Source: Candidatus Bathyarchaeota archaeon (GTDB lineage Archaea; Thermoproteota; Bathyarchaeia; TCS64). Taken from it: a stretch of 64,000 nucleotides of DNA. The stretch spans positions 256,001-320,000 of the forward strand of contig CAVYLP010000004.1 of the NCBI GenBank assembly GCA_963769425.1. Reading direction: 5' to 3'. The notes below the pieces were generated by a model, which did not search any database, had not been told where the DNA came from, and saw only the letters and a list, made by a program, of their open reading frames with translations. The position numbers were made by a program, and so were the translations under genes. Positions 1 to 64,000 of this stretch are shown in pieces (within the stretch, counting starts at the first letter, position 1; every line of letters starts with the position of its first letter).

Positions 1-176
1 ACGGACCGAAAACTACACTGGAGGTGAGCGTCTCCGATGAGGGGAGGGCGGAGGATGACCTGCTTAGACTAGCGGTTACAGGAGGAGAAACTCATGTGAC
101 CGAGTTCGCCAAAAAGCGCTACGATCTGGAGGACGTTTTCATGAAGATCGTGGATGGTGGCAAAGTTGGAGAGTGA
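1..176 (+). CDS. ABC transporter ATP-binding subunit, 3' end (partial)
   Basis: Frame 3 reads ...EFAKKRYDLEDVFMKIVDGGKVGE*, a typical ABC-2 ATPase C-terminus; overlaps the downstream permease. Confidence 0.7.
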   Translation, partial: GPKTTLEVSVSDEGRAEDDLLRLAVTGGETHVTEFAKKRYDLEDVFMKIVDGGKVGE

Positions 177-957
177 GTCTTCGATGATGAAGGTTGACGG
201 TTCAGGGGTCCTCGGCGGGTTCTGGAATAAGGCTCGGGAGGAGAACGGCCGATGGTGGATTACCCGTAAGTGGCTCATCCGGTGCGGGATCTGGTCGATC
301 CTCGTTAATGGGATCACATCGATCTTCATACTTAAGTCAAGACAGGCTGCGACGGCTCTTTCGGTACAGGAGATCATCACCGTATTCACTGGAGTCATGG
401 GTTGGATGGCGGCCTTCGGCGTGATCATTCTGACTCAGAGCGACATCGTCGAGGAGAAGCTGTCGGGGACTGCGGAATGGGTCCTCTCCTCCCCATTGTC
501 GAGGGGGGCCTTCGTCCTCTCTAAACTTCTTGTGAACTCGCTGTGGTTGCTGGGGATCATCGTTGTACTTCAGGGCGTTGTCTTCGACCTGATCTTAGGC
601 TTCTTCGGCTTCGAAAACATAGCGATTGGTTATCTTGTTCAGGGCCTCGCTCTTCAGGGTCTTCACCTCCTCTTCTGGCTGAGCCTGATCGTAATGCTTG
701 GAACATTCTTCGGGAGCAGAAATCCGGTCATCGGCATCCCATTGATCTTCCTCTTCGTTCAACAGCTTATCCCCGAGGTCCTCGGGCCTTACGTCAGCGG
801 GATTCAGCTTGTGATGCCAGAGCGGCTAACTGACTACTCATATGTCATTCTGACGGGGGGGCATCTACCCTCATGGATTCCAGTAATAACAATGGCTTCA
901 GCGTCGTTGATATTCGTAGCCCTCAGTGTCCTGAGGTTCAGAAGAGAGGAGTTCTAG
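154..957 (+). CDS. ABC-2 type transporter permease
   Basis: About 6 TM helices; motif IVEEKLSGTAEWVLSSPLSRGAFVLSK. Confidence 0.85.
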   Translation: MVAKLESESSMMKVDGSGVLGGFWNKAREENGRWWITRKWLIRCGIWSILVNGITSIFILKSRQAATALSVQEIITVFTGVMGWMAAFGVIILTQSDIVEEKLSGTAEWVLSSPLSRGAFVLSKLLVNSLWLLGIIVVLQGVVFDLILGFFGFENIAIGYLVQGLALQGLHLLFWLSLIVMLGTFFGSRNPVIGIPLIFLFVQQLIPEVLGPYVSGIQLVMPERLTDYSYVILTGGHLPSWIPVITMASASLIFVALSVLRFRREEF

Positions 958-976
958 TAAGGAGTGGATTTGTTTC

Positions 977-1864
977 ATGGAATCTTCAGACAAATCAGGT
1001 CAATTAACAATTAATTCCGGAGGTCTGAAACAGGTGCTGCGGAAGCATCCCCTGTTTTTCTACTTCCTCATAGCATACGCATTTTCCTGGATCATTCTGA
1101 TCCCCTACATACTCTCATCCTGGGGCCTTCTGCAAGGGGATTACACACTCATTTTTGCCCTACACACCTTCGGGCCGACCTTTGCCGCAATCATCATGAC
1201 CAGCGTAACAGAGGGAAGAGAAGGTTTACATCGCTTGCGGCAGCGCATAAAACAGCGCAGTGCCAGTTGGCAATGGTACCTGTTCATCTTGCTCGGTATC
1301 CCCGCTCTGCTCCTGCTTGGGATTATTATCCAGCCTGGAGCGCTTGCAAGCTTTCAGGGCCTCACCTCCGCCATACTGGTTAGTTACCCGGTCTACTTTT
1401 TCGCCGTCTTCTTTGGAGGTGGACCACTTGGCGAAGAGATAGGCTGGCGTGGCTTCGCGTTGCCACGTATGCAGCCACGGTATGGGCCACTCTGGGGCAC
1501 ACTGCTTCTCGGGGTCCTCTGGGCCTTCTGGCATCTGGCGGACTTTTTAACGCCTGTTCACGGCGACTTCTTCACAAGTTTTCCCACATATTTCCTGGAA
1601 ATTCTGTCGCTAGCAATCATCTTTACATGGGTCTTCAACCACACAGGGGGAAGCATCTTCACAGCTATCTTTGCACATACCAGCGTCAATACTCCGGAGC
1701 TTGTTTGGATACCACTCTTTATCGCAGTGGATGTAACCAGCATGCATCAGGCTTACCTTGTCGGCTTTGGTGTGCCGGCACTGTTGATAGTCATATTAAC
1801 GCGCGGTCGGCTAGGCTACCAGCCAAATATGAACAGTTTACACAATCTGCCTCAAAAGAGGTGA
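977..1864 (+). CDS. CPBP (CAAX/Abi) family intramembrane metalloprotease
   Basis: GEEIGWRG, LWAFWH and H-x3-N motifs. Confidence 0.9.
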   Translation: MESSDKSGQLTINSGGLKQVLRKHPLFFYFLIAYAFSWIILIPYILSSWGLLQGDYTLIFALHTFGPTFAAIIMTSVTEGREGLHRLRQRIKQRSASWQWYLFILLGIPALLLLGIIIQPGALASFQGLTSAILVSYPVYFFAVFFGGGPLGEEIGWRGFALPRMQPRYGPLWGTLLLGVLWAFWHLADFLTPVHGDFFTSFPTYFLEILSLAIIFTWVFNHTGGSIFTAIFAHTSVNTPELVWIPLFIAVDVTSMHQAYLVGFGVPALLIVILTRGRLGYQPNMNSLHNLPQKR

Positions 1865-1912
1865 GAAACCCTGAGAGAACCTTCTACCCATGATCGAAGA
1901 GCACTCAATGAG

Positions 1913-2563
1913 TTGATGCTCATCCTCGCTATACTCCTCATCACGCTTGCCGTCTCATTGTTCTTCGGGAAGGATGTATACATTTTTGGATACATTATGA
2001 CGATAGTCTACATCCTTAGTAGATTTACTCGTCACGGCAGACCTCTACAGGAGTTGGGTGTAAAGGGCGGTTTTGCGGGGGACTTTAAGCGGATATGGTA
2101 CTACTTTGGTATAGACGCGGTGTTATTCCAGCTTCTGCCGCCGACTCTTGGGATCGCCCTCGTGTTTGGGTACTACACTGATCTAGTGAGTCACATCACA
2201 GGTAGACTATCCATTAGTTTCGGTTCTCTAGAAGGGGTATCCGCAATTGTGGGATTACTGGTGGCGGTACTCATACTGACTTTAATGGAGGAGATCGTGT
2301 TCAGAGTCACGATTCAGGAAAGGCTGAGCTGGTTTATTGGGACTCCGGCGGCGATTCTCTTTACATCAATCGTATTTGGCTTGGTTCACTCCGTCGGAAC
2401 AACAGGAAGTATACAGGTCGTTCTAGCCGATGTGATGGGTGTCATAATAGACGGTGCGTTCTTCGGAATTATTTATGCTAAGACACATAATCTTGCGGTA
2501 ACATGGACCGCCCATTTCACCGCTGACGTAGTTGGACTCATTGTACTTGTATTGATATTCTGA
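1913..2563 (+). CDS. CPBP family intramembrane metalloprotease
   Basis: EEIVFR, FGLVH and H-x3-D motifs. Confidence 0.85.
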   Translation: MMLILAILLITLAVSLFFGKDVYIFGYIMTIVYILSRFTRHGRPLQELGVKGGFAGDFKRIWYYFGIDAVLFQLLPPTLGIALVFGYYTDLVSHITGRLSISFGSLEGVSAIVGLLVAVLILTLMEEIVFRVTIQERLSWFIGTPAAILFTSIVFGLVHSVGTTGSIQVVLADVMGVIIDGAFFGIIYAKTHNLAVTWTAHFTADVVGLIVLVLIF

Positions 2564-2620
2564 TCCGTATACTTTGCCATTTTTACTTTGACGAATGTGC
2601 ACGATTTTTTAACCTCAAAT

Positions 2621-2986
2621 TCATGGATCGAGTTGGTGTTTTCTCCGCCAGACTCCAATGCCTAATATGGCCACAGATACAGCCCATAAGACATAGTATC
2701 CTAACCCTACAACCATTTGCGACCCCAAAAAGAACAAACTAAAACTCATCACAGTCATCGAGGAGATGCTGATCAACCCAGAAACCAGCGAGAAAAACCC
2801 GGTCAAACCTGCGAGGACGAGAAGGACAAAGACCGCGATGAAGATGAAGCTGAGGGCCACTTCCGGCTTCTGTATCTCTCTCCAGAAGGTGATGACGGTT
2901 CCAGCGACCTCATACAGCGTAAGCGGGCGGTCGCCCCGGTAGGTGAATGGGAGGAGGAAAACGGAGCCAAGCGTAACTAACCCCAA
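2621..2986 (-). CDS. Hypothetical membrane protein (true start may lie further upstream)
   Basis: Several hydrophobic helices. Confidence 0.55.
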   Translation of the reverse strand: MGLVTLGSVFLLPFTYRGDRPLTLYEVAGTVITFWREIQKPEVALSFIFIAVFVLLVLAGLTGFFSLVSGLISISSMTVMSFSLFFLGSQMVVGLGYYVLWAVSVAILGIGVWRRKHQLDP

Positions 2987-3018
2987 TAAGAAGCCTATTG
3001 TTCTGCTTGATTTGAACC

Positions 3019-3447
3019 CTATGTTACGGTCCCCTCGAAACGGTAGACATCTCTCCCATTCCTCTTAATATCTAAAATATGGTATTCCCCAATTTCCGAG
3101 GTGTTATTAACATGTTCATTTCCGCATGGTTGAACATCAAAATCACCTATGGCGACGATTACAATATTTTTAACTTTAGAAGGAATATAACTTACATCAA
3201 TATTACTCGGCACTTTATCCCTTGAATAGACTGTTTTGATTACGGGCAAATTCATCTTTATTATTTTATTCACTTTTAGCTCAAAATCTTCCTTAGGAAT
3301 ACTAGTTAGATCTGTTTCGCATTTCAAATCAATCCTTATTTTATTCTCATGAATCTGCATTCCCGTCTGTATAGCACCATAATCCTTAATCAGTATCCGG
3401 TATAGTATATGCTGAGCACTTTCCATCCTCGCTCTCATCTCAACCAT
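3019..3447 (-). CDS. AlaX-like trans-editing (tRNA_SAD) protein
   Basis: SAQHIL, RIDL and IGDFDVQPCGNEHVNNTSEIG motifs; AT-rich. Confidence 0.75.
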   Translation of the reverse strand: MVEMRARMESAQHILYRILIKDYGAIQTGMQIHENKIRIDLKCETDLTSIPKEDFELKVNKIIKMNLPVIKTVYSRDKVPSNIDVSYIPSKVKNIVIVAIGDFDVQPCGNEHVNNTSEIGEYHILDIKRNGRDVYRFEGTVT

Positions 3448-3574
3448 ATAGCCGTCCCATCAGATGATCGAGATAGGTTCATTTAAATAATTTTAGAAAA
3501 AAGGAGGCATCAAATTCATTCGTCTAAAACCAATCTTGTCAGCTAATTTCTCCATTAGGCGGCAATATTTTACA

Positions 3575-3740
3575 GAAAGTTGACCTCCGGCGGCATAGTC
3601 CTCACCATCGAGCCCGGAGTCACTTGGACCATATCATCCAGAGAGTCCACAGCTTTATCGTAGAGGGCACTGAGCCCATGCTGCTATTCGAGGTCTTCAG
3701 CCCACCTAGGAAAGACTTCCTAAAGGCTGCGAAACCCTAA
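3575..3740 (+). pseudogene. Cupin-domain gene remnant
   Basis: 3' part reads VHSFIVEGTEPMLLFEVFSPPRKDFLKAAKP*, a typical cupin C-terminus; no intact 5' end. Confidence 0.5.
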
Positions 3741-3891
3741 CCATTAGATCGCCTAGGAAAACCAATGACATCTGTAACACCTCTGCCGCTAAAGAAACCA
3801 GAAAGAGTCCCCAAATCCGGGAATACATGAGAATATCCGAAAACGCGGAAGCGAAGCACCCCTCCTTCCCCACCCTGTACGTACGCGCAGA

Positions 3892-4062
3892 CTAGAACTT
3901 CTTCATCCTCGGCTTGTGCGACTCCCTAGGTGCGAACGAGGCACACGCCTCCTTATTCTTATCAAGAACCTTGTGCTCCCGGGAGCAGTAGAAGGTGTTA
4001 CGCGAGTACTTCTTGCACTCCCTGCACCTCTTCCCAACTCCCTGCCTACTCGCATCGCTCAT
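3892..4062 (-). CDS. Small Cys-rich putative Zn-binding protein
   Basis: MSDASRQGVGKRCRECKKY...C...C, 56 aa from the ATG at 4062. Confidence 0.6.
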   Translation of the reverse strand: MSDASRQGVGKRCRECKKYSRNTFYCSREHKVLDKNKEACASFAPRESHKPRMKKF

Positions 4063-4149
4063 GATCACAACTACTCCGCCTACCTCTAATAAACAGCACC
4101 CAACAACCAATGTTTATCCGACACGCCCCGCCACGAAGCCGCGAGCAAC

Positions 4150-4425
4150 ATGACCACCAGACCAGTCACCGCGGCAATAGCCATCCTCATTGGCCTCCTC
4201 CTAACATGGGCTACAGGCATGTACCCGACTCCCTTCGCCCGAATACAGATAGATGTCGTCACCTACGGAGCACCCCTCCCCTACTCGACCCGAGTCATCC
4301 CCACCGAATTCCTCACATACGACTGGTTCAACCTCGCCCTCGACCTCGCCTTCTGGGCCATCATAACCTACCTCATCCTCGCCGTCATCCTCCGCACAAG
4401 CCCGCCCAAGAAACCTGATCAATAA
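4150..4425 (+). CDS. Small 2-TM membrane protein
   Basis: Two hydrophobic segments; YGAPLPY loop. Confidence 0.65.
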   Translation: MTTRPVTAAIAILIGLLLTWATGMYPTPFARIQIDVVTYGAPLPYSTRVIPTEFLTYDWFNLALDLAFWAIITYLILAVILRTSPPKKPDQ

Positions 4426-4488
4426 CATATTGGTAGATTCGACACATAACTCCCTACCCGGCGCCGTCGATATCTACACTGTCCTCAA

Positions 4489-5766
4489 CTAAGCGCCCGT
4501 AACATGCTCGCCGAGCAGATAGGCCCTCTCAGCTCCGGTTATCTTAACCCTGATCCACTCACCCAACCCAGCCTTCGAAACCACAGTGACCGCCTTGTAT
4601 GAGCGGGTCCTCCCCATCTTCGCCCCGCTATGCCCAAGCTCGTCGAGCAGAACCTCCCCCTCCCAGCCGAGCCATGACTTGTTAGCCTCCGTCCCGACCC
4701 TCGTCCACAGATCGTCTAACCTCCTCGACCTAGCCTTAATGATCCTACCGTTCAACTGCCCGTCGAGCCCGACGGCCTCCGTCCCAGGCCTAGGCCAGAA
4801 CCTGTTCATGTTCAACGCGTCCGGGCGGAGCCACTCGACTAGCGACAGGCTCTCACCGAACTGCTCCTCAGACTCACCCGGGAAGCCGCATATGATGTCC
4901 GTCGAGACACCTAGCCCGGGTACGCCCTCCCTGAAGCGCGTCGCCAGTTCCTTGAAATCAGCGACGCTGTACCTCCTCCTCATCCTCGCCAGCACCTCGT
5001 CGCTACCCGCCTGAACCGGCGCGTGGAGGAACCTGAACACCTTATCCCCCCGGAAGGCGTCGATGAGATCGTCGACGATCGGCAGAGCCGAGTTAGGAGT
5101 CATCATGCCGACGCGTATCATGAAGTCGCCATCGATCTCCCCCAGCCTCCGGAGTAGATCTGCTAACCTAACGCCATTATCATCGTAGGCCGCGGTGTCC
5201 TCCGCCGTCAACCAGATCTCACTACAACCAGAGGCGACGGCCTCCTCCGCGTCCCGCACGATCCCCTCCGCGGGGAACGATCTAAGCCTCCCACGGGCTA
5301 CTTTGACTATACAGTAGCTGCAGTTACCGAGACACCCCGCCGCGATGGGGGCGATGTGGACGACATCGCTGAACCTCATCCTGGGTAGGCATGTTCGATC
5401 CGGTGAGGTCCCGCCTAGGTAAACAACCCTCTCACCTTCCACAGCAGCTTTGACCGCTTCCGGTATCCTCGCCACATCGTCGGGCCCCACCAAGCTAGCG
5501 TCTGGTGACACCTCCTCGACTAGTTCTCTCTGAGCCTTCGGCATACACCCCGCGACGACGATCCGTTTTCCCTCAAGCTCCCTGAGTCTCCTCACCACCT
5601 TATGCTCAGTTGGCGTCTTCACGATACAAGTCAGTAAAACCGAGACATCCGCATCCTCAGCCGAGTCGACGATCTCGTGTCCAGCCTCCAGGAGTAGACC
5701 CGAGGCGATCTCAGCATCCGCCCTGTTAGCGCTGCAACCGTAGACCTCGACATAGACCCTGGTCAA
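4489..5766 (-). CDS. tRNA methylthiotransferase (MiaB-like, archaeal MtaB type)
   Basis: UPF0004 N-terminus (YGCSAN), radical SAM CLGNCSYC, C-terminal TRAM domain. Confidence 0.9.
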   Translation of the reverse strand: MTRVYVEVYGCSANRADAEIASGLLLEAGHEIVDSAEDADVSVLLTCIVKTPTEHKVVRRLRELEGKRIVVAGCMPKAQRELVEEVSPDASLVGPDDVARIPEAVKAAVEGERVVYLGGTSPDRTCLPRMRFSDVVHIAPIAAGCLGNCSYCIVKVARGRLRSFPAEGIVRDAEEAVASGCSEIWLTAEDTAAYDDNGVRLADLLRRLGEIDGDFMIRVGMMTPNSALPIVDDLIDAFRGDKVFRFLHAPVQAGSDEVLARMRRRYSVADFKELATRFREGVPGLGVSTDIICGFPGESEEQFGESLSLVEWLRPDALNMNRFWPRPGTEAVGLDGQLNGRIIKARSRRLDDLWTRVGTEANKSWLGWEGEVLLDELGHSGAKMGRTRSYKAVTVVSKAGLGEWIRVKITGAERAYLLGEHVTGA

Positions 5767-5805
5767 GATGCCTCAGACAGACGGGGATACGCCCACAATA
5801 TAACC

Positions 5806-6495
5806 CTACACGTCACTGCCACGTGCGTGTCTCAGCATCAGGAGCCGCTCACTCAGTCTGGTCCCCGCGCCGAAGACCCTCGTCCTTCCCTCCCTGATAG
5901 CCCGGATCACGTCCTTGGGATCCCTCGACTCCGACTCAACAACCGTGTACGACCGCCCAATCGTTTCTGGGAAGTGAGCGTCACTCCCACCTGTTTCAGG
6001 CAATTTGAGCTTCTTCGCCACATTCCTATTCCAGCCCATCACCAACCCGAAGGGGAACTGGGCCGCATTCGCAACCTCAACTGCATCGAAACCCGCCTCA
6101 TCAGCCCCCCTAAGGCTGACGAAGCTTCTCGGCATTGCCTTCGGGTGAGCGAGAACTGCAGTGGCTCCCTGAGAGTGTATTCTCTCGACCGTTTCAACCA
6201 TCGACAAACCACTCGGCACTACTTCTACTGGATCGAGACAGAGTATGTGCGCGCCGCGTGCTGACACTTCGAGCCCTGGGACGATTATGATCCCGTCATG
6301 TTCACAGGCGCTCAAACCCTCAATTGTGTCGTGGTCACAGATCGCATAGCCGTCGAGTCCTAGTCTTATACAAGCCGAATTAATATCGGAGAAATTATTG
6401 ATAGCATCCCTACTGAAGCGGGTGTGGACATGGAGATCGATCTTTAAAGATATTCTATCCATACCACGCTCAGTTGATGTATGGCGAGGCTCCAT
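5806..6495 (-). CDS. PHP domain phosphoesterase
   Basis: DLHVHT, DHD, AHP and GGSDAH motifs. Confidence 0.9.
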   Translation of the reverse strand: MEPRHTSTERGMDRISLKIDLHVHTRFSRDAINNFSDINSACIRLGLDGYAICDHDTIEGLSACEHDGIIIVPGLEVSARGAHILCLDPVEVVPSGLSMVETVERIHSQGATAVLAHPKAMPRSFVSLRGADEAGFDAVEVANAAQFPFGLVMGWNRNVAKKLKLPETGGSDAHFPETIGRSYTVVESESRDPKDVIRAIREGRTRVFGAGTRLSERLLMLRHARGSDV

Positions 6496-6544
6496 TAAAT
6501 GTTTCCAATAAAAAATGGTGAGAAAAAAAGAGGTTACCTGTGGC

Positions 6545-6772
6545 TTACCGCTGAGGAGAGAACGATGCCCAGACGACCACGATCATGAGGGTCAGCACTG
6601 TACCGGCCGCGCCTGAGAGTATCCAGTCTAGCCCGAAATTGGGCCACATGAGCAATATCCATTGACTCAGCGGTGTGTACACCATTCTCGCGACTATGCC
6701 TCCGACGAAGCCGAGAACGGCGAAAACCAATAAAACTGTCAATCTACCTGCCATACTATCAACCTTGCTCAT
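6545..6772 (-). CDS. Small 2-TM protein divergent from the ESCRT operon
   Basis: 75 aa, two TM helices; upstream TATA-like element. Confidence 0.65.
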   Translation of the reverse strand: MSKVDSMAGRLTVLLVFAVLGFVGGIVARMVYTPLSQWILLMWPNFGLDWILSGAAGTVLTLMIVVVWASFSPQR

Positions 6773-7017
6773 GGATGAGTCCGTTTATATATTAAGGGTG
6801 CCGTATCGTGAAAATGTTCATTTTATTAAAAAATGAGTGTTTCAAATAAGAAATTTAACTAAACGATGTAATAGTTACTCTCATTGTCCAAGATTCTCAT
6901 TACAAGAATATGTTAAAATAATATGAAAAAAAGGTGTAATCTACGCATATAGTTACATTGGTGAGCCAGCAGTTTGATGCCCCTTACGACTCGCATTATC
7001 TTCGAGCGTAATCTATA

Positions 7018-7662
7018 ATGAGCTTCGCTAATAGATGGGAAAAGAGCAACGATCCGTCCTTATCCAACAAGGTTAAGGACGCCGTCAGGCCACCGGGCCC
7101 CCTCAAGCCCCGCCTCGACGCGGCCACCAAGCGGATCGAGATGCAGATCCAACGCCTCGACCAGGCAAGCAACCGCTTCCAGGAGCGCGACAAGACGATC
7201 TTCAACAGGATCGTCGACGCGTACGCTAAGCACGACACAGCACGCGCAAACGTCTTCGCAAACGAGCTCGCCGAGATCCGCAAGATGGAGAAGATGATCT
7301 TCCACGCCAAGCTCGCCCTAGAGCAGATCACGCTGCGCCTCAAGACCGTAACGGAGCTGGGTGACGTCGCAGTCACGCTCCTGCCGGTCGTCGGTGTCAT
7401 AAGCGACATCAAGACGGGCATGGCGGCGATCAGTCCACAGGCCGAGAAGGAGCTGGGTGAGATCGGTAACCTCCTCAGCGGCATCGTCGTGGACGCAGGC
7501 GCGGTAACGGGAATGACCATCAACTTCGAGTCGGTGAACGAGGACTCGGCCAAGATATTGGACGAGGCCCAGACCATCGCCGAGTCGAGGATGAAGGACA
7601 CCTTCCCAGAGCTGCCCGGCGGACAGAGCAAGGTCGGCGCAGGCCTAGGCGACAGAGTGTAA
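7018..7662 (+). CDS. ESCRT-III / Snf7 family protein (CdvB1/2-like)
   Basis: Snf7 core RANVFANELAEIRK...LALEQITLRL; acidic C-terminus with FPELP. Confidence 0.9.
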   Translation: MSFANRWEKSNDPSLSNKVKDAVRPPGPLKPRLDAATKRIEMQIQRLDQASNRFQERDKTIFNRIVDAYAKHDTARANVFANELAEIRKMEKMIFHAKLALEQITLRLKTVTELGDVAVTLLPVVGVISDIKTGMAAISPQAEKELGEIGNLLSGIVVDAGAVTGMTINFESVNEDSAKILDEAQTIAESRMKDTFPELPGGQSKVGAGLGDRV

Positions 7663-7710
7663 AAGGAGCGAACCAGAGATGGAAAACCGCCCCTCCCCCT
7701 CTTTTTTAAC

Positions 7711-7729
7711 CACCCCAAACGTTGGGGTG
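7711..7729. other. Perfect 8-bp intergenic hairpin between the two ESCRT-III genes
   Basis: CACCCCAA-ACG-TTGGGGTG, preceded by a T-tract. Confidence 0.5.
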
Positions 7730-7788
7730 ATCGACCTGGGCGCATCCAGGCCAGTTTCTAGCCTAAGCTGTTAAAGGAGAAAGCAGAA

Positions 7789-8538
7789 ATGGGCATACTG
7801 AACCGCCAGCAGAGTATCCTTCCGACCCCCGAGTCGATAAACGAGCTTAAGCGCCAGAGCATGAGGCTCGAACAGGTTAACTCCAAGCTTAGGGAGCGTG
7901 ACCGCGTGCTGTTCGAGATGGTTGGCAAGGCGGTTCAGAAGAAGGACTCGGCACGCGCGCAGATCTACGCGAACGAGCTCAGCAGGGTTCGCCACATAAA
8001 GCAGGTGATATCCCAGAGCCAACTCGCCATAGACTGCATCACGATCAGACTCGAGAACTTCCTCGACCTCTATCAGGTAGTTCAGGAGATGAAACCCATC
8101 TCAGAGGTCGTCAAGGAAGTCTCAGCAGATGTACAACAGGTAATGCCTCAGTTCGCAGCGGGCCTCGAGCAGCTGAACATAGTCGCCAGCGAGACCCTTA
8201 TGCAGACGACGATCGATTTCCGCCAGCCCGCACTGGACGGGATGTTCAGCGTCAAGAGCCAGGAGAGCGCCGACATCCTCAGAGAGGTCTCGAACATGGT
8301 CGAGAACAGCCTGCACGAGAGCTTCCCTGAGCCACCAGTCACGGTCGCGGTTGCGCCGAAGATAGCGAATAGGCAGACAGAGGCAGTCGCCTACGGATAT
8401 GAGCCAACATTCGCATCCCGCACCTCGCAGACTGGTGAGACAACGAATGACTGGAGTATGCTCTCGGACGACGTCGTGAAGATGCTCGACCAGATCAGTG
8501 GAAAAGGGCGCGTCAAAATGGAGGAGGTAGTGGCATGA
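7789..8538 (+). CDS. cdvB: ESCRT-III / CdvB-like protein
   Basis: RAQIYANELSRVR core, FPEPP MIM2-like motif, C-terminal extension; overlaps the Vps4 start. Confidence 0.8.
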   Translation: MGILNRQQSILPTPESINELKRQSMRLEQVNSKLRERDRVLFEMVGKAVQKKDSARAQIYANELSRVRHIKQVISQSQLAIDCITIRLENFLDLYQVVQEMKPISEVVKEVSADVQQVMPQFAAGLEQLNIVASETLMQTTIDFRQPALDGMFSVKSQESADILREVSNMVENSLHESFPEPPVTVAVAPKIANRQTEAVAYGYEPTFASRTSQTGETTNDWSMLSDDVVKMLDQISGKGRVKMEEVVA

Positions 8539-9701
8539 GCGTAGCTACTATGCTTGAGAACGAGGCAATGAAGTACGCCGCCGACGCCGTAAAGTACGAC
8601 AAGATGGGCGATAAGGACAAGGCGACCGACTCGTACAAGAGAGCGGTCGAACAACTAACCCGCCTCATCAAACTATACCCAGACTACACATTCAACAAAT
8701 TCTACGTCGAGAAAGTCACCACCTACCAGGAACGTATAAGGCTCCTCAAGTCAGAGGACGGCGAGGAAACCGGTATCGAGAAGTTCACGAGCTTCGAGAC
8801 AAAACAGACCGGATCATCCGAGTCCCAGATGGAGGCTGAAGATACTGAGCCAACCGAGAAGCCAAACGTCACCTGGGGCGAAGTTGCGGGCCTCGAAGAC
8901 GCCAAGAAGGCGATCAAGGAGGTCATCGTCTACCCAGTCAAACGCCCCGACCTCTTCCCACTCGGGTGGTCAAGGGGACTTCTCCTCTTCGGTCCACCGG
9001 GCTGTGGTAAGACGCTTCTCGCCGCAGCGGTGGCGAACGAGATCGAGGCGCAATTCATACAGATAGACCCCGCCAACATCATGTCGAAGTGGCTTGGAGC
9101 AGCGGAGCAGAACGTCGCCAAGATATTCGGTGGCGCGCGCCGCACAGCCATCGCGGGGAAGCCAGTAATCATCTTCATGGACGAGGTGGACAGCATACTC
9201 GGCGTCCACACCAATGAGGTTGGAGGCGAGGTACGCATGAGGAACCAGTTCCTCAAGGAGATGGACGGCCTCCAAGACAAGGGCAAGAACTACCACCTAT
9301 ACGTCGTCGCCGCGACTAACAAGCCGTGGGACCTGGACTGGGCGTTCATCCGCCGCTTCCAGAAGAGGGTGATGGTGCCCCTCCCCGACTACGCGACACG
9401 CCTACAGATGTTCGAGATCAACAGCGCACAGCTAGAGATGACCCCGGATGTAGATTTCCACATCCTCACACAGCTTACGGATGGCTACAGCGGAAGCGAC
9501 ATCAAGGACATCTGCCAGGTCGTCCGCCAGGAGGTCATCAGGGAACTCTTCGAGTCCGGGGAAGCCGATAATACTACGAAGAAGCCGAGGCCGCTCTCGA
9601 TGGGTGACTTCAAGCAAGCCATCTCCAACAGGAAGCCAAGCGTCTCCAAGGAGATGATTAAGGAGTACGACAAGTGGTTCGACCAGTTCAAGGCACTATA
9701 G
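8535..9701 (+). CDS. cdvC: Vps4/CdvC AAA ATPase
   Basis: N-terminal MIT domain, GPPGCGKT, SKWLG pore loop, IFMDEVD, RRFQKR. Confidence 0.93.
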   Translation: MSVATMLENEAMKYAADAVKYDKMGDKDKATDSYKRAVEQLTRLIKLYPDYTFNKFYVEKVTTYQERIRLLKSEDGEETGIEKFTSFETKQTGSSESQMEAEDTEPTEKPNVTWGEVAGLEDAKKAIKEVIVYPVKRPDLFPLGWSRGLLLFGPPGCGKTLLAAAVANEIEAQFIQIDPANIMSKWLGAAEQNVAKIFGGARRTAIAGKPVIIFMDEVDSILGVHTNEVGGEVRMRNQFLKEMDGLQDKGKNYHLYVVAATNKPWDLDWAFIRRFQKRVMVPLPDYATRLQMFEINSAQLEMTPDVDFHILTQLTDGYSGSDIKDICQVVRQEVIRELFESGEADNTTKKPRPLSMGDFKQAISNRKPSVSKEMIKEYDKWFDQFKAL

Positions 9702-9713
9702 GAGAAATTTGAA

Positions 9714-10109
9714 ATGGAAAACCCAAAAACGGATCACATCGTGAAAGCCGCCACTGAGCTCGGTGAGACTTATACAGAGTCAGCCCAGCTTCTGAGCGGA
9801 ATGAGGGGAGCCATGAACGAGGCTAATCAGCTCTACGATCACGGATACGGTGGAGCAGGCAACAGTCTCATAAAATTCGGCATCACTCTCATCCTAGTAC
9901 CCGAACCATTCATGGTCTCGGACGTGATAGGCGCTGGAATCGTTGCCGCCGGCTTCCTATACAAGAAGATTGTACCGCCACCAATGTACATCGACAACAT
10001 ATTCGATACGATTCAGGAGCAGGTGAAGGCACTCCACTCAGCAGGGGAGAACCTCACACAGAACTTTTCGGTACCCGTCGACTTCTCGTCGATGCATTTC
10101 GAGATCTAA
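9714..10109 (+). CDS. Hypothetical protein with a hydrophobic hairpin, co-oriented with cdvC
   Basis: 12 bp after the cdvC stop, with an AGGAG RBS; segment LIKFGITLILVPEPFMVSDVIGAGIVAAG. Confidence 0.7.
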   Translation: MENPKTDHIVKAATELGETYTESAQLLSGMRGAMNEANQLYDHGYGGAGNSLIKFGITLILVPEPFMVSDVIGAGIVAAGFLYKKIVPPPMYIDNIFDTIQEQVKALHSAGENLTQNFSVPVDFSSMHFEI

Positions 10110-11131
10110 GCTTTCCGAGAGACTAATTCACGGTACTCTTTTAGGAATTCCTCCCTCATCTCAGCCTTCTTCTTTGCTGGGAGGAAGCTCGTCTCGATCG
10201 AGTCGAGGCTTATCCTCATGAGCTCGTCAACGGAGAGGCCTAGTTGGCTGTTGAGTTGGAGGTACTCGTTGTTCATGTCCGTGTTGAACATTGGTGGGTC
10301 GTCGCTGTTGACGCTGACCTTGATGCCATGCTTTATGAAGTTCCTGATGGGATGCTCGTTCAGCGCCTTTATCGCCCCTGTCCGTAGGTTGCTGACAGGG
10401 CAAGTCTCGATCGCAATCCCTCTCTCCCTGATCTCCTTGAGGAGGGCTGGGTCCTTTACCGCGGTAGTGCCATGTCCTATCCTCTCAACGCCGAGGGTCT
10501 TCACGGCTCCCCAGATGCTCTCGGGTCCGGCTGCCTCCCCGGCGTGGGCTACGAGGTGGAGGCCGAGGTCCTTAGCCTTCTTGTACGCCTTTTCGTATGG
10601 CTCTGGGGGGAAGTCGTCCTCACTGCCACCGATGTCGATGGCGACGACGTTGTCTCCCTTCTTCTTTATCCAGTCGAGCTCCTTCATCGCGGTCACCGGC
10701 CCGTAGTTGCGGACGAGGTCAACTCTGATGGTGCAGGATATCCCGAATTTCCTCTTTGCCCGTTTGATGCCCTTGTTTACCGCATCGAGCATCTTGCCAT
10801 AGTCGAGGCCCCTCCTCACGAGGTCGTTCGGGGAGAGAATAGCCTCGACGTGCTTCACGTTGGAGGCAGCGTCGGATTCAAGCATCTCGTAGGTGATCCT
10901 CTCGAAATACTTCTCGTCAGCTATGCAGTCGTTCACGGTGCTGTAGACGGAGATGAAGTGGGGGAAGTCCTTGTACTGGAAGAATTGCTTGATGTCGTCG
11001 ATGGAGTTGAACTGGGTCTTGGCTCCGCTGTCCTCGATTATACCCATGAGGGTCTCCGGCTTTGTGGAGCCCACGATGTGTACGTGCTGCTCGAGCTTTG
11101 GGAGGCGCCTTATTGTCTCGGCTGTGTCCAT
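10106..11131 (-). CDS. add: Adenosine/adenine deaminase
   Basis: LPKLEQHVH, HAGE, RIGHG, CPVSN and NSDDP motifs. Confidence 0.9.
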   Translation of the reverse strand: MDTAETIRRLPKLEQHVHIVGSTKPETLMGIIEDSGAKTQFNSIDDIKQFFQYKDFPHFISVYSTVNDCIADEKYFERITYEMLESDAASNVKHVEAILSPNDLVRRGLDYGKMLDAVNKGIKRAKRKFGISCTIRVDLVRNYGPVTAMKELDWIKKKGDNVVAIDIGGSEDDFPPEPYEKAYKKAKDLGLHLVAHAGEAAGPESIWGAVKTLGVERIGHGTTAVKDPALLKEIRERGIAIETCPVSNLRTGAIKALNEHPIRNFIKHGIKVSVNSDDPPMFNTDMNNEYLQLNSQLGLSVDELMRISLDSIETSFLPAKKKAEMREEFLKEYRELVSRKA

Positions 11132-11153
11132 TACAGGGGATGGGAGCGCTCGA

Positions 11154-12374
11154 CTAATTAGTCTTCTTGAGGCCCCCGTAGGTCTCCTTAGTGAAGAGGA
11201 TCATGGTGGCGGTCATGATTATTGAGATGGCTATGATGACCATGTTGGAGTAGAAGTAGCCGCCCGTGGAGTCGACTGAGTCCCACCGTAGAATGGAGTG
11301 ATGAGAGAGTAGCCGATGGTGCCGAACCCGTTGACGAGGCCGAGGCCAATGCTCGCCTTGCTCATGGGCAGGACCTCGGGTACCATGCTGAAGAAGAGGA
11401 CCCACATGGAGGCGCAGAAGTTGATGCTGAAGCTGAGGGTTGCATAGAGGGGCACGGGGAGTCCGCCGGGTGAGAAGATGAACGTGGCGAGGAAGAGGGT
11501 GTAGAGGCAGGAGAAGATGATGAGGGGGAGCTTCCTCTTCCTGAGCCTGTCCGAGATGGCGCCCATGGCTATGCAGCCGGGTATGCCAGCGATGCTGCCG
11601 AGGCTCGTGATCGAGTCCGCCCTCGACGTAGGTGAGTCCCTTCGTCTCCATGAGGAAGAGGGTCATCCAGGAGTTGAGGACCCAGCCGAAGCTTAGGAGG
11701 AGGTAGCCGACGATGAAGGGGTAGATCCTCTTGTCGCGGAGGACCTCGCCGAGGTTCTTCATGAGGTTGCCGTTGGACTTTTTCTCGACGTGGTTCCCGT
11801 TGGGGTCGTTCTTGAGTATGAAGAAGTTCATCCCGATAGTTGACGAGGAGTATGAGGGCGACGAGGAGGTAGAGGTTTCTCCAGCCGCCGAACATGGAGT
11901 CGGCGAGGGGGAAGCCCATGTAAGCGGTGAAGTTACCGAGCCCACTGGCAGCGCTAAGTATCCCGATTGCGGTGGCCCGGCGCTCGATGGGGAACCACTG
12001 GGAGATGATGGCGACGAAGTTGATGTAGAAGACGCTGCAGCCGACCCCCATGATTATCTGGGCGACGACGAGCATCTCGAACCTGAAGCTGACCCAGAAG
12101 AGGAAGATACCGACGAGTGTGAGGGCGGTGAAGCCGAGGATGGTCTTGCGGGGCCCGAACATGTCGGTGAACATCCCCGCGGGGATCTGCATGATACCGT
12201 AGATGATGAAGAAGGCCGTGATGAGGAGGCCCATCGTGCCCTTGTTTATGTCGAGTTCCTGGATGAGAACGGGTGAGAGCGCCGAGGCGGCGGCCTTGAG
12301 CATGTTCTCGGCGATAGTAGGTGATGCAGATCGTGAGTCAGGACGACGAGGGCGAACCAGCGCTTGTTCTCCAA
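11154..12374 (-). pseudogene. MFS transporter with several frameshifts (pseudogene or assembly errors)
   Basis: Fragments in three frames join to MENKRWFALVV...GMFTDMFGPRK...WFPIERRATAIG...GAISDRLRKRK. Confidence 0.8.
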
Positions 12375-12460
12375 GGGGGCTCCACTTTCCCGTGTGGGAC
12401 GCTGAGGCGCTTCTTAAGGCTTCCCGACTTTGTCGGGTAAAAAAACTTATCATAAATACT

Positions 12461-13273
12461 ATGCATCTTGAAGGCGTGTCAACTGATAAGCGCGCGGAGA
12501 TAGGCGTCATAGGCGGGACGGGGGTATACGATCCTGAGATGCTGGAGGATCGGAGGGAAGTCAAGGTCTTCACCCCCTACGGTTCAACGTCGGATATGAT
12601 CACGTTGGGAACCGTGGGAGGGCGGAGGGTTGCCTTCCTCCCACGCCATGGTAGAGGGCACGTCATACCTCCCCATATGATCAACGCCAGGGCGAATATA
12701 TGGGCGCTCAAGGAGCTGGGTGTCAAGCAGGTCGTGGCATCAAGTGCGGTGGGTAGCCTGAGGGAGGATTATAAGCCCGGCGACTTCGTCCTCACCGACC
12801 AGTTCATAGACAGGACGAAGGAGAGGCCGGACACGTTCTACGAGGGGGGTCAGGTATGCCATATAAGCAGCGCAGATCCGATATGCCCGACCCTCCACGA
12901 CTACTTTCACAAGTACGCGAAGAAGCTCAAGCTCCCCGTTCACGATAAGGGAACGTACGTCTGTGTTCAGGGCCCGAGGTTCAGCACGAGGGCCGAGTCC
13001 AGGCTCTTCAGGCAGTGGAACTGCGACATAATTGGGATGACACTCTATCCCGAGGTCGTCCTCGCTCGTGAGCAGGAGATGTGCTATGTCACTGTGGCGA
13101 TGGTCACCGACTACGATGTCTGGGCGGATAAACCGGTGTCGACGGCGGACGTGGTCGAAACAATGCAGCGCAATGCAGCGAACTTCAAGAAGCTGGTGAT
13201 GGGCGCTCTCCCAGGAATGCCTGATGAACGTAGCTGCGGCTGCTGCGACGCCCTGAAGTTTGCGCTGATCTAG
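12461..13273 (+). CDS. mtaP: S-methyl-5'-thioadenosine phosphorylase
   Basis: GVIGGTG, PRHG, GPRFSTRAES and VTDYD motifs; start at 12461 or 12476. Confidence 0.92.
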   Translation: MHLEGVSTDKRAEIGVIGGTGVYDPEMLEDRREVKVFTPYGSTSDMITLGTVGGRRVAFLPRHGRGHVIPPHMINARANIWALKELGVKQVVASSAVGSLREDYKPGDFVLTDQFIDRTKERPDTFYEGGQVCHISSADPICPTLHDYFHKYAKKLKLPVHDKGTYVCVQGPRFSTRAESRLFRQWNCDIIGMTLYPEVVLAREQEMCYVTVAMVTDYDVWADKPVSTADVVETMQRNAANFKKLVMGALPGMPDERSCGCCDALKFALI

Positions 13274-13312
13274 CTGAGAACCTTCTTATCCGTTTCTGGC
13301 TCCGTTTATTCC

Positions 13313-14026
13313 GTGACCAAGCTCAATTACGTCTTCATGGTGCTGAAGGAGCACCCCTACGGTAGGGAGATGCTGAGGCAGCTCCTCGCCTCCGGATTCG
13401 AGCCTAAGGCGATCGTGGAGGAGGACTCGCCGATAGGAGACGAGGAGAGGGAGAAGTTCCTCACCCGCATCAAGGGCTTCCCGGTTGCGCCCACTTTCAC
13501 CGAGCAGCTCAGGGGTAGAAGCATTGAGCGCTACTCGGTCCCGCACCACAATAAGAGGGAGTCGCGTGAGCTACTGGAGGGACTGAAGCCGGATTTCATC
13601 GTCCTCGGTGGGACCAGGATCATAAAGCCCGCCATCATCAACATACCCAAGGACGGAATGGTCAACAGCCACCCTGGCCTTCTCCCCGAGTGCAGGGGCT
13701 CAGCAAGCGTAGCTTGGAGCATATACTTTGACATACCAATCGGATGCACTGTCCACTTCATCGACCCGAACATAGACACGGGGGCGATTATCAAGAAGCA
13801 GGTGATACCCGTCCACAAGGGAGACACCTACGAGAAGCTCTGCTGGGAGACGATCGCCCTAGCGGGGGAGCTGATGGTCTACGCGGTGGACCAGTGGACG
13901 AAGGGGACACTGAAGGGTGTACCCCAGCCCGTTGGGCAGGAGGCCCTCAAGGTCGCGCCACCGGACGTGCTCGAGGTCGTCTACAAGAAGCTCAGGGACG
14001 GTACCTACAAGCACTTCGTCGATTAA
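13313..14026 (+). CDS. Formyltransferase-family protein
   Basis: NSHPGLLP...RG and GCTVHFIDPNIDTG motifs. Confidence 0.8.
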   Translation: MTKLNYVFMVLKEHPYGREMLRQLLASGFEPKAIVEEDSPIGDEEREKFLTRIKGFPVAPTFTEQLRGRSIERYSVPHHNKRESRELLEGLKPDFIVLGGTRIIKPAIINIPKDGMVNSHPGLLPECRGSASVAWSIYFDIPIGCTVHFIDPNIDTGAIIKKQVIPVHKGDTYEKLCWETIALAGELMVYAVDQWTKGTLKGVPQPVGQEALKVAPPDVLEVVYKKLRDGTYKHFVD

Positions 14027-14116
14027 TGCACCTTAAGTGCACATTTTTACACATATTTGATTGTGAACGAGGCCGTTTTTAGGTTCCTTTTTAGAAAATA
14101 AACGATAAATTGGCTT

Positions 14117-14135
14117 GGAGGGGGTACCCCCCTCC
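14117..14135. terminator. Hairpin between convergent genes
   Basis: GGAGGGGG-TAC-CCCCCTCC followed by a T-tract. Confidence 0.5.
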
Positions 14136-14143
14136 CCTATTTT

Positions 14144-15772
14144 TTAGAATTCCGGTTTCGGCTTGCCGCGCTTCTTGTCGTAGCTGGCTTTGACGAGTCC
14201 GTAGTAGGGTGGGCTCGGCTTCCAGGGGCGGCTTTTGAACTCGGGGTGGAACTGGGTCCCGAAGAAGAAGTAGTTGCTCGGTATCTCTATCATCTCCTTG
14301 CGGCGCCCGTCGGTGCTCCACGCGCCGAAGACCACTCCGGCCTTCTCGAGGCGCTCCCAGTACTCGGGGTTGACCTCCCACCTGTGACGGTGGCGCTCGT
14401 GTACGAGCTCGGAGCCGTAGAGCTTGTGGGCAATTGTACCCGGCTTGATGTGGACTGGGTGTGCCCCGAGACGCATGGTGCCACCCATCTCGTTGACGCC
14501 CCTCTGCTCGGGGAGCAGGTCGATCACCGGGTTCGTAGTATGTGGCTCGCACTCAGTGCTGTCCGCGTCCTTCAACCCGAGGATGTCGCGGCTCATCTCC
14601 ACTAGGCTGAGCTGTAGCCCGTAGCAGATGCCGAGGAAGGGTTTGTCGTGGGTCCTGCAGTACTCGATGGTGCGCACCTTGCCGAGGGCACCGCGTTTAC
14701 CGAAGCCACCGGGGACGATGACGCCGTCGAAGCCCTCAAGCACCTCGACCTTCTCGGGGTGCTTCTCGAACTCCTCCGTCTCTATCCATTCGATGTTTAT
14801 CCTGCATCCGGAGGCCGCGGCGGCGTGGCGGAGCGCCTCGTTGACGCTGACGTAGCAGTCGCGCAACTCCGCGTACTTGCCGCACATGGCTATGCGTACT
14901 GATTCCTCAGGATCCTTGTACTTGGCGACCATCTTCCTCCAGTCGCTCCACTCGGCCTTCGGCTTGTCGAGGCCGAGATACTCGGCGACGACGTCCCCCA
15001 TGCCCTGCCCTTCGAGGACTAGGGGTAGCTCGTAGAGGGACTGGACGTTTACACTGGTGAAGACGGCGCGCTCCTCGACGCTGCAATAGAGGGCGATCTT
15101 CTGCTTGGCGCCCGCTGGGAGTTCGCCCTCCTCGCATCGGGCGGCGATGATGTCTGGCTGGAGGCCAATGGCGCGTAACTCCTTGACGCTGTGCTGCGTT
15201 GGCTTTGTCTTGGGCTCACCGACGGCTTCGAGGACAGGTACTAGTGTGACGTGTATTAGCAGCGTGTCGCCGCGCTTCTCCTCCTGCCTCATCTGGCGGA
15301 AGGCTTCGAGGAAGGGTAGACTCTCGATGTCACCGACTGTGCCTCCGCATTCAACGAGTACTACGTCTGCGCGGCTCTTCTCCGCGACGAGGCGTATGCG
15401 GCGCTTCACCTCGTCGGTGATGTGGGGAATTATCTGTACGCAGCGGCCAAGGAAGCCGCCTTCGCGCTCGCGGCGGATGACCTGCTGGTAGAGCTGGCCG
15501 CTCGTCACGTTGTTTAGCCCTGAGAGTTCGACGCCTAGGAATCTCTCGTAGGCGCCGAGGTCCATGTCCGCCTCGTATCCGTCGTCGAGGACGAAGACCT
15601 CGCCGTGGATGTAGGGGTTCATGGTGCCAGCGTCGACGTTGAGGTATGGGTCGCACTTTATGGCGGATACTTTGAATCCGCGTACCTGGAGCATCTTCCC
15701 GACGCTGCAGGTGACTAGGCCCTTTCCTATGCCGCTGAGCACCCCGCCAGTAATAAAAACGTACTTCGTCAA
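14144..15772 (-). CDS. pyrG: CTP synthase
   Basis: KYVFITGGVLSGIGKG, DPYLNVDAGTM, GICYG and QFHPEF motifs; TTG start at 15772 likely. Confidence 0.97.
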   Translation of the reverse strand: MTKYVFITGGVLSGIGKGLVTCSVGKMLQVRGFKVSAIKCDPYLNVDAGTMNPYIHGEVFVLDDGYEADMDLGAYERFLGVELSGLNNVTSGQLYQQVIRREREGGFLGRCVQIIPHITDEVKRRIRLVAEKSRADVVLVECGGTVGDIESLPFLEAFRQMRQEEKRGDTLLIHVTLVPVLEAVGEPKTKPTQHSVKELRAIGLQPDIIAARCEEGELPAGAKQKIALYCSVEERAVFTSVNVQSLYELPLVLEGQGMGDVVAEYLGLDKPKAEWSDWRKMVAKYKDPEESVRIAMCGKYAELRDCYVSVNEALRHAAAASGCRINIEWIETEEFEKHPEKVEVLEGFDGVIVPGGFGKRGALGKVRTIEYCRTHDKPFLGICYGLQLSLVEMSRDILGLKDADSTECEPHTTNPVIDLLPEQRGVNEMGGTMRLGAHPVHIKPGTIAHKLYGSELVHERHRHRWEVNPEYWERLEKAGVVFGAWSTDGRRKEMIEIPSNYFFFGTQFHPEFKSRPWKPSPPYYGLVKASYDKKRGKPKPEF

Positions 15773-15880
15773 GGGGGAGACCTGCCCATAATGAACCCAA
15801 CGTGCAATGGGGGCGATTATAAACCCTTCGAAGCGGTGCTGCACAGGCGTGTGAAATACCCCGATTCGTATGGGCTCGGG

Positions 15881-16411
15881 TTAAGCCTCCGTGAACTTCA
15901 GGATTTTCTCGACGGTCATCTCAGTAGAGCGCTTACCCGTAAGCTCCTCCAGCCTGATCTTACCGAAGACAACATTGCCAAGAGCATTTCCATCCCCACT
16001 GAACAGCTTCTGGACCCTAATCTTGACTCCTTCCGTATCCGAGCTTAGTCTCTCGGCGAAGAGGTTCATCACCTTCGCCTTCTCTGATGCGTCTTCGATG
16101 AACTCGACCCTGCCCGAGAACATAGCGGAGGCGTACATGTTAACGCAGGCTCCCTCCATGATGCCCTGGTCGACTACGACGACTCCCCAGGCACGAGGGT
16201 TCCTCTTGATGAACTCTATCTTCTTTCCCTCCTTGGCGCAGTGGAAATAGACTACGTTCTCTTTCTCGTCGTAGACATAGCCCATCGGCACGGCGTAGGG
16301 TTCCCCTCCATCGGCGAGGCTGAGTACGAAGTACTTCGAGTAGCGGAGGATTCGTTTGAGCGTCTTCGAGTCGTTGACCTCGCGGTCCACGCGTCTGAGG
16401 TGGAACTTCAT
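15881..16411 (-). CDS. Pyridoxamine 5'-phosphate oxidase-like flavin-binding protein (NimA family)
   Basis: RRVDRE, PYAVPM and YFHCAKEGKK motifs. Confidence 0.85.
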   Translation of the reverse strand: MKFHLRRVDREVNDSKTLKRILRYSKYFVLSLADGGEPYAVPMGYVYDEKENVVYFHCAKEGKKIEFIKRNPRAWGVVVVDQGIMEGACVNMYASAMFSGRVEFIEDASEKAKVMNLFAERLSSDTEGVKIRVQKLFSGDGNALGNVVFGKIRLEELTGKRSTEMTVEKILKFTEA

Positions 16412-16445
16412 GGCTGATGCTTGGGCGTCTCTGTTTGTAAAGCTT

Positions 16446-17981
16446 TCAGAGGAGGCTCTCAGCCGTCATCTCAGGGGGTTTCGTTATACCCATCAACTTG
16501 AGGATGGTTGGGGAGACGCAGCTTAGCCCCAGACCCCTCTTCAGTTTGACCATGCGTAACTTGGGGTCATCGGTGATTAGAATGAATGGGACCGGGTTTG
16601 TGCCGTGGCTCGGGTTCGGTTCCCCGTTGGGGTAGAACATGGTCTCGATGTTGCCGTGGTCCCCAGTGACGAGGATCGTGTAACCCTTCGTGAGCCCCGC
16701 GTTGACCACCAGCCCTAGGCATTCGTCTACCACTTCACACGCCTTGATCCCAGCGGGCATGTTCGCTGAGTGACCTACTAGATCCCCGTTGGCGTAGTTG
16801 ACGAGTATGAAGTCGTAGACGCCCTTCGATATCTCGGGTACTAGCTTCTCTGTTATCTCGGGGGCGCTCATCTCCGGCTTCTCCTCGTAGCTGGGGACCT
16901 TGGGGCTGGGGACGAGTATTCTGTCCTCGCCGGGGACGGGGTCCTCTATCTGGCTGTTGAAGAAGAAGGTGACGTGTGCATACTTCTCCGTCTCTGCTAT
17001 CCTGAGCTGCCTGAGACCATTCGCGGCGAGGATCTGGGCGAGGTTTTTCTCCACCGTATTCTGAGGGAAGGCGACGGGGAGGGCTAGGTGCTTATCGTAC
17101 CCGCTCATGCAAACAAAGTGGACGCGTGGGAACTTTTTGCGGGGAAAGTGGTCGAAGCCGTTCTGGGTCAGGGCGTAGGTGATCTGCCGTGCTCGGTCGC
17201 TTCGGAAGTTCCAGAAGATGATCGAGTCCTCGGCGTTGATGGTGGCGACGGGTTTTCCATCTTCGACTATGACGATTGGTTGGATGTAATAGTCGGTGGG
17301 GTCGCCACGCTGATAGGCGTGGTCGATGGCCTCCAGCGGGTCGGTTTCCTTCCACCCCTCGCCCTGCGTGAGGAGGTCATATGCCTTTAGGGTCCTGTCC
17401 CAGTTCGTGTCCCTGTCCATCGCATAGTAGCGGCCCACCATGGTCGCGATTCTGCCCACTCCCTTCTCTTTGATCTGCTTCTGAGTCTCCTCGATGAAGC
17501 CCTTAGCGGATCGCTCGGGTACGTCGCGGCCATCGAGGAAGCAGTGGATGAAGACATCCCCGAGGGTGTGGCGCTTGGCGAGTTCGAGGAGCGAGTAGAG
17601 GTGGAAAGTGGAGCCGTGGATGCCCTGGTCACTCAGGAGCCCCATGAGGTGGAGGGCGGAGCCCTTCTCCCTGCAGTTCTCGATTGCACTCAGGAGGGCT
17701 GGGTTCTCGAAGAATGAGCCGTTATAGATGGCCTGGTTGATCTCCTCAAAGGGTTGCCAGACGATCCTGCCGGCGCCCATCGTGAGGTGGCCCGGCTCGG
17801 AGCCTCCCTGCGTCCCCTCGGGGAGCCCCACGGCGTTACCGGTGCACTTCAGCAGCGTCCAGGGATATTTCTTCATATAGTTTGAGTCGTTGGGCACTTT
17901 TGCCTGCCTGACGGCGTTCCCGAACGTCTCATCTGAGAACCCCCAGCCGTCCCTGACCACGAGGATGACTTTCCCCGCCAT
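16446..17981 (-). CDS. gpmI: 2,3-bisphosphoglycerate-independent phosphoglycerate mutase
   Basis: DGWG, GRYYAMDRD, NFRSDR, AETEKYAHVTFF and DHGN motifs. Confidence 0.95.
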   Translation of the reverse strand: MAGKVILVVRDGWGFSDETFGNAVRQAKVPNDSNYMKKYPWTLLKCTGNAVGLPEGTQGGSEPGHLTMGAGRIVWQPFEEINQAIYNGSFFENPALLSAIENCREKGSALHLMGLLSDQGIHGSTFHLYSLLELAKRHTLGDVFIHCFLDGRDVPERSAKGFIEETQKQIKEKGVGRIATMVGRYYAMDRDTNWDRTLKAYDLLTQGEGWKETDPLEAIDHAYQRGDPTDYYIQPIVIVEDGKPVATINAEDSIIFWNFRSDRARQITYALTQNGFDHFPRKKFPRVHFVCMSGYDKHLALPVAFPQNTVEKNLAQILAANGLRQLRIAETEKYAHVTFFFNSQIEDPVPGEDRILVPSPKVPSYEEKPEMSAPEITEKLVPEISKGVYDFILVNYANGDLVGHSANMPAGIKACEVVDECLGLVVNAGLTKGYTILVTGDHGNIETMFYPNGEPNPSHGTNPVPFILITDDPKLRMVKLKRGLGLSCVSPTILKLMGITKPPEMTAESLL

Positions 17982-18077
17982 GGTATGCAGAGGGTTGTGC
18001 GGGATAGAAAAGGGTCACTCCCGCGGTGGAAGGTGATAAACCGGGGTTTGGCGATCAATGTTCCGAGTGTGTTCTCG

Positions 18078-19169
18078 ATGAAGATAACGTCGGTTGAGGC
18101 CAAGATCTACAATGTGCCCATCCACGTACCCATCATGGAACGGGACTATGATCGCCCTATAGTATTCGTCACCGTGGAGACGGACGAGGGTGTGACCGGC
18201 TACGGGCTCACCGGGGCGATTCAGCGTTCCGGGATCAAGGAGTTCATCAACAAGGAGCTCGCCCCCCTGCTGAAGGGAAAGAACCCCCTCGAGACCGAGG
18301 CCCTCTGGAACCAGATGTACGTCACCCACAACCCCCGCAGCCAGACGGGAATGTGGAGCTCAGCCGTGAGCGCCGTCGACATCGCCCTCTGGGACGTGAA
18401 GGGAAAGCACTACGGTGAGCCAGTCTGGAGACTGCTCGGCGGGGCGAAGAAGAAGGTCCCCGCCTACATCACATTCGGCCTACTAGAGTTTGACAAGGAG
18501 CAGCTCGCGGAGATGGCGACACGCTTCGTCAAGGAGGGGCAGGACAAGCTCAAGATGGTCGTTGCGATAAACGACGCGGATGACCCGGCTGAGGACGCCG
18601 CACGCGTGAAGGCGGTCAGGGAGGCGATCGGTGACAAGGTTCAGCTCATGATGGACGCCAACTACCTCTTCCCATTCAACAGGGCGCTCGAGCTGGCGAA
18701 GATGGTGGAACAGTATAGGATTAGCTGGTTCGAGGAGCCCCTCTATGGGAATGATGCTCGTCTGCTCGCCGACTTACGCAGGAAGACCAGCATCCCCATC
18801 TCCGCGGGGCAGAACGAGGGCTCCAAGTTCCGCCACCTCGAACTCCTCCTGAACGGCTCAGTAGACCTCCTCCAGCCAAACGTGTGCTACGTCGGCGGCT
18901 ACACGGAGGGGATGAAGGTGGCGGCGATGGCGCAGGCCTTCAACCTCCTGATAGCAAACGGCGGGGGCTGGCCCCACCACAACATGCACCTGCAGGCGGC
19001 GGCGCCAAACGGCTGGAGGGTAGAGTTCCACTACCTCATGTGGAAGGTGGGTGAGGCGATTTACAAGAACCCTCCAGGCCCGATTAGGGGGTGGGTCACC
19101 CTCTCCGAGGAGCCCGGACTCGGCCTCGAGCCTAGGGAGGACGCCCTGGAAGGTTACTTGGTAAAGTAG
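18078..19169 (+). CDS. Mandelate racemase/muconate lactonizing enzyme family protein
   Basis: SAVDIALWD, KLKM, MDAN, WFEEP and PGLG motifs. Confidence 0.9.
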   Translation: MKITSVEAKIYNVPIHVPIMERDYDRPIVFVTVETDEGVTGYGLTGAIQRSGIKEFINKELAPLLKGKNPLETEALWNQMYVTHNPRSQTGMWSSAVSAVDIALWDVKGKHYGEPVWRLLGGAKKKVPAYITFGLLEFDKEQLAEMATRFVKEGQDKLKMVVAINDADDPAEDAARVKAVREAIGDKVQLMMDANYLFPFNRALELAKMVEQYRISWFEEPLYGNDARLLADLRRKTSIPISAGQNEGSKFRHLELLLNGSVDLLQPNVCYVGGYTEGMKVAAMAQAFNLLIANGGGWPHHNMHLQAAAPNGWRVEFHYLMWKVGEAIYKNPPGPIRGWVTLSEEPGLGLEPREDALEGYLVK

Positions 19170-19207
19170 AAATAAGATGTCCCCATTAGGGGATGTATCA
19201 AAAAGGG

Positions 19208-20107
19208 TTACAGTGGGAGTTTCTTTCCGTCGACGTCTAGGAGCTGCCTCCACCTGTTGACGGCCTGCCCCTGGATGTACTCGTACTCGGAGTCATCGAG
19301 GTGCCTGAACCTTCCCTGGAGGCTTAGGGCCTCCCTGACGGGCTTTAACTCACGTGGCTTGTAGGTGAGCTTGAAGTTGTTGCCCTCGGTGACCTCGTAG
19401 AGGGGCCAGATGCCTGACTCAACCATGAGGCGCGCCACCTTTATGGTGCGCGCAGGGTCGAAGCCCCAGCCGGTGGGGCATGGGCTCTGGACGTGTAGAT
19501 ACTTGAAGCCCTTGATGCCCTTCGCGTACTGGAGTTTGCCGATGAGGTCGTTAGGGTAGGCGATGCTCGCAGTTGCGACGTATGGGATGTTGTGGGCCGC
19601 CATGATGAAGGGGACGTTCTTCTTGTTCGACCTCTTCCCCCTGCTCTCCGAGGCGACTGGCGTAGTGGTCGTGGACGCGTATATGGGCGTAAGCCCGCTG
19701 CGCTGTCCACCAGTGTTCATGTATGCCTCGTTGTCGGCGCATATCCAGAGGACGTTCTCGTTCCTCTCCGCCGCCGCGCTCATGGCTTGGAGCCCGATGT
19801 CGGCTGTTCCGCCGTCGCCGTAGAAACCGACGACGATCATGTCCTTGCCAACGGCTTCGAGGCCGTTAGTTATGCCGCTGATGAGTGCGCCTCCTCCCTC
19901 GAAGACTGTGCCCCTCCAGTAGAGAGGAATGCTCCCCTGGAGCGCGATCCAGATGCAGCCGGGGACGGATGTGTAGACTGTGTTCTTGCCGAGTACCTTG
20001 AACGCGATCCTGGCTAGTGTGGCGTGACCGCAGCCCTGGCAGCTGCTGTTGCCCATGGCCATGATCTCTTCGCCTTCTATGCGCTGGAATGCCGATGGTT
20101 TGCTCAT
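19208..20107 (-). CDS. 2-oxoacid:ferredoxin oxidoreductase beta subunit
   Basis: CQGCG, GDGG TPP motif, DNEAYMNTGGQ, SPCPTGW. Confidence 0.92.
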   Translation of the reverse strand: MSKPSAFQRIEGEEIMAMGNSSCQGCGHATLARIAFKVLGKNTVYTSVPGCIWIALQGSIPLYWRGTVFEGGGALISGITNGLEAVGKDMIVVGFYGDGGTADIGLQAMSAAAERNENVLWICADNEAYMNTGGQRSGLTPIYASTTTTPVASESRGKRSNKKNVPFIMAAHNIPYVATASIAYPNDLIGKLQYAKGIKGFKYLHVQSPCPTGWGFDPARTIKVARLMVESGIWPLYEVTEGNNFKLTYKPRELKPVREALSLQGRFRHLDDSEYEYIQGQAVNRWRQLLDVDGKKLPL

Positions 20108-20108
20108 C

Positions 20109-21275
20109 TTAAGCGCCTCCTACCCACTCGACGGCTGTGGAAACCGGCTCCGTGACCGCCCTCAGTGTCTTCTCCGCTATCCTCTTGACAATCCCCGTGG
20201 TTACCTCGTCGCCGGCCATGCCTGTGTGGAACCCGAGGACCTTCGGCCTCTCCGCCATGTCGTAGATGGCGCTACGCGTCTCGTTGAGGACGTTACCGCC
20301 CCCGCCGAGGCTTACGTTCCTGTCGATGACGCCGATTGCGTGGTACTTCTTCGCCAGCGCCCTGATGTCGTCGACGGGGAACGGGCGGTAGCATTTGAGC
20401 TTGACGAGGCCGACCTTCTTGCCCTCGGCGCGCAGGTCGTCGATGACGACGCGTGCAGTGGATGCGATTGTGCCCATGGCGATTATCACTGCCTCGGCGC
20501 CATCGCAGTTGTGCTCCTCGATGAGGCCGTTGCCGTAGTTTCTGCCGAATGTCTTTGCGAAGTCGGCGTGCACCGACTTGATTGTTTCAAGGCTGTTCCT
20601 GAACTTGGTGTCGTGTTCGAGCCAAGCCTTCTGGCTGCCGTATAGGCGTCCCTGTCTCTTCTTCCACTCTTGGACCGGGAGGTGTATGTCTGGTGCCCAT
20701 GGGGCCTTGAGCGGCGGTAGCCACTCGTCGACGGCGCTCTGGTCGGGAATTTCGACGGGTTCCGCTGTGTAGCTGAGTATGTAGCCGTCGATGCCGAAGA
20801 CAGCGGGCGTCGGGTTACTCGGCTCCTCCGCGATCTTGTAGCTCATGAGGGCCGTGTCTAGGGCCTCCTGGTTGTCCTCGCAGTAGAGCTGTATCCATCC
20901 GTTGTCTCTCTGCGCCATGAGGTCGGTGTGGTCGGGCTGCATGCTCTTGTTGCTCCTGTGGACTACGCCCATGACGACTGGGAGGTCCGCGCCCTCCATC
21001 ATCGGGTGGTGCATGAAGAAGAGGCCGGGACCGGAGGTGGCGGTGAATACGCGTGCGCCGGCGAAGCTCGCGCCCTGCACGGCGACCATCGCGCTCAGCT
21101 CCGACTCGACCTCGATGAACTTGGCCTTCATCTCGCCGTTTGCGATGAACTCTGCGAGGTACTGGACGATCGTCGTCTGCGGCGTGATTGGGTACGCGGA
21201 TATGACCTGGACGCGCGCCAGTTTGGCGCCGTAGGCGACCGCCTTGTTGCCTACCATAAGCTCAGTGTGTGGCAT
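20109..21275 (-). CDS. 2-oxoacid:ferredoxin oxidoreductase alpha subunit
   Basis: GNKAVA, YPITPQT, VESE and RPFP motifs. Confidence 0.92.
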   Translation of the reverse strand: MPHTELMVGNKAVAYGAKLARVQVISAYPITPQTTIVQYLAEFIANGEMKAKFIEVESELSAMVAVQGASFAGARVFTATSGPGLFFMHHPMMEGADLPVVMGVVHRSNKSMQPDHTDLMAQRDNGWIQLYCEDNQEALDTALMSYKIAEEPSNPTPAVFGIDGYILSYTAEPVEIPDQSAVDEWLPPLKAPWAPDIHLPVQEWKKRQGRLYGSQKAWLEHDTKFRNSLETIKSVHADFAKTFGRNYGNGLIEEHNCDGAEAVIIAMGTIASTARVVIDDLRAEGKKVGLVKLKCYRPFPVDDIRALAKKYHAIGVIDRNVSLGGGGNVLNETRSAIYDMAERPKVLGFHTGMAGDEVTTGIVKRIAEKTLRAVTEPVSTAVEWVGGA

Positions 21276-21278
21276 CTT

Positions 21279-22088
21279 TTAGCCCTCCTTCTTCTCGCTC
21301 TCCATCACCATGGTGATGGCCTTCGTTGGGCACTCCTCGGCGCACACGCCGCAGCCCTTGCAGTAGACGTAGTCGATTGTGCTCTTCTTCTCGACCATGT
21401 TTATGCTGTGCTCGGGGCAGTAGGTCCAGCATATCTGGCACCCCGTGCATTTAGCGGAGTCGACGACGGGGCGGAAGGTGCGCCAGTCGGCGCGGCTGTT
21501 CGCTGGTTGCTGTGCTACCTTCTTCAGCTCCTTGACGACCCTGTTCTTCCCCACGATGGTCGAGTTGTATGCCTGCTCTACGGCCTTGGCGTTCGTGTCA
21601 GCCATGCGGCCCGACATCTCGGTCTTCACGGCCTTGAGGAGAGACTCGAGTTTGATCTCGCCCGTCGCCCTGGCGAACGCGCCGAGTATGGCAGTGTTCG
21701 TGATGGGGCGGCCAATGGTCTCGAGCGCCACCTTCGTGGCGTCGACGGTTGCGACCTTGTACTCGGATGTGAACTCCATCTCCTCCGGCTTGGAGGAGCT
21801 GTTTATGATTATCATGCCGTTGGGCTTGAGCCCCTCGGTGATGTTTACCGTGTTCCTGAGGAGGGGGTCGAGGACGACGACGTAGTCGGGCTCGTGGACG
21901 AGGCTCCGGACCATCCTGCTCTTCTCGCCGATGCGGACGAAGGCGGTGACGGGTGCCCCGCGCCTCTCCGTCCCGTACATGGGGATGGACTGGCTATGAT
22001 GCCCCTCGAGGAACGCTGCTATGGCGAGGACCCTGGACGCGGTGACCGCGCCCTGTCCTCCCCTGCCGTGGAATCGGATCTCGATCAA
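21279..22088 (-). CDS. 2-oxoacid:ferredoxin oxidoreductase gamma-delta fusion
   Basis: HGRGGQG and ERRGAPV, then WRTFRP and two 4Fe-4S motifs. Confidence 0.9.
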
Positions 22089-22149
22089 AGGTATCTCACA
22101 GACAGTGTAGGGGCCGGTTAAGAGATTTTGCATTTACTGAAAAAGGGAA

Positions 22150-22165
22150 TTCCCCACGGTGGGAA
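22150..22165. promoter_or_regulatory. Imperfect palindrome between divergent promoters (putative operator)
   Basis: TTCCCCACGGTGGGAA. Confidence 0.35.
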
Positions 22166-22289
22166 CAGGGGCTATGTAATCACTGCGAAGGGGGGAGAGT
22201 TTGTTACAGCCCACAGGACCGTGAAGCAATTAATAGATGAACCGGGCGAAACTGTTTAAGCATCTCCGGTCGATTTTCACCTGATTCTT

Positions 22290-23562
22290 ATGTCTGTGAA
22301 GGCTATCGTCGGTGCTACGCTGATCGATGGGTCGGGTAAGAAGCCGCTACCCGACTCGGTCGTCGTGGTGAGGGAGGATAGGATCGAGGTTGTCGGGAAG
22401 CAGGGTGACGTCAAGGTCCCCGAAGGGGCAGAAGTTGTAGACGCCTCGGGCAAGTGGCTCCTCCCAGGGCTCATCGACCTACATGTCCATCTCTACGGCA
22501 GCGGCTTCGTGCCTGTGCCAACGAAAGGATCTGAGATGGCGTACGCCGGCCTCGTGGCGGGTAACAACCTCAGGCAGGCACTGCAGGCGGGTATAACGAC
22601 CCTTCGCGCTGTATCTGATAGAGACCACCTCGACATAGCGATGCGTGACGCCGTTGAGAGGCGCCAGATCATCGGTCCCCGCCTCTTCGTCGCCGGTGTG
22701 GGTATCTGTATGACAGGGGGTCACGGCTCCGGGCTACCGGGGGAGATGCATGAGGTGGACGGCCCCTGGGCGGTTAGGAAGGCGGTCCGCGAGGAGGTGA
22801 AGGCGGGTGTAGACTTCATCAAGTTGCTGAGCAGCCACCGGACGGATGACCGTGAGTTCACCGCCGAGGAGATTGAGGCAGGCGTAGATGAGGCACACGC
22901 GCATGGTAGGCGCTGTGCGATACACGTCGCTAACTTCGTTGGGACAAAGATGGCTACTGACGCCGGCGCCGATACAATCGAGCACGGGAGTTTCATCGAC
23001 AAGGAGACCGCGGAGAAGATGGCCTACAAGCGCATCGTACTCGTGCCTACGCTCTGGGTGAAGAACCACATCCCAGAGAGGACGACGAAGGCGAGGGCGG
23101 AGCAGTCGAGGACCGGCATTTGGAACCTCTCCGGCCGCGACCTAGAGCAGACCGAGAGCTGGTTCAATGGATGCGTCGAGCAGCTACCAAAAACGATGAA
23201 GCTGGCTAAATCGAAGAAGGTCCGAATAGGAACGGGGACAGACAATGTCTTCGGGGACCAGATGTTCGCTATGCTCCCCGAGGAGATAGAGTGGATGACG
23301 AAGTATGGCATTGAACAACATGGAGGCGATTGAGTCCGCGACCCGCGTCGGGGCGGAGGCGATAGGGGTGGAGAAGACCCTCGGCACAGTCGAGGTGGGG
23401 AAGCTAGCGGACATGATCATTGTCGCGGAGGACCCGCTGAAGGACATAACGACGCTTAAGAGGGTGGGCTGGGTGATGAAGGGTGGAGAGGTCGTTGGAC
23501 TACTACCCCGAGTGGAGACGAAGACCCATACAGGACCCACAGGAGATGCGCTAATTAGATAG
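22290..23562 (+). CDS. Metal-dependent amidohydrolase (frameshift near 23310)
   Basis: LPGLIDLHVH, IEHG and GTGTD; C-terminal ...GTVEVGKLADM...DPLKDI in another frame. Confidence 0.85.
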
Positions 23563-23569
23563 ATTTGAT

Positions 23570-24367
23570 TTAATTAAAGTATATCGAAGAAGTAATTCTG
23601 TTTTGAAATAGTTTGGTTTTAGCTTCCCTGTCAATTAGCTCCACTGCTTTTATTATTGTTTTTCGATATTGTAATAATAAACCTTCATTTAATTCGATTT
23701 TTTGATTTATATAATATTTTTTATCCTGAATTTTTTTAATAAATTGTGAATTTATTTTACCATTATTGTGAATTAAAATGTTTCTTATCTCTCTAATTTC
23801 TATTATTTTATCATTAATTTTTTCATAATTTTGTAATGATAAATTTAATACATTTTTAATATAACTAATCATATCATCATAAGTCATATGTCCAAGAGAG
23901 TCTATTTCTTTTAAAATTATTTTTTCAAATACTTCATCAATGTTTTTGTATTCAAATATTTCTTTATAGTTAAGATTTTTATTTGAATTTTTAAGGAACA
24001 GTTGATATTCATAATGATAGTTATAGACTAAATCCATTATATAAAAATCGTAAAGTGAAACCGAAAAAATTAATATTTGATTTCTTATGAAAGGCATTAA
24101 TTCGGATATATTATTTTTATAATTTATTTCAGTTTTTAAAAATGAGTTAAGTTCCGTTGTTGGAAAAGTTATTCCATGTGTCATGCCTAGAATTTTATTC
24201 ATTTTTTCTTCATCGGGATTTTTAATTAACTCGTTATATGTCCACTCACTTTTCTTTATTTCGTTAAATGTCAATATGCTTGCAAAAACCTCTATTTTGT
24301 CAAGTTTATACATGTTATTCATAAAGTTATCATATATTTCTGTATATCTTTTAATTCTTTTACCCAT
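23570..24367 (-). CDS. Very AT-rich protein with a HEPN RNase motif
   Basis: E...RNILIH (R-x4-H); helical; composition foreign to the flanks. Confidence 0.65.
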   Translation of the reverse strand: MGKRIKRYTEIYDNFMNNMYKLDKIEVFASILTFNEIKKSEWTYNELIKNPDEEKMNKILGMTHGITFPTTELNSFLKTEINYKNNISELMPFIRNQILIFSVSLYDFYIMDLVYNYHYEYQLFLKNSNKNLNYKEIFEYKNIDEVFEKIILKEIDSLGHMTYDDMISYIKNVLNLSLQNYEKINDKIIEIREIRNILIHNNGKINSQFIKKIQDKKYYINQKIELNEGLLLQYRKTIIKAVELIDREAKTKLFQNRITSSIYFN

Positions 24368-24617
24368 ATTTTATTGTTAATTTATGAAATATTTAAAATT
24401 ATTGCAAGAGTAATTTATTGTTATTTACCTCGTTTCTCAACTCGTCCCTGTCATTTTTAAGAGAGAATAAACACATATATAAAAATAGATGCATATATTA
24501 AAAGAATGGAATATAGTGATACAGAAGTAACCACAAACAAAGCCGCATACAAACACAGACGCACAGAAAAAAGAGAGAAGAACTTTTTCCGTTTATGAGA
24601 AGCTACGCTCAGAAAGA

Positions 24618-24810
24618 ACCCCCCGCCTCACAATGGATGCGCAGACTCGGATGGGGCGGCCACGGACGCGAAAACTGTGGAAAAAGCGCCATACTAGTAG
24701 CAGGGTATCCACGCTCAGCTACGGACGCGGAAAACGCAAATTTCCACAAAAATATGCGCTTCCACGGCGAACTTTTCCGCCTTATGGTGGGTTGCGCAAA
24801 CAAGGGGGGT
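24618..24810. other. Structured intergenic element (MITE-like or ncRNA)
   Basis: Nested inverted repeats ACCCCCC/GGGGGGT, TGCGCA/TGCGCA, TGTGGAAA/TTTCCACA; direct repeat ACGGACGCG x2. Confidence 0.4.
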
Positions 24811-24872
24811 GTCGTGGCCTCGTTATCACCAGCTACTGGTGATTAGGGTGGGCATAGGATGGCGGAAATGAG

Positions 24873-25109
24873 ATGAGACACGTGGCAGTCCCTCAATCAC
24901 ATACTCTAGCGCGCGCGCTCACCGCGAGGGAGGAGATGAGGTACCTAGCAGGCGAGCTGAAGAGCGCCGCCGAGAGGGCAGGTGTCCCGACGCCCAGCTT
25001 CGACAGGATAACCTCATGGCTCAACGAGTCGAAAGAACCGCTAATCGATGGGAGCATGGAAGTGGGGCTCGATTACCGTGCCCTCCTCCTTTTGTTGGTA
25101 TTCAGGTGA
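24873..25109 (+). pseudogene. Truncated C-terminal fragment resembling ketopantoate-reductase-like proteins
   Basis: EMRYLAGEL...AGVPTP motif; no N-terminal Rossmann part. Confidence 0.35.
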
Positions 25110-25139
25110 GCAGTCGGCGCACATCCGCAGCTCTATTAA

Positions 25140-25763
25140 TTGGGATGCGCCCCCTCTACTCGATCCGATTTGGCAGAGAAACCAGCTTACTACGACATCC
25201 GCGCAGAGCTCTGGAGGAGGAGCTGGGAACAGGCGAAGCCTCTGGGTGAGTTCCTCGTCGGCGCGCCGCAGGATCAAGCACAGCGTTGGGCCGAGTCAGC
25301 CGAGAGGGCGCCAGAGCTCACAGCGGACCAGAGAGCCCGCCTACAGGGGTACAACCGGACCGTGAGGGTGCTCATGGAGGGAGCCACGTGGTGTCTCGAC
25401 TGTGCCAGGATCACACCCTATCTGAGGGCGATCATGAATGCCATCGGGGAGATGGCGGAGCTGCGCCTCATCGATAGGGACGCCTCCCCCGAGTTGAGGG
25501 ACGAGCTCAAGATCATGGGCGCCCCTAGGGTGCCTCGTGTAGTCATCCTCAGCGAGGACTGGTTTGAGGTCGACCGACTGGGAGACCGGAGCCTCAGCGT
25601 CTACAGGAGCCGCATGGCTCGGGAGATCGGGAGGGGTGAGGACCACGGCGTCCTCAGCCCAGCCGCGAGGCAGGTAGAGCTCGCTGAGTGGGTCGACGCA
25701 CTCGAGCGTACACTAATTATACTCAGGACTGCACCTGCACTCAGGAAGCTTTACGGTGACTAA
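25140..25763 (+). CDS. Thioredoxin-family protein
   Basis: WCLDC active site; VP cis-Pro motif. Confidence 0.8.
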   Translation: MGCAPSTRSDLAEKPAYYDIRAELWRRSWEQAKPLGEFLVGAPQDQAQRWAESAERAPELTADQRARLQGYNRTVRVLMEGATWCLDCARITPYLRAIMNAIGEMAELRLIDRDASPELRDELKIMGAPRVPRVVILSEDWFEVDRLGDRSLSVYRSRMAREIGRGEDHGVLSPAARQVELAEWVDALERTLIILRTAPALRKLYGD

Positions 25764-25809
25764 CTGCCAGCGGGTATTATATCCATAAACGCAGCATCTT
25801 CTTCGTAAG

Positions 25810-25844
25810 ATTCTGCGAGGACATTGATAAAATTCATTGGATTC
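25810..25844 (+). repeat. attL: core direct repeat (25810-25821) plus inner inverted-repeat arm (25825-25844)
   Basis: ATTCTGCGAGGA then TGATAAAATTCATTGGATTC. Confidence 0.8.
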
Positions 25845-25887
25845 TTTTATAAACAGGGTCGCAGACACCCCTATTAGGTGCAGGGGA

Positions 25888-27093
25888 TTGGAGAAGGAGA
25901 GCAAGGCGAGCAGGGTTTGGCAACTCGAACTTTCGAGGCTGGCCCCAAACACGCGGGGAAGATATGTTCGATTGATGGACGCTTTTATGAGTCGTTTTGA
26001 TATTGCCACCCTTGAAGACCTTTACAAAATGCGAATAGAGGATTTGGAAGCCAAAGACTCACGCGATCAGGGACGAGTCGAGAGGCTTGTTAAAACCTAC
26101 ATGGACGAATTGGTTAAGCAGGGACAGAAGCCACAGACCGTAGCTCATGTTTTCAAAGCTGTTCAGCATTTCTTCAACTCTCAGGGTAGGAAAACAAAGC
26201 TGGAATTGGCTCCGAGGGATATTCCCAAGGGCGAATCTATTGGGCGAAGCCTGATCACGAAAGAGCAAATCAAACTCGTTTACGATAGTCCAGGTAGTGC
26301 GAAGCTGAGGAATCGCGCCCTGATGATGTTGTTAAAGGATACAGGGCTTCGAATCTCAGATGCACTCGCGTTTAATGTTGAGTCCTACACAACCGCGCAA
26401 ATAGTAGAAAATGAATCCAAAGAGCCATTCAAGATATTTGACCCCTCAGTCACGAAAAAATGCGGGGTTGTGGCTTACGTTGTCATTGGCCCAGAATCGG
26501 TTCAAGCTCTCGATTTGTACTTGAAGGAAAGGAGGGTGGGGGGGCTTTCGCAAAGTGATCCTTTGTTCGTAATCGAATATAACAATGCCTTTAGAGGATT
26601 TAGTAAAGGCGATAGACTGGGTGATGATGGAGGTAGCGAGGAATTCAGGAGGATAGCTAAAAACGCCAAAATCGGTAATAGGTTCGGCGCACACAGTTTC
26701 CGAAAATATTTCATAACCCAAATGCAAAGCGCTGGACTAAGCGAGCCCTGGATTAAGCGTCTTTGTGGTAAGAGCATTGGAGCGAGCGATAGCCCCTATT
26801 CAAAGCCACAAGACATGCCCGACCCCGAGGGAGTTTTCCCCAACCTGCTTGTCGCCTCCTATGTGAAGGCATACAAGGCCCTGCGAGTCTTTGGGGCAAC
26901 GGAGGAAGTGGAAGACCTTCGGGAGAGAGTAAAGGCGATTGAGTCTCTTGGCCCCGATTATTGGAAGGTCGTTATAGATGCTTCTAATGCTAAGGTTGAC
27001 AAACCAAAGGATAGTCCAAAGATCACCCTGACGATTGAGGAGCTTAACAGGCTCATAGATGAGAGACTAAAGGCAAGTAAACAAAATCGCTGA
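25888..27093 (+). CDS. Tyrosine recombinase/integrase
   Basis: DTGLRISD (R), AHSFRK (H-x2-R), LCGK, SPYSKP (Y); TTG start at 25888 after TATA-like TTTTATAAA and AGGTG RBS. Confidence 0.92.
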   Translation: MEKESKASRVWQLELSRLAPNTRGRYVRLMDAFMSRFDIATLEDLYKMRIEDLEAKDSRDQGRVERLVKTYMDELVKQGQKPQTVAHVFKAVQHFFNSQGRKTKLELAPRDIPKGESIGRSLITKEQIKLVYDSPGSAKLRNRALMMLLKDTGLRISDALAFNVESYTTAQIVENESKEPFKIFDPSVTKKCGVVAYVVIGPESVQALDLYLKERRVGGLSQSDPLFVIEYNNAFRGFSKGDRLGDDGGSEEFRRIAKNAKIGNRFGAHSFRKYFITQMQSAGLSEPWIKRLCGKSIGASDSPYSKPQDMPDPEGVFPNLLVASYVKAYKALRVFGATEEVEDLRERVKAIESLGPDYWKVVIDASNAKVDKPKDSPKITLTIEELNRLIDERLKASKQNR

Positions 27094-27477
27094 CTGCACC
27101 CCATTTTCCTTAACCCATCGTCTACCCATCTTTAGCTAATTCTGTACTCCTAAACATACACAATTCGGTATCTTTCATCTTTCGAGAACCACAGCGACAG
27201 GCCACGGCACACCTTTAATGAATGGTCTTCAACTATGGAAATCTGTGAGAGTATCAGCTAAATAGAGAGATTGTGTGTACTGTTAGGTCGGCACCATTCA
27301 TTGTATGCATAACTCTATATCGAAACCATACAACTGTAAGCTCGGCACCCCTTCACTCTATACAACTGTTACAATCACACATTTTAATCACACTCCAACA
27401 GCCTGTATTGACTACTGTTTATTGGGGTGAGTGAAGAATGACGGCATAAGAACAAGGCACTATTCTACTTGTGTATT

Positions 27478-27861
27478 CTACTCAGGCTGTGAGCGGTTAA
27501 CCTTTGTTTCCCAATCCTTAATCGGTAGAAAATTTTGATAGGCTTTACCACCTATTAAAACAAGTTCTCTTACTCTTGGAACATTGCCGACATAAGTGTC
27601 CCAAACTCCTACACTGTCTGGCGTATTGCTCCAAAACCAAGTTGTCTTGCATTTTTCGCAAAATAGCCCCTTTTCGTAATTGTGCTTTTTATTATAGGAC
27701 TTGTCAAGAGAATCATTTTGAAAAATTAAGCTCTCATCTGTAAAGACTTTGACATTTGGGTTTCCCTCACAATAGGGACAAGTGAGCAGGCGAGTTCCCT
27801 GTTTTCTTTCCTCTTCAGTCCCCTTTGGTATTGGTAGCATGTACTCCACTTTATCTATCAA
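27478..27861 (-). CDS. Zn-ribbon-like hypothetical protein
   Basis: CPYC...CEKC. Confidence 0.6.
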   Translation of the reverse strand: MIDKVEYMLPIPKGTEEERKQGTRLLTCPYCEGNPNVKVFTDESLIFQNDSLDKSYNKKHNYEKGLFCEKCKTTWFWSNTPDSVGVWDTYVGNVPRVRELVLIGGKAYQNFLPIKDWETKVNRSQPE

Positions 27862-27909
27862 TTACAAACACAAATATTTTAACATTCAACAAAGGTTAGT
27901 TCTGTAACG

Positions 27910-28179
27910 GTGTATAAAATGGCTGAAAAACTTCAAAATAGAAAGGACATTTTGAACATTCTCGTCGGGGCTTACATTGGCATTATAGCCTCATTGATCA
28001 CAAGCCTTTGGTTGTACTTTTTTCAAAAGATTTCACTAGACAAGCTTGATACTACTTCGACCGCTGGGCTGTTTATTGGAGTGTCGGTAGTTCTGGCGGC
28101 TTGTCTCATTTGGATGTTGAGATATGTCCAAAGACTGGTAAATGAAATAAACGAGCTTTCCAAGCATTCCCCCACTTGA
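27910..28179 (+). CDS. Small 2-TM protein
   Basis: Two hydrophobic helices. Confidence 0.55.
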   Translation: MYKMAEKLQNRKDILNILVGAYIGIIASLITSLWLYFFQKISLDKLDTTSTAGLFIGVSVVLAACLIWMLRYVQRLVNEINELSKHSPT

Positions 28180-28257
28180 AGCTTTGAATATATTAAACCC
28201 ATGTGTTTAATCCCAGCCCCTTGACATCTTTTGGGCTTGGGCTTCTTTCTGTAGGCT

Positions 28258-28795
28258 TTAGCTAGTTCTGTACTGCTCGAATTCTCGCCCTTCTTCCTTG
28301 TACTTGCTCCCCATGTCTGGGCTGACCTTCAATCCCTCTAAGAAGTAATCTATACCTCTACCCATTTTCCCACCTCTTCTTGTGTGCATATCGAGAGCAT
28401 AATCTGGTATCTCTGGCAACTTTACCCCAAACTCTCTGCCAAGCTCGACTGTTGGATATATTATTTTTAGAAGCTCGTCAACCTCCCTGCTCTTTCTTGA
28501 TCTTTGATAGAGCCAAAACTGCGTGAATTCGGAAAAGCCCCCTCTCTTTTGGCATGTTTTGATACTGCTTATTGAGAACATCAATTAGGACGCTCATCTG
28601 GTTATTAGCGACCCCAATATCCTCCGACGCCATCACAATGAGCCTGTTCCATAGCGCCGTTGGTTTGAATGATTCAAGTTCTACCGCCCAAAAAACCGCC
28701 TGCCTATCGTTGCCCCGCCTAATGTCCTTTTGTAGAGCTGACATCAATTCCCAAAAATCGTAGCCATTTTTAGTGATTGCTTTGCCTTCACTCAT
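28258..28795 (-). CDS. Stand-alone RarA/MgsA C-terminal-like protein (frameshift near 28500)
   Basis: SALQKDIRRG...LWNRLIVMASEDIG, then KSREVD...IPDYALDMHTRRG in a second frame; no Walker motifs. Confidence 0.7.
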
Positions 28796-28927
28796 GGAGT
28801 AAAAATCATCTCATCGGTTTTTAAGGCTGAAGCCCCCAAAATTCATTTGTTAAAAACTCTGCCCATTAGGGGGAAATTATCTTTAATGAGGTAAATTTAT
28901 TACAGTAAACTAATGATTTACTAAAAT

Positions 28928-29353
28928 ATGATATACGCCGAACCGTTCACAACAATTACGGGAATAATAGGGATCGGCTTATTGCCAATCGCATTTGTTA
29001 TATACTCCACTTTCAAGACGCCAATTAGTAATTATGTGGATAAGAGTTCAAAAAAATTATTCGAGTCTGATAAATTTAAGCAAATTGTCAACATCAAAAG
29101 CTTGGATCAATTTGACCTTGAGCTAATAAGAACATTTTATGATGATGTCGATAAAATATTTGATGTCAGGGGAGATTTCAGAAGAAGCGTTCTCTATTGC
29201 ATAATGTGCGGCGCACTTCTTACGCTCACATCATTGTTAAATTTAATAGATAATGCCTCGGTGGTTGTTATTCCTCTACTATTATATGGCATCTTCTTTT
29301 TTCTATTATTCCTCTACTATTTGTTTAGAGTGTTGCGTTATATCGCCTTTTAA
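28928..29353 (+). CDS. Hypothetical membrane protein (3 TM)
   Basis: Hydrophobic segments; AT-rich. Confidence 0.55.
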   Translation: MIYAEPFTTITGIIGIGLLPIAFVIYSTFKTPISNYVDKSSKKLFESDKFKQIVNIKSLDQFDLELIRTFYDDVDKIFDVRGDFRRSVLYCIMCGALLTLTSLLNLIDNASVVVIPLLLYGIFFFLLFLYYLFRVLRYIAF

Positions 29354-29408
29354 ATTTGGCACATCTTACTAAATCTTACTGACAACTGAATAAAAATCTT
29401 TATTAACT

Positions 29409-29687
29409 TTGTACTTATTTATTGTATGGAAAAAAATGAGTGATCCTTTTAAATCAATCAAAAAAATTTTTGTTGAAATAGCTGGTATTTGGGGAATTAT
29501 TGACCTTTTTAACTCACTTCAAACATTAGCTGATTTAAATAAATCTCTATCCTCTGGTCTAATTACTCAAAATGATTACAATAATCAAATAATTCTTCAA
29601 TTCGTGATTTATCCTGCTATTGTATCTATTTTGCTGGTCTCTGCGTGGAATTGGCTAAAGGAAACCCTACACACTAAAAAGAAATAA
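29409..29687 (+). CDS. Hypothetical small membrane protein
   Basis: Likely start MSDPFK; TM helices; GLITQNDYN SHOCT-like segment. Confidence 0.5.
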   Translation: MYLFIVWKKMSDPFKSIKKIFVEIAGIWGIIDLFNSLQTLADLNKSLSSGLITQNDYNNQIILQFVIYPAIVSILLVSAWNWLKETLHTKKK

Positions 29688-29762
29688 TGAAACTCCACTG
29701 ACCCTCAATCTATACCGGCCCTAGAGTGAGCACTTTCTGTTGTATAGAATGGGTGAATAGGA

Positions 29763-29911
29763 TTAAAAAATGGGAAATTTTGATAATATAATTAACTTTA
29801 TACTTTATACTTTATAGATCACTTTTTCTGAAAAGTTAAAAAAAGATGGAAAATTTGAACTTTATACTTTTTTTACTCAACTATAAAGTATAAACTATAA
29901 ACTATAAAGTT
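29763..29911. repeat. Iteron-like heptamer arrays, putative replication origin of the element
   Basis: ACTTTAT x3 (29795-29815) plus 29859-29865; four inverted copies ATAAA(G/C)T (29883-29910); AT-rich. Confidence 0.7.
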
Positions 29912-31140
29912 CATTTCTTGGACTTCCAATCCCTCAACTGCCACATTCCGTAAATGGGTTCGCCTGATGCGTTTGTTGGTTGCTCGAAATAGTTCTTTAG
30001 TGCTAAGTTGAATGTATTTGGGGAGCACTTTATTCGATTGTTGACAACTGAATAGATGTCACTACTGCGCATTGGGCCATTTTTTAGAACCTCCCTTATC
30101 TCCTGTGAAACCGAATGTCTCTTTCTATAAGGAATAGATTCTGCATCTGTTGTTTCATAGGATTTTGGAGGTGTAATGAAGTCGTCAATATTGACCATGT
30201 CTAGTGGGCTGTCAACCAAACTGTAAGCTAAAAGTTCACGAGTGATGTTTCCCTGATCACGCCTATCAACTGTGTCATAAAGGTGTGACTCATGAATTCT
30301 GGCGTATTCTTTGCCTCTATCAACTGACTTATTGTATAGTTCGATTGCCTGAGGTGGGATCACTGTCTCTCTTTTAGGGATCATGTCAAGCAATTTTTTA
30401 TTATATAATCCTAAGAGCCTCAATTTTGGATAGTTCCACTCTATTATGGGGTTCCTCATGTTTTTCTCGTGCTCATCGTCTGTAACATCTAACCGAATGA
30501 ATTTAACGCGAGACAAGAACGCATTTTCTTCAAGGAAATCCATAAGCGATGGTTCGAGTATGTGCGAACAAAATACAAACGTACTGTGGCATTTATAGTA
30601 GATTTTACGCTCATCGAGCTTTAAGCCGTCGTGATCTTCACGCCAAAACTCTAGTTCCGTGTCATCTATCTCGCTGACCTTTAGAATGTCTCTTACGACT
30701 TCATCGCCTTCGAGGAGCTTGTTAAGCACACCAATCTGTTTCTTTATTGCTTGAGCCGACTCCATGAAAGCCAAGAACTCTGTGATATAGACCATTTTAT
30801 AGCCATAGAACGCTGGGGGATGGAAGTGACCATCTTTAGCCAATCCTCCCATGCAAGACTGTATTGAGGTGTCGCTGAGGTTTACTGTGGGATAGCTCCC
30901 TGTTGGAATACAATTCTCGTTAAAGACCCTGATCATGGTATCCTTTAGCATGGCTGGAGGCGAGTAGATGAAAAGGTGCTGTCTGAGCCTAAACTCTGGA
31001 CTTCTTGCTAATGGCTGAGCGTTGCTTAAAATGAAAGCCTTCTCAAGTTCTGGGAAGACCTTCGCGCCTAGGTAACCCGTGGCCTCCTCGCCAATTTGCC
31101 GAGCTAGGTTAATTGGGTCAACCTTTCGAGCCTCGCCCAT
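29911..31140 (-). CDS. Divergent MCM-like AAA+ helicase with C-terminal wHTH
   Basis: HLFIYSPPAMLKD (Walker A-like), VYITEF (Walker B-like), LNKLLEGD, FLSRV (Arg finger); ATG at 31140 likely. Confidence 0.65.
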   Translation of the reverse strand: MGEARKVDPINLARQIGEEATGYLGAKVFPELEKAFILSNAQPLARSPEFRLRQHLFIYSPPAMLKDTMIRVFNENCIPTGSYPTVNLSDTSIQSCMGGLAKDGHFHPPAFYGYKMVYITEFLAFMESAQAIKKQIGVLNKLLEGDEVVRDILKVSEIDDTELEFWREDHDGLKLDERKIYYKCHSTFVFCSHILEPSLMDFLEENAFLSRVKFIRLDVTDDEHEKNMRNPIIEWNYPKLRLLGLYNKKLLDMIPKRETVIPPQAIELYNKSVDRGKEYARIHESHLYDTVDRRDQGNITRELLAYSLVDSPLDMVNIDDFITPPKSYETTDAESIPYRKRHSVSQEIREVLKNGPMRSSDIYSVVNNRIKCSPNTFNLALKNYFEQPTNASGEPIYGMWQLRDWKSKK

Positions 31141-31192
31141 AGTTTCAAGAGTCGAGGAGCCGGTGCTTAAGGCTTCGCGCGAGGGGAAGGGT

Positions 31193-31468
31193 TCACTTTG
31201 AACTGGTGTCAAAGCTGTCTGCCTCCTCTTCATTTTTAAGTTGCTCGATGTCTTCAAGGGTCAAGATGAATAATTTTGTACCCTCGGGATGTTTTTTGAC
31301 GCATGCAAAATATACATCTGGATACGTCTGGTGGATTGTTCTCTCAATTTCTTTCCATTGCTCGAAGCTGGTTTTAAAAACAACGCCAACAACGGCTGAA
31401 TTTCCTTTATTTTGACTAGAAATTTTTAATCGCTTAAAAACCTCTTCAATTTCATTATTTGTGTCCAT
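31193..31468 (-). CDS. Hypothetical protein upstream of the helicase
   Basis: MDTNNEIEEV..., ATG at 31468 preceded by GAGTGA. Confidence 0.6.
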   Translation of the reverse strand: MDTNNEIEEVFKRLKISSQNKGNSAVVGVVFKTSFEQWKEIERTIHQTYPDVYFACVKKHPEGTKLFILTLEDIEQLKNEEEADSFDTSSK

Positions 31469-31489
31469 TTTTTCACTCTTCCTACTGAA

Positions 31490-31910
31490 TGCTCCCAAGC
31501 AACTAGACCTGAGCCATTTGCGCTTTCACGCTTCGCAGGCCGCTTTCGCTTGCTGGGTTTCTGGAGCCAAGGTATGTCTCCTCGACCTTGGACTATCGTA
31601 GTCAATCGTTGATGGGTTCATCGGGCGAGAGTTGACCCGACACCCTTTCACTCCCATTGTGGCGGCTTGTCGGGTAGAGGATGTTGGCATCATAAAGCCC
31701 TACAAGTCGTTTCCACTGGATTTCTGTTGAGTATAACGGTTGCACATTGGAACCACCTTGGGCGGTGAAATTCCCCAAGGTGTTGAAGTGACGTTTCACC
31801 GATGCGCTAAATTCCAATGCACAACCGATCAAGTCGTTTCGCCTAATGGTGATGAGCCACAAGGTTACGCGACATGACAATGATTTCGGGAGCTGATGAT
31901 GCTCCCACTA
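31490..31910 (-). ncRNA. Candidate large structured RNA or 5' leader
   Basis: About 9 stems, GAAA tetraloops, 8-bp pseudoknot, G-U pairs mostly on the minus strand, upstream TATA-like element. Confidence 0.65.
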
Positions 31911-31993
31911 TATGTTATGCTTTCTATTCCGAGCGTTTTTCTCGTAACTTTAAGATTTTAAAGCCATTTATGCGAGTCTGTTTGGTGTTTTAG

Positions 31994-32590
31994 CTAAATC
32001 TGGATGATGATTTTTGAGTTTTTTCTGCTTTTCTTTACGGCTGTTTGGGTCTTGGTTTGTGGCTCTATGTCTTCGATGAGGTCTGATAGATTCCCCTGCA
32101 TTCTATCGACTGCCCCGGCTGTCCTTTTTAGGGTCGAGCCAATCATGCCACTGTAGGTTGTGATCCCATCACTGGTTTTTTTATAGAGCAATAGCCCATC
32201 CAAAGGCGTTAGTAGAATCATAACACGCTCCCAATCTGAGCCAAGAAAACTGTCTATATCGCTTTGAGAGAATTCGGTGCTGTGCAAATGACTGTGAACA
32301 CTGCCAATTGCGGTTGAGGGGATTTGATCGAAGACTATCTCGGCACGCTCCCCCAGCTGGTGGCCTGATAGAATGAACTCGCCATTTTGCTTCAATACCA
32401 GGGCCCCGACCTCCTTTCCCCGCCTGTTGGATAGGTCGCGCATTTCTTTCAATTGTTGGGTTATGGGATAGTCAACTAGAACCCTCGTCGGGGTTGATGC
32501 TAGAAAAACTGTAACCTTGTCTGGTTGTCCCTCAACATGATCTTTTACGGCGATAAGTTGCCCCTGTTGGTTGAATATTGGTTTTCGCAT
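31994..32590 (-). CDS. JAB/MPN+ (JAMM) domain protein
   Basis: KEVGAL...SVHSHLHSTEFSQSD = E...H-S-H-x6-S-x2-D. Confidence 0.75.
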   Translation of the reverse strand: MRKPIFNQQGQLIAVKDHVEGQPDKVTVFLASTPTRVLVDYPITQQLKEMRDLSNRRGKEVGALVLKQNGEFILSGHQLGERAEIVFDQIPSTAIGSVHSHLHSTEFSQSDIDSFLGSDWERVMILLTPLDGLLLYKKTSDGITTYSGMIGSTLKRTAGAVDRMQGNLSDLIEDIEPQTKTQTAVKKSRKNSKIIIQI

Positions 32591-32603
32591 TTTTAGACCT
32601 CAA

Positions 32604-32822
32604 TCAAGGGTGATAGAATACTTCGGCATCGATTTTCTTGATCCCATAAAAGCACTCGTGGAACAGCTCACGGTCTGGTGCTAGAACACAATCGCAATAA
32701 TTATCGCACGTACTGCATTCCTTTTTGGGAAAATACACGAAATTCTGCTCCATTTCCATCCAAGTTCCGCCGATCAGAATTGACTTTCCATCGGCACTAA
32801 TTTGGGGGGTTTCAGTTGTCAT
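32604..32822 (-). CDS. Small Cys-rich protein
   Basis: CSTCDNYCDC...C. Confidence 0.55.
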   Translation of the reverse strand: MTTETPQISADGKSILIGGTWMEMEQNFVYFPKKECSTCDNYCDCVLAPDRELFHECFYGIKKIDAEVFYHP

Positions 32823-33366
32823 TTTCTAATTCCGCCTTTAACTTTCTAGCTAAAATCTGTGCTTTCTTCCTGTCCTCGATGCTTGCGTTTGAAAACCGCT
32901 CGATCTCAGCCCAAGCTTGGATTTTGATTTCCTCGGCACTAGCCCCGATGTCGTCGTAATCGGTGGGAAGGACGGCATTTTTTGGCTTCCTTTGCTTCTC
33001 TATACCGAGTTCCTTCTTTAGAAGCGAATCAACTTTTTCTTGATTTATTGCGGTGTCGTGCAACTGCTCTTCCCGGGCGATTTCAAACACCTGTTCATCC
33101 TCGGTTCTGCGAACATCGTATTCTTTAACCCAAAGGGCCAAATTATGATCGACCTTCGCCAAATTCTGAATGTCTTTTGCTCCACCAATTGTCTGGCGTT
33201 TTACCTCCCTGCAATAAAAAATGATGTTTTTCATAAAATCCGACGAGCTTAGAGGATAAGCTAGCTCTTCCTGATAGTGTTTCGGTGGATTGGGGTGCTC
33301 TGAATCCCAAATTCTTCTGCGCCTCTTGTATATCTCGGCTAATTCAACTGACATCTCAAAATTCAC
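32812..33366 (-). CDS. Hypothetical helical protein
   Basis: Charged ORF in the co-directional operon. Confidence 0.6.
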   Translation of the reverse strand: MNFEMSVELAEIYKRRRRIWDSEHPNPPKHYQEELAYPLSSSDFMKNIIFYCREVKRQTIGGAKDIQNLAKVDHNLALWVKEYDVRRTEDEQVFEIAREEQLHDTAINQEKVDSLLKKELGIEKQRKPKNAVLPTDYDDIGASAEEIKIQAWAEIERFSNASIEDRKKAQILARKLKAELENDN

Positions 33367-33483
33367 CTTTTAATTTGAACTCTCCATTGTTGATTTTTTC
33401 CTCAATTTGTTGCGGGATAATGCCTACATGAACCACTTGATTGTTTTTATCGACGACAATTCCGGCCCTGACTTCCTTCTGAC

Positions 33484-33916
33484 TCAAAGCAGGTACCACC
33501 TCTCACCCGACCTTCGATTGACCCTTACCCATTGACTGAGACCTTTCAATCGAGGTTGATTATTTTCGACATCAAACATCCCCATCGAAGCATCCTGAAT
33601 TGGTTCGAAAACTTCCTGAACACTGCCACTGTTTCCAATGTATCCCTTGATTAGAAAGTCAACCAACTTGCACCCAACCCCCGCCATGCTCGACCCAAAA
33701 ACTGTATAGCAAGAGAAAATCGCTAGCCTTTTTGTATGCCGAGTCTAAATCTTCGAATCTTTGAGGCTTAAATGGTATCCAGATGTCCTCGAAGTTATTT
33801 TCTTTCGAGTGATAGACTTTCCCGGCCATAAAAACATCATCTTCGTTATACTCAATATTCTGAGTCTTTTTTCCCTTCATTATCATTATTGGAAAATGAT
33901 CTAATTTTATCGACAT
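33484..33916 (-). CDS. Hypothetical protein, probably one gene split by a frameshift near 33680
   Basis: Two overlapping ORFs, 33659-33916 and 33484-33687. Confidence 0.45.
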
Positions 33917-33977
33917 GATTTTTTTTCTCCTTTTTTTATTTGCTTGATTAATAGCCTTGATTTTGTGCGCTTAGATT

Positions 33978-34187
33978 TCATTTTTGAAGCATCTGCTCGA
34001 AAACTTTTACAAGCTTCGCTTTTCTCTCGGCGATCTTCTTCTGGACATCGGGGCTAATTTCCCCGTTAGCTAAACAATCCCCATTTTCGAGACCGTAAAC
34101 AAGCCCTGCAACCTTGGGCCTCTTTTTGAATCTATTAGTGATTATCTCGAACATTTTAATCACTTCTTTTTGATGAATTGACGGCAA
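33978..34187 (-). CDS. Small hypothetical protein (likely start MFEII)
   Basis: Follows the RHH gene in the operon. Confidence 0.5.
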   Translation of the reverse strand: MPSIHQKEVIKMFEIITNRFKKRPKVAGLVYGLENGDCLANGEISPDVQKKIAERKAKLVKVFEQMLQK

Positions 34188-34312
34188 AATATCTCGATTG
34201 ATTCCCGCACAATCACGCTTCTGCTTTTTCCTGTAATCTTTGATATTTGATCTAAAAGTTGTCTTTGCTCGGGTGTGAATGATACACTTGTGCTAATCCT
34301 TTTTCTCGGCAT
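34160..34312 (-). CDS. Ribbon-helix-helix (CopG-like) regulator, missed by the ORF track
   Basis: MPRKRISTSVSFTPEQRQLLDQISKITGKSRSVIVRESIEIFCRQFIKKK*, 50 aa. Confidence 0.85.
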   Translation of the reverse strand: MPRKRISTSVSFTPEQRQLLDQISKITGKSRSVIVRESIEIFCRQFIKKK

Positions 34313-34492
34313 GGTAGTGACCCCGCAACTACCTCAATATTACGTAATACTTTTTCAGGATCAAAGTGGGCATTATTTTGAGGCGGTTATGGGAAATTGT
34401 ATAATAAAATGGTCATTTAGACGGCTGTGCAGTTCTGCATATATTTATCGCAGATTTAATTTATATGAAAGTCTAAGATATTTAGGATTTAA

Positions 34493-35344
34493 TTGCCTGA
34501 TAAACTGGAAAAGCTAACGAGACAAGAAGCTAGTAAAGAATTAGCTTCATCAATACAATGGTTTCGAGAAAAAGGAAATGCCAGAACTGTTAGATGGTTG
34601 GAATTTATTTTAAATAACATAAAAATGGAGAACCCTTCAGATTATACGTCGGATATTTTCGAGGTTATTTCAGCTTATTATGCAGATGTTGAAGAACGAG
34701 GAGCTGGATTAAAAATTTGCTCAGAAACCATTGGAAGGATTATAATCAATGTTTTAAAAGGAAATAGGGGAGTCGATACATTTAGATCGTCATTATTAGA
34801 AATGTATCCACTTATTGTAAAATGGAGGATCACTCAGGAAAATTTAAAAAGGATATTGGATTTAAAAAATGAGAAACTAAGTATAAGTGCTCAATACCAT
34901 TTATTATTATTCTTATATCTAATTACTATAGAGGGATCATATTCTAATTGGATAAGGATATTATATAAGTTACAATGTATATCAAATCATAAAAAATGCA
35001 ATTTATCAAGTATTGAAGATATTACCCCTTTTAAAATTAAACAAAATATGATTGAAATGAATGCCGGTTGTAATATTTTTTTTAGTGGATACTTTGATGG
35101 TAATCTACGCAACGCCATCGGTCACGGCGATTTCGCATTTAATGAGTCAACTAACCGAATGATATTCAACCATACTTGGAATGGACAAATCAAATTTAGA
35201 GAAGAAATCAGTTATGATGAGTTCCTCGACATCTTCAGGTTGATTGATAATTTTATTGTAATAAATATCAATTATTTCTTTATTTTACGTTTAACCAGTT
35301 ATAGACATTTTTTTAAGAATTACCAAAAAACCCGTACAACCTAA
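34493..35344 (+). CDS. HEPN-motif protein (putative RNase)
   Basis: LRNAIGHGDF (R-x4-H); AT-rich. Confidence 0.6.
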   Translation: MPDKLEKLTRQEASKELASSIQWFREKGNARTVRWLEFILNNIKMENPSDYTSDIFEVISAYYADVEERGAGLKICSETIGRIIINVLKGNRGVDTFRSSLLEMYPLIVKWRITQENLKRILDLKNEKLSISAQYHLLLFLYLITIEGSYSNWIRILYKLQCISNHKKCNLSSIEDITPFKIKQNMIEMNAGCNIFFSGYFDGNLRNAIGHGDFAFNESTNRMIFNHTWNGQIKFREEISYDEFLDIFRLIDNFIVININYFFILRLTSYRHFFKNYQKTRTT

Positions 35345-35548
35345 TCATATGCGCAATTTTTATAGAAGAAGAAGTTTTTCAAAGTGCATTTGGTGTGGGA
35401 GAACCATCGACATAACAAAACAAGGAGCGCGCGCACATCCATTAACCAGGTGCTCTCATCCAAAAGGGCAGAATTAAAGGATATAACAAGAATCAATTTT
35501 AACTCAAAGCTTTTATCCGGAAATAACTACAAGTGTAAATGATTAATA

Positions 35549-36205
35549 ATGAAAAAATCGAGCAAGTTAATTCTCCTCGCGGGCCTTGTTGTTCTGATAA
35601 CCGCTTCTGTAGTGACCGCTCTCGCCCTCACATCACATCTAAAAGTCCAAGATGGCAAATTAACACTCTCTCTGACATCTGAGACTGTCCTTTTTAATGA
35701 CGATTTCAATGGTGTTTCCTTGGCTTCTCCTTGGCTCGTCGAGGACACGGGATCAACCATCACGGCCTATTTTCCATTCACTCCACCATCGGGACATTAC
35801 ACGGTCTCTGCTAGAGTAAGCTCCTCACAACTAGCAGCCTTCGCCTTGCGTCTGCATAGTGGATCAACGCCAATCACGGGTTCTATAAGTGGGATACAAT
35901 TGGAGATGGATCCTGGTGTTTCAGGAAAATGGTTCATGGCTTCTTGGGCTTCTTCTGGTGGGTGGACTTGGAACAATATTGCCGGCCCTGTTAACATGAA
36001 TACTTGGTACATTTTGGAGATGGTTGTGCAACAAAGCCCCTTTCAAGTAACCTATAACGTGTATAGTGACAACAAGCAAGCATTATTGGGGAGTTATACA
36101 ACAAGCAGTTTTTCTGTCACATACCAGAGCATTGACTACATTTGCCTTGAACTGTGGACGGGGCCTTCAAGTTACAGTATTGATTGGATTAAAGTAACAT
36201 CCTAA
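35549..36205 (+). CDS. Secreted or anchored beta-sandwich (ConA/lectin-like) protein
   Basis: N-terminal signal/TM; LFNDDFNG...WYILEM...IDWIKV pattern. Confidence 0.55.
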   Translation: MKKSSKLILLAGLVVLITASVVTALALTSHLKVQDGKLTLSLTSETVLFNDDFNGVSLASPWLVEDTGSTITAYFPFTPPSGHYTVSARVSSSQLAAFALRLHSGSTPITGSISGIQLEMDPGVSGKWFMASWASSGGWTWNNIAGPVNMNTWYILEMVVQQSPFQVTYNVYSDNKQALLGSYTTSSFSVTYQSIDYICLELWTGPSSYSIDWIKVTS

Positions 36206-36256
36206 AACCTATAATTTGAGTCTAGTAATTTGTAACTTTTCAATTGCCACCAATAA

Positions 36257-37262
36257 TTAAGATGAGCTTATAGTAGAAATTTGTTTTAGAGTTTCTTGAT
36301 AACTATTGTATAAATAGTTAAGGAGGACAATGGAAATCGTAATCAATGGTGCCAATTTTTCAAGCATGTCCTTGAAAAGTTGCAAAAATTCTGAAGCAAA
36401 CTTTACTAAGAGATTGCCAATCTCTTTAAAGATAGCTAACAACCCCGTTATTACTTTTTTTTCAAATATAAGAGCAATGAAGCCTAATCCAATCAATAGC
36501 ATAATCCAATCGGGTAATTTAGAAATAGCCTTTATCGTGCCACTTGCAAGTCCTATGAAAAATTTAGTGATCTCCGCTTAATACCTCAAGTAGAGCACGA
36601 ATAATCGCGACTCCTAACTGAAAAATAGCATAAAATATATTTGGTAAAATCTTTGAAATTGTAAAAAATGAAAAACTTCCCTTTTTAAAAATGGATATTA
36701 AACTTCCTATATTTTTTATTTTCCATGTCTTGACAGAAGGCTGGTCTATGATGTCAGAGTCCTTTGTGATAATTCCATGCGCTTTTATTTGGATACTTAA
36801 AGCTAAAAAAGAGACATCATTTGGGTCTCTCTTTCCAATGATAGAGTAACCCTCAAACAAAGCCAGAAGATTAGTGGGATTAAGGATAGTTAATCTCGGA
36901 AGTATGTCGGTGTTCCAAGTCTTCATTAGAATTTCTTTATTTAATTTCATTTTCACAGATAGTTCCTTGATGTGCCGTTCTACCTCCTCTATGAGTGTAA
37001 AAGGAGCGTATAGATGTAAGAAGGGCTCTGTGATTAGTTTGTGCAAAAAGGATTCTCCACGTTTGGCATAAGAAATTAAATTTGAAATTATCGAGCTGGA
37101 ATCAACAACTAGTTTCAAATCTAGTTTGAATGTATTACCAACAAAATTAGATATGTTCTGCTCGAAATACGCCTTTAAATCAGTAATAAGATCAACTGGA
37201 AAACCCTCTAGAATCCCCTCAATCGACTTATCTATTTTTCGAAAATCGACATGAGTTATCAT
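36257..37262 (-). CDS. PIN-domain nuclease fused to a hydrophobic C-terminal region (frameshift near 36575)
   Basis: LVVDSS, EEV, RDPNDVSFLAL and ITKDSD; the frame continues as ...EITKFFIGLASGTIKAISKLPDWIMLLIGLGF... Confidence 0.7.
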
Positions 37263-37463
37263 TATTATTTAAAAATACTAAATGGAAGTCTAAAAGGTTT
37301 ATGCACACTTACATTGACATGGCGCGCGCTCTCAAGGAACTTATACGCCCTCCTTTTTATGAAATTTTATCTCGAAATAGAGAGGTTAATGCGGGCACCC
37401 CTAGAAGTCTTATAACCCCTCAATGCGTACTAATTTTCTAATTGGAGGACTCCACTAAATGAG

Positions 37464-37496
37464 GAATCCAACGAAAAATATCATATTCTGCGAGGA
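37464..37496 (+). repeat. attR: inner inverted-repeat arm (37464-37483) plus core direct repeat (37485-37496)
   Basis: GAATCCAACGAAAAATATCA (16/20 match to the reverse complement of the left arm), then ATTCTGCGAGGA. Confidence 0.8.
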
Positions 37497-37502
37497 ACCT
37501 AC

Positions 37503-38768
37503 TTGGCAGATACTATAATTGAGGTACCCGGGCAGCCTTGGTTCAAGGATAAACCCATTCAACTCACATTCCCAGCCGCTTGGAAGGTCCAGAGATGCAA
37601 GATGGCGGGGGAGGACCAGAAGGGGCTCACGAAGGCCCAGATCAGGAAGGCCATTAGGAATCCCCTCGGAACGAAGCCATTGGCGAAGCTCGCGAAGGAC
37701 CGGAAGGAGGCGGTGATAATCTTCGATGACTCCACCCGTCCCACGAAGACCCACCAGTACGCACCCATAGTGCTCGAGGAGATTAAGAAGGCCGGGATCA
37801 AGGATGAGAACATCCGCTTCATAGTCGCCCCCGGTAGCCACGGCACCTTCAGTCGCCAGTTCTTCGCCAAGAAGCTCGGCGAGGACATCCTCGAGAGGTA
37901 CCCAGTCTACAACCACAACCCCTACGAGATGTGTAAGAACCTCGGCACAACCAGCTACGGGACACCAGTCTGGGTGAACGCCGAGGTCGCCGCCTGCGAC
38001 CTGAAGATCGGCATAGGCAGCGTCCTCTACCACAGGATGAGCGGCTTCAGCGGCGGCGGCAAAATAATCAGCCCCGGCGTCGCGGGCATCGAAACCATCC
38101 GCGCAAACCACGGCCCGCTCGGCGGCTTCGGCCCCGGCCTCACCCCCCACAAGACAACCGGATACCTCCGCAACGACGAGAACGTGCTCCGCCTCGACGT
38201 TGAGGAGACCGCCCGCATCGCCGGCCTAGACTTCAAAATCGACTCCGTCCTCAACCTCAAGCGAGACCCCATAGAAACCTACGCAGGTGACTTCATCCAG
38301 ACCCACAGAAGGGCGTCCGAAGGCGTCGCCCGCTGGCACAAGACTGAGTCCCCGAAGGAGATGGACATCGTCGTCGCCAACAGCTACATGCGCCCCAACG
38401 AGCCCTACCTAGGACTCTGGCCCGCCCAGGAGTCTGTGAAGCAGGACGGCTCCGTCGTCCTCATCTGTAACGACCCCGAGGGAGACATCAACCACTGGAT
38501 ATTCAACAACCACGGCAAGTACGCCGCTGCGAGCCTCTGGAGCGGCAAGGCGAGGAACCTAACACGCGGCGCTCGTCTCATAGTCTACAGCCCCTACCCA
38601 CTCAAGACACTCGAGTGGCGCCTCGGCGCCCCCGGCACTGTGACGTGGTGCAAGAAGTGGGACGAGGTCATCGAGGAGCTGAAGAAGTACCACAAGGGGA
38701 GCCCCAGGGTCGCCGTCCTCCCCGACGGCACGAGTGGCATTCCCGCCTCCTTCCTCGACAAGTCATAA
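37503..38768 (+). CDS. Lactate racemase (LarA) domain protein
   Basis: DDSTRPT, GSHG, HNP, LGTTSYGTPV and GFSGGGK motifs. Confidence 0.85.
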   Translation: MADTIIEVPGQPWFKDKPIQLTFPAAWKVQRCKMAGEDQKGLTKAQIRKAIRNPLGTKPLAKLAKDRKEAVIIFDDSTRPTKTHQYAPIVLEEIKKAGIKDENIRFIVAPGSHGTFSRQFFAKKLGEDILERYPVYNHNPYEMCKNLGTTSYGTPVWVNAEVAACDLKIGIGSVLYHRMSGFSGGGKIISPGVAGIETIRANHGPLGGFGPGLTPHKTTGYLRNDENVLRLDVEETARIAGLDFKIDSVLNLKRDPIETYAGDFIQTHRRASEGVARWHKTESPKEMDIVVANSYMRPNEPYLGLWPAQESVKQDGSVVLICNDPEGDINHWIFNNHGKYAAASLWSGKARNLTRGARLIVYSPYPLKTLEWRLGAPGTVTWCKKWDEVIEELKKYHKGSPRVAVLPDGTSGIPASFLDKS

Positions 38769-38820
38769 CCCGACACACTAAAACTTATTAATCTCAACCA
38801 ATCCCCTATCAGCCTAGCCG

Positions 38821-38947
38821 GATAGATAGGTGAACCCGAGACGACACAATGCGAACCACACCAGCGACCTTTTTCTGGTAGTTCGTCGAGTTCGTCTCAG
38901 CCCACTGGGCAATAGGGTCACCTGAAGAACCAAAAATCGATCGGTGA
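38821..38947 (+). promoter_or_regulatory. Riboswitch-like structured 5' leader
   Basis: Multi-stem fold downstream of TATA-like CTTATTAA; anti-SD TCACC in the P1 3' strand. Confidence 0.55.
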
Positions 38948-38952
38948 TTCTG

Positions 38953-39645
38953 TTGCTCATAGCATTCGACCTAGAGGGTACCTTGTTGGACGGCGAGCTC
39001 TTCCCAGAGATTGGAGAACGGTTGGGTCTAGGTGAAGAACTTCACACTATTACAAGGAACGCGATGAACGGCGATCTTCCATTCGAGGAAGCACTCACGA
39101 GGAGAACTGAATTGATACAGGGCATCTCTATGAGAAGCATCCGATCAATCGCTGAATCCATCCCCCTAACCTTAGGAGCGTTAGAGACCATCAATACACT
39201 TCGACAGATGGGCTTAACACCCGCCATAATCACGGGCGGCTTCGACTTCCTCGCAGAACCCATAGCGGAGCAACTTCAGATAGACTATGTCTACTCTAAC
39301 CACCTCGTCGAGGAACATGGGAGGGTATCCAACCTTAGGCCACCGTTAGTCACACCAAGAGTAAAGGCGGAGCACCTAAACAAACTTGCCATGAAACTCG
39401 GCACACCACTTATCCAGACTATCGCTGTTGGCGATGGTGCCAACGACATACCCATGCTCTGCGCCGCAGGCTTTGGAATAGCCTTCGATGCCCCGCCGAG
39501 GGTCAGGGAGACCGCACACGCCTCCGTGGACGGCGGCGACCTCCGTGGGATACTGCCACTCGTCGCCCGCCACCTCGACGGGAACAGACGCTACGCCGAG
39601 GTGCTGAGCCAATCCGCTGAACCATTATATGGCGAGTGGCCGTAG
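38953..39645 (+). CDS. serB: Phosphoserine phosphatase (HAD family)
   Basis: FDLEGT, TRNAMNG, TGGF and GDGAND motifs; TTG start after GGTGA. Confidence 0.85.
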   Translation: MLIAFDLEGTLLDGELFPEIGERLGLGEELHTITRNAMNGDLPFEEALTRRTELIQGISMRSIRSIAESIPLTLGALETINTLRQMGLTPAIITGGFDFLAEPIAEQLQIDYVYSNHLVEEHGRVSNLRPPLVTPRVKAEHLNKLAMKLGTPLIQTIAVGDGANDIPMLCAAGFGIAFDAPPRVRETAHASVDGGDLRGILPLVARHLDGNRRYAEVLSQSAEPLYGEWP

Positions 39646-40849
39646 ATCAACGTGTGATGCGATGGCAGAGAAGAATGAGGGCATAGGGCCCTCGACGAAG
39701 TGCGTGCACGTCGGCTCCGAGCCAGACCCGGCGTGGGGCGCGATTGTCCCCCCGATCTACCAGACGACGACGTACGCCGTGCCGAACGTCCCCGACCTCA
39801 TAGCTCGATATGCCCGCAAGAAGACTGGTTTCACCTACACAAGCACGGGCAACCCGACGCAGCGCGTCGCCGAGGTAAAGATAGCCGCCGTCGAGGGGGG
39901 TGAGGACGCCGCCGTCTTCAGCGCCGGCATGGCCGCAATCACCTCGACGATTACCAGCATCGTCACCCGAGGAGACGAGGTCATCGCCCCGAGGGAGCTC
40001 TACGGCGAGACCTTCCACTTCTTCCACCTCCTTGAGGAGAAGATGGGGATCAAGACCCATTACTTCGACACCACCAACGTGGGCGAGGTCGAGGGACTGA
40101 TCAACGGTAAGACAAGGCTCCTCTACCTCGAGACGCCGACAAACCCGACGCTCCGCCTCGTAGACATCGCCGAGGGGGTGCGGATAGCCAAGAGGCACGG
40201 CGTGACGACTGTGCTCGATAACACCTTCGCCTCTCCTATGAACCAGACGGGTATCGCCCTAGGCGTTGACGTCGTCGTCGAGAGCGCCACAAAGTCACTC
40301 TCCGGACACCACCAGGCCGTCTGCGGCGTCGCCGTCGGCACGAAGGATAGGATACGCGCCATAAAGTCGACCCGCGGTCTCTACGGGCAGACCCTCGACC
40401 CCTTCGCGGCGTGGCTCCTCGTCATGGGCATGCAGACAATGGCACTCCGTGTCGACAGGCAGAACTCCAACGCCCTCCAACTCGCCCAGTACCTAGAGGC
40501 GCACCCCAAGATCAGCCGCGTTCACTACCCCGGCCTACCCAGCCACCCCCAGCACGCCCTAGCGCTGCGTCAGATGCGCGGCTTCGGCGGCCTGCTCGCT
40601 TTCGAGGTCAAGGGCGGCCTCGATGAGGTGTCGGGGTTGTTTGACCACCTAAAGCTGGTGAAGCTGGCTACGAGCCTCGGAGGCGTCGACACAATCGCGA
40701 CGATCCCCTTCATCTCGACGCACGGCGACCTTAAGCCGGAGGAGAAGGCGAGGATGGGCATCACCCAGACTCTCATCCGCGTAAGCGTCGGCATCGAGGA
40801 CTTCACCGACCTTAGGAGGGACTTCGAGGAAGCCCTCTCCCAAGTCTAG
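39629..40849 (+). CDS. Cys/Met-metabolism PLP enzyme (cystathionine gamma-lyase/synthase or methionine gamma-lyase family)
   Basis: PPIYQTTTY, ETPTNP, DNTF, SATKSLSGH and SLGG motifs. Confidence 0.9.
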   Translation: MASGRRSTCDAMAEKNEGIGPSTKCVHVGSEPDPAWGAIVPPIYQTTTYAVPNVPDLIARYARKKTGFTYTSTGNPTQRVAEVKIAAVEGGEDAAVFSAGMAAITSTITSIVTRGDEVIAPRELYGETFHFFHLLEEKMGIKTHYFDTTNVGEVEGLINGKTRLLYLETPTNPTLRLVDIAEGVRIAKRHGVTTVLDNTFASPMNQTGIALGVDVVVESATKSLSGHHQAVCGVAVGTKDRIRAIKSTRGLYGQTLDPFAAWLLVMGMQTMALRVDRQNSNALQLAQYLEAHPKISRVHYPGLPSHPQHALALRQMRGFGGLLAFEVKGGLDEVSGLFDHLKLVKLATSLGGVDTIATIPFISTHGDLKPEEKARMGITQTLIRVSVGIEDFTDLRRDFEEALSQV

Positions 40850-40878
40850 CCATTTTTTTTTACCCTCAGCCGCCTCCT

Positions 40879-40909
40879 TTAACGCCGTTAAGTATATTAA
40901 CGGCGTTAA
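40879..40909. promoter_or_regulatory. Perfect inverted-repeat operator upstream of the HTH regulator
   Basis: TTAACGCCGTTAA-GTATA-TTAACGGCGTTAA. Confidence 0.75.
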
Positions 40910-40923
40910 TCGATTATGCGGCG

Positions 40924-41319
40924 ATGAAGCCTCCCTGCATGGTTGTGGTTCAGCACATCCTTCCTGCGCTCCGACTGGAGATCACGAGGGAGCTCGTGGA
41001 GAAGTACGGGATGAAGAGATCCGACGCCGCTGTAAAGATGGGGATCACACCAGCCGCTGTCACTCAGTACCTCAGCCGTGTCAGAGGTGGATCAGCTACA
41101 AATCTTCTCGAGGGTAACGGAAAGGTCATGGAGTTGGTCGACGAAATATCAAGGGACATCGCTGCAGGAGAGAGTCCCCTCGATGTCCTCCTATTAAAGC
41201 TGTGCAGAGCGTGCTCGGCTGCCCGCTCCGAGGGGTTAATTTGTAAGCTACACAGAGACTCGATGCCTGGTCTCACCGACTTGAAGGAATGCTCATGCTC
41301 CCTGAACCTAACCGGGTGA
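40924..41319 (+). CDS. Archaeal HTH transcriptional regulator with Cys-rich C-terminus
   Basis: MKPPC...LPALR, GITPAAVTQYLSRVRG, CRAC...ICKLH...CSC. Confidence 0.85.
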   Translation: MKPPCMVVVQHILPALRLEITRELVEKYGMKRSDAAVKMGITPAAVTQYLSRVRGGSATNLLEGNGKVMELVDEISRDIAAGESPLDVLLLKLCRACSAARSEGLICKLHRDSMPGLTDLKECSCSLNLTG

Positions 41320-41323
41320 ATAA

Positions 41324-41588
41324 TATGGAGACCAACCAATCTACCTTTGAATTGACCCCCGAGCTGGAAGAGGAGATCATGGAGATCAGTACCCGGAACC
41401 TAGTCGACTTCTACTCCGAGGACCTACGCAACATCAATGTACGACGCCTCACGGAGACTATTCCCCCTGGCGTATTGAGGCAACTCCGATTGCTTGGAAT
41501 AATTAACTCTCGTCGAACCTACAGGAATGGCAAGGTCCTCTACCTCACTGAAAAGGGTGAGTCAATTCTACGCGAGATCACTCCCTAG
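41324..41588 (+). CDS. Small wHTH-like protein
   Basis: LRLLGII...LYLTEKGESIL; likely start METNQ. Confidence 0.55.
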
Positions 41589-41673
41589 AATCATTCTCGC
41601 CATTATTCCTAAGCGATTAAATAAGTCAAAATAATATAAATAGGAGAATATCTACCAATGGGGCATCCCAGAG

Positions 41674-42191
41674 ATGGGAGGTAGAAACAACTCAAAACAA
41701 TCAGCTTAGAATCATTCAGCCTTGACCACACAAAGATCAAGGCTCCCTATGTCAGATTATCTAAGAGAATAGAAGTACCCGGAAGCGGCTACGAGATTTC
41801 AACCTTCGACTTCAGGCTCCGTACCCCGAACACGGAACTCCTCACGCCGAAAGTGGCTCACTCCCTTGAACATCTATTCGCGGTCGCCCTCAGGTCGGAG
41901 TGCGAGGAACACCAGAGCGACTTGAAGGTACTTGATGTCTCACCGATGGGCTGCAGGACCGGCTACTACCTAACCGTGCTCAATCCGACGGGTGCGCTCC
42001 CGCTGTCTCGGGCGACTGAGGCGGTGAGGGCAATGCTCCACGGAGCACTTGAGATCAAAGAACTGCCCGGCGCGCGCCTCGAGACCTGCGGCGCGTATAA
42101 GGAACATGATTTCGATGGTGCGAGGGCCGAGATAGCCCGACTCACGGAGGAGGAAATCGTGTCGCTGGATAAGCCGCCCCTGCTAACCTGA
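41674..42191 (+). CDS. luxS: S-ribosylhomocysteine lyase (5' indel near 41685)
   Basis: In-frame ESFSLDHTKIKAPYVR...FDFRLRTPN...HSLEH...SPMGCRTGYY...CG. Confidence 0.88.
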
Positions 42192-42234
42192 CCGGCGTTA
42201 AGCTTACACGCGCGGATGCATTCAATACCTCAAC

Positions 42235-42546
42235 ATGGTAAAGAAGGCGATCCAGATAGACGAGAAGGACAACGTCGCCACGACAACCAGTGAGGTGGAG
42301 GCGGGGGAGCATCTCCAGGTCATAAGCCCAGATGGAGAGGTGATACTCGAGCCCAGAGTCTCCGAGCCCATCCCCTTCGGTCACAAACTCGCAATCAAAC
42401 CCATAGAGAAGGGTGAGAACATCGTCAAATACGGCGAGGTGATAGGCGTGGCGACCCAGCCAATAAAATCTGGTGCATGGGTTAACACACACAACGTCGG
42501 AAGCGCTCGTATGCCGACGAGCGGCAAGGAGGCGGGCATACTGTGA
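42235..42546 (+). CDS. UxaA/SuyA-type SAF-domain small subunit
   Basis: DNVAT, IPFGHK, KYGEVIG and HN motifs. Confidence 0.88.
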   Translation: MVKKAIQIDEKDNVATTTSEVEAGEHLQVISPDGEVILEPRVSEPIPFGHKLAIKPIEKGENIVKYGEVIGVATQPIKSGAWVNTHNVGSARMPTSGKEAGIL

Positions 42547-43719
42547 CTCAATTCATGGGCTACCAGCGCCCCGACAAGTCGGTGGGAGTCAGAAACCACC
42601 TACTCGTCCTCGCCCCAATCGACTGCAGCTTCGAGCCCGCGAAGAAGATAGCCGCGCAGGTCAACGGTGCCGTTGCCGTCACCCAATACCACGGCTGCGG
42701 TAACGACCCAGTCATCGCCAATAACCTAGTCGGGACTGCCCTCAACCCGAACGTCGCCGCAGTCCTAGTCCTGGGACTGGGGTGCGAGTCTCTAACAGTC
42801 GATACAGTCGCGGATGGTGTCAAGCCTAGTGGTAAACCAGTTGAGACACTAGTCATCCAGCAAGAGGGCGGGACCCTCAAGACTCAGGAGAAGGCTGTCC
42901 GCGTACTTCAGCGATGGGCGCAGGAAGTAGCCGAATACAAACCCGAGCCCTTCCCGCTGAGCAAGCTTAACCCTCGCTGTCGAGTGCGGCGGAAGCGACG
43001 CTACAAGTGGCCTCGCCGCCAACCCCGCCGTCGGAGTCGCCTGCGATAAACTCATCGACGAGGGCGGTACAGTCATCTTCAGCGAGCCGCAGGAGATGAT
43101 CGGAACACAGCAAGTCCTCGCCCGCAGGGCCGTGAACAAGCAGGTCGCCGCGGACGTCTACAAGATGATCGATCAAGACGAGGAGCGCCTCAAAGCGATA
43201 GGCGTCGACAGTAGGTGGATGAGCGCAGGAAACATAGACGGCGGCCTCACAACCATCGAGGAGAAGAGCCTCGGCGCCATCAGGAAGGGGGGAACTCGCC
43301 CCATCCAGGGAGTCTTGCAGAACAACTGGGAACGCTTCGACCGCCCTACGCGAGCCGGACTCTGGCTTCAAGACGGTACAGGGTGGGACGTCCCATCCGT
43401 CACCCACATGGTCGCCGCCGGTGCACAAGTAGTCTGCTTCACCAGCGGACAGGGTAGCACAACAGGCCACGCCATCGCCCCAGTCATCAAAATCACAGGC
43501 AACCCCGTCACATACCAGCAGATGGAGGACAACATGGACATAAACGCCGGAACCATCCTCGACGGCTCAGAGAGCCTCAACAGCGTCGGCCAGCGCATCT
43601 ACCAAACCATCATCGACACAGCCAATGGAAGGAAGACGAAAGCCGAGGCCCTCGGCTTCACAGACTATATAGTGTTCTGTAGGAGCAGAGCAGCCGAGCA
43701 CATGCTCGGCCACTGCTAA
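42543..43719 (+). CDS. UxaA/SuyB-family dehydratase or sulfo-lyase large subunit (frameshift near 42970)
   Basis: GVRN, HGCG, LGCE, ECGGSD (shifted frame), GN-x2-GGLTTIEEKSLG. Confidence 0.85.
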
Positions 43720-43739
43720 ATACTTATTCTTTTAATAAA

Positions 43740-44216
43740 TTAGTTGTCGGCGAGTACGACGTCGTCGTACTCCTTCTCGATCTTGAGCTTATGCCCCTGT
43801 TCCATCTTGGCGAAGTCGGCCCACATCTTCCCCAGTGGATGCGCGGAGTAAGCCTTGGAGAGAGCCGTGTAGAAGTCGACAGCAGTCTGCTCACTCTTAG
43901 CCGCGAAGATGAGGGTGTCCTGATACGATGCATCAGTGCTGAGGGGTGCCACCTTGAGCGGGTCTGAGATGTGGAGGTCCATTACCTTCTTCAGGTCGCT
44001 ACCCTTTGCTTCGTTCATCACCTTCTTCGGGTCCTTGAGGGCCATCTCGAAGTATGCCTTGTGTTTCGACTCGTCTCCGGCGAGTTCCTTGAGGAGCTGC
44101 TTGGAGCCGGGGTTCTTGACATTCTTCGATGTCTCGGTGTAGAGGTTGTAAGCGCCCGTCTCCATGGTAATGCCGACTTTGAGGGCCTTCTCGACCGTCC
44201 ATCCGTCGATGCTCAT
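43740..44216 (-). CDS. Rubrerythrin/ferritin-like protein
   Basis: Duplicated E...Y...E-x2-H di-iron motifs. Confidence 0.85.
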   Translation of the reverse strand: MSIDGWTVEKALKVGITMETGAYNLYTETSKNVKNPGSKQLLKELAGDESKHKAYFEMALKDPKKVMNEAKGSDLKKVMDLHISDPLKVAPLSTDASYQDTLIFAAKSEQTAVDFYTALSKAYSAHPLGKMWADFAKMEQGHKLKIEKEYDDVVLADN

Positions 44217-44301
44217 GTTGATCTGGGTATCCAACGGAGAGTACAATATAAAAATAGTTCATAAAGTCGAGTTGGTTTAAATGGGTCTTCCTTAGTTAGG
44301 G

Positions 44302-45201
44302 CTACGACTCTATGTAGGTCGCGACCCTACAGCTCTTAGGGAGGAAGGAGTAGAGCCTCTGGCGGGACTGGTCGAAGGCGAATGTTCCCGCTCCCTCCTC
44401 CGTCTTAACCTGATTCACCACCTTCATCTCGACGAGGTCTATGGTGGCTAGGAGGCCCGGCTTCGGGAGGGCGCAGTAGAGGAACTTTCTACGAGCGTTT
44501 AGCCAAGTCACATCCGGCTCTCCATCTATCTTAGTCCTGCAGGTCTCAGTCCCCTTCTCCAAGTCCATGGCCACGATGGCGCCACCGTCACAGGCTATGT
44601 ACGCCTCCCTTCCATCGGCGCTCAGGTCGAGCCCGTGTGGGCCAGGGACCTTGATCGGGACCACCGGGGAGACGTCCCCGTTCCTAGGCGATAGGGTCAC
44701 GTACCCAGCTGGATCACGCAGGTTTATCACGAATCTATCCAAATAATCCGAGTAACAGCACCAGCGAGGCCTCCCAGGGAGCCTCGACACCTTCAGGACC
44801 TCCCCCCTCTCCGGATCCACAAGCCGCGCATGAAGGTCCGCAATATCCGCCACCATGAGGACGCCGTGGTCGTCATCCCAAGCCATACCATTCGGCCTCG
44901 AACCAACCTGAATGGTCTTCGACACCGTCCCCTTCGCAGCATGTATGACAAGCACCTTCCCAGTCCCCCTCGAAGCAGCGAAGACCAGACCATCAGCCTG
45001 AGCGCAGACCACACCACTCCCCTCTGGGCAACCCGGTATCGTCTTCTGGAGCGTACCCTTGAGGCCATCCACGACCTCGACAGTCCCGTTGGCAGTGTGA
45101 GCGACGTAGACGAAGCCGTTCGACAGGTAGACGTCCCCGTGGTCGAACCCGCCCCCTGTGTGCGGCGGCATCGCCACGTAGCGTTCGAGTTTAAGAACCA
45201 C
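44302..45201 (-). CDS. YncE-family beta-propeller protein
   Basis: GGFDH and repeated propeller blades. Confidence 0.75.
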   Translation of the reverse strand: MVLKLERYVAMPPHTGGGFDHGDVYLSNGFVYVAHTANGTVEVVDGLKGTLQKTIPGCPEGSGVVCAQADGLVFAASRGTGKVLVIHAAKGTVSKTIQVGSRPNGMAWDDDHGVLMVADIADLHARLVDPERGEVLKVSRLPGRPRWCCYSDYLDRFVINLRDPAGYVTLSPRNGDVSPVVPIKVPGPHGLDLSADGREAYIACDGGAIVAMDLEKGTETCRTKIDGEPDVTWLNARRKFLYCALPKPGLLATIDLVEMKVVNQVKTEEGAGTFAFDQSRQRLYSFLPKSCRVATYIES

Positions 45202-45293
45202 GTACCCTTCTCAGCGCGTGAGAATATAGTTCTTATCCCGCCCAGCAGCTGCACGCAAGGCAATATAAGAGACCCCTGCCCCTGAGACTAGGC

Positions 45294-46109
45294 GTGAAGC
45301 ACAAGGGGAGCCCCCGAGTCGAGATAGTCGCAACCGGGGACGAGCTCATTTACGGCCGCATCCTGGACACAAACAGCAACTGGCTCGCAAAGCGCATCGC
45401 TGAGATGGGTGCAGAGCTTCGCCGAGTCACCATGGTCGGAGACGACTACGATGACATGAGGGACGCCCTCTTCGGAGCCCTCGACAGGGACGCCGAGATA
45501 ATCATATTCACAGGCGGCCTCGGCCCATCCGAGGACGACTTCACCGTCGACGCCCTTGGCCGCGCCCTCAACAAGGCGGTGGTCACGGACCCAGTTGGGG
45601 TCCAGAAGATCAAGGAGATCTACGAGCGACGGGGGAGCGATATGAAGCGCGGAGCCCGCATGGCGCGCATACTGGAGGGAAGCGTGGGGATACAGAACCA
45701 CGTTGGTATGAGCGTTGGAATGAAGCTCCTCATCAACGGGAAGCTCCTCTTCACCCTACCCGGCGTCCCCCAGGAGATGCAGGGGATGTTCGACGAACAT
45801 ATAGCACCCGTCGTCGAGGCGGAGGCGAAGCACAAGCTCCTCGGACACACCTACGGCGTCTCCATGGTGTGGAAAGACTTCTTCCCCCTCTATACACAAC
45901 TACAGATCGACTACCCCGAGATCTACATAAAAAACGCCGCGACTCCACCCGAGGCGGAGGAGGAGCGTGCCAAAGTCAAGGAGGTCAAGGTGGACATAGT
46001 CGTTCAGGGCACCACCAAGAGGGAGGCGGAGGAGAAAATGGAGGCCTTCATGGCCGAATATAAGCGCCGCGTCGACGCCGCCGGCGGTGGAGTCATCCGC
46101 CGAATCTAG
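45294..46109 (+). CDS. CinA-like molybdopterin-binding-domain protein
   Basis: GDELIYGRILDTN, TGGLGPSEDD and LPGVPQEM motifs. Confidence 0.88.
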   Translation: MKHKGSPRVEIVATGDELIYGRILDTNSNWLAKRIAEMGAELRRVTMVGDDYDDMRDALFGALDRDAEIIIFTGGLGPSEDDFTVDALGRALNKAVVTDPVGVQKIKEIYERRGSDMKRGARMARILEGSVGIQNHVGMSVGMKLLINGKLLFTLPGVPQEMQGMFDEHIAPVVEAEAKHKLLGHTYGVSMVWKDFFPLYTQLQIDYPEIYIKNAATPPEAEEERAKVKEVKVDIVVQGTTKREAEEKMEAFMAEYKRRVDAAGGGVIRRI

Positions 46110-46155
46110 TCCCGAAACATTTTACATCCACGCGGAGACTTCTCAGCCGACCTGT

Positions 46156-46353
46156 ATGCTGTTCCGCGTCTACCTGGAGAAGGAGCTGATAATGGAGGGG
46201 GTCAGGCTCGTTAAGGGGACCCCGGAGGGTGTCGCGATTAAGGATGATAAGGGGGTCTCGCGGGTCCTCGACGGCGTCTACGTCGCCGAGGTGGAGGGAG
46301 TGGCGGGCTACGTCACTCTCCGCCGCGCTGCAGGAGGGGCCCGAGGCTCCTGA
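46156..46353 (+). CDS. Small CooT-like (Sm-fold-like) protein
   Basis: ELIMEGV pattern; lacks the N-terminal Cys. Confidence 0.4.
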   Translation: MLFRVYLEKELIMEGVRLVKGTPEGVAIKDDKGVSRVLDGVYVAEVEGVAGYVTLRRAAGGARGS

Positions 46354-47857
46354 ACTCTTCGCCCCTGAAATAGGCGTTAAGTTTCGTAGGTAGTTCTTCG
46401 ACGTGGATGTTGACTTGTTCCCAGCTGTCCCTGTCCCTGAGAGTCAGGATGTCCTTCTCCATTGTCGTATAGTCAATGGTGACGGCGAGTGGTGTGCCTA
46501 CCTCGTCCTGGCGGGCGTATCGGCGCCCAATGCTGCCACCGTCGTCGAATATGGCCCTGTAGCCCCCCGCTAAGACTATGTCGTAGACGGTCATCGCCTT
46601 CTCGGGGAGCCCATCCTTTGTGACTAGGGGCTGCACGGAGACCTGGTAGGGGGCGAGGTTCCTCGGGAAGTGGAGGATGTTCCTCTTCTCCTTCCCAGTT
46701 TCCCGCTGCTCCCACACTGTTTCCATGGCGACGAATGTGAGTCGATCGAGGCCGTAGCTTGGTTCGATGACGTGGGGGATGAACCGGGTACCGTCCTTGC
46801 GGAGCACCGACATGTCGACGCCGCTGCCCTTCTGATGGGCGTTGAGGTCGTAGTCCGTCCTGTTGGCGTGGCCGGCGACCTCGATCCAGCCCCAGCTCTT
46901 GGTCTGGACCTCGTGGTCGAACGTCTGGCTACTGTAGTGACTCCTCTCCTGGGGGAGGTGGGCGCGGAACTGCTGCCTCTCCGGCGGGACTCCGAGGCCC
47001 TCCATGAAGCGTTTGCCGATGCCCATGAAGTAGCCCTGCCACTCCGTGAGGATGAGCTTCTTCTCAACGGCCTCCCTAACGGTGACCTCTATGGGTTCCT
47101 TGACTCCCTTCTCCTCCATCTCCTCAGTGATGAGACGGACTTTCTCCCCCTCAACGTCCTTTAACCATAAACATGTAGGGTTGAGGGGGTCGAAGAAGAG
47201 CTCAAGCTCCATTATCGTGAACTCGCGAAGCCTATGCATGCCGCGGCGAGGGCTGACCTCGTTCCTCATCACCTTTCCCTGCTGGCTTATCGCGAAGGGG
47301 ATCCGCTCCCTGTTGGCCTGGTAGCAGCGCTTGAAGTTGGTGAACATGCCCTGGGCCGCCTCGGGGCGCATGTAGCCCACCTCGGCGCCAGTGGCCCCGA
47401 TCTGGGTCTGGAACATGGTGAGGACGAGCGTCGGCTCCTTGAGGGCGCCCCCGCAGACCGGGCACTTGATGTTGTTCTCGACGAGCAGTCTCTTGATCGC
47501 GTCCCCGCCCTGTGCCTCGACGTGCTCCATCCCCGTCTTCTCCTCGATGAGGTGGTCAGCGCGGAAGCCTCTACCGCACTGGCTGCACGTCGTCGCGTAC
47601 TCTTTGAAGTTGGCGAGGTGGCCGCTAGCCTCGAAGACCTTGCTGCTGTTCACTATCGGGTCCTCGATCTCGAAGAAGCCCTGCCTCCTGACGAAGTGCT
47701 CCCTCCAGAGGGCCTCGATGTTGCGCTTGAGCTTCACACCCGCGTCCCCGTAGGTGGTGAAGCCCGCTATGTTGCCGTATATCTCGAAGCTCGGCCAGAA
47801 GAAGCCGCGGCGCTTGGCGACCTCGGTGATGGTCTCGTAGATGTTGCCAGTGGACAT
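46313..47857 (-). CDS. glyS: Glycine--tRNA ligase (archaeal/eukaryal type)
   Basis: KRRGF, SGH, RPEAAQG, RNEVSPR, VIEPSYG and SIGRRYARQDE motifs. Confidence 0.95.
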   Translation of the reverse strand: MSTGNIYETITEVAKRRGFFWPSFEIYGNIAGFTTYGDAGVKLKRNIEALWREHFVRRQGFFEIEDPIVNSSKVFEASGHLANFKEYATTCSQCGRGFRADHLIEEKTGMEHVEAQGGDAIKRLLVENNIKCPVCGGALKEPTLVLTMFQTQIGATGAEVGYMRPEAAQGMFTNFKRCYQANRERIPFAISQQGKVMRNEVSPRRGMHRLREFTIMELELFFDPLNPTCLWLKDVEGEKVRLITEEMEEKGVKEPIEVTVREAVEKKLILTEWQGYFMGIGKRFMEGLGVPPERQQFRAHLPQERSHYSSQTFDHEVQTKSWGWIEVAGHANRTDYDLNAHQKGSGVDMSVLRKDGTRFIPHVIEPSYGLDRLTFVAMETVWEQRETGKEKRNILHFPRNLAPYQVSVQPLVTKDGLPEKAMTVYDIVLAGGYRAIFDDGGSIGRRYARQDEVGTPLAVTIDYTTMEKDILTLRDRDSWEQVNIHVEELPTKLNAYFRGEEFRSLGPLLQRGGE

Positions 47858-47909
47858 GCCCTTTCAGCCCTAAACGAATCTGCGGGTGCAAAATATAAAG
47901 GGGGCGGGG

Positions 47910-48614
47910 CTAGGCCGCCGCGGCGGAGCGCAGGAGGCCCGTTATCATCGGGTGCGGGCGCTCGTGGGTGGAGGTGGCTTGCGGGACGAAGAGTGTGGCG
48001 AAGAAGAATCTAGCCTTGGGGAGCTCGAGTATCCTGACCTCCCCGCCGGCGTCGAGGCCGGAGACGCGAAGACCCGCCTTCTCTACATCTCCCCTCCGGG
48101 CTGGGTTCAAGCCGTAGTTGCAGTAGAACTTCTCCCTGATGGTCGGCGCCCCGTAGACTTTTGAGGCCCGCGTCCCGGCTAGGACCTTCACCTCCTCTAC
48201 CTTCCCGACGAGTGAGCAGGTGAGGGGAGTTACGAAGAGGTTGGAGGCGTCAGGGTGCTCCTCCGCGTGCTCCGCGTCCTCGATGCCCATGACATTTCTC
48301 GCGAACTCGATGATGGCGTGCTGGCAACCCCCGCAGGTGCCGATGAAGGGGCGGTCATTCTCCCTAGCGAACCTGATCCCGTTCAGGGCGCCTTCAGTGC
48401 TCTTGTAGGGGCTCCCCGGGGCGCAGAGGAACGCGTCGAACCGATCCATCTTTCCCTCAGCGTCCACCTCCAGCGAGGGCGTGGGGAGCCACTCGACATC
48501 CACGCCTAAACCGATTAGGTCCGCCGAGTGCCTGAAGGCATCATTCGTGGCTGTATGTGTCTCGTAGGTTGCCCGAAAATCGCCGATGACTCCAACGCTA
48601 AGCTTCTTTGGCAT
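47910..48614 (-). CDS. Stand-alone CTP-synthase-like glutamine amidotransferase domain
   Basis: PGSPY, GTCGG, CNYG and ATLFVPQ motifs. Confidence 0.8.
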   Translation of the reverse strand: MPKKLSVGVIGDFRATYETHTATNDAFRHSADLIGLGVDVEWLPTPSLEVDAEGKMDRFDAFLCAPGSPYKSTEGALNGIRFARENDRPFIGTCGGCQHAIIEFARNVMGIEDAEHAEEHPDASNLFVTPLTCSLVGKVEEVKVLAGTRASKVYGAPTIREKFYCNYGLNPARRGDVEKAGLRVSGLDAGGEVRILELPKARFFFATLFVPQATSTHERPHPMITGLLRSAAAA

Positions 48615-48650
48615 ACGAGGCTGTGAGCCGCGACGCGTATAAGCGTTTGG

Positions 48651-49598
48651 CTAATACTTCGTTAGGTCAACGCCTATCCTCTTCGATATCTTCTCGAGGT
48701 CGTTGAGGATGTAGACGAAGGCGTGGCCCGTCCACCGCCCCCACCTCTCCGCGGCGAGCCTCTGAATCTCGGGGATTACACCACGCGGGTCTTCGGGCTC
48801 CACGCCTTTGAGGAGGACGCTGAATATCTTCGCGCTCCAGACATCGACACTGAAGCCCCTCTCGGAGACGACGATGGCTGCCGAATAAGGGCCGACGCCT
48901 CGCAGCTCCATGAGCCTCTCCCGCGCCTCCTCGGCGGTGAGCCTCGACAACTCGTCCATGTCGGGGAACCCGGCCTCGATGGATTCGGCTATGGAGACGA
49001 GGTTCTTCGCCCTGTACCCGAGCTTCGCCCTACTCATGAGCTCCGCGACAGGCGTCGAGGCTATTCTCTTCGGCGAGGGCCAGTACCTGACCCTCCTCCC
49101 GTCGAACTCCGCGTCATCTCCGTAAAGCTCTCTTACAGAGTCCATCATCTGGTTGCTCCTCTTCATGGGGGCCATCTGGAGGGTGACGGCGAGGATGAGG
49201 GCGGGGAAGAGGTCGGGCCACCAGAGTATGCGCATTCCCCTGAGGTCCCTCACCACGGGGGCGAGTATGTTGTCCCTCCCCGCCATTTCGTAGAAGGGGC
49301 GGAGGTCCTCCCCCGTCCTTAGGGAGCGCCTCATCATCCCCTCGATTATCTGCTTCTCGTCCAAGGTGAGACCCGAGTCGGTGTAGATGGAGCACCCTAT
49401 CCGCGGCTTGGTGAGTGTGCCAAGGTTCCAGAGCTTCACCCCAATGAGTTTACCCCTGAACCGCGTCGCGGTCCTGAGCGTACCTTTCTCATATATCTCG
49501 TCGGGGGTCGCCCACCACCAACCGGCGGGCTTACTCACGGTCAAATCAAAGCTGTACGGGGGAATTGCCCCCATCTCGAACTCGTGAACCCGCCTCAC
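48651..49598 (-). CDS. HhH-GPD DNA glycosylase (AlkA/Ogg-like)
   Basis: LGYRAK, LRGVGPYSA and VDVW motifs. Confidence 0.85.
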   Translation of the reverse strand: MRRVHEFEMGAIPPYSFDLTVSKPAGWWWATPDEIYEKGTLRTATRFRGKLIGVKLWNLGTLTKPRIGCSIYTDSGLTLDEKQIIEGMMRRSLRTGEDLRPFYEMAGRDNILAPVVRDLRGMRILWWPDLFPALILAVTLQMAPMKRSNQMMDSVRELYGDDAEFDGRRVRYWPSPKRIASTPVAELMSRAKLGYRAKNLVSIAESIEAGFPDMDELSRLTAEEARERLMELRGVGPYSAAIVVSERGFSVDVWSAKIFSVLLKGVEPEDPRGVIPEIQRLAAERWGRWTGHAFVYILNDLEKISKRIGVDLTKY

Positions 49599-49609
49599 CT
49601 CTAGCCGCC

Positions 49610-50311
49610 CTACCTCTTCCTGACCCTCGCGTTCGTCAGGTTGATTGCCTTCGTCACCTTGATGCCCTTCGGGCAGACTTGTGTACACTTGAAGTAGTTT
49701 CTGCAGGCAACAGAACCGTGGGGTGCCGCGGCAACTTCGAGCCAAGCTTCGACGTCATTCGTCCGGGTGTCGAAGATGTATCGTTGGAGAAGGAGGGCTG
49801 CAGAGGGTCCTATGTACTCGGGGTCATCGCGTAGGTTAACGGGGCAGGACGCGGTGCAGCACCCACATTGGATACACTTTATCGCGTCCTCTATTGCCCG
49901 CCTCTCGGACTCTGCCTGCCTCGCCTCCTCCACAGCCTCGGCGGGGTCCATCCTATCCCAACCCTCAGGGTGGACCGCTTTCATCCTAGCGAAGAAGGGG
50001 ACGAGATCCACAACGAGGTCCTTGACTACACGGAAAAAGGAGAGAGGCTCGACCACTATCTCGGGGCCCTCGAACTCCCCCACGAGCCTCTGACAGGCGA
50101 GGCCGGCGACTCCATTCATCGTGACGCCGTCTGAGCCACAGAATCCCATGCCCGCAGCTCATCCTGTAGGAGAGGGTCGGGTCGACGCCCCAGCGTACTC
50201 TGTTGAGACACTCAAGCACACGCATCCTCGGCGTTGTCTCCAGTTCGTATGTGTCGTAGTGGGGCTCCTCGTCAGTCGCGGGGTCGTATCTAAATACCTT
50301 GAATCTCGTGG
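49610..50311 (-). CDS. sdhB: Succinate dehydrogenase/fumarate reductase Fe-S subunit (frameshift near 50143)
   Basis: FRYDP...SCGHGI/CGSDG, CIQCGCCTASCP and C-x5-C-x3-CP motifs. Confidence 0.85.
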
Positions 50312-52033
50312 CTAGAACCCCCTCGGCTTCGGCTGGAACGTCGTAACGGAGACGGGTTTCCAGCCTATGGTCATGACTCCATCCTCCCTCCCGCAGATTG
50401 TGTGCTTCAGGTAGTTTGCATCGTCCCTCTCCGGGTGGTCGCTCCGGTAGTGGGCCCCCCTGCTCTCCTTCCTCGCCATCGCGGAGGCTACGACTACCTC
50501 GGAGACCGTCAGCATGTTGCCGAGTTCCAGGGCGTCCTCCAGCTCGCAGTTGAGGCGTCTCCCCCTGTTGTGGAGACCTATTTCAGAGAACCTGTTCCTT
50601 AGATCCGCTAAGACTCCTGCCGCTTCCCCAAGTACCTGTTCGCTCCTGAACGCGCTGCACTTCGAAGTCATCGTACTCTGTAGCTCCTCTCGTAGCTTCG
50701 CCACGTCCTCGGGGCCTGCTGAGTTGAGGAGATGGTCGATCTTGTCATGGATCATCTTCTCTGTGTCCTCGGTGGGCTCAACAAGGTCAGCTTTGCCACA
50801 AAACGCTGAGATTGCGTCGCCCGCCCTACTACCGAAGACTACGAGATCGAGAAGCGAGTTACACCCGAGCCTATTTGCCCCGTGGACGCTGATGCAGGCG
50901 CACTCCCCCGCCGCGAAGAGCCCCTGGATAGGGTTCAGGCCGTCGCTAAGAGCCTTTGCGTTGAGGTCGGTAGGTACTCCCCCCATAAAGTAGTGGCAAG
51001 TGGGGGAGACCGGAATAGCCTCGGTCACGGGGTCTATCCCCATGTACTTCCTAGCCATCTCCGTTATCTCCTGTAGATCCTCCTCGAGGATCCCACGGGA
51101 GATGCTGGTCAGGTCAAGGTTGACGTAGTTCTTGCCATCTACACCTCTCCCCTCACTGATCTCGGTTAATATTGCCCGTGAGACGACGTCCCTCGGGGCG
51201 AGGTCTCCAAGGGTCGGCGCGTACTTTTTCATGAATGCCTCCCCTGAAGCGTTCCTGAGGACACCCCCCTCGCCGCGGGCCGCCTCGGTTATCAGGAACC
51301 CTATCCCATGGAGACCGGTGGGGTGGAACTGGACGAACTCCATGTCCTCTAATGCGATGCCAGCGTCGAAGGCGAGTGCGAAGCCATCCCCCGTCGAGGC
51401 GGAGCCGTTCGAGGTTGTCCCGTAGACCTTACCTGAGCCTCCCGTCGCGAGGAGAACGGCCTTAGAACCGAATATCATGGGATCACCCGTAGCGAGGCTG
51501 TAGCCGCCTACACCACGACATGCCCCACCGTCCATCAAGAGGTTAGTGATGAACACCTCGTCGTAGAAAGTGACACCCCGGCTCAGACACCTCTCGTATA
51601 GGGTGTTCATTATGACCCTCCCCGTCCTGTCAGAGGCGAAGCAGGCCCGCTTCACGGGGCCCTCACCATAATCGTGGGTGTGTCCCCCGAACCGCCTCTG
51701 CTCAATCTTCCCCTCAGGGTTCCTCGTGAAGGGAACACCCATCCGCTCGAGGTTGATCACAGCGCTCGACGCCTCCCTCGTGAGAACCTCGGCGGCATCC
51801 TGGTCGACAAGATAGTCGCCACCCTTGACTGTATCGTACATGTGCCAGCGCCACTCGTCCCTGTCTTCGTTGCTGAGGGCCGCAGCTATCCCGCCCTGGG
51901 CGGAGGCGGAGTGGCTCCTCATCGGGTGGACCTTGCTGATGACGGCTACGTCGCAACTTGGAGAGGCGTGGAGCGCGGCGGTTAGGCCCGCTATTCCTCC
52001 TCCGACTACCACCGCGTCGTGGTGTAGGATCAT
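50312..52033 (-). CDS. sdhA: Succinate dehydrogenase/fumarate reductase flavoprotein
   Basis: [25 protein letters not shown] and HGANRLG motifs. Confidence 0.93.
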
Positions 52034-53457
52034 GCCTTACCCCGTCCCTTGGGGCCAAGCCGCTGAGAGTTGCCGATGTTAGGCGCCGTCGAACCTTTAG
52101 CGAGTTCAGCCAGTTCCTCCTCCGAGATCAATCCCTCCTTGATAGCCAGTTTCCCCACGGGGACCCCCTTCTCGGCCGCCTCGATGGCGAGTCGGGACGC
52201 GGCCTCGTAACCTAATACCGGTGAGAGGAGGGTTGCGAAGGCGTTGCTGTGCTCGAAGTAGTAACCCGTGGTCCGGGGGTTCGCCTCTACGCTGACGATG
52301 CATCTCTCCCTAAGCGTCTCGACGGCTTTCGCCATCCACGACTGCGCTGAGAGAAGGTTGTAAGCCACCAGCGGGGTGTAGACGTTAAGGTCCAGACTCC
52401 CATGCTGAGCCGCGGCCTCCACGGTCGCCCTAGCCCCGATGGTCTGGAGACAGGTCATGTTCACGCACTCGATGATGCTCGGGTTAACCTTCCCCGGCAT
52501 TATGCTCGACCCCGGCTCCACAGCTGGGAGGGTCATCTCCCCGAGCCCAGTGGCTGGGCCGGAGCTTAGGAGCATGAGGTCGTTTCCGACTTTTATGAGG
52601 GTGGTGGCGAGGACGCCGAGGGCGTTCATGTAGCTGAGGAAGTCGGATGTGAACTGGAGTCCGTAGGCGGAATCTTCTAGTGGTGTAAGGTCGAGACCCG
52701 TGATCTCCCCCAGACTCCTGATTACACGTTCCTTGTACTTCGGGTGGGTATCGACGCCCGTGCCAACAGCAGTGCCGCCGAGCGGTAATCTGCTCAACTT
52801 CTCCTCGGCTTTCTCGATCTCAGAACGCGCTTCACCCACCGCGACGGCGTATGTGTGGAACTCCTGCCCGAGGGTCACAGGTACGGCGTCCCTCAGGTGC
52901 GTCCTCCCGCTCTTCAGAACGTCCCTGAACTCGACCGCCTTAGCCCCGAGGCTGAATTCGAGGTCCCCGAGAGTGGACACCAGTTCCCTGCTTCGCCTAA
53001 CCGCGGCAACTCGAATGGCGGTGGGGATGACGTCGTTTGACGACTGCGACATGTTGACGTGATCGTTCGGGTGAATGGGGAAGTAGGAGCCGAGGGGGTG
53101 GCCGAGGAGCTCGTTCGTCCTGTTGGCTATGACCTCATTGACGTTCATGTTCCACGGCGTCCCAGCCCCCGCCTGGAAGACGTCGAGGAGGAACTCCCCG
53201 ACGAACTTCCCAGCGATTACCTCGTCGGCGGCCCTGGCGATGGCGTCCGCGAGGTCCGCGTCGAGCAGGCCAAGCTCCGCGTTCACCAACGCGGCTGCCT
53301 TCTTCACCTCCGCCACTGCCCGGATGAAGTCATCTCCGATAGTCTGCCCCGAGATCCGGAAGTTCCTGAGCGCCCTAGCAGTAAATGAGCCGTAGTAGGC
53401 AGAGGCGGGGACCTCGACCTCCCCTAAGAAGTCCCTCTCGACACGTTTTTCTGACAC
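52030..53457 (-). CDS. Class II fumarate hydratase / aspartate ammonia-lyase
   Basis: [18 protein letters not shown] and [11 protein letters not shown] motifs. Confidence 0.9.
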
Positions 53458-53516
53458 GTGTAGATGGGGAGGAAGGGCTGTTTTTAAACGAGGTAATGAA
53501 CGAGGGAAATGGTGAG

Positions 53517-53909
53517 TCACTCGACCACGGGTCGGAACTTGTACCCGTACTGGATTAGCCCCGCCTGCCCGTCCTCGGTGACCTTGCGGAAGGTGTACTC
53601 GACCTTCAACCCAGTCTTTACTGCCTCCGACTCGATGTCAACAAGCTGGCTCAGTATCTGGACCCCGTCGTCCAGCTCAATGAGGGCGACGACATAGGGT
53701 GTGAACCGCTCGTAGCCGAGGGGCGCGTTCCTGATGACGGTCCAGCTCTTGACCTTCCCCGTCTCGGCGAGCTTGTATGGCTTGAACTCGGTGCCGCCGC
53801 AGCTGCAGACGGGCGTCTTAGGGTAGTGCTTAGCGCCGCACTTAGCACACTCCTCGCCCATGAGCCTGTATCGGGGTTTCTCCTCTCGCCAGTATCTTGG
53901 TACGCTCAT
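53517..53909 (-). CDS. DUF35 Zn-ribbon/OB-fold scaffold protein
   Basis: CAKC...C-x-C and YGYKF; downstream of the thiolase. Confidence 0.92.
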   Translation of the reverse strand: MSVPRYWREEKPRYRLMGEECAKCGAKHYPKTPVCSCGGTEFKPYKLAETGKVKSWTVIRNAPLGYERFTPYVVALIELDDGVQILSQLVDIESEAVKTGLKVEYTFRKVTEDGQAGLIQYGYKFRPVVE

Positions 53910-53911
53910 CC

Positions 53912-55054
53912 TTAGACCCTCCTGAGGATGGCAACTGAGCAGGTGGAGCCCACTCCCGCCATGCTCTGGGCCATCCCTATCTTCGCGTCGGGGACCTGAT
54001 TCGCCCCCGCCTTACCGCGGAGCTGAATCACGGTCTCCGCTATCTGGTAGAGCCCCGTAGCCCCTATCGGGTTGCCGCGGGCCTTGAGTCCGCCGAAGTT
54101 GTTTGTCGGCATCTCACCCGTTCGAGTCGTATATCCCTGGGCGACGAGCTTCGCGCCCTTTCCCTTCTCGGCGAAGCCGAGATCCTCGAGGCTCAGGACG
54201 CCATCAATGGTCGTGTCATCGGTGACCTCCAGCACGTCGATGTCCTTGGGCTTGACCTTGGCGATATCGTATGCCTTTGCACCAGCCTTCTTGACGGCTT
54301 CCAGGGTGAGTGGATTCTTGCGGCATGCGAGGGATAGGTGGTCGGTGGCGACTGTTGAGGCTGCCACCTCGATTCCATTGGTAATCTTATCCGCCGGTCC
54401 GAGGAGCACCGCCGCCGCGCCATCCGCGACCGCCGCGCACTCCATCATCCTGATTGGGTCCGCCTCCATCGGGCTCGTCATCACGCGCTCTATGCTGAGC
54501 TTGAAGGGAAACTGGGCGTGGGCGACACCGACAGCGTTATCGTGGCTTCGGGCCGCGAACCAGCCTATCTCCTCGGGCGTCGCGCCGTACTCGTGGCTGT
54601 AGAGCCTGTGGAGTATCGCGGAGAGACCCGTCTTGGTGACGCCGGTGTAGGCAGTGTACTCCTGCTCCTCCGCCCCCACAAGTGCTGTGGTGACGGCCTC
54701 GGGTAGGAGGTCACTCATCTTCTCGACTCCGCCGACGAGTACCCAGTCACTGAGCTCGGAGGCGACGGCCTTGACGCCCTCGTTGAAGGCGACTCCGCCG
54801 CTCGCCTGCCCCGCCTCGATCCTGACCGCGGGTAGGCCGGGCCTGCCAATGGCCTCCGCCATCATGGCGCCCATTCCGATCTGCCCCTGCAGGTGTGCAC
54901 CCATCATGTTGGCGACGTAGAGCTGGTCGACCTCGGTGTGCGCCGCGTCCTTCAACGCGCCTAGGGCGGCCTCAGCAAAGAGTTCCTTTATGTTCCTCTC
55001 CCAGGGCTCGCCGACCTTCGTGAATCCTATTCCGGCTATCGCTACCTTCCTCAT
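53912..55054 (-). CDS. Acetoacetyl-CoA thiolase (archaeal mevalonate complex)
   Basis: GGVEKM, DGAAA and GGLKARG-x-PIGATG; in the HMGS-thiolase-DUF35 triad. Confidence 0.88.
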   Translation of the reverse strand: MRKVAIAGIGFTKVGEPWERNIKELFAEAALGALKDAAHTEVDQLYVANMMGAHLQGQIGMGAMMAEAIGRPGLPAVRIEAGQASGGVAFNEGVKAVASELSDWVLVGGVEKMSDLLPEAVTTALVGAEEQEYTAYTGVTKTGLSAILHRLYSHEYGATPEEIGWFAARSHDNAVGVAHAQFPFKLSIERVMTSPMEADPIRMMECAAVADGAAAVLLGPADKITNGIEVAASTVATDHLSLACRKNPLTLEAVKKAGAKAYDIAKVKPKDIDVLEVTDDTTIDGVLSLEDLGFAEKGKGAKLVAQGYTTRTGEMPTNNFGGLKARGNPIGATGLYQIAETVIQLRGKAGANQVPDAKIGMAQSMAGVGSTCSVAILRRV

Positions 55055-56085
55055 GCTATGATCTGCCCCCTGTGGCGGAGGTAGGTCGCGTAGTCGACGT
55101 ACCTCTTCCTGTCTATGTAGTTCTTGACCTTGGGTCCGCCGCGGCGGTGCTTTATGGGCTCCCTGACCTTCCAGACGAAGGCGTCGCTGCCGGAGCCGCT
55201 ACCATAACTGACCATGAATATCATATCACCGGGCTCAGCGACGTCGAGCGTCGCGGCGAGTCCCAGTGGGCTACTGCCCGCGTAGGTGTTGCCCACGACG
55301 GGTGAGACGAGGCCCGGGTTGATCTGGTCCATCCCGAACCCAAGCATCTTTGCGACGTTGATGGGGAATTTGGCGTTCGGCTGGTGGAAGACCGCCCACT
55401 TGAAGTCGGTGGCCTTGTACCCCGTCTCCGCGAGGAGCGCCTTCCCCGCGCCGGTGATGTGTTTGAAGTATGCGGGCTCCCCCGTGAACCTATTACCGTG
55501 GCGGGGGTACATCTCCTTCGGCCTACGCCAGAAGTCTGGAGTGTCCGTCACGAAGCTGTATGAGGCTTCGAGTTCGGCGACGCTCTCCTCGGCTGGGCCG
55601 AAGAGGTATGCGGCTCCTCCACATGCTGCCGTGTACTCGAGCGCGTCCGCTGGCTTGCCCTGCGCCGTGTCCGCGCCTATGCCCATGGCGTACTTCTGCA
55701 TCCCGCTGCCGACGAGGCCGATGCAGTTCTGCATCGCTTCGGTGCCCGCCTTGCAGGCGAACTCCATGTCGGCCGTGGAGACACTTGGGGTTGCCCCTAT
55801 GACCTCAGCGACTATGGTACCCGAAGGCTTGACGGCGTAGGGCTTCGACTCGGTGCCGACGTAGACCGCCCCGATCTTCGTGGGGTCGACGCCGGAGCGC
55901 CGAACGGCTTGGCGCGCGCACTCGACCGCTATGGTGACTGTGTCCTCGTCGAGGGCTACGACAGCCTTCTCCTCGACGGGCTCCCCCGAGGTGCTCCACA
56001 TGCGGTTCACCTCAGCGGCCTTGAGCCTGTACATCGGCACGTAGGCGCCGTAGCCCGCTATGCCGACCCTGATTAGAGTCTTCAT
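55051..56085 (-). CDS. Hydroxymethylglutaryl-CoA synthase
   Basis: ESKPYAVKP, FACKAG, DTPDFWRR, HQPN and GNTY motifs. Confidence 0.95.
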   Translation of the reverse strand: MKTLIRVGIAGYGAYVPMYRLKAAEVNRMWSTSGEPVEEKAVVALDEDTVTIAVECARQAVRRSGVDPTKIGAVYVGTESKPYAVKPSGTIVAEVIGATPSVSTADMEFACKAGTEAMQNCIGLVGSGMQKYAMGIGADTAQGKPADALEYTAACGGAAYLFGPAEESVAELEASYSFVTDTPDFWRRPKEMYPRHGNRFTGEPAYFKHITGAGKALLAETGYKATDFKWAVFHQPNAKFPINVAKMLGFGMDQINPGLVSPVVGNTYAGSSPLGLAATLDVAEPGDMIFMVSYGSGSGSDAFVWKVREPIKHRRGGPKVKNYIDRKRYVDYATYLRHRGQIIA

Positions 56086-56176
56086 GTCTATCCCTATCCC
56101 GGAAACTAGGAGTAGGTTGACAGGTTTCTATTTAAGCGAATCGACATGGATCGAATAGGGAATCGACAGGAGACGA

Positions 56177-57046
56177 TTACCGCTTAAGGTAGACGTCCCT
56201 GACGGCCCCAAGCGACTTTATGTTCGCCTTCAGCGAGTAAGGCCGCTCGAAATGGCAGACAAACCCCTCCCAAGGGTCACCGACGACTTCGTAGCCGCTT
56301 ATCTGCCCGACGCCGAGTTGCGCCGTGTTCGCCACATGCCTGATCTCCTCGGGCTTGAAGCCCATCAACCGTACGCAGAAGCTGTCGACGGCGACGACGT
56401 CGGAGCCAGCGACGACGACGCCCATCCTCCTGGGGTTGCCCACTACGGGGCCGTTCCCCTCCATGCAGGTGAGGCCGTCGACTATCGTCATGTCTGTCCT
56501 GATCGTCTTCGCGAGGAAGGGGAGGACCTCGTCGAGTTTCTTATGTAGGCGGCTCTTCTTCGCCTCCTGGAAGCAGCCGTAGAGGTTCTTGATGCCGAGG
56601 GTGACGGTGGTGTGGGCGCAGGTCTTCATCTTGGCGAGGTTTAGCACGCAGTCGGCGACCGTCATCGTCTTCGGGATCATTATCTCTGTGCCGGCGACGA
56701 CGTAGGGTGTGCAGTCGTCTGTGCTGAGGTTGAGGAACGGTACCTTCCACTCCTCGAGCTTCGCCATGAGCCCCGACTCCTTCACACGTGTGTCCGCGGT
56801 GTCGGCGATGTTGTCCGACTCGACTATCAGGGGCTCGCAGCTCTTCTCTCGGACCATCTTCACCGCTGCCTCGACTATGGCGAAGTCGGTGAGGACCATG
56901 CCCTGCGGGTTCTTCGAGTTGCAGACGTTTGGCTTGATGACTACCTTCATCCCGGGCTTGATCTGTAGGCCACCGGCGAGGTTGACCGCCCTCCTGACGG
57001 CTGCCTGCGTGTCGTCCCCTGCTTTCACGAGGGAAACCTTGGCCAT
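56177..57046 (-). CDS. DUF362 domain protein
   Basis: VIKPN, KMKT, GIKNLYG, EGNGP and DVVAVD motifs. Confidence 0.85.
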   Translation of the reverse strand: MAKVSLVKAGDDTQAAVRRAVNLAGGLQIKPGMKVVIKPNVCNSKNPQGMVLTDFAIVEAAVKMVREKSCEPLIVESDNIADTADTRVKESGLMAKLEEWKVPFLNLSTDDCTPYVVAGTEIMIPKTMTVADCVLNLAKMKTCAHTTVTLGIKNLYGCFQEAKKSRLHKKLDEVLPFLAKTIRTDMTIVDGLTCMEGNGPVVGNPRRMGVVVAGSDVVAVDSFCVRLMGFKPEEIRHVANTAQLGVGQISGYEVVGDPWEGFVCHFERPYSLKANIKSLGAVRDVYLKR

Positions 57047-58038
57047 TAGCCCACCTTCCCGACTGGCAGCTTATCCCCCATCTCGTTCATCACCCTGAGC
57101 ATCGCTATCTCGTCGTCTATGGTGATCCGCGGCTCGCCACCCCTGTGGACGAGCTGCTCGAGGTGCCTGTACTGCTCGGGGAAGCTGGGGTGCTTGAACT
57201 GGAGCATATCTAGGTACCAGCCGGCGCCACGCTCGCTGGTCTTCTTCTTACCCGCCTCGTTTTCGAGTGTGTAGCTGTAGGGGTTTGTGGCGAAGTCGCT
57301 CCTGAGTGTGCCCTTCTCACCCTCTATGTAGACGGCGAAGGTGGGAATGGTGCGCGTCCAGCTCGCAGTGCAGTCGAGTTCAACGCCCTGCTCCGTCTCG
57401 ACCGTGGCGTGGAGGTTGTCGCAGACATCATACTTCTTGCAGGCACCGGAAACCTCTTTGACCTTCCTCGGCTTCCCCGCGACTATGCCAGCGACGCTGA
57501 GTATGTGCGGCATCACGTCCTCGACTATGCCGCGCGGGTCCTTCGTGCGGAAGTCGGTCTTTGAGCCGTACATGCCGAGGTTGTTCTCGAAGTTGAGTTT
57601 CACACGCTTGACGACGCCGATGGCTCCCTGCTTGACCTTCTCCTCCATCCTGTAGAGGGCGGGGGTGTACACGTAGTTGTGGGCGGGGAGGACGACGAGG
57701 CTACCCTTCGCCTCCTTGATCCTCGCGCAGCCCTCCACCGTCTGGGCGAGGGGCTTCTCGCAGAGCACATGTTTCCCCGCCTTGAGTGACTGCAGGGTCA
57801 TCTCCTCGTGGAAGCGGGGCGGCGTGTTGATAGCGACAGCCTCCACCTCCGGCTTCGCGAGCATCTCCAAGTAGTCGCCGCAGGCGTGGCCGACCCCCGT
57901 CGCGCCCTTGACCTCGGCGAGTTGCTCGCCACTCTTATCCGAGATGCTCACAAGCTCCACGACGCCCGAGGCCTCTATGGCCTTGAGGTGGAACATCGTG
58001 GTGACCCTTCCGCAACCGATTATACCGAGGCGGAGCAT
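57046..58038 (-). CDS. Gfo/Idh/MocA oxidoreductase
   Basis: GIIGCG and AGKHVLCEKP motifs. Confidence 0.9.
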   Translation of the reverse strand: MLRLGIIGCGRVTTMFHLKAIEASGVVELVSISDKSGEQLAEVKGATGVGHACGDYLEMLAKPEVEAVAINTPPRFHEEMTLQSLKAGKHVLCEKPLAQTVEGCARIKEAKGSLVVLPAHNYVYTPALYRMEEKVKQGAIGVVKRVKLNFENNLGMYGSKTDFRTKDPRGIVEDVMPHILSVAGIVAGKPRKVKEVSGACKKYDVCDNLHATVETEQGVELDCTASWTRTIPTFAVYIEGEKGTLRSDFATNPYSYTLENEAGKKKTSERGAGWYLDMLQFKHPSFPEQYRHLEQLVHRGGEPRITIDDEIAMLRVMNEMGDKLPVGKVG

Positions 58039-58164
58039 GTCTGGGGAAATACCCTTACCCGGGTTAAATAGTTGCTACTTGATGGGGTATTTTAATAGGA
58101 ACTTGTACTTGCAGCTTCTGCTGCCTCAACCCATAAATAATGTTGCGCCCCCTCCACGCCTGAG

Positions 58165-58614
58165 TTGGAGCCCACCATACGACTCGTGGCAGCAGCGGAT
58201 CTCAGTACCATCCACAGGATCGAGGTGGGTAGCTACCCCGACCCGTGGCCGCGCTCCATCTTCTACCTCATGCGAGGGCGTGCCCCTGACCTCTTTATAG
58301 TAGCTGAAGCCGAAGGTGAGGTCGTCGCCTACTCGATCGGGGAGATGGAGTGGATGCACGGCGTTAAGGTGGGCCACGTCATGAACATAGCCGTAGCCGA
58401 GGCTTGGAGGCGCAGGGGGATAGCGGGGAGGCTACTCAACGAGCTCGAGGGCAGGTTCACGGAGCGCGGGGCCGAGTACTCCTACCTAGAGGTGAGGGTG
58501 GGCAACGAGGAAGCCCAGCGCCTCTACAGGAAGAGGGGTTACCGGGACCTCGGTATCCTCCCCCGCTACTACAAGGACGAGGACGGCATCGCTATGGAGA
58601 AGCCCCTCGGCTAA
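58165..58614 (+). CDS. rimI: RimI/Ard1-type N-acetyltransferase
   Basis: NIAV...RRRGIA, LEVRVGN and YY-x-DEDG motifs. Confidence 0.85.
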   Translation: MEPTIRLVAAADLSTIHRIEVGSYPDPWPRSIFYLMRGRAPDLFIVAEAEGEVVAYSIGEMEWMHGVKVGHVMNIAVAEAWRRRGIAGRLLNELEGRFTERGAEYSYLEVRVGNEEAQRLYRKRGYRDLGILPRYYKDEDGIAMEKPLG

Positions 58615-58663
58615 ACGTTACACTTCTATACCTGTGCCCGCCCCTCACTCCGTAGGTGGAACC

Positions 58664-59704
58664 ATGGGTGAGATACGTGTCGCCGTCGCCGGCACAGGAA
58701 ACCTCTGCTCAAGCCTAGTACAGGGAACACACTTCTACGCCAAGGCGAAGGAGCCACTCGGGCTCCTCCACCCAGAACTCGGCGGCTACAAGCCTTCGGA
58801 CGTGAAGTACGTCGCCGCATTCGACATAAGCGACGTGAAGGTTGGCAAGGACCTCAGCGAGGCCATATTCGCGAAGCCGAACAACGCCCCGAAGGTGGCC
58901 GACGTCCCGAAGCTGGGCGTAACGGTGAAGATGGGACCCGCCCCGGACCTCGTCGAGGAGGGCACCCTCAGCAGCATAAAGCGCGCCAAGGCGGAGGCCG
59001 TCGACGTCGCCGCCGAGCTGAAGAAGGCGAAGGCGGATATGCTCATCAACATGGTCTCCGGTGGCAGCGACAAGGCGTCCGCCCTCTATGCGAAGGCGGC
59101 CATCGATGCAGGCTGCGCTTACCTCAACGCGACCCCGTCGCCTATCGCAGGTGACGCGGCGCTCATCAAGAAGTTCACGGCAGCAAAGCTCCCGGTGGCT
59201 GGAGATGACCTGCTGGATCAGGTCGGGGCCACGGCGATCCACATCGGCATCCTGGAGTTCCTCCACAGCCGCGGCGCACACATAGACGAGAGCTACCAGC
59301 TCGACGTCGGGGGCGGCGCGGAGTCGATCAGCACGCTGGAGAAGACGAAGGACACGAAGAGGAGCATAAAGACGGCGGCAGTCACGGGGCACGTCCCATA
59401 CAAGTTCCCGCTCGTCTCCGGCTCCACCGACTTCGTCGACTTCCTCGGCAACGGGCGTGACAGCTTCTTCTGGGTCAAGGGGCGCTACTTCGGTGGCGTG
59501 CCCTTCACTATGGACCTGAAGCTGAGCAGCGAGGACGCCCCCAACGGGGGCTCAATCCTCCTCGACGCGATCAGGGGGATGAAGGTCGCCAAGGATAAGG
59601 GCTTGAAAGGGCTCGTGGCCCCGATCTGCGGCTACGCCTTCAAGAGGGCGGAGCGCACCAGCCTCGCCACCGCGTACAAGTCCTTCAGGGACCTCACAGG
59701 GTAG
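58664..59704 (+). CDS. myo-inositol-1-phosphate synthase family protein
   Basis: GNLCSSLVQG, KVGKDLSEAIF, GDD-x2-DQVGAT and DAPN motifs. Confidence 0.85.
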   Translation: MGEIRVAVAGTGNLCSSLVQGTHFYAKAKEPLGLLHPELGGYKPSDVKYVAAFDISDVKVGKDLSEAIFAKPNNAPKVADVPKLGVTVKMGPAPDLVEEGTLSSIKRAKAEAVDVAAELKKAKADMLINMVSGGSDKASALYAKAAIDAGCAYLNATPSPIAGDAALIKKFTAAKLPVAGDDLLDQVGATAIHIGILEFLHSRGAHIDESYQLDVGGGAESISTLEKTKDTKRSIKTAAVTGHVPYKFPLVSGSTDFVDFLGNGRDSFFWVKGRYFGGVPFTMDLKLSSEDAPNGGSILLDAIRGMKVAKDKGLKGLVAPICGYAFKRAERTSLATAYKSFRDLTG

Positions 59705-59709
59705 CCGCC

Positions 59710-60471
59710 ATGCACATGATATTCCTAGTCGGGACAGCCGGGAGCGGCAAGAGCACCCTCACAGCCGCCTTCACCCGCTGGCTGGAGATGCAGCGCGAGG
59801 ATGTGATGGCCGTAAACCTCGACCCCGGCGCCCCCAACCTCCCCTACTCCGCCAACGTCGACATACGCGACTACATCAAGGTCGAGGACGTGATGGAGGA
59901 GTATGGACTGGGCCCCAATGGTGGGCTGGTCGCCGCGACAGACATGATCAAGGACGTGGTGGATCAGGTGAGCCAGGACATCGAGGACTTCACCCCCGAC
60001 ATCTGCATAGTCGACACCCCAGGGCAGATGGAGCTCTTCGCTTTCCGAGACATAGGCGCGCAGGTGGCGGAGAAGCTCACGGACGCGGACAAGGGCCTCG
60101 TCTACCTCTTCGACGCCGGATTCTGCAGGGACCCCCTCAACTACGTTATGAACATGTTCCTCGCGTCAGCCATAAACGTCCGGTTCCAGCTGCCCCAGTT
60201 CCAGGTCTTCAGCAAGGTGGACCTGCTCAAGGAGAAGGAGTTAGAGGGCATGATGAGCTGGGCTGAGGACCCCGACGTCCTCAGGACCGCCGTCGACGCT
60301 CGCCTCAGCGGTATGAACAAGGAGATGAGCCAGGATATGCTTGAGATCATCGAGAGGATGGGGGTCGAGTTCAGCCCTATAGCGGTCTCGGCGAAGACGC
60401 AGGATGGTTTCCACGTTCTCTACTCGGAGCTGCAGCGCGTCTTCACGGGCGGGGAGAAGTTCACCCCCTAG
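59710..60471 (+). CDS. GPN-loop GTPase
   Basis: GTAGSGKS, NLDP, LGPNGG and DTPGQME motifs. Confidence 0.93.
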   Translation: MHMIFLVGTAGSGKSTLTAAFTRWLEMQREDVMAVNLDPGAPNLPYSANVDIRDYIKVEDVMEEYGLGPNGGLVAATDMIKDVVDQVSQDIEDFTPDICIVDTPGQMELFAFRDIGAQVAEKLTDADKGLVYLFDAGFCRDPLNYVMNMFLASAINVRFQLPQFQVFSKVDLLKEKELEGMMSWAEDPDVLRTAVDARLSGMNKEMSQDMLEIIERMGVEFSPIAVSAKTQDGFHVLYSELQRVFTGGEKFTP

Positions 60472-60523
60472 CCTCGAAAATCGTTAATACGGCGTCCGGG
60501 TGCCTATCTCCTAGGAGATAATC

Positions 60524-61507
60524 ATGGTTCTTTACCTCACGCAAGACGAGGTCAAGCAGGTGCTTGACATGAAGAGCGCCTTCGAGGCCGTCGAAGGCGG
60601 CTTCCGGGAGATGGGCAACAAGGCCATCGAGATGCCGCCCAGGGTCTACCTGCACTTCCCGAAGGGCGTGCTCATCGCGATGCCCGCGTACATGCCCAAC
60701 CTCAACGCGGCGGGCACGAAGCTCGTCACGGTTCACCCCGGCAACAAGAAGGATTACAACCTCCCCGCCGTGCAGGCGAAGATCGTCATCAACAGCATCG
60801 AGAACGGCTCCCCCCTCGCCATCATGGACGGGACATACGTAACCGCCGTCCGCACTGGCGCGGCCGGGGCTGTGGGAATAAAGTACCTCGCACGCGAGGA
60901 CGCTAAAGAGGTTGGCCTCTGCGGTCTCGGCGTCCAGGGCAGGAGCCAGATCATGGGCCTCATGCTCGTCCGCCCCAAGATCAAGAAGGTCAAGATATTC
61001 GACATCCTACCCGAGGCCATCCCGCCATTCATCAAGGACATGAAGGCAATGTACCCAAGCGTCGACTTCGTCACCGCGAAGTCGGCGGAGGAAGCGACGA
61101 AGGGCAGCGACATCATCATCACCTGCACCCCAAGCTCCACACCCTTCATCAAGGGGGAGTGGCTGAAGAAGGGGGCACACGTCTCTGCGATAGGCGCGGA
61201 CGTCGCCGCGAAGAGGGAGCTTGAGACCAGCGTGCTCAAGAAGGCGAACAAGCTCGTCGTCGACTTCATCCCGCAGGCGTTCGTCGTCGGCGACTTCGCC
61301 AAGCCGAAGGAGGAGGGCGCGGTCTCCGAGAAGGACATCTACGCCGAGATGGGCGAGATCGTCTCCGGGCAGAAGAAGGGTCGCACCTCACCAGACGAGA
61401 TCACCCTCTTCAAGGCAACCGGCCTCGCCATCGAGGACGTCGGCACTGGCGCCAAGGTCTATGAGCTCGCCGTCAAGAAGAAGATCGGCACCGAGCTCCC
61501 CAACTAA
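60524..61507 (+). CDS. Alanine dehydrogenase / ornithine cyclodeaminase (mu-crystallin) family
   Basis: AMPAY, TAVRTGA, IGAD and FKATGLAIED motifs. Confidence 0.9.
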   Translation: MVLYLTQDEVKQVLDMKSAFEAVEGGFREMGNKAIEMPPRVYLHFPKGVLIAMPAYMPNLNAAGTKLVTVHPGNKKDYNLPAVQAKIVINSIENGSPLAIMDGTYVTAVRTGAAGAVGIKYLAREDAKEVGLCGLGVQGRSQIMGLMLVRPKIKKVKIFDILPEAIPPFIKDMKAMYPSVDFVTAKSAEEATKGSDIIITCTPSSTPFIKGEWLKKGAHVSAIGADVAAKRELETSVLKKANKLVVDFIPQAFVVGDFAKPKEEGAVSEKDIYAEMGEIVSGQKKGRTSPDEITLFKATGLAIEDVGTGAKVYELAVKKKIGTELPN

Positions 61508-61515
61508 TCCAGCTT

Positions 61516-62286
61516 TTAAATTATACCCGAGTAGTCCCTAAAGTCGTTCTCACAAGGGTTACCGGGGCAGTATAGTATTCTGGATTTCTCGATTTTTGAG
61601 CCGACAGTGAGTATGGTTGCGCTAGTTTGAACATTCTTACCAGTCGGGTCGTGGTAGCAGATAGATCCCTGCCCCTTCTCTGTCCCATGGTCCCCGCTGA
61701 TCAGCTTGAGTGATTCAATAAGTTCGTCCACGTTTCGTAGTTCGAGCCGGCTCAATAGGTTATGTGCCCTGAGTTTCCTCTTCTCCACGTTAACCCACAT
61801 CTTATCGGCTCGTTCGGTCCACTCGATCCTCGGATTTATAGTAAGGGTTGTGATAACATGTGGGCCGTAATCTAGACGTTTAACGAGGGTCTCTTTGTCC
61901 CAGACGATGTGCCATGCCGAGTGTGTGTCCGCGACTAAGAAGTTGCCCCGCCGGTAATCCTCTCTTATATCCAGGTCGGTAAGAAACCCCTTAGCTTCCT
62001 CTGCCGAGTTAAAACCGTCGAGTAGATCCAAGTTGAGAATACCCCTGCTTCTTGCAGGCTTCTCATTGTACTCTGTCTCCTGGTTCGTGACAGCCACAAG
62101 CAAACCTGAGTCGTTAAACCCAACCCACGTGCCATTCGACGCAACATCATATGGGGCGTAGACTCTCCTCGCTCCCTCGAAAACCCTAGGTGGCTCCTCC
62201 AAAGTCCCCGCGGTCAGATACCTATTATGAAGCACCACCATCGGGTAATCATCGAGGAGCCCGTAGAGGAACATCAGGGTACACAC
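61516..62286 (-). CDS. NRDE/TANGO2-like Ntn-hydrolase family protein
   Basis: Start MCTL, HNR, GTWVGFN-x2-G and SRG motifs. Confidence 0.75.
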   Translation of the reverse strand: MCTLMFLYGLLDDYPMVVLHNRYLTAGTLEEPPRVFEGARRVYAPYDVASNGTWVGFNDSGLLVAVTNQETEYNEKPARSRGILNLDLLDGFNSAEEAKGFLTDLDIREDYRRGNFLVADTHSAWHIVWDKETLVKRLDYGPHVITTLTINPRIEWTERADKMWVNVEKRKLRAHNLLSRLELRNVDELIESLKLISGDHGTEKGQGSICYHDPTGKNVQTSATILTVGSKIEKSRILYCPGNPCENDFRDYSGII

Positions 62287-62461
62287 GGGGAATCCGATAA
62301 CGCTTCCCAGTCCTAGGTATAAGCTTACCCCAACCAAAGCAGCTTTTACTGTTACTAAAGGTGAAAATAAACGAATGGAAAGTTTGATGATATCGTTATT
62401 CTTACACTCGTCTTAGAATCATATGCTTATGTTGACATTTCTTAAGAGTGTCTCAAGGGTC

Positions 62462-62572
62462 TCGCGTTCGTCCTGTCCTATTGTGTGGATCTGCCCTGTT
62501 TCACGTGGGTGACGAGACAATCTTACCGTCAAGATAAGATTGTTCTGGCTTTAGGGACAAGCCAACACGCGA
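62462..62572 (+). ncRNA. Candidate multi-branched structured RNA
   Basis: TCGCGT/ACGCGA closing stem enclosing TCGTC/GACGA, GACAATCTTA/TAAGATTGTT and GGCTT/AAGCC. Confidence 0.4.
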
Positions 62573-62609
62573 AAGAACAAACAGTGAAAAATTGAGTAAA
62601 AATGCGGAA

Positions 62610-62927
62610 CTATTTGTGTATCACTATATTTCCATATGCAATTATACTGATTGGGTTCGCCAATTCGGATGATACAAATTGATTGTCATATTTCGTTTTG
62701 CCTGTGGACTTATCCCATATCTCGATTCGGAAAGTGTCTGGCGAGATATTTTTTAAGCACACCATCGATTGCAGTTAACATGAATCCATAGATGCTAGAT
62801 TTGTTGATTGTGCCTTCTCCCTTGTACTGTGCTTTTGCACCCGATATTGCCATCCAGTTGTAGTTTGTAATCTCGAAGCTAAGGTCACCTGGTTGGAATT
62901 TTCAACATTGTATTGCCATGCGGGTAA
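62610..62927 (-). pseudogene. Frameshifted remnant of a surface-protein C-terminal domain
   Basis: NYNWMAISGAKAQYKGEGTIN...YGFMLTAIDG / PDTFRIEIWDK...YDNQ...GNIVIHK*. Confidence 0.6.
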
Positions 62928-63281
62928 ACTCAATTTCGAATGAATCAGGGGATGGACCGGTGAGGGGTCATTAAGATATTTTGTAAAACGCTTGTACTAT
63001 GCTACCACTTACGGGAGGAGCTTGAAAAACGCGCCGATGCATACTCACCGACCTTGACCGGAGGAGGCTGATGGAGATGGTTAGAGACAGGGGAGGGGAG
63101 GACGTGACAACACGAGAGTTATTCGTGAACCGATAGTAAAATATTAGCTCTTAAGTAACCACTGGGTTGTTCAACACCCCGCTACAATCAAAACTTCTTT
63201 TTTCCAAGGGGTCTAACCTTACCCTCGTATGGGTGCAACTATTTAACCAGCCAAGCGGATTGATCGTTGAGGAATTTTAAC

Positions 63282-64000
63282 ATGGCGAGGACGATCGAGG
63301 AACTTTCACAGACCGAGATCTCTGAACTCATAAACAAACGCATAAGCATCTTCACGCCCGAGGACGTGGCGAGCAAGCTCAAGGGCGAGCTCGAGAAGAC
63401 GGGGCGCTACGAGGCGCTGGTGGTCGGCGGGGGAAAGATCGGGATGGTCACCATCCGAGACCTTCTCGGCGTCGAGCCCCTCGAGCAGACAAAGCTCGTG
63501 AAACTCTGGAAGTCCCAGTGGCAGACGCCCGTCACCTCGGACAGCTGGGTGCAGGGAGTCGCCACAGAGCTCGTGAGGATCAACGCGAGGGCCCTCCCCG
63601 TTGTTGAGAACATGAAGCCCGTCGGCATCATCTCACAGGTCGACATAGTCGCCGCTATGGCAGACTGCGGCGACCTGAAGAAGACACCCGCGAGGGACCT
63701 TGCCAAGATGGCGCCGGTTACGCTCGATGTCGGGGCGAAGGTCGCCGAGGCGAGGAAGCTCATGCTCGACAGGGGCATTAGCCACGTCCCGATCACCAAG
63801 GAGGGTAAGCTCGCCGGGATCGTCACGGCCGCTGACCTCGTCCAGTACTTTACACAGGGAGTAGGTAAGAGGAAGACCGGCGAACTGCCCGGGGAGAAGG
63901 TCACGAAGTTCCCCGGCATCGTCGATGGCATTATGGACAAGCACCCACTCACTGTCTCAACCGTCGCCTCGGCCCTCGACGTCGCGAGGGGTCTCAGGGA
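63282..64000 (+). CDS. CBS-domain protein (partial, runs off the window)
   Basis: Open frame from ATG 63282: GMVTIRDLL, ALPVV...VGIISQVDIV, SHVPI...LAGIVTAADL. Confidence 0.85.
   Translation, partial: MARTIEELSQTEISELINKRISIFTPEDVASKLKGELEKTGRYEALVVGGGKIGMVTIRDLLGVEPLEQTKLVKLWKSQWQTPVTSDSWVQGVATELVRINARALPVVENMKPVGIISQVDIVAAMADCGDLKKTPARDLAKMAPVTLDVGAKVAEARKLMLDRGISHVPITKEGKLAGIVTAADLVQYFTQGVGKRKTGELPGEKVTKFPGIVDGIMDKHPLTVSTVASALDVARGLR

Follow-up and report, generated by a model that had tools for sequence, protein, structure and literature searches.

The DNA analysed here is a 64-kb window (the whole stretch under study) from a 2.55-Mb archaeal metagenome-assembled genome, in which host DNA of ~60% GC gives way to a block of 40% GC at ~25,800–37,500 (~11.7 kb, referred to as the island), flanked by a thioredoxin-like gene and a LarA-like host gene. 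The block carries a tyrosine integrase gene and is bracketed by an exact 12-nt direct repeat (Table 1), which is the longest exact word common to positions 25601–26000 and 37251–37650 and has a chance expectation of ~0.01. Since the low GC content, the integrase and the bracketing repeat coincide, the description of this region as an integrative element, given in an initial annotation made before this analysis, is supported. The integrase sits at one end of the island, and at 28258–28795 the island looks frameshifted in Pfam and PHROG searches. The host genome contains one match to the Cdc6_C domain, which was taken as its Orc1/Cdc6 gene.

Table 1. Positions in the window of the genes, repeats and folded segments discussed in the text
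Feature	Position	Strand	Remarks
12-nt direct repeat, left copy (candidate att core)	25810–25821	+	exact
Tyrosine integrase	25837–27093	+	Pfam Phage_integrase, E 2.3e-12; PHROG integrase, E 1.4e-18
AT-rich block of tandem 7–8-nt units in inverted orientation	29790–29915		directly 3′ of the MCM-like gene; z −4.4
MCM-like AAA+ gene with C-terminal winged helix	29911–31140	−	profile similarity; open frame (448 aa) reaches 31257
91-aa ORF directly downstream of the gap	31193–31468	−	+0.286 bits per codon, scores as coding
Two or three hairpins	31590–31720	−	marginal excess, z −2.02; 6/200 shuffles as good
11-nt direct repeat, copy 2	31703–31713	−	forms a mini-ORB-like dyad with the preceding bases
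Core domain	31733–31831 (99 nt)		minus strand −44.3 kcal/mol, z −5.17; plus strand −38.8 kcal/mol, z −4.54; 0/200 shuffles each
11-nt direct repeat, copy 1	31830–31840	−	127 nt from copy 2; the window has no further close copy
5′ piece	31845–31935 (91 nt)	−	z −0.83; 40/200 shuffles; chance level
6–7-bp hairpin near the probable 5′ end	31888–31906 (31888–31893/31901–31906)	−	present
TATA-like TTTAAA	31957–31962	−	~30 nt past the stop of the upstream gene
198-aa ORF upstream of the gap	31994–32590	−	+0.22 bits per codon; DUF4329, E 0.019, below cut-off
12-nt direct repeat, right copy (candidate att core)	37485–37496	+	exact

Small ORFs follow one another along the minus strand from 33916 to the 198-aa ORF, after which come a gap, the 91-aa ORF and a 448-aa ORF. 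The ATG at 31468, said in the initial annotation to lead to an MCM-like gene, indeed opens the 91-aa ORF that precedes this gene. Since alignments of the 448-aa ORF with its homologues begin only at residue ~45, the true start of the MCM-like gene is probably the ATG near 31140. The protein had no Pfam match, and a profile of its family (35 sequences) matched archaeal MCM chains in the PDB (4fdg_B, E 4.7e-7; 8x7t_D, E 5.3e-5), mainly over the C-terminal lid and winged helix at profile positions ~250–420, with weak matches of the P-loop region to MCM4 (E ~1e-3); the label MCM-like is reasonable on account of these matches. The Walker A lysine was invariant in all 14 aligned sequences, and two glycines of the loop are S and A in the copy of the window. 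Among 1.84 billion representative proteins, 42 relatives were found at E ≤ 1e-3, the best non-self one being 37% identical and the nearest of the closest four (P0002–P0005) being labelled Candidatus Bathyarchaeota by its source, and homologues were present in 5 of 400 other genomes of the class at 24–31% identity. Of the closest four, P0002 is NCBI protein MCX6648647.1, encoded on a 50.8-kb contig, and P0003–P0005 come from JGI. Judged by these comparisons the MCM-like protein is nearly an orphan and very divergent. When it or its alignments served as the query, no related loci were obtained in viral, metagenome or genome contigs, nor were any obtained among viral contigs for the 198-aa ORF and a 184-aa ORF; the 91-aa ORF is an orphan that matched only itself. 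A near-identical but fragmented copy is present in ENA on a 14,291-nt contig.

Integrated elements with MCM-family helicases and tyrosine integrases have been catalogued in Thaumarchaeota (PMC6563490). The island resembles such elements in being a block of ~11.7 kb, with 40% GC in a host of ~60%, that has a terminal tyrosine integrase, a 12-nt flanking repeat and an MCM-like gene, and differs from them in that its MCM-like protein is very divergent and Pfam-negative. No structured leader of such archaeal elements was reported in the accessible parts of the literature retrieved by a limited search.

According to the ORF list, no non-coding stretch of the island is longer than the gap between the 198-aa and 91-aa ORFs (31499–31993, 495 nt), which lies within the string of genes on the same strand. 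The initial annotation had called this segment richer in GC than the rest of the element, which holds numerically (48% against 40%), but the contrast is weak because neighbouring coding stretches have 45–53%. Codon scores were evaluated by leaving each gene out in turn, and all 16 island genes scored between +0.12 and +0.29 bits per codon, whereas the three ORFs on the minus strand of the gap, which overlap in different frames and encode 92, 55 and 59 aa, scored −0.05, −0.06 and −0.05 and the two ORFs on its plus strand +0.04 and +0.07. The 55-aa and 59-aa ORFs were scored by codon usage only. For the 92-aa ORF (ORF92, 31602–31880, TTG start), a search of a 5.8-billion-cluster collection returned two word candidates and no homologue at E ≤ 0.1, the collection held no self entry among its called proteins, i.e. 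the frame is not called as a gene there, and Pfam and PHROGs gave nothing. With no homologues and a score of −0.05 bits per codon, the coding alternative that the initial annotation had raised for this frame did not hold. The gap is non-coding.

A TATA-like box had also been claimed upstream of the fold, and the hexamer TTTAAA at 31962–31957 is the sole TATA-like hexamer on the minus strand within 31400–32050; as a candidate promoter it would place the start of transcription near 31930. On the minus strand a T-run of at least 4 is absent before 31440, and within 31400–32050 no TATA-like box lies nearer to the 91-aa ORF. Since the only such box stands at the 5′ edge, with no T-run of at least 4 behind it and no box closer to the genes, the downstream genes need a transcript that crosses the gap.

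The gap had been proposed to encode a structured RNA of ~420 nt, for which folding in excess of shuffled controls was the natural check. Such an excess was found both for the whole 496 nt (z = −3.07 for the minus and −3.17 for the plus strand, neither equalled in 100 shuffles) and for a core domain of 99 nt (Table 1), although the excess does not extend through the proposed length: ~99 nt fold beyond chance, and the remainder folds at or near chance. All stems listed in the initial annotation, together with its repeat and its TATA-like box, do exist in the sequence. For instance, the multibranch domain with two GAAA loops on the minus strand (31486–31572) can be drawn, but 84 of 200 shuffles fold as well (z = −0.22), and one good GAAA tetraloop hairpin is seen near 31520–31531. 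In an RNALfold z-score scan of both strands of the window, 421 local structures were found at z ≤ −3 (192 on the minus and 229 on the plus strand), among which the core domain has the most extreme z of all (−6.09, on the minus strand) and comes second among those of the plus strand (−5.25). A scan of the island in 120-nt windows gave 14 of 195 with z < −2 on at least one strand; four of them outside the gap, all within ORFs, exceeded everything in the gap, and single coding windows outside it had z values of −3.0 to −4.4. The gap is the only place in the island where three adjoining windows fall below −2.

The core domain is built on a 16-nt inverted repeat (31737–31752/31812–31827) noted in the initial annotation, whose arms are 88% complementary as DNA, both mismatches becoming G-U pairs on the minus strand. 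Extended to 17 bp, it forms stem P1, in which 31811–31827 pairs with 31737–31753 through 13 Watson–Crick and 4 G-U pairs, closing a junction with two hairpins, one of 5 bp and the other the perfect 9-bp P3 (31754–31782), which is present exactly as annotated (31754–31762/31774–31782). Mean pair probabilities were 0.985 for P1 and 0.996 for P3. The core folds 5.5 kcal/mol better on the minus strand, which is the sense strand, than on the plus strand; since the two G-U positions of the inverted repeat are adjacent and may reflect a single mutational event, this strand signal is worth about a coin flip. The apical loop of P3, UUUCAC, is complementary to sequence 5′ of P3 and to three other copies of GUGAAA, including one that overlaps the ribosome-binding region of the 91-aa ORF.

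An H-type pseudoknot had been proposed in addition, and the 8-nt complementarity on which it was based, 31763–31770 with 31794–31801, is indeed present. In such pseudoknots the connecting loops must be long enough to span the grooves. The segments interleave on the minus strand in the order 31801–31794, 31782–31774, 31770–31763 and 31762–31754, and loop 3 consists of 0 nt, 31763 abutting 31762, yet it must cross an 8-bp helix. Because the second strand adjoins the 3′ arm of P3 without a linker, P3 and the full 8-bp helix are, by general pseudoknot geometry, mutually exclusive, and the pseudoknot is sterically unlikely; only a shortened helix could form beside P3. Treated as a nested alternative, the 8-nt pair gave −33.6 kcal/mol as against −44.3 kcal/mol for the minimum-energy fold (a cost of ~10.7 kcal/mol), with a duplex energy of −9.7 kcal/mol and a pair probability of 0.001. 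The complementarity is an alternative conformer or a partial loop contact at most.

Relatives of the gap were sought at the levels of known families, DNA sequence and structure. Among 4227 Rfam models, including group I and II introns, small ribozymes, riboswitches, RNase P and SRP, none matched the 64-kb window at its gathering score, and with lax filters five matches to 31000–32600 were obtained (E 1.3–9.9, 22–74 bits below the cut-offs), all of them to snoRNA, sRNA or miRNA models and none to a ribozyme or intron family at E ≤ 10. The segment therefore matches no known Rfam family, and the novelty claimed for it is not removed by this check. A C/D-box reading of the weak match to snoZ103 was rejected by eye, as box D is missing. 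In BLAST searches, 31470–31990 matched only itself in its own genome apart from seven matches of 15–29 nt (E ≥ 0.6), and a MITE or repeated mobile hairpin was rejected, there being no second copy in 2.55 Mb. Searches against 60 relatives gave matches in 30 of 61 genomes, all of 16–35 nt and at chance level (best E 0.044), those against 400 genomes of the class gave two short matches (22 and 35 nt), and neither nhmmer against six loci with MCM-like homologues nor distant-mode blastn against phage and plasmid collections gave any.

Regarding structure, a single-sequence covariance model (R1, 116 nt, 29 bp) matched none of 150 relatives and none of the loci L017–L022. In 151 genomes of family f11, which carries MCM-like homologues, it matched two (23.4 and 18.3 bits), and both were rejected as chance since no island protein is encoded nearby. 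A first pattern scan of viral contigs had 0 matches, and four matches of a second scan were rejected as unrelated 66-nt tandem repeats in phage contigs. A conserved long gap upstream was absent from the five distant loci with full-length MCM-like homologues (L017–L020 and L022, the short match at L021 being excluded). As far as these comparisons reach, the gap is an orphan with no DNA or structural homologue in its own genome, among ~700 related genomes or in collections of phages, plasmids and viruses.

We tentatively favour, at somewhat less than even probability, the reading of the gap as a long structured leader or intercistronic spacer in the mRNA of an operon of the 91-aa ORF and the MCM-like gene. 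The gap would be transcribed on the minus strand together with these two genes from a start ~25–30 nt downstream of TTTAAA, giving a leader of ~460 nt that has no internal U-tract terminator, and the 99-nt domain would work in cis, either by influencing the stability or processing of the mRNA or by offering a platform to a protein. The domain may also switch its conformation, the apical loop of P3 pairing either with the sequence 5′ of it or with other GUGAAA copies, and such a switch would tune the expression of the replication genes. In favour of the leader are the non-coding character of the gap, the stable core with its better fold on the sense strand, the layout of the operon and an origin candidate located elsewhere. 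Against it, no homologue of the gap was found in any collection searched, three of the four sub-domains fold at or near chance, and both strands fold nearly equally, which a DNA palindrome explains as well as an RNA does. The five distant loci with full-length MCM-like homologues have no such conserved gap. The word GUGAAA occurs in 4 copies as against 0.29 expected, but 15.5% of shuffles contain some 6-mer in at least 4 copies, and the enrichment is not significant once all k-mers are considered. A leader of ~460 nt would also be unusually long for an archaeon. Of the functions named in the initial annotation, a replication-control leader is plausible, whereas a large ncRNA or ribozyme has no specific support.

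Leaders of bacterial plasmid rep genes, such as those of IncI-alpha and IncB repZ/repA and ColE1 RNA II, are structured and include pseudoknots under antisense control. The gap is similar to them in being a long non-coding stretch ahead of a small ORF and a replication gene that follows it, and in having a stable hairpin loop complementary to leader sequences, including one near the ribosome-binding region; it differs in its archaeal host, in the MCM-like protein, in that no antisense promoter or countertranscript was identified, and in having no sequence or Rfam relation to them. A more specific form of the leader reading is a lineage-restricted leader RNA of a Bathyarchaeia-type element, in which the UUUCAC loop would toggle between its internal partner and the GUGAAA copies and thereby set the level of the MCM-like protein. 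We consider this form improbable as it stands; if true, archaeal mobile elements would gain their first described case of replication control by RNA.

A control region acting as DNA, either an operator of the replication operon or a second initiator-loading site, is nearly as likely as the leader, although on balance we hold it to be rather unlikely. Such a region would be bound by a protein, which may be the MCM-like protein through its winged helix, a small regulator encoded by the element or the host Orc1/Cdc6. This reading draws on the symmetry of the core: two inverted repeats, I1 (31737–31827) and I5 (31763–31801), are concentric about 31782, and both arms of the 16-nt repeat begin with TTCCAATG. 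The resulting 91-bp composite palindrome is flanked by the 11-nt direct repeats, the word reported in the initial annotation to occur twice on the minus strand; around them 14 of 16 aligned positions agree, and their spacing of 127 bp corresponds to ~12 helical turns. Near-equal folding of both strands is what a DNA palindrome is expected to give, and strong palindromes occur near the MCM-like gene in all five homologous loci scanned, on varying sides.

Beside repeat copy 2 the minus strand has a 12-mer that occurs nowhere else in the 2.55-Mb genome; 10 contiguous bases of it are also present in the 13-bp Pyrococcus mini-ORB given in PMC1904270. The same source describes a “perfectly conserved TTCC” in ORBs, in place of which the mini-ORB-like dyad reads ATCC and carries GGAA; the arms of P1 do carry TTCC, without the matching GAA spacing. 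The locus thus resembles the ORB and mini-ORB sites described there in having inverted repeats with TTCC...GAA-type words that adjoin a replicative-helicase-like gene, and is unlike ORB origins in presenting a single dyad rather than a cluster, no AT-rich unwinding spacer and a dyad without TTCC; its setting differs as well, no Orc1/Cdc6 gene having been noticed in the ORF list of the island.

The numbers also tell against the DNA reading. The ORB-like dyad pattern was not enriched in the window (11 matches as against 16.8 expected), the 12-mer with 1 mismatch had 16 matches in the genome as against 14 for a reversed control and none near the host cdc6, and ORB repeats were not recognisable at the host cdc6 locus. 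The spacer between the arms of the palindrome, 59 bp with ~54% GC, is not an AT-rich unwinding element, and half-sites 59 bp apart would be atypical of a simple operator. The AT-rich block immediately 3′ of the MCM-like gene (Table 1) looks more like a typical origin, and the same architecture was found 3′ of the homologous gene in the distant locus L017. This block is a better and more conventional origin candidate than the gap, and the gap need not be the origin.

Less probable again, and unlikely in our estimate, is a functionless spacer, in which the gap is a decayed gene or a recombination scar and its palindromes are fortuitous or left by an old hairpin-forming insertion. Such a spacer would suit an orphan element, in which even the MCM-like protein has its best relative at 37% identity and the 91-aa ORF matches only itself; the three overlapping ORFs of 92, 55 and 59 aa could be pieces of a frameshifted gene, and 28258–28795 elsewhere in the island looks frameshifted. 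Most of the gap folds at chance, and ~3 perfect 8-bp inverted repeats at any distance are expected per 650 nt. This is opposed by the core, whose local fold was surpassed nowhere in the 128 kb of strand scanned and was not equalled in 200 shuffles, while ORF92 has no protein similarity that would betray a decayed gene and no second genomic copy marks a MITE.

The strongest version of the initial annotation, an independent pseudoknotted ncRNA or ribozyme of ~420 nt with its own promoter, appears very improbable. The TATA-like box at the 5′ edge, the good GAAA tetraloop hairpin, the z value of −3.07 for the whole 496 nt and an abundance of GAAA (12 copies as against 5.2 expected) would be compatible with it. 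Regarding the last point, none of 1000 shuffles held as many GAAA, but 17.7% of shuffles reach 12 copies for some 4-mer, so that this enrichment is not significant once all k-mers are considered. Moreover, a terminator-like T-run is missing ahead of the next ORF, the sub-domains at the 3′ and 5′ ends fold no better than chance, no homologues and no ribozyme or intron matches at E ≤ 10 were found, and the pseudoknot would have 0 nt with which to cross its 8-bp helix. A small protein gene, either ORF92 or the 55-aa ATG ORF at 31526–31693, is scarcely credible, since the frames are open but score below all 16 island genes (−0.05 and −0.06), and ORF92 had no homologue, is not called as a gene and gave no Pfam or PHROG match.

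As matters stand, one orphan sequence with a single conspicuous hairpin is too little to support a general claim, and the gap is chiefly useful as a lead once related elements or transcriptomes are recovered. If the palindrome is a DNA site, it marks where the replication of the element, or the regulation of that replication, is anchored. Should the hairpin domain instead function as RNA, replication genes of an archaeal mobile element would be under cis-RNA control, which is rare, and the example would come from an uncultured lineage that has been little studied.

An exact 12-nt direct repeat was found on both sides of the 40%-GC island, with its left copy placed just upstream of the integrase start and its right copy just upstream of a LarA-like host gene. 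These two copies are candidate att cores, and if they are taken as such, the element would be about 11.7 kb in length. The right end of the island carries a gene for a PIN_2-domain protein (E 2.6e-12). Two overlapping minus-strand ORFs of the island (105 and 108 aa) each matched one common PHROG ATPase family, the first of them with an additional weak MgsA_C match; this pair is probably a single gene that a frameshift has split, or else the truncated C-terminal part of an AAA+ protein. Separate from the island, an extreme AT-rich patch (19–23% GC, versus 60% GC in the host) looks like another foreign insertion, and its 265-aa ORF gave no Pfam match.

Positions of the features in the window and of the corresponding block at L017
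Feature	Position	Strand
12-nt direct repeat, left copy	25810-25821	
12-nt direct repeat, right copy	37485-37496	
Gene for PIN_2-domain protein	36564-37262	minus
Overlapping ATPase-family ORFs	28258-28795	minus
Separate AT-rich patch	23570-24400	
MCM-like gene	29911-31140	minus
AT-rich block, island	29790-29915	
AT-rich block, L017	2728-2840	

In the alignments of the MCM-like protein family (A1 and A4), the lysine, glutamate and arginines at the AAA+ motif positions were invariant. In the protein encoded in the window, both Walker A glycines, which its closest relative keeps, are replaced by S and A, so that the ATPase activity of this copy may be reduced or lost. Another public assembly contains a nearly identical copy of the element, on an ENA contig of 14,291 nt (proteins P0001, P0016, P0045 and P0046), in which the MCM-like gene is broken into three pieces; assembly indels, and not a biological change, may account for this split.

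Directly 3′ of the MCM-like gene of the window lies an AT-rich block, in which 7–8-nt tandem units in inverted orientation flank an AT-rich spacer. The same architecture, but with different unit sequences, was observed directly after the full-length MCM-like homologue at L017, a distant homologous locus. The AT-rich block after the MCM-like gene is a candidate replication origin for the MCM-like element family.
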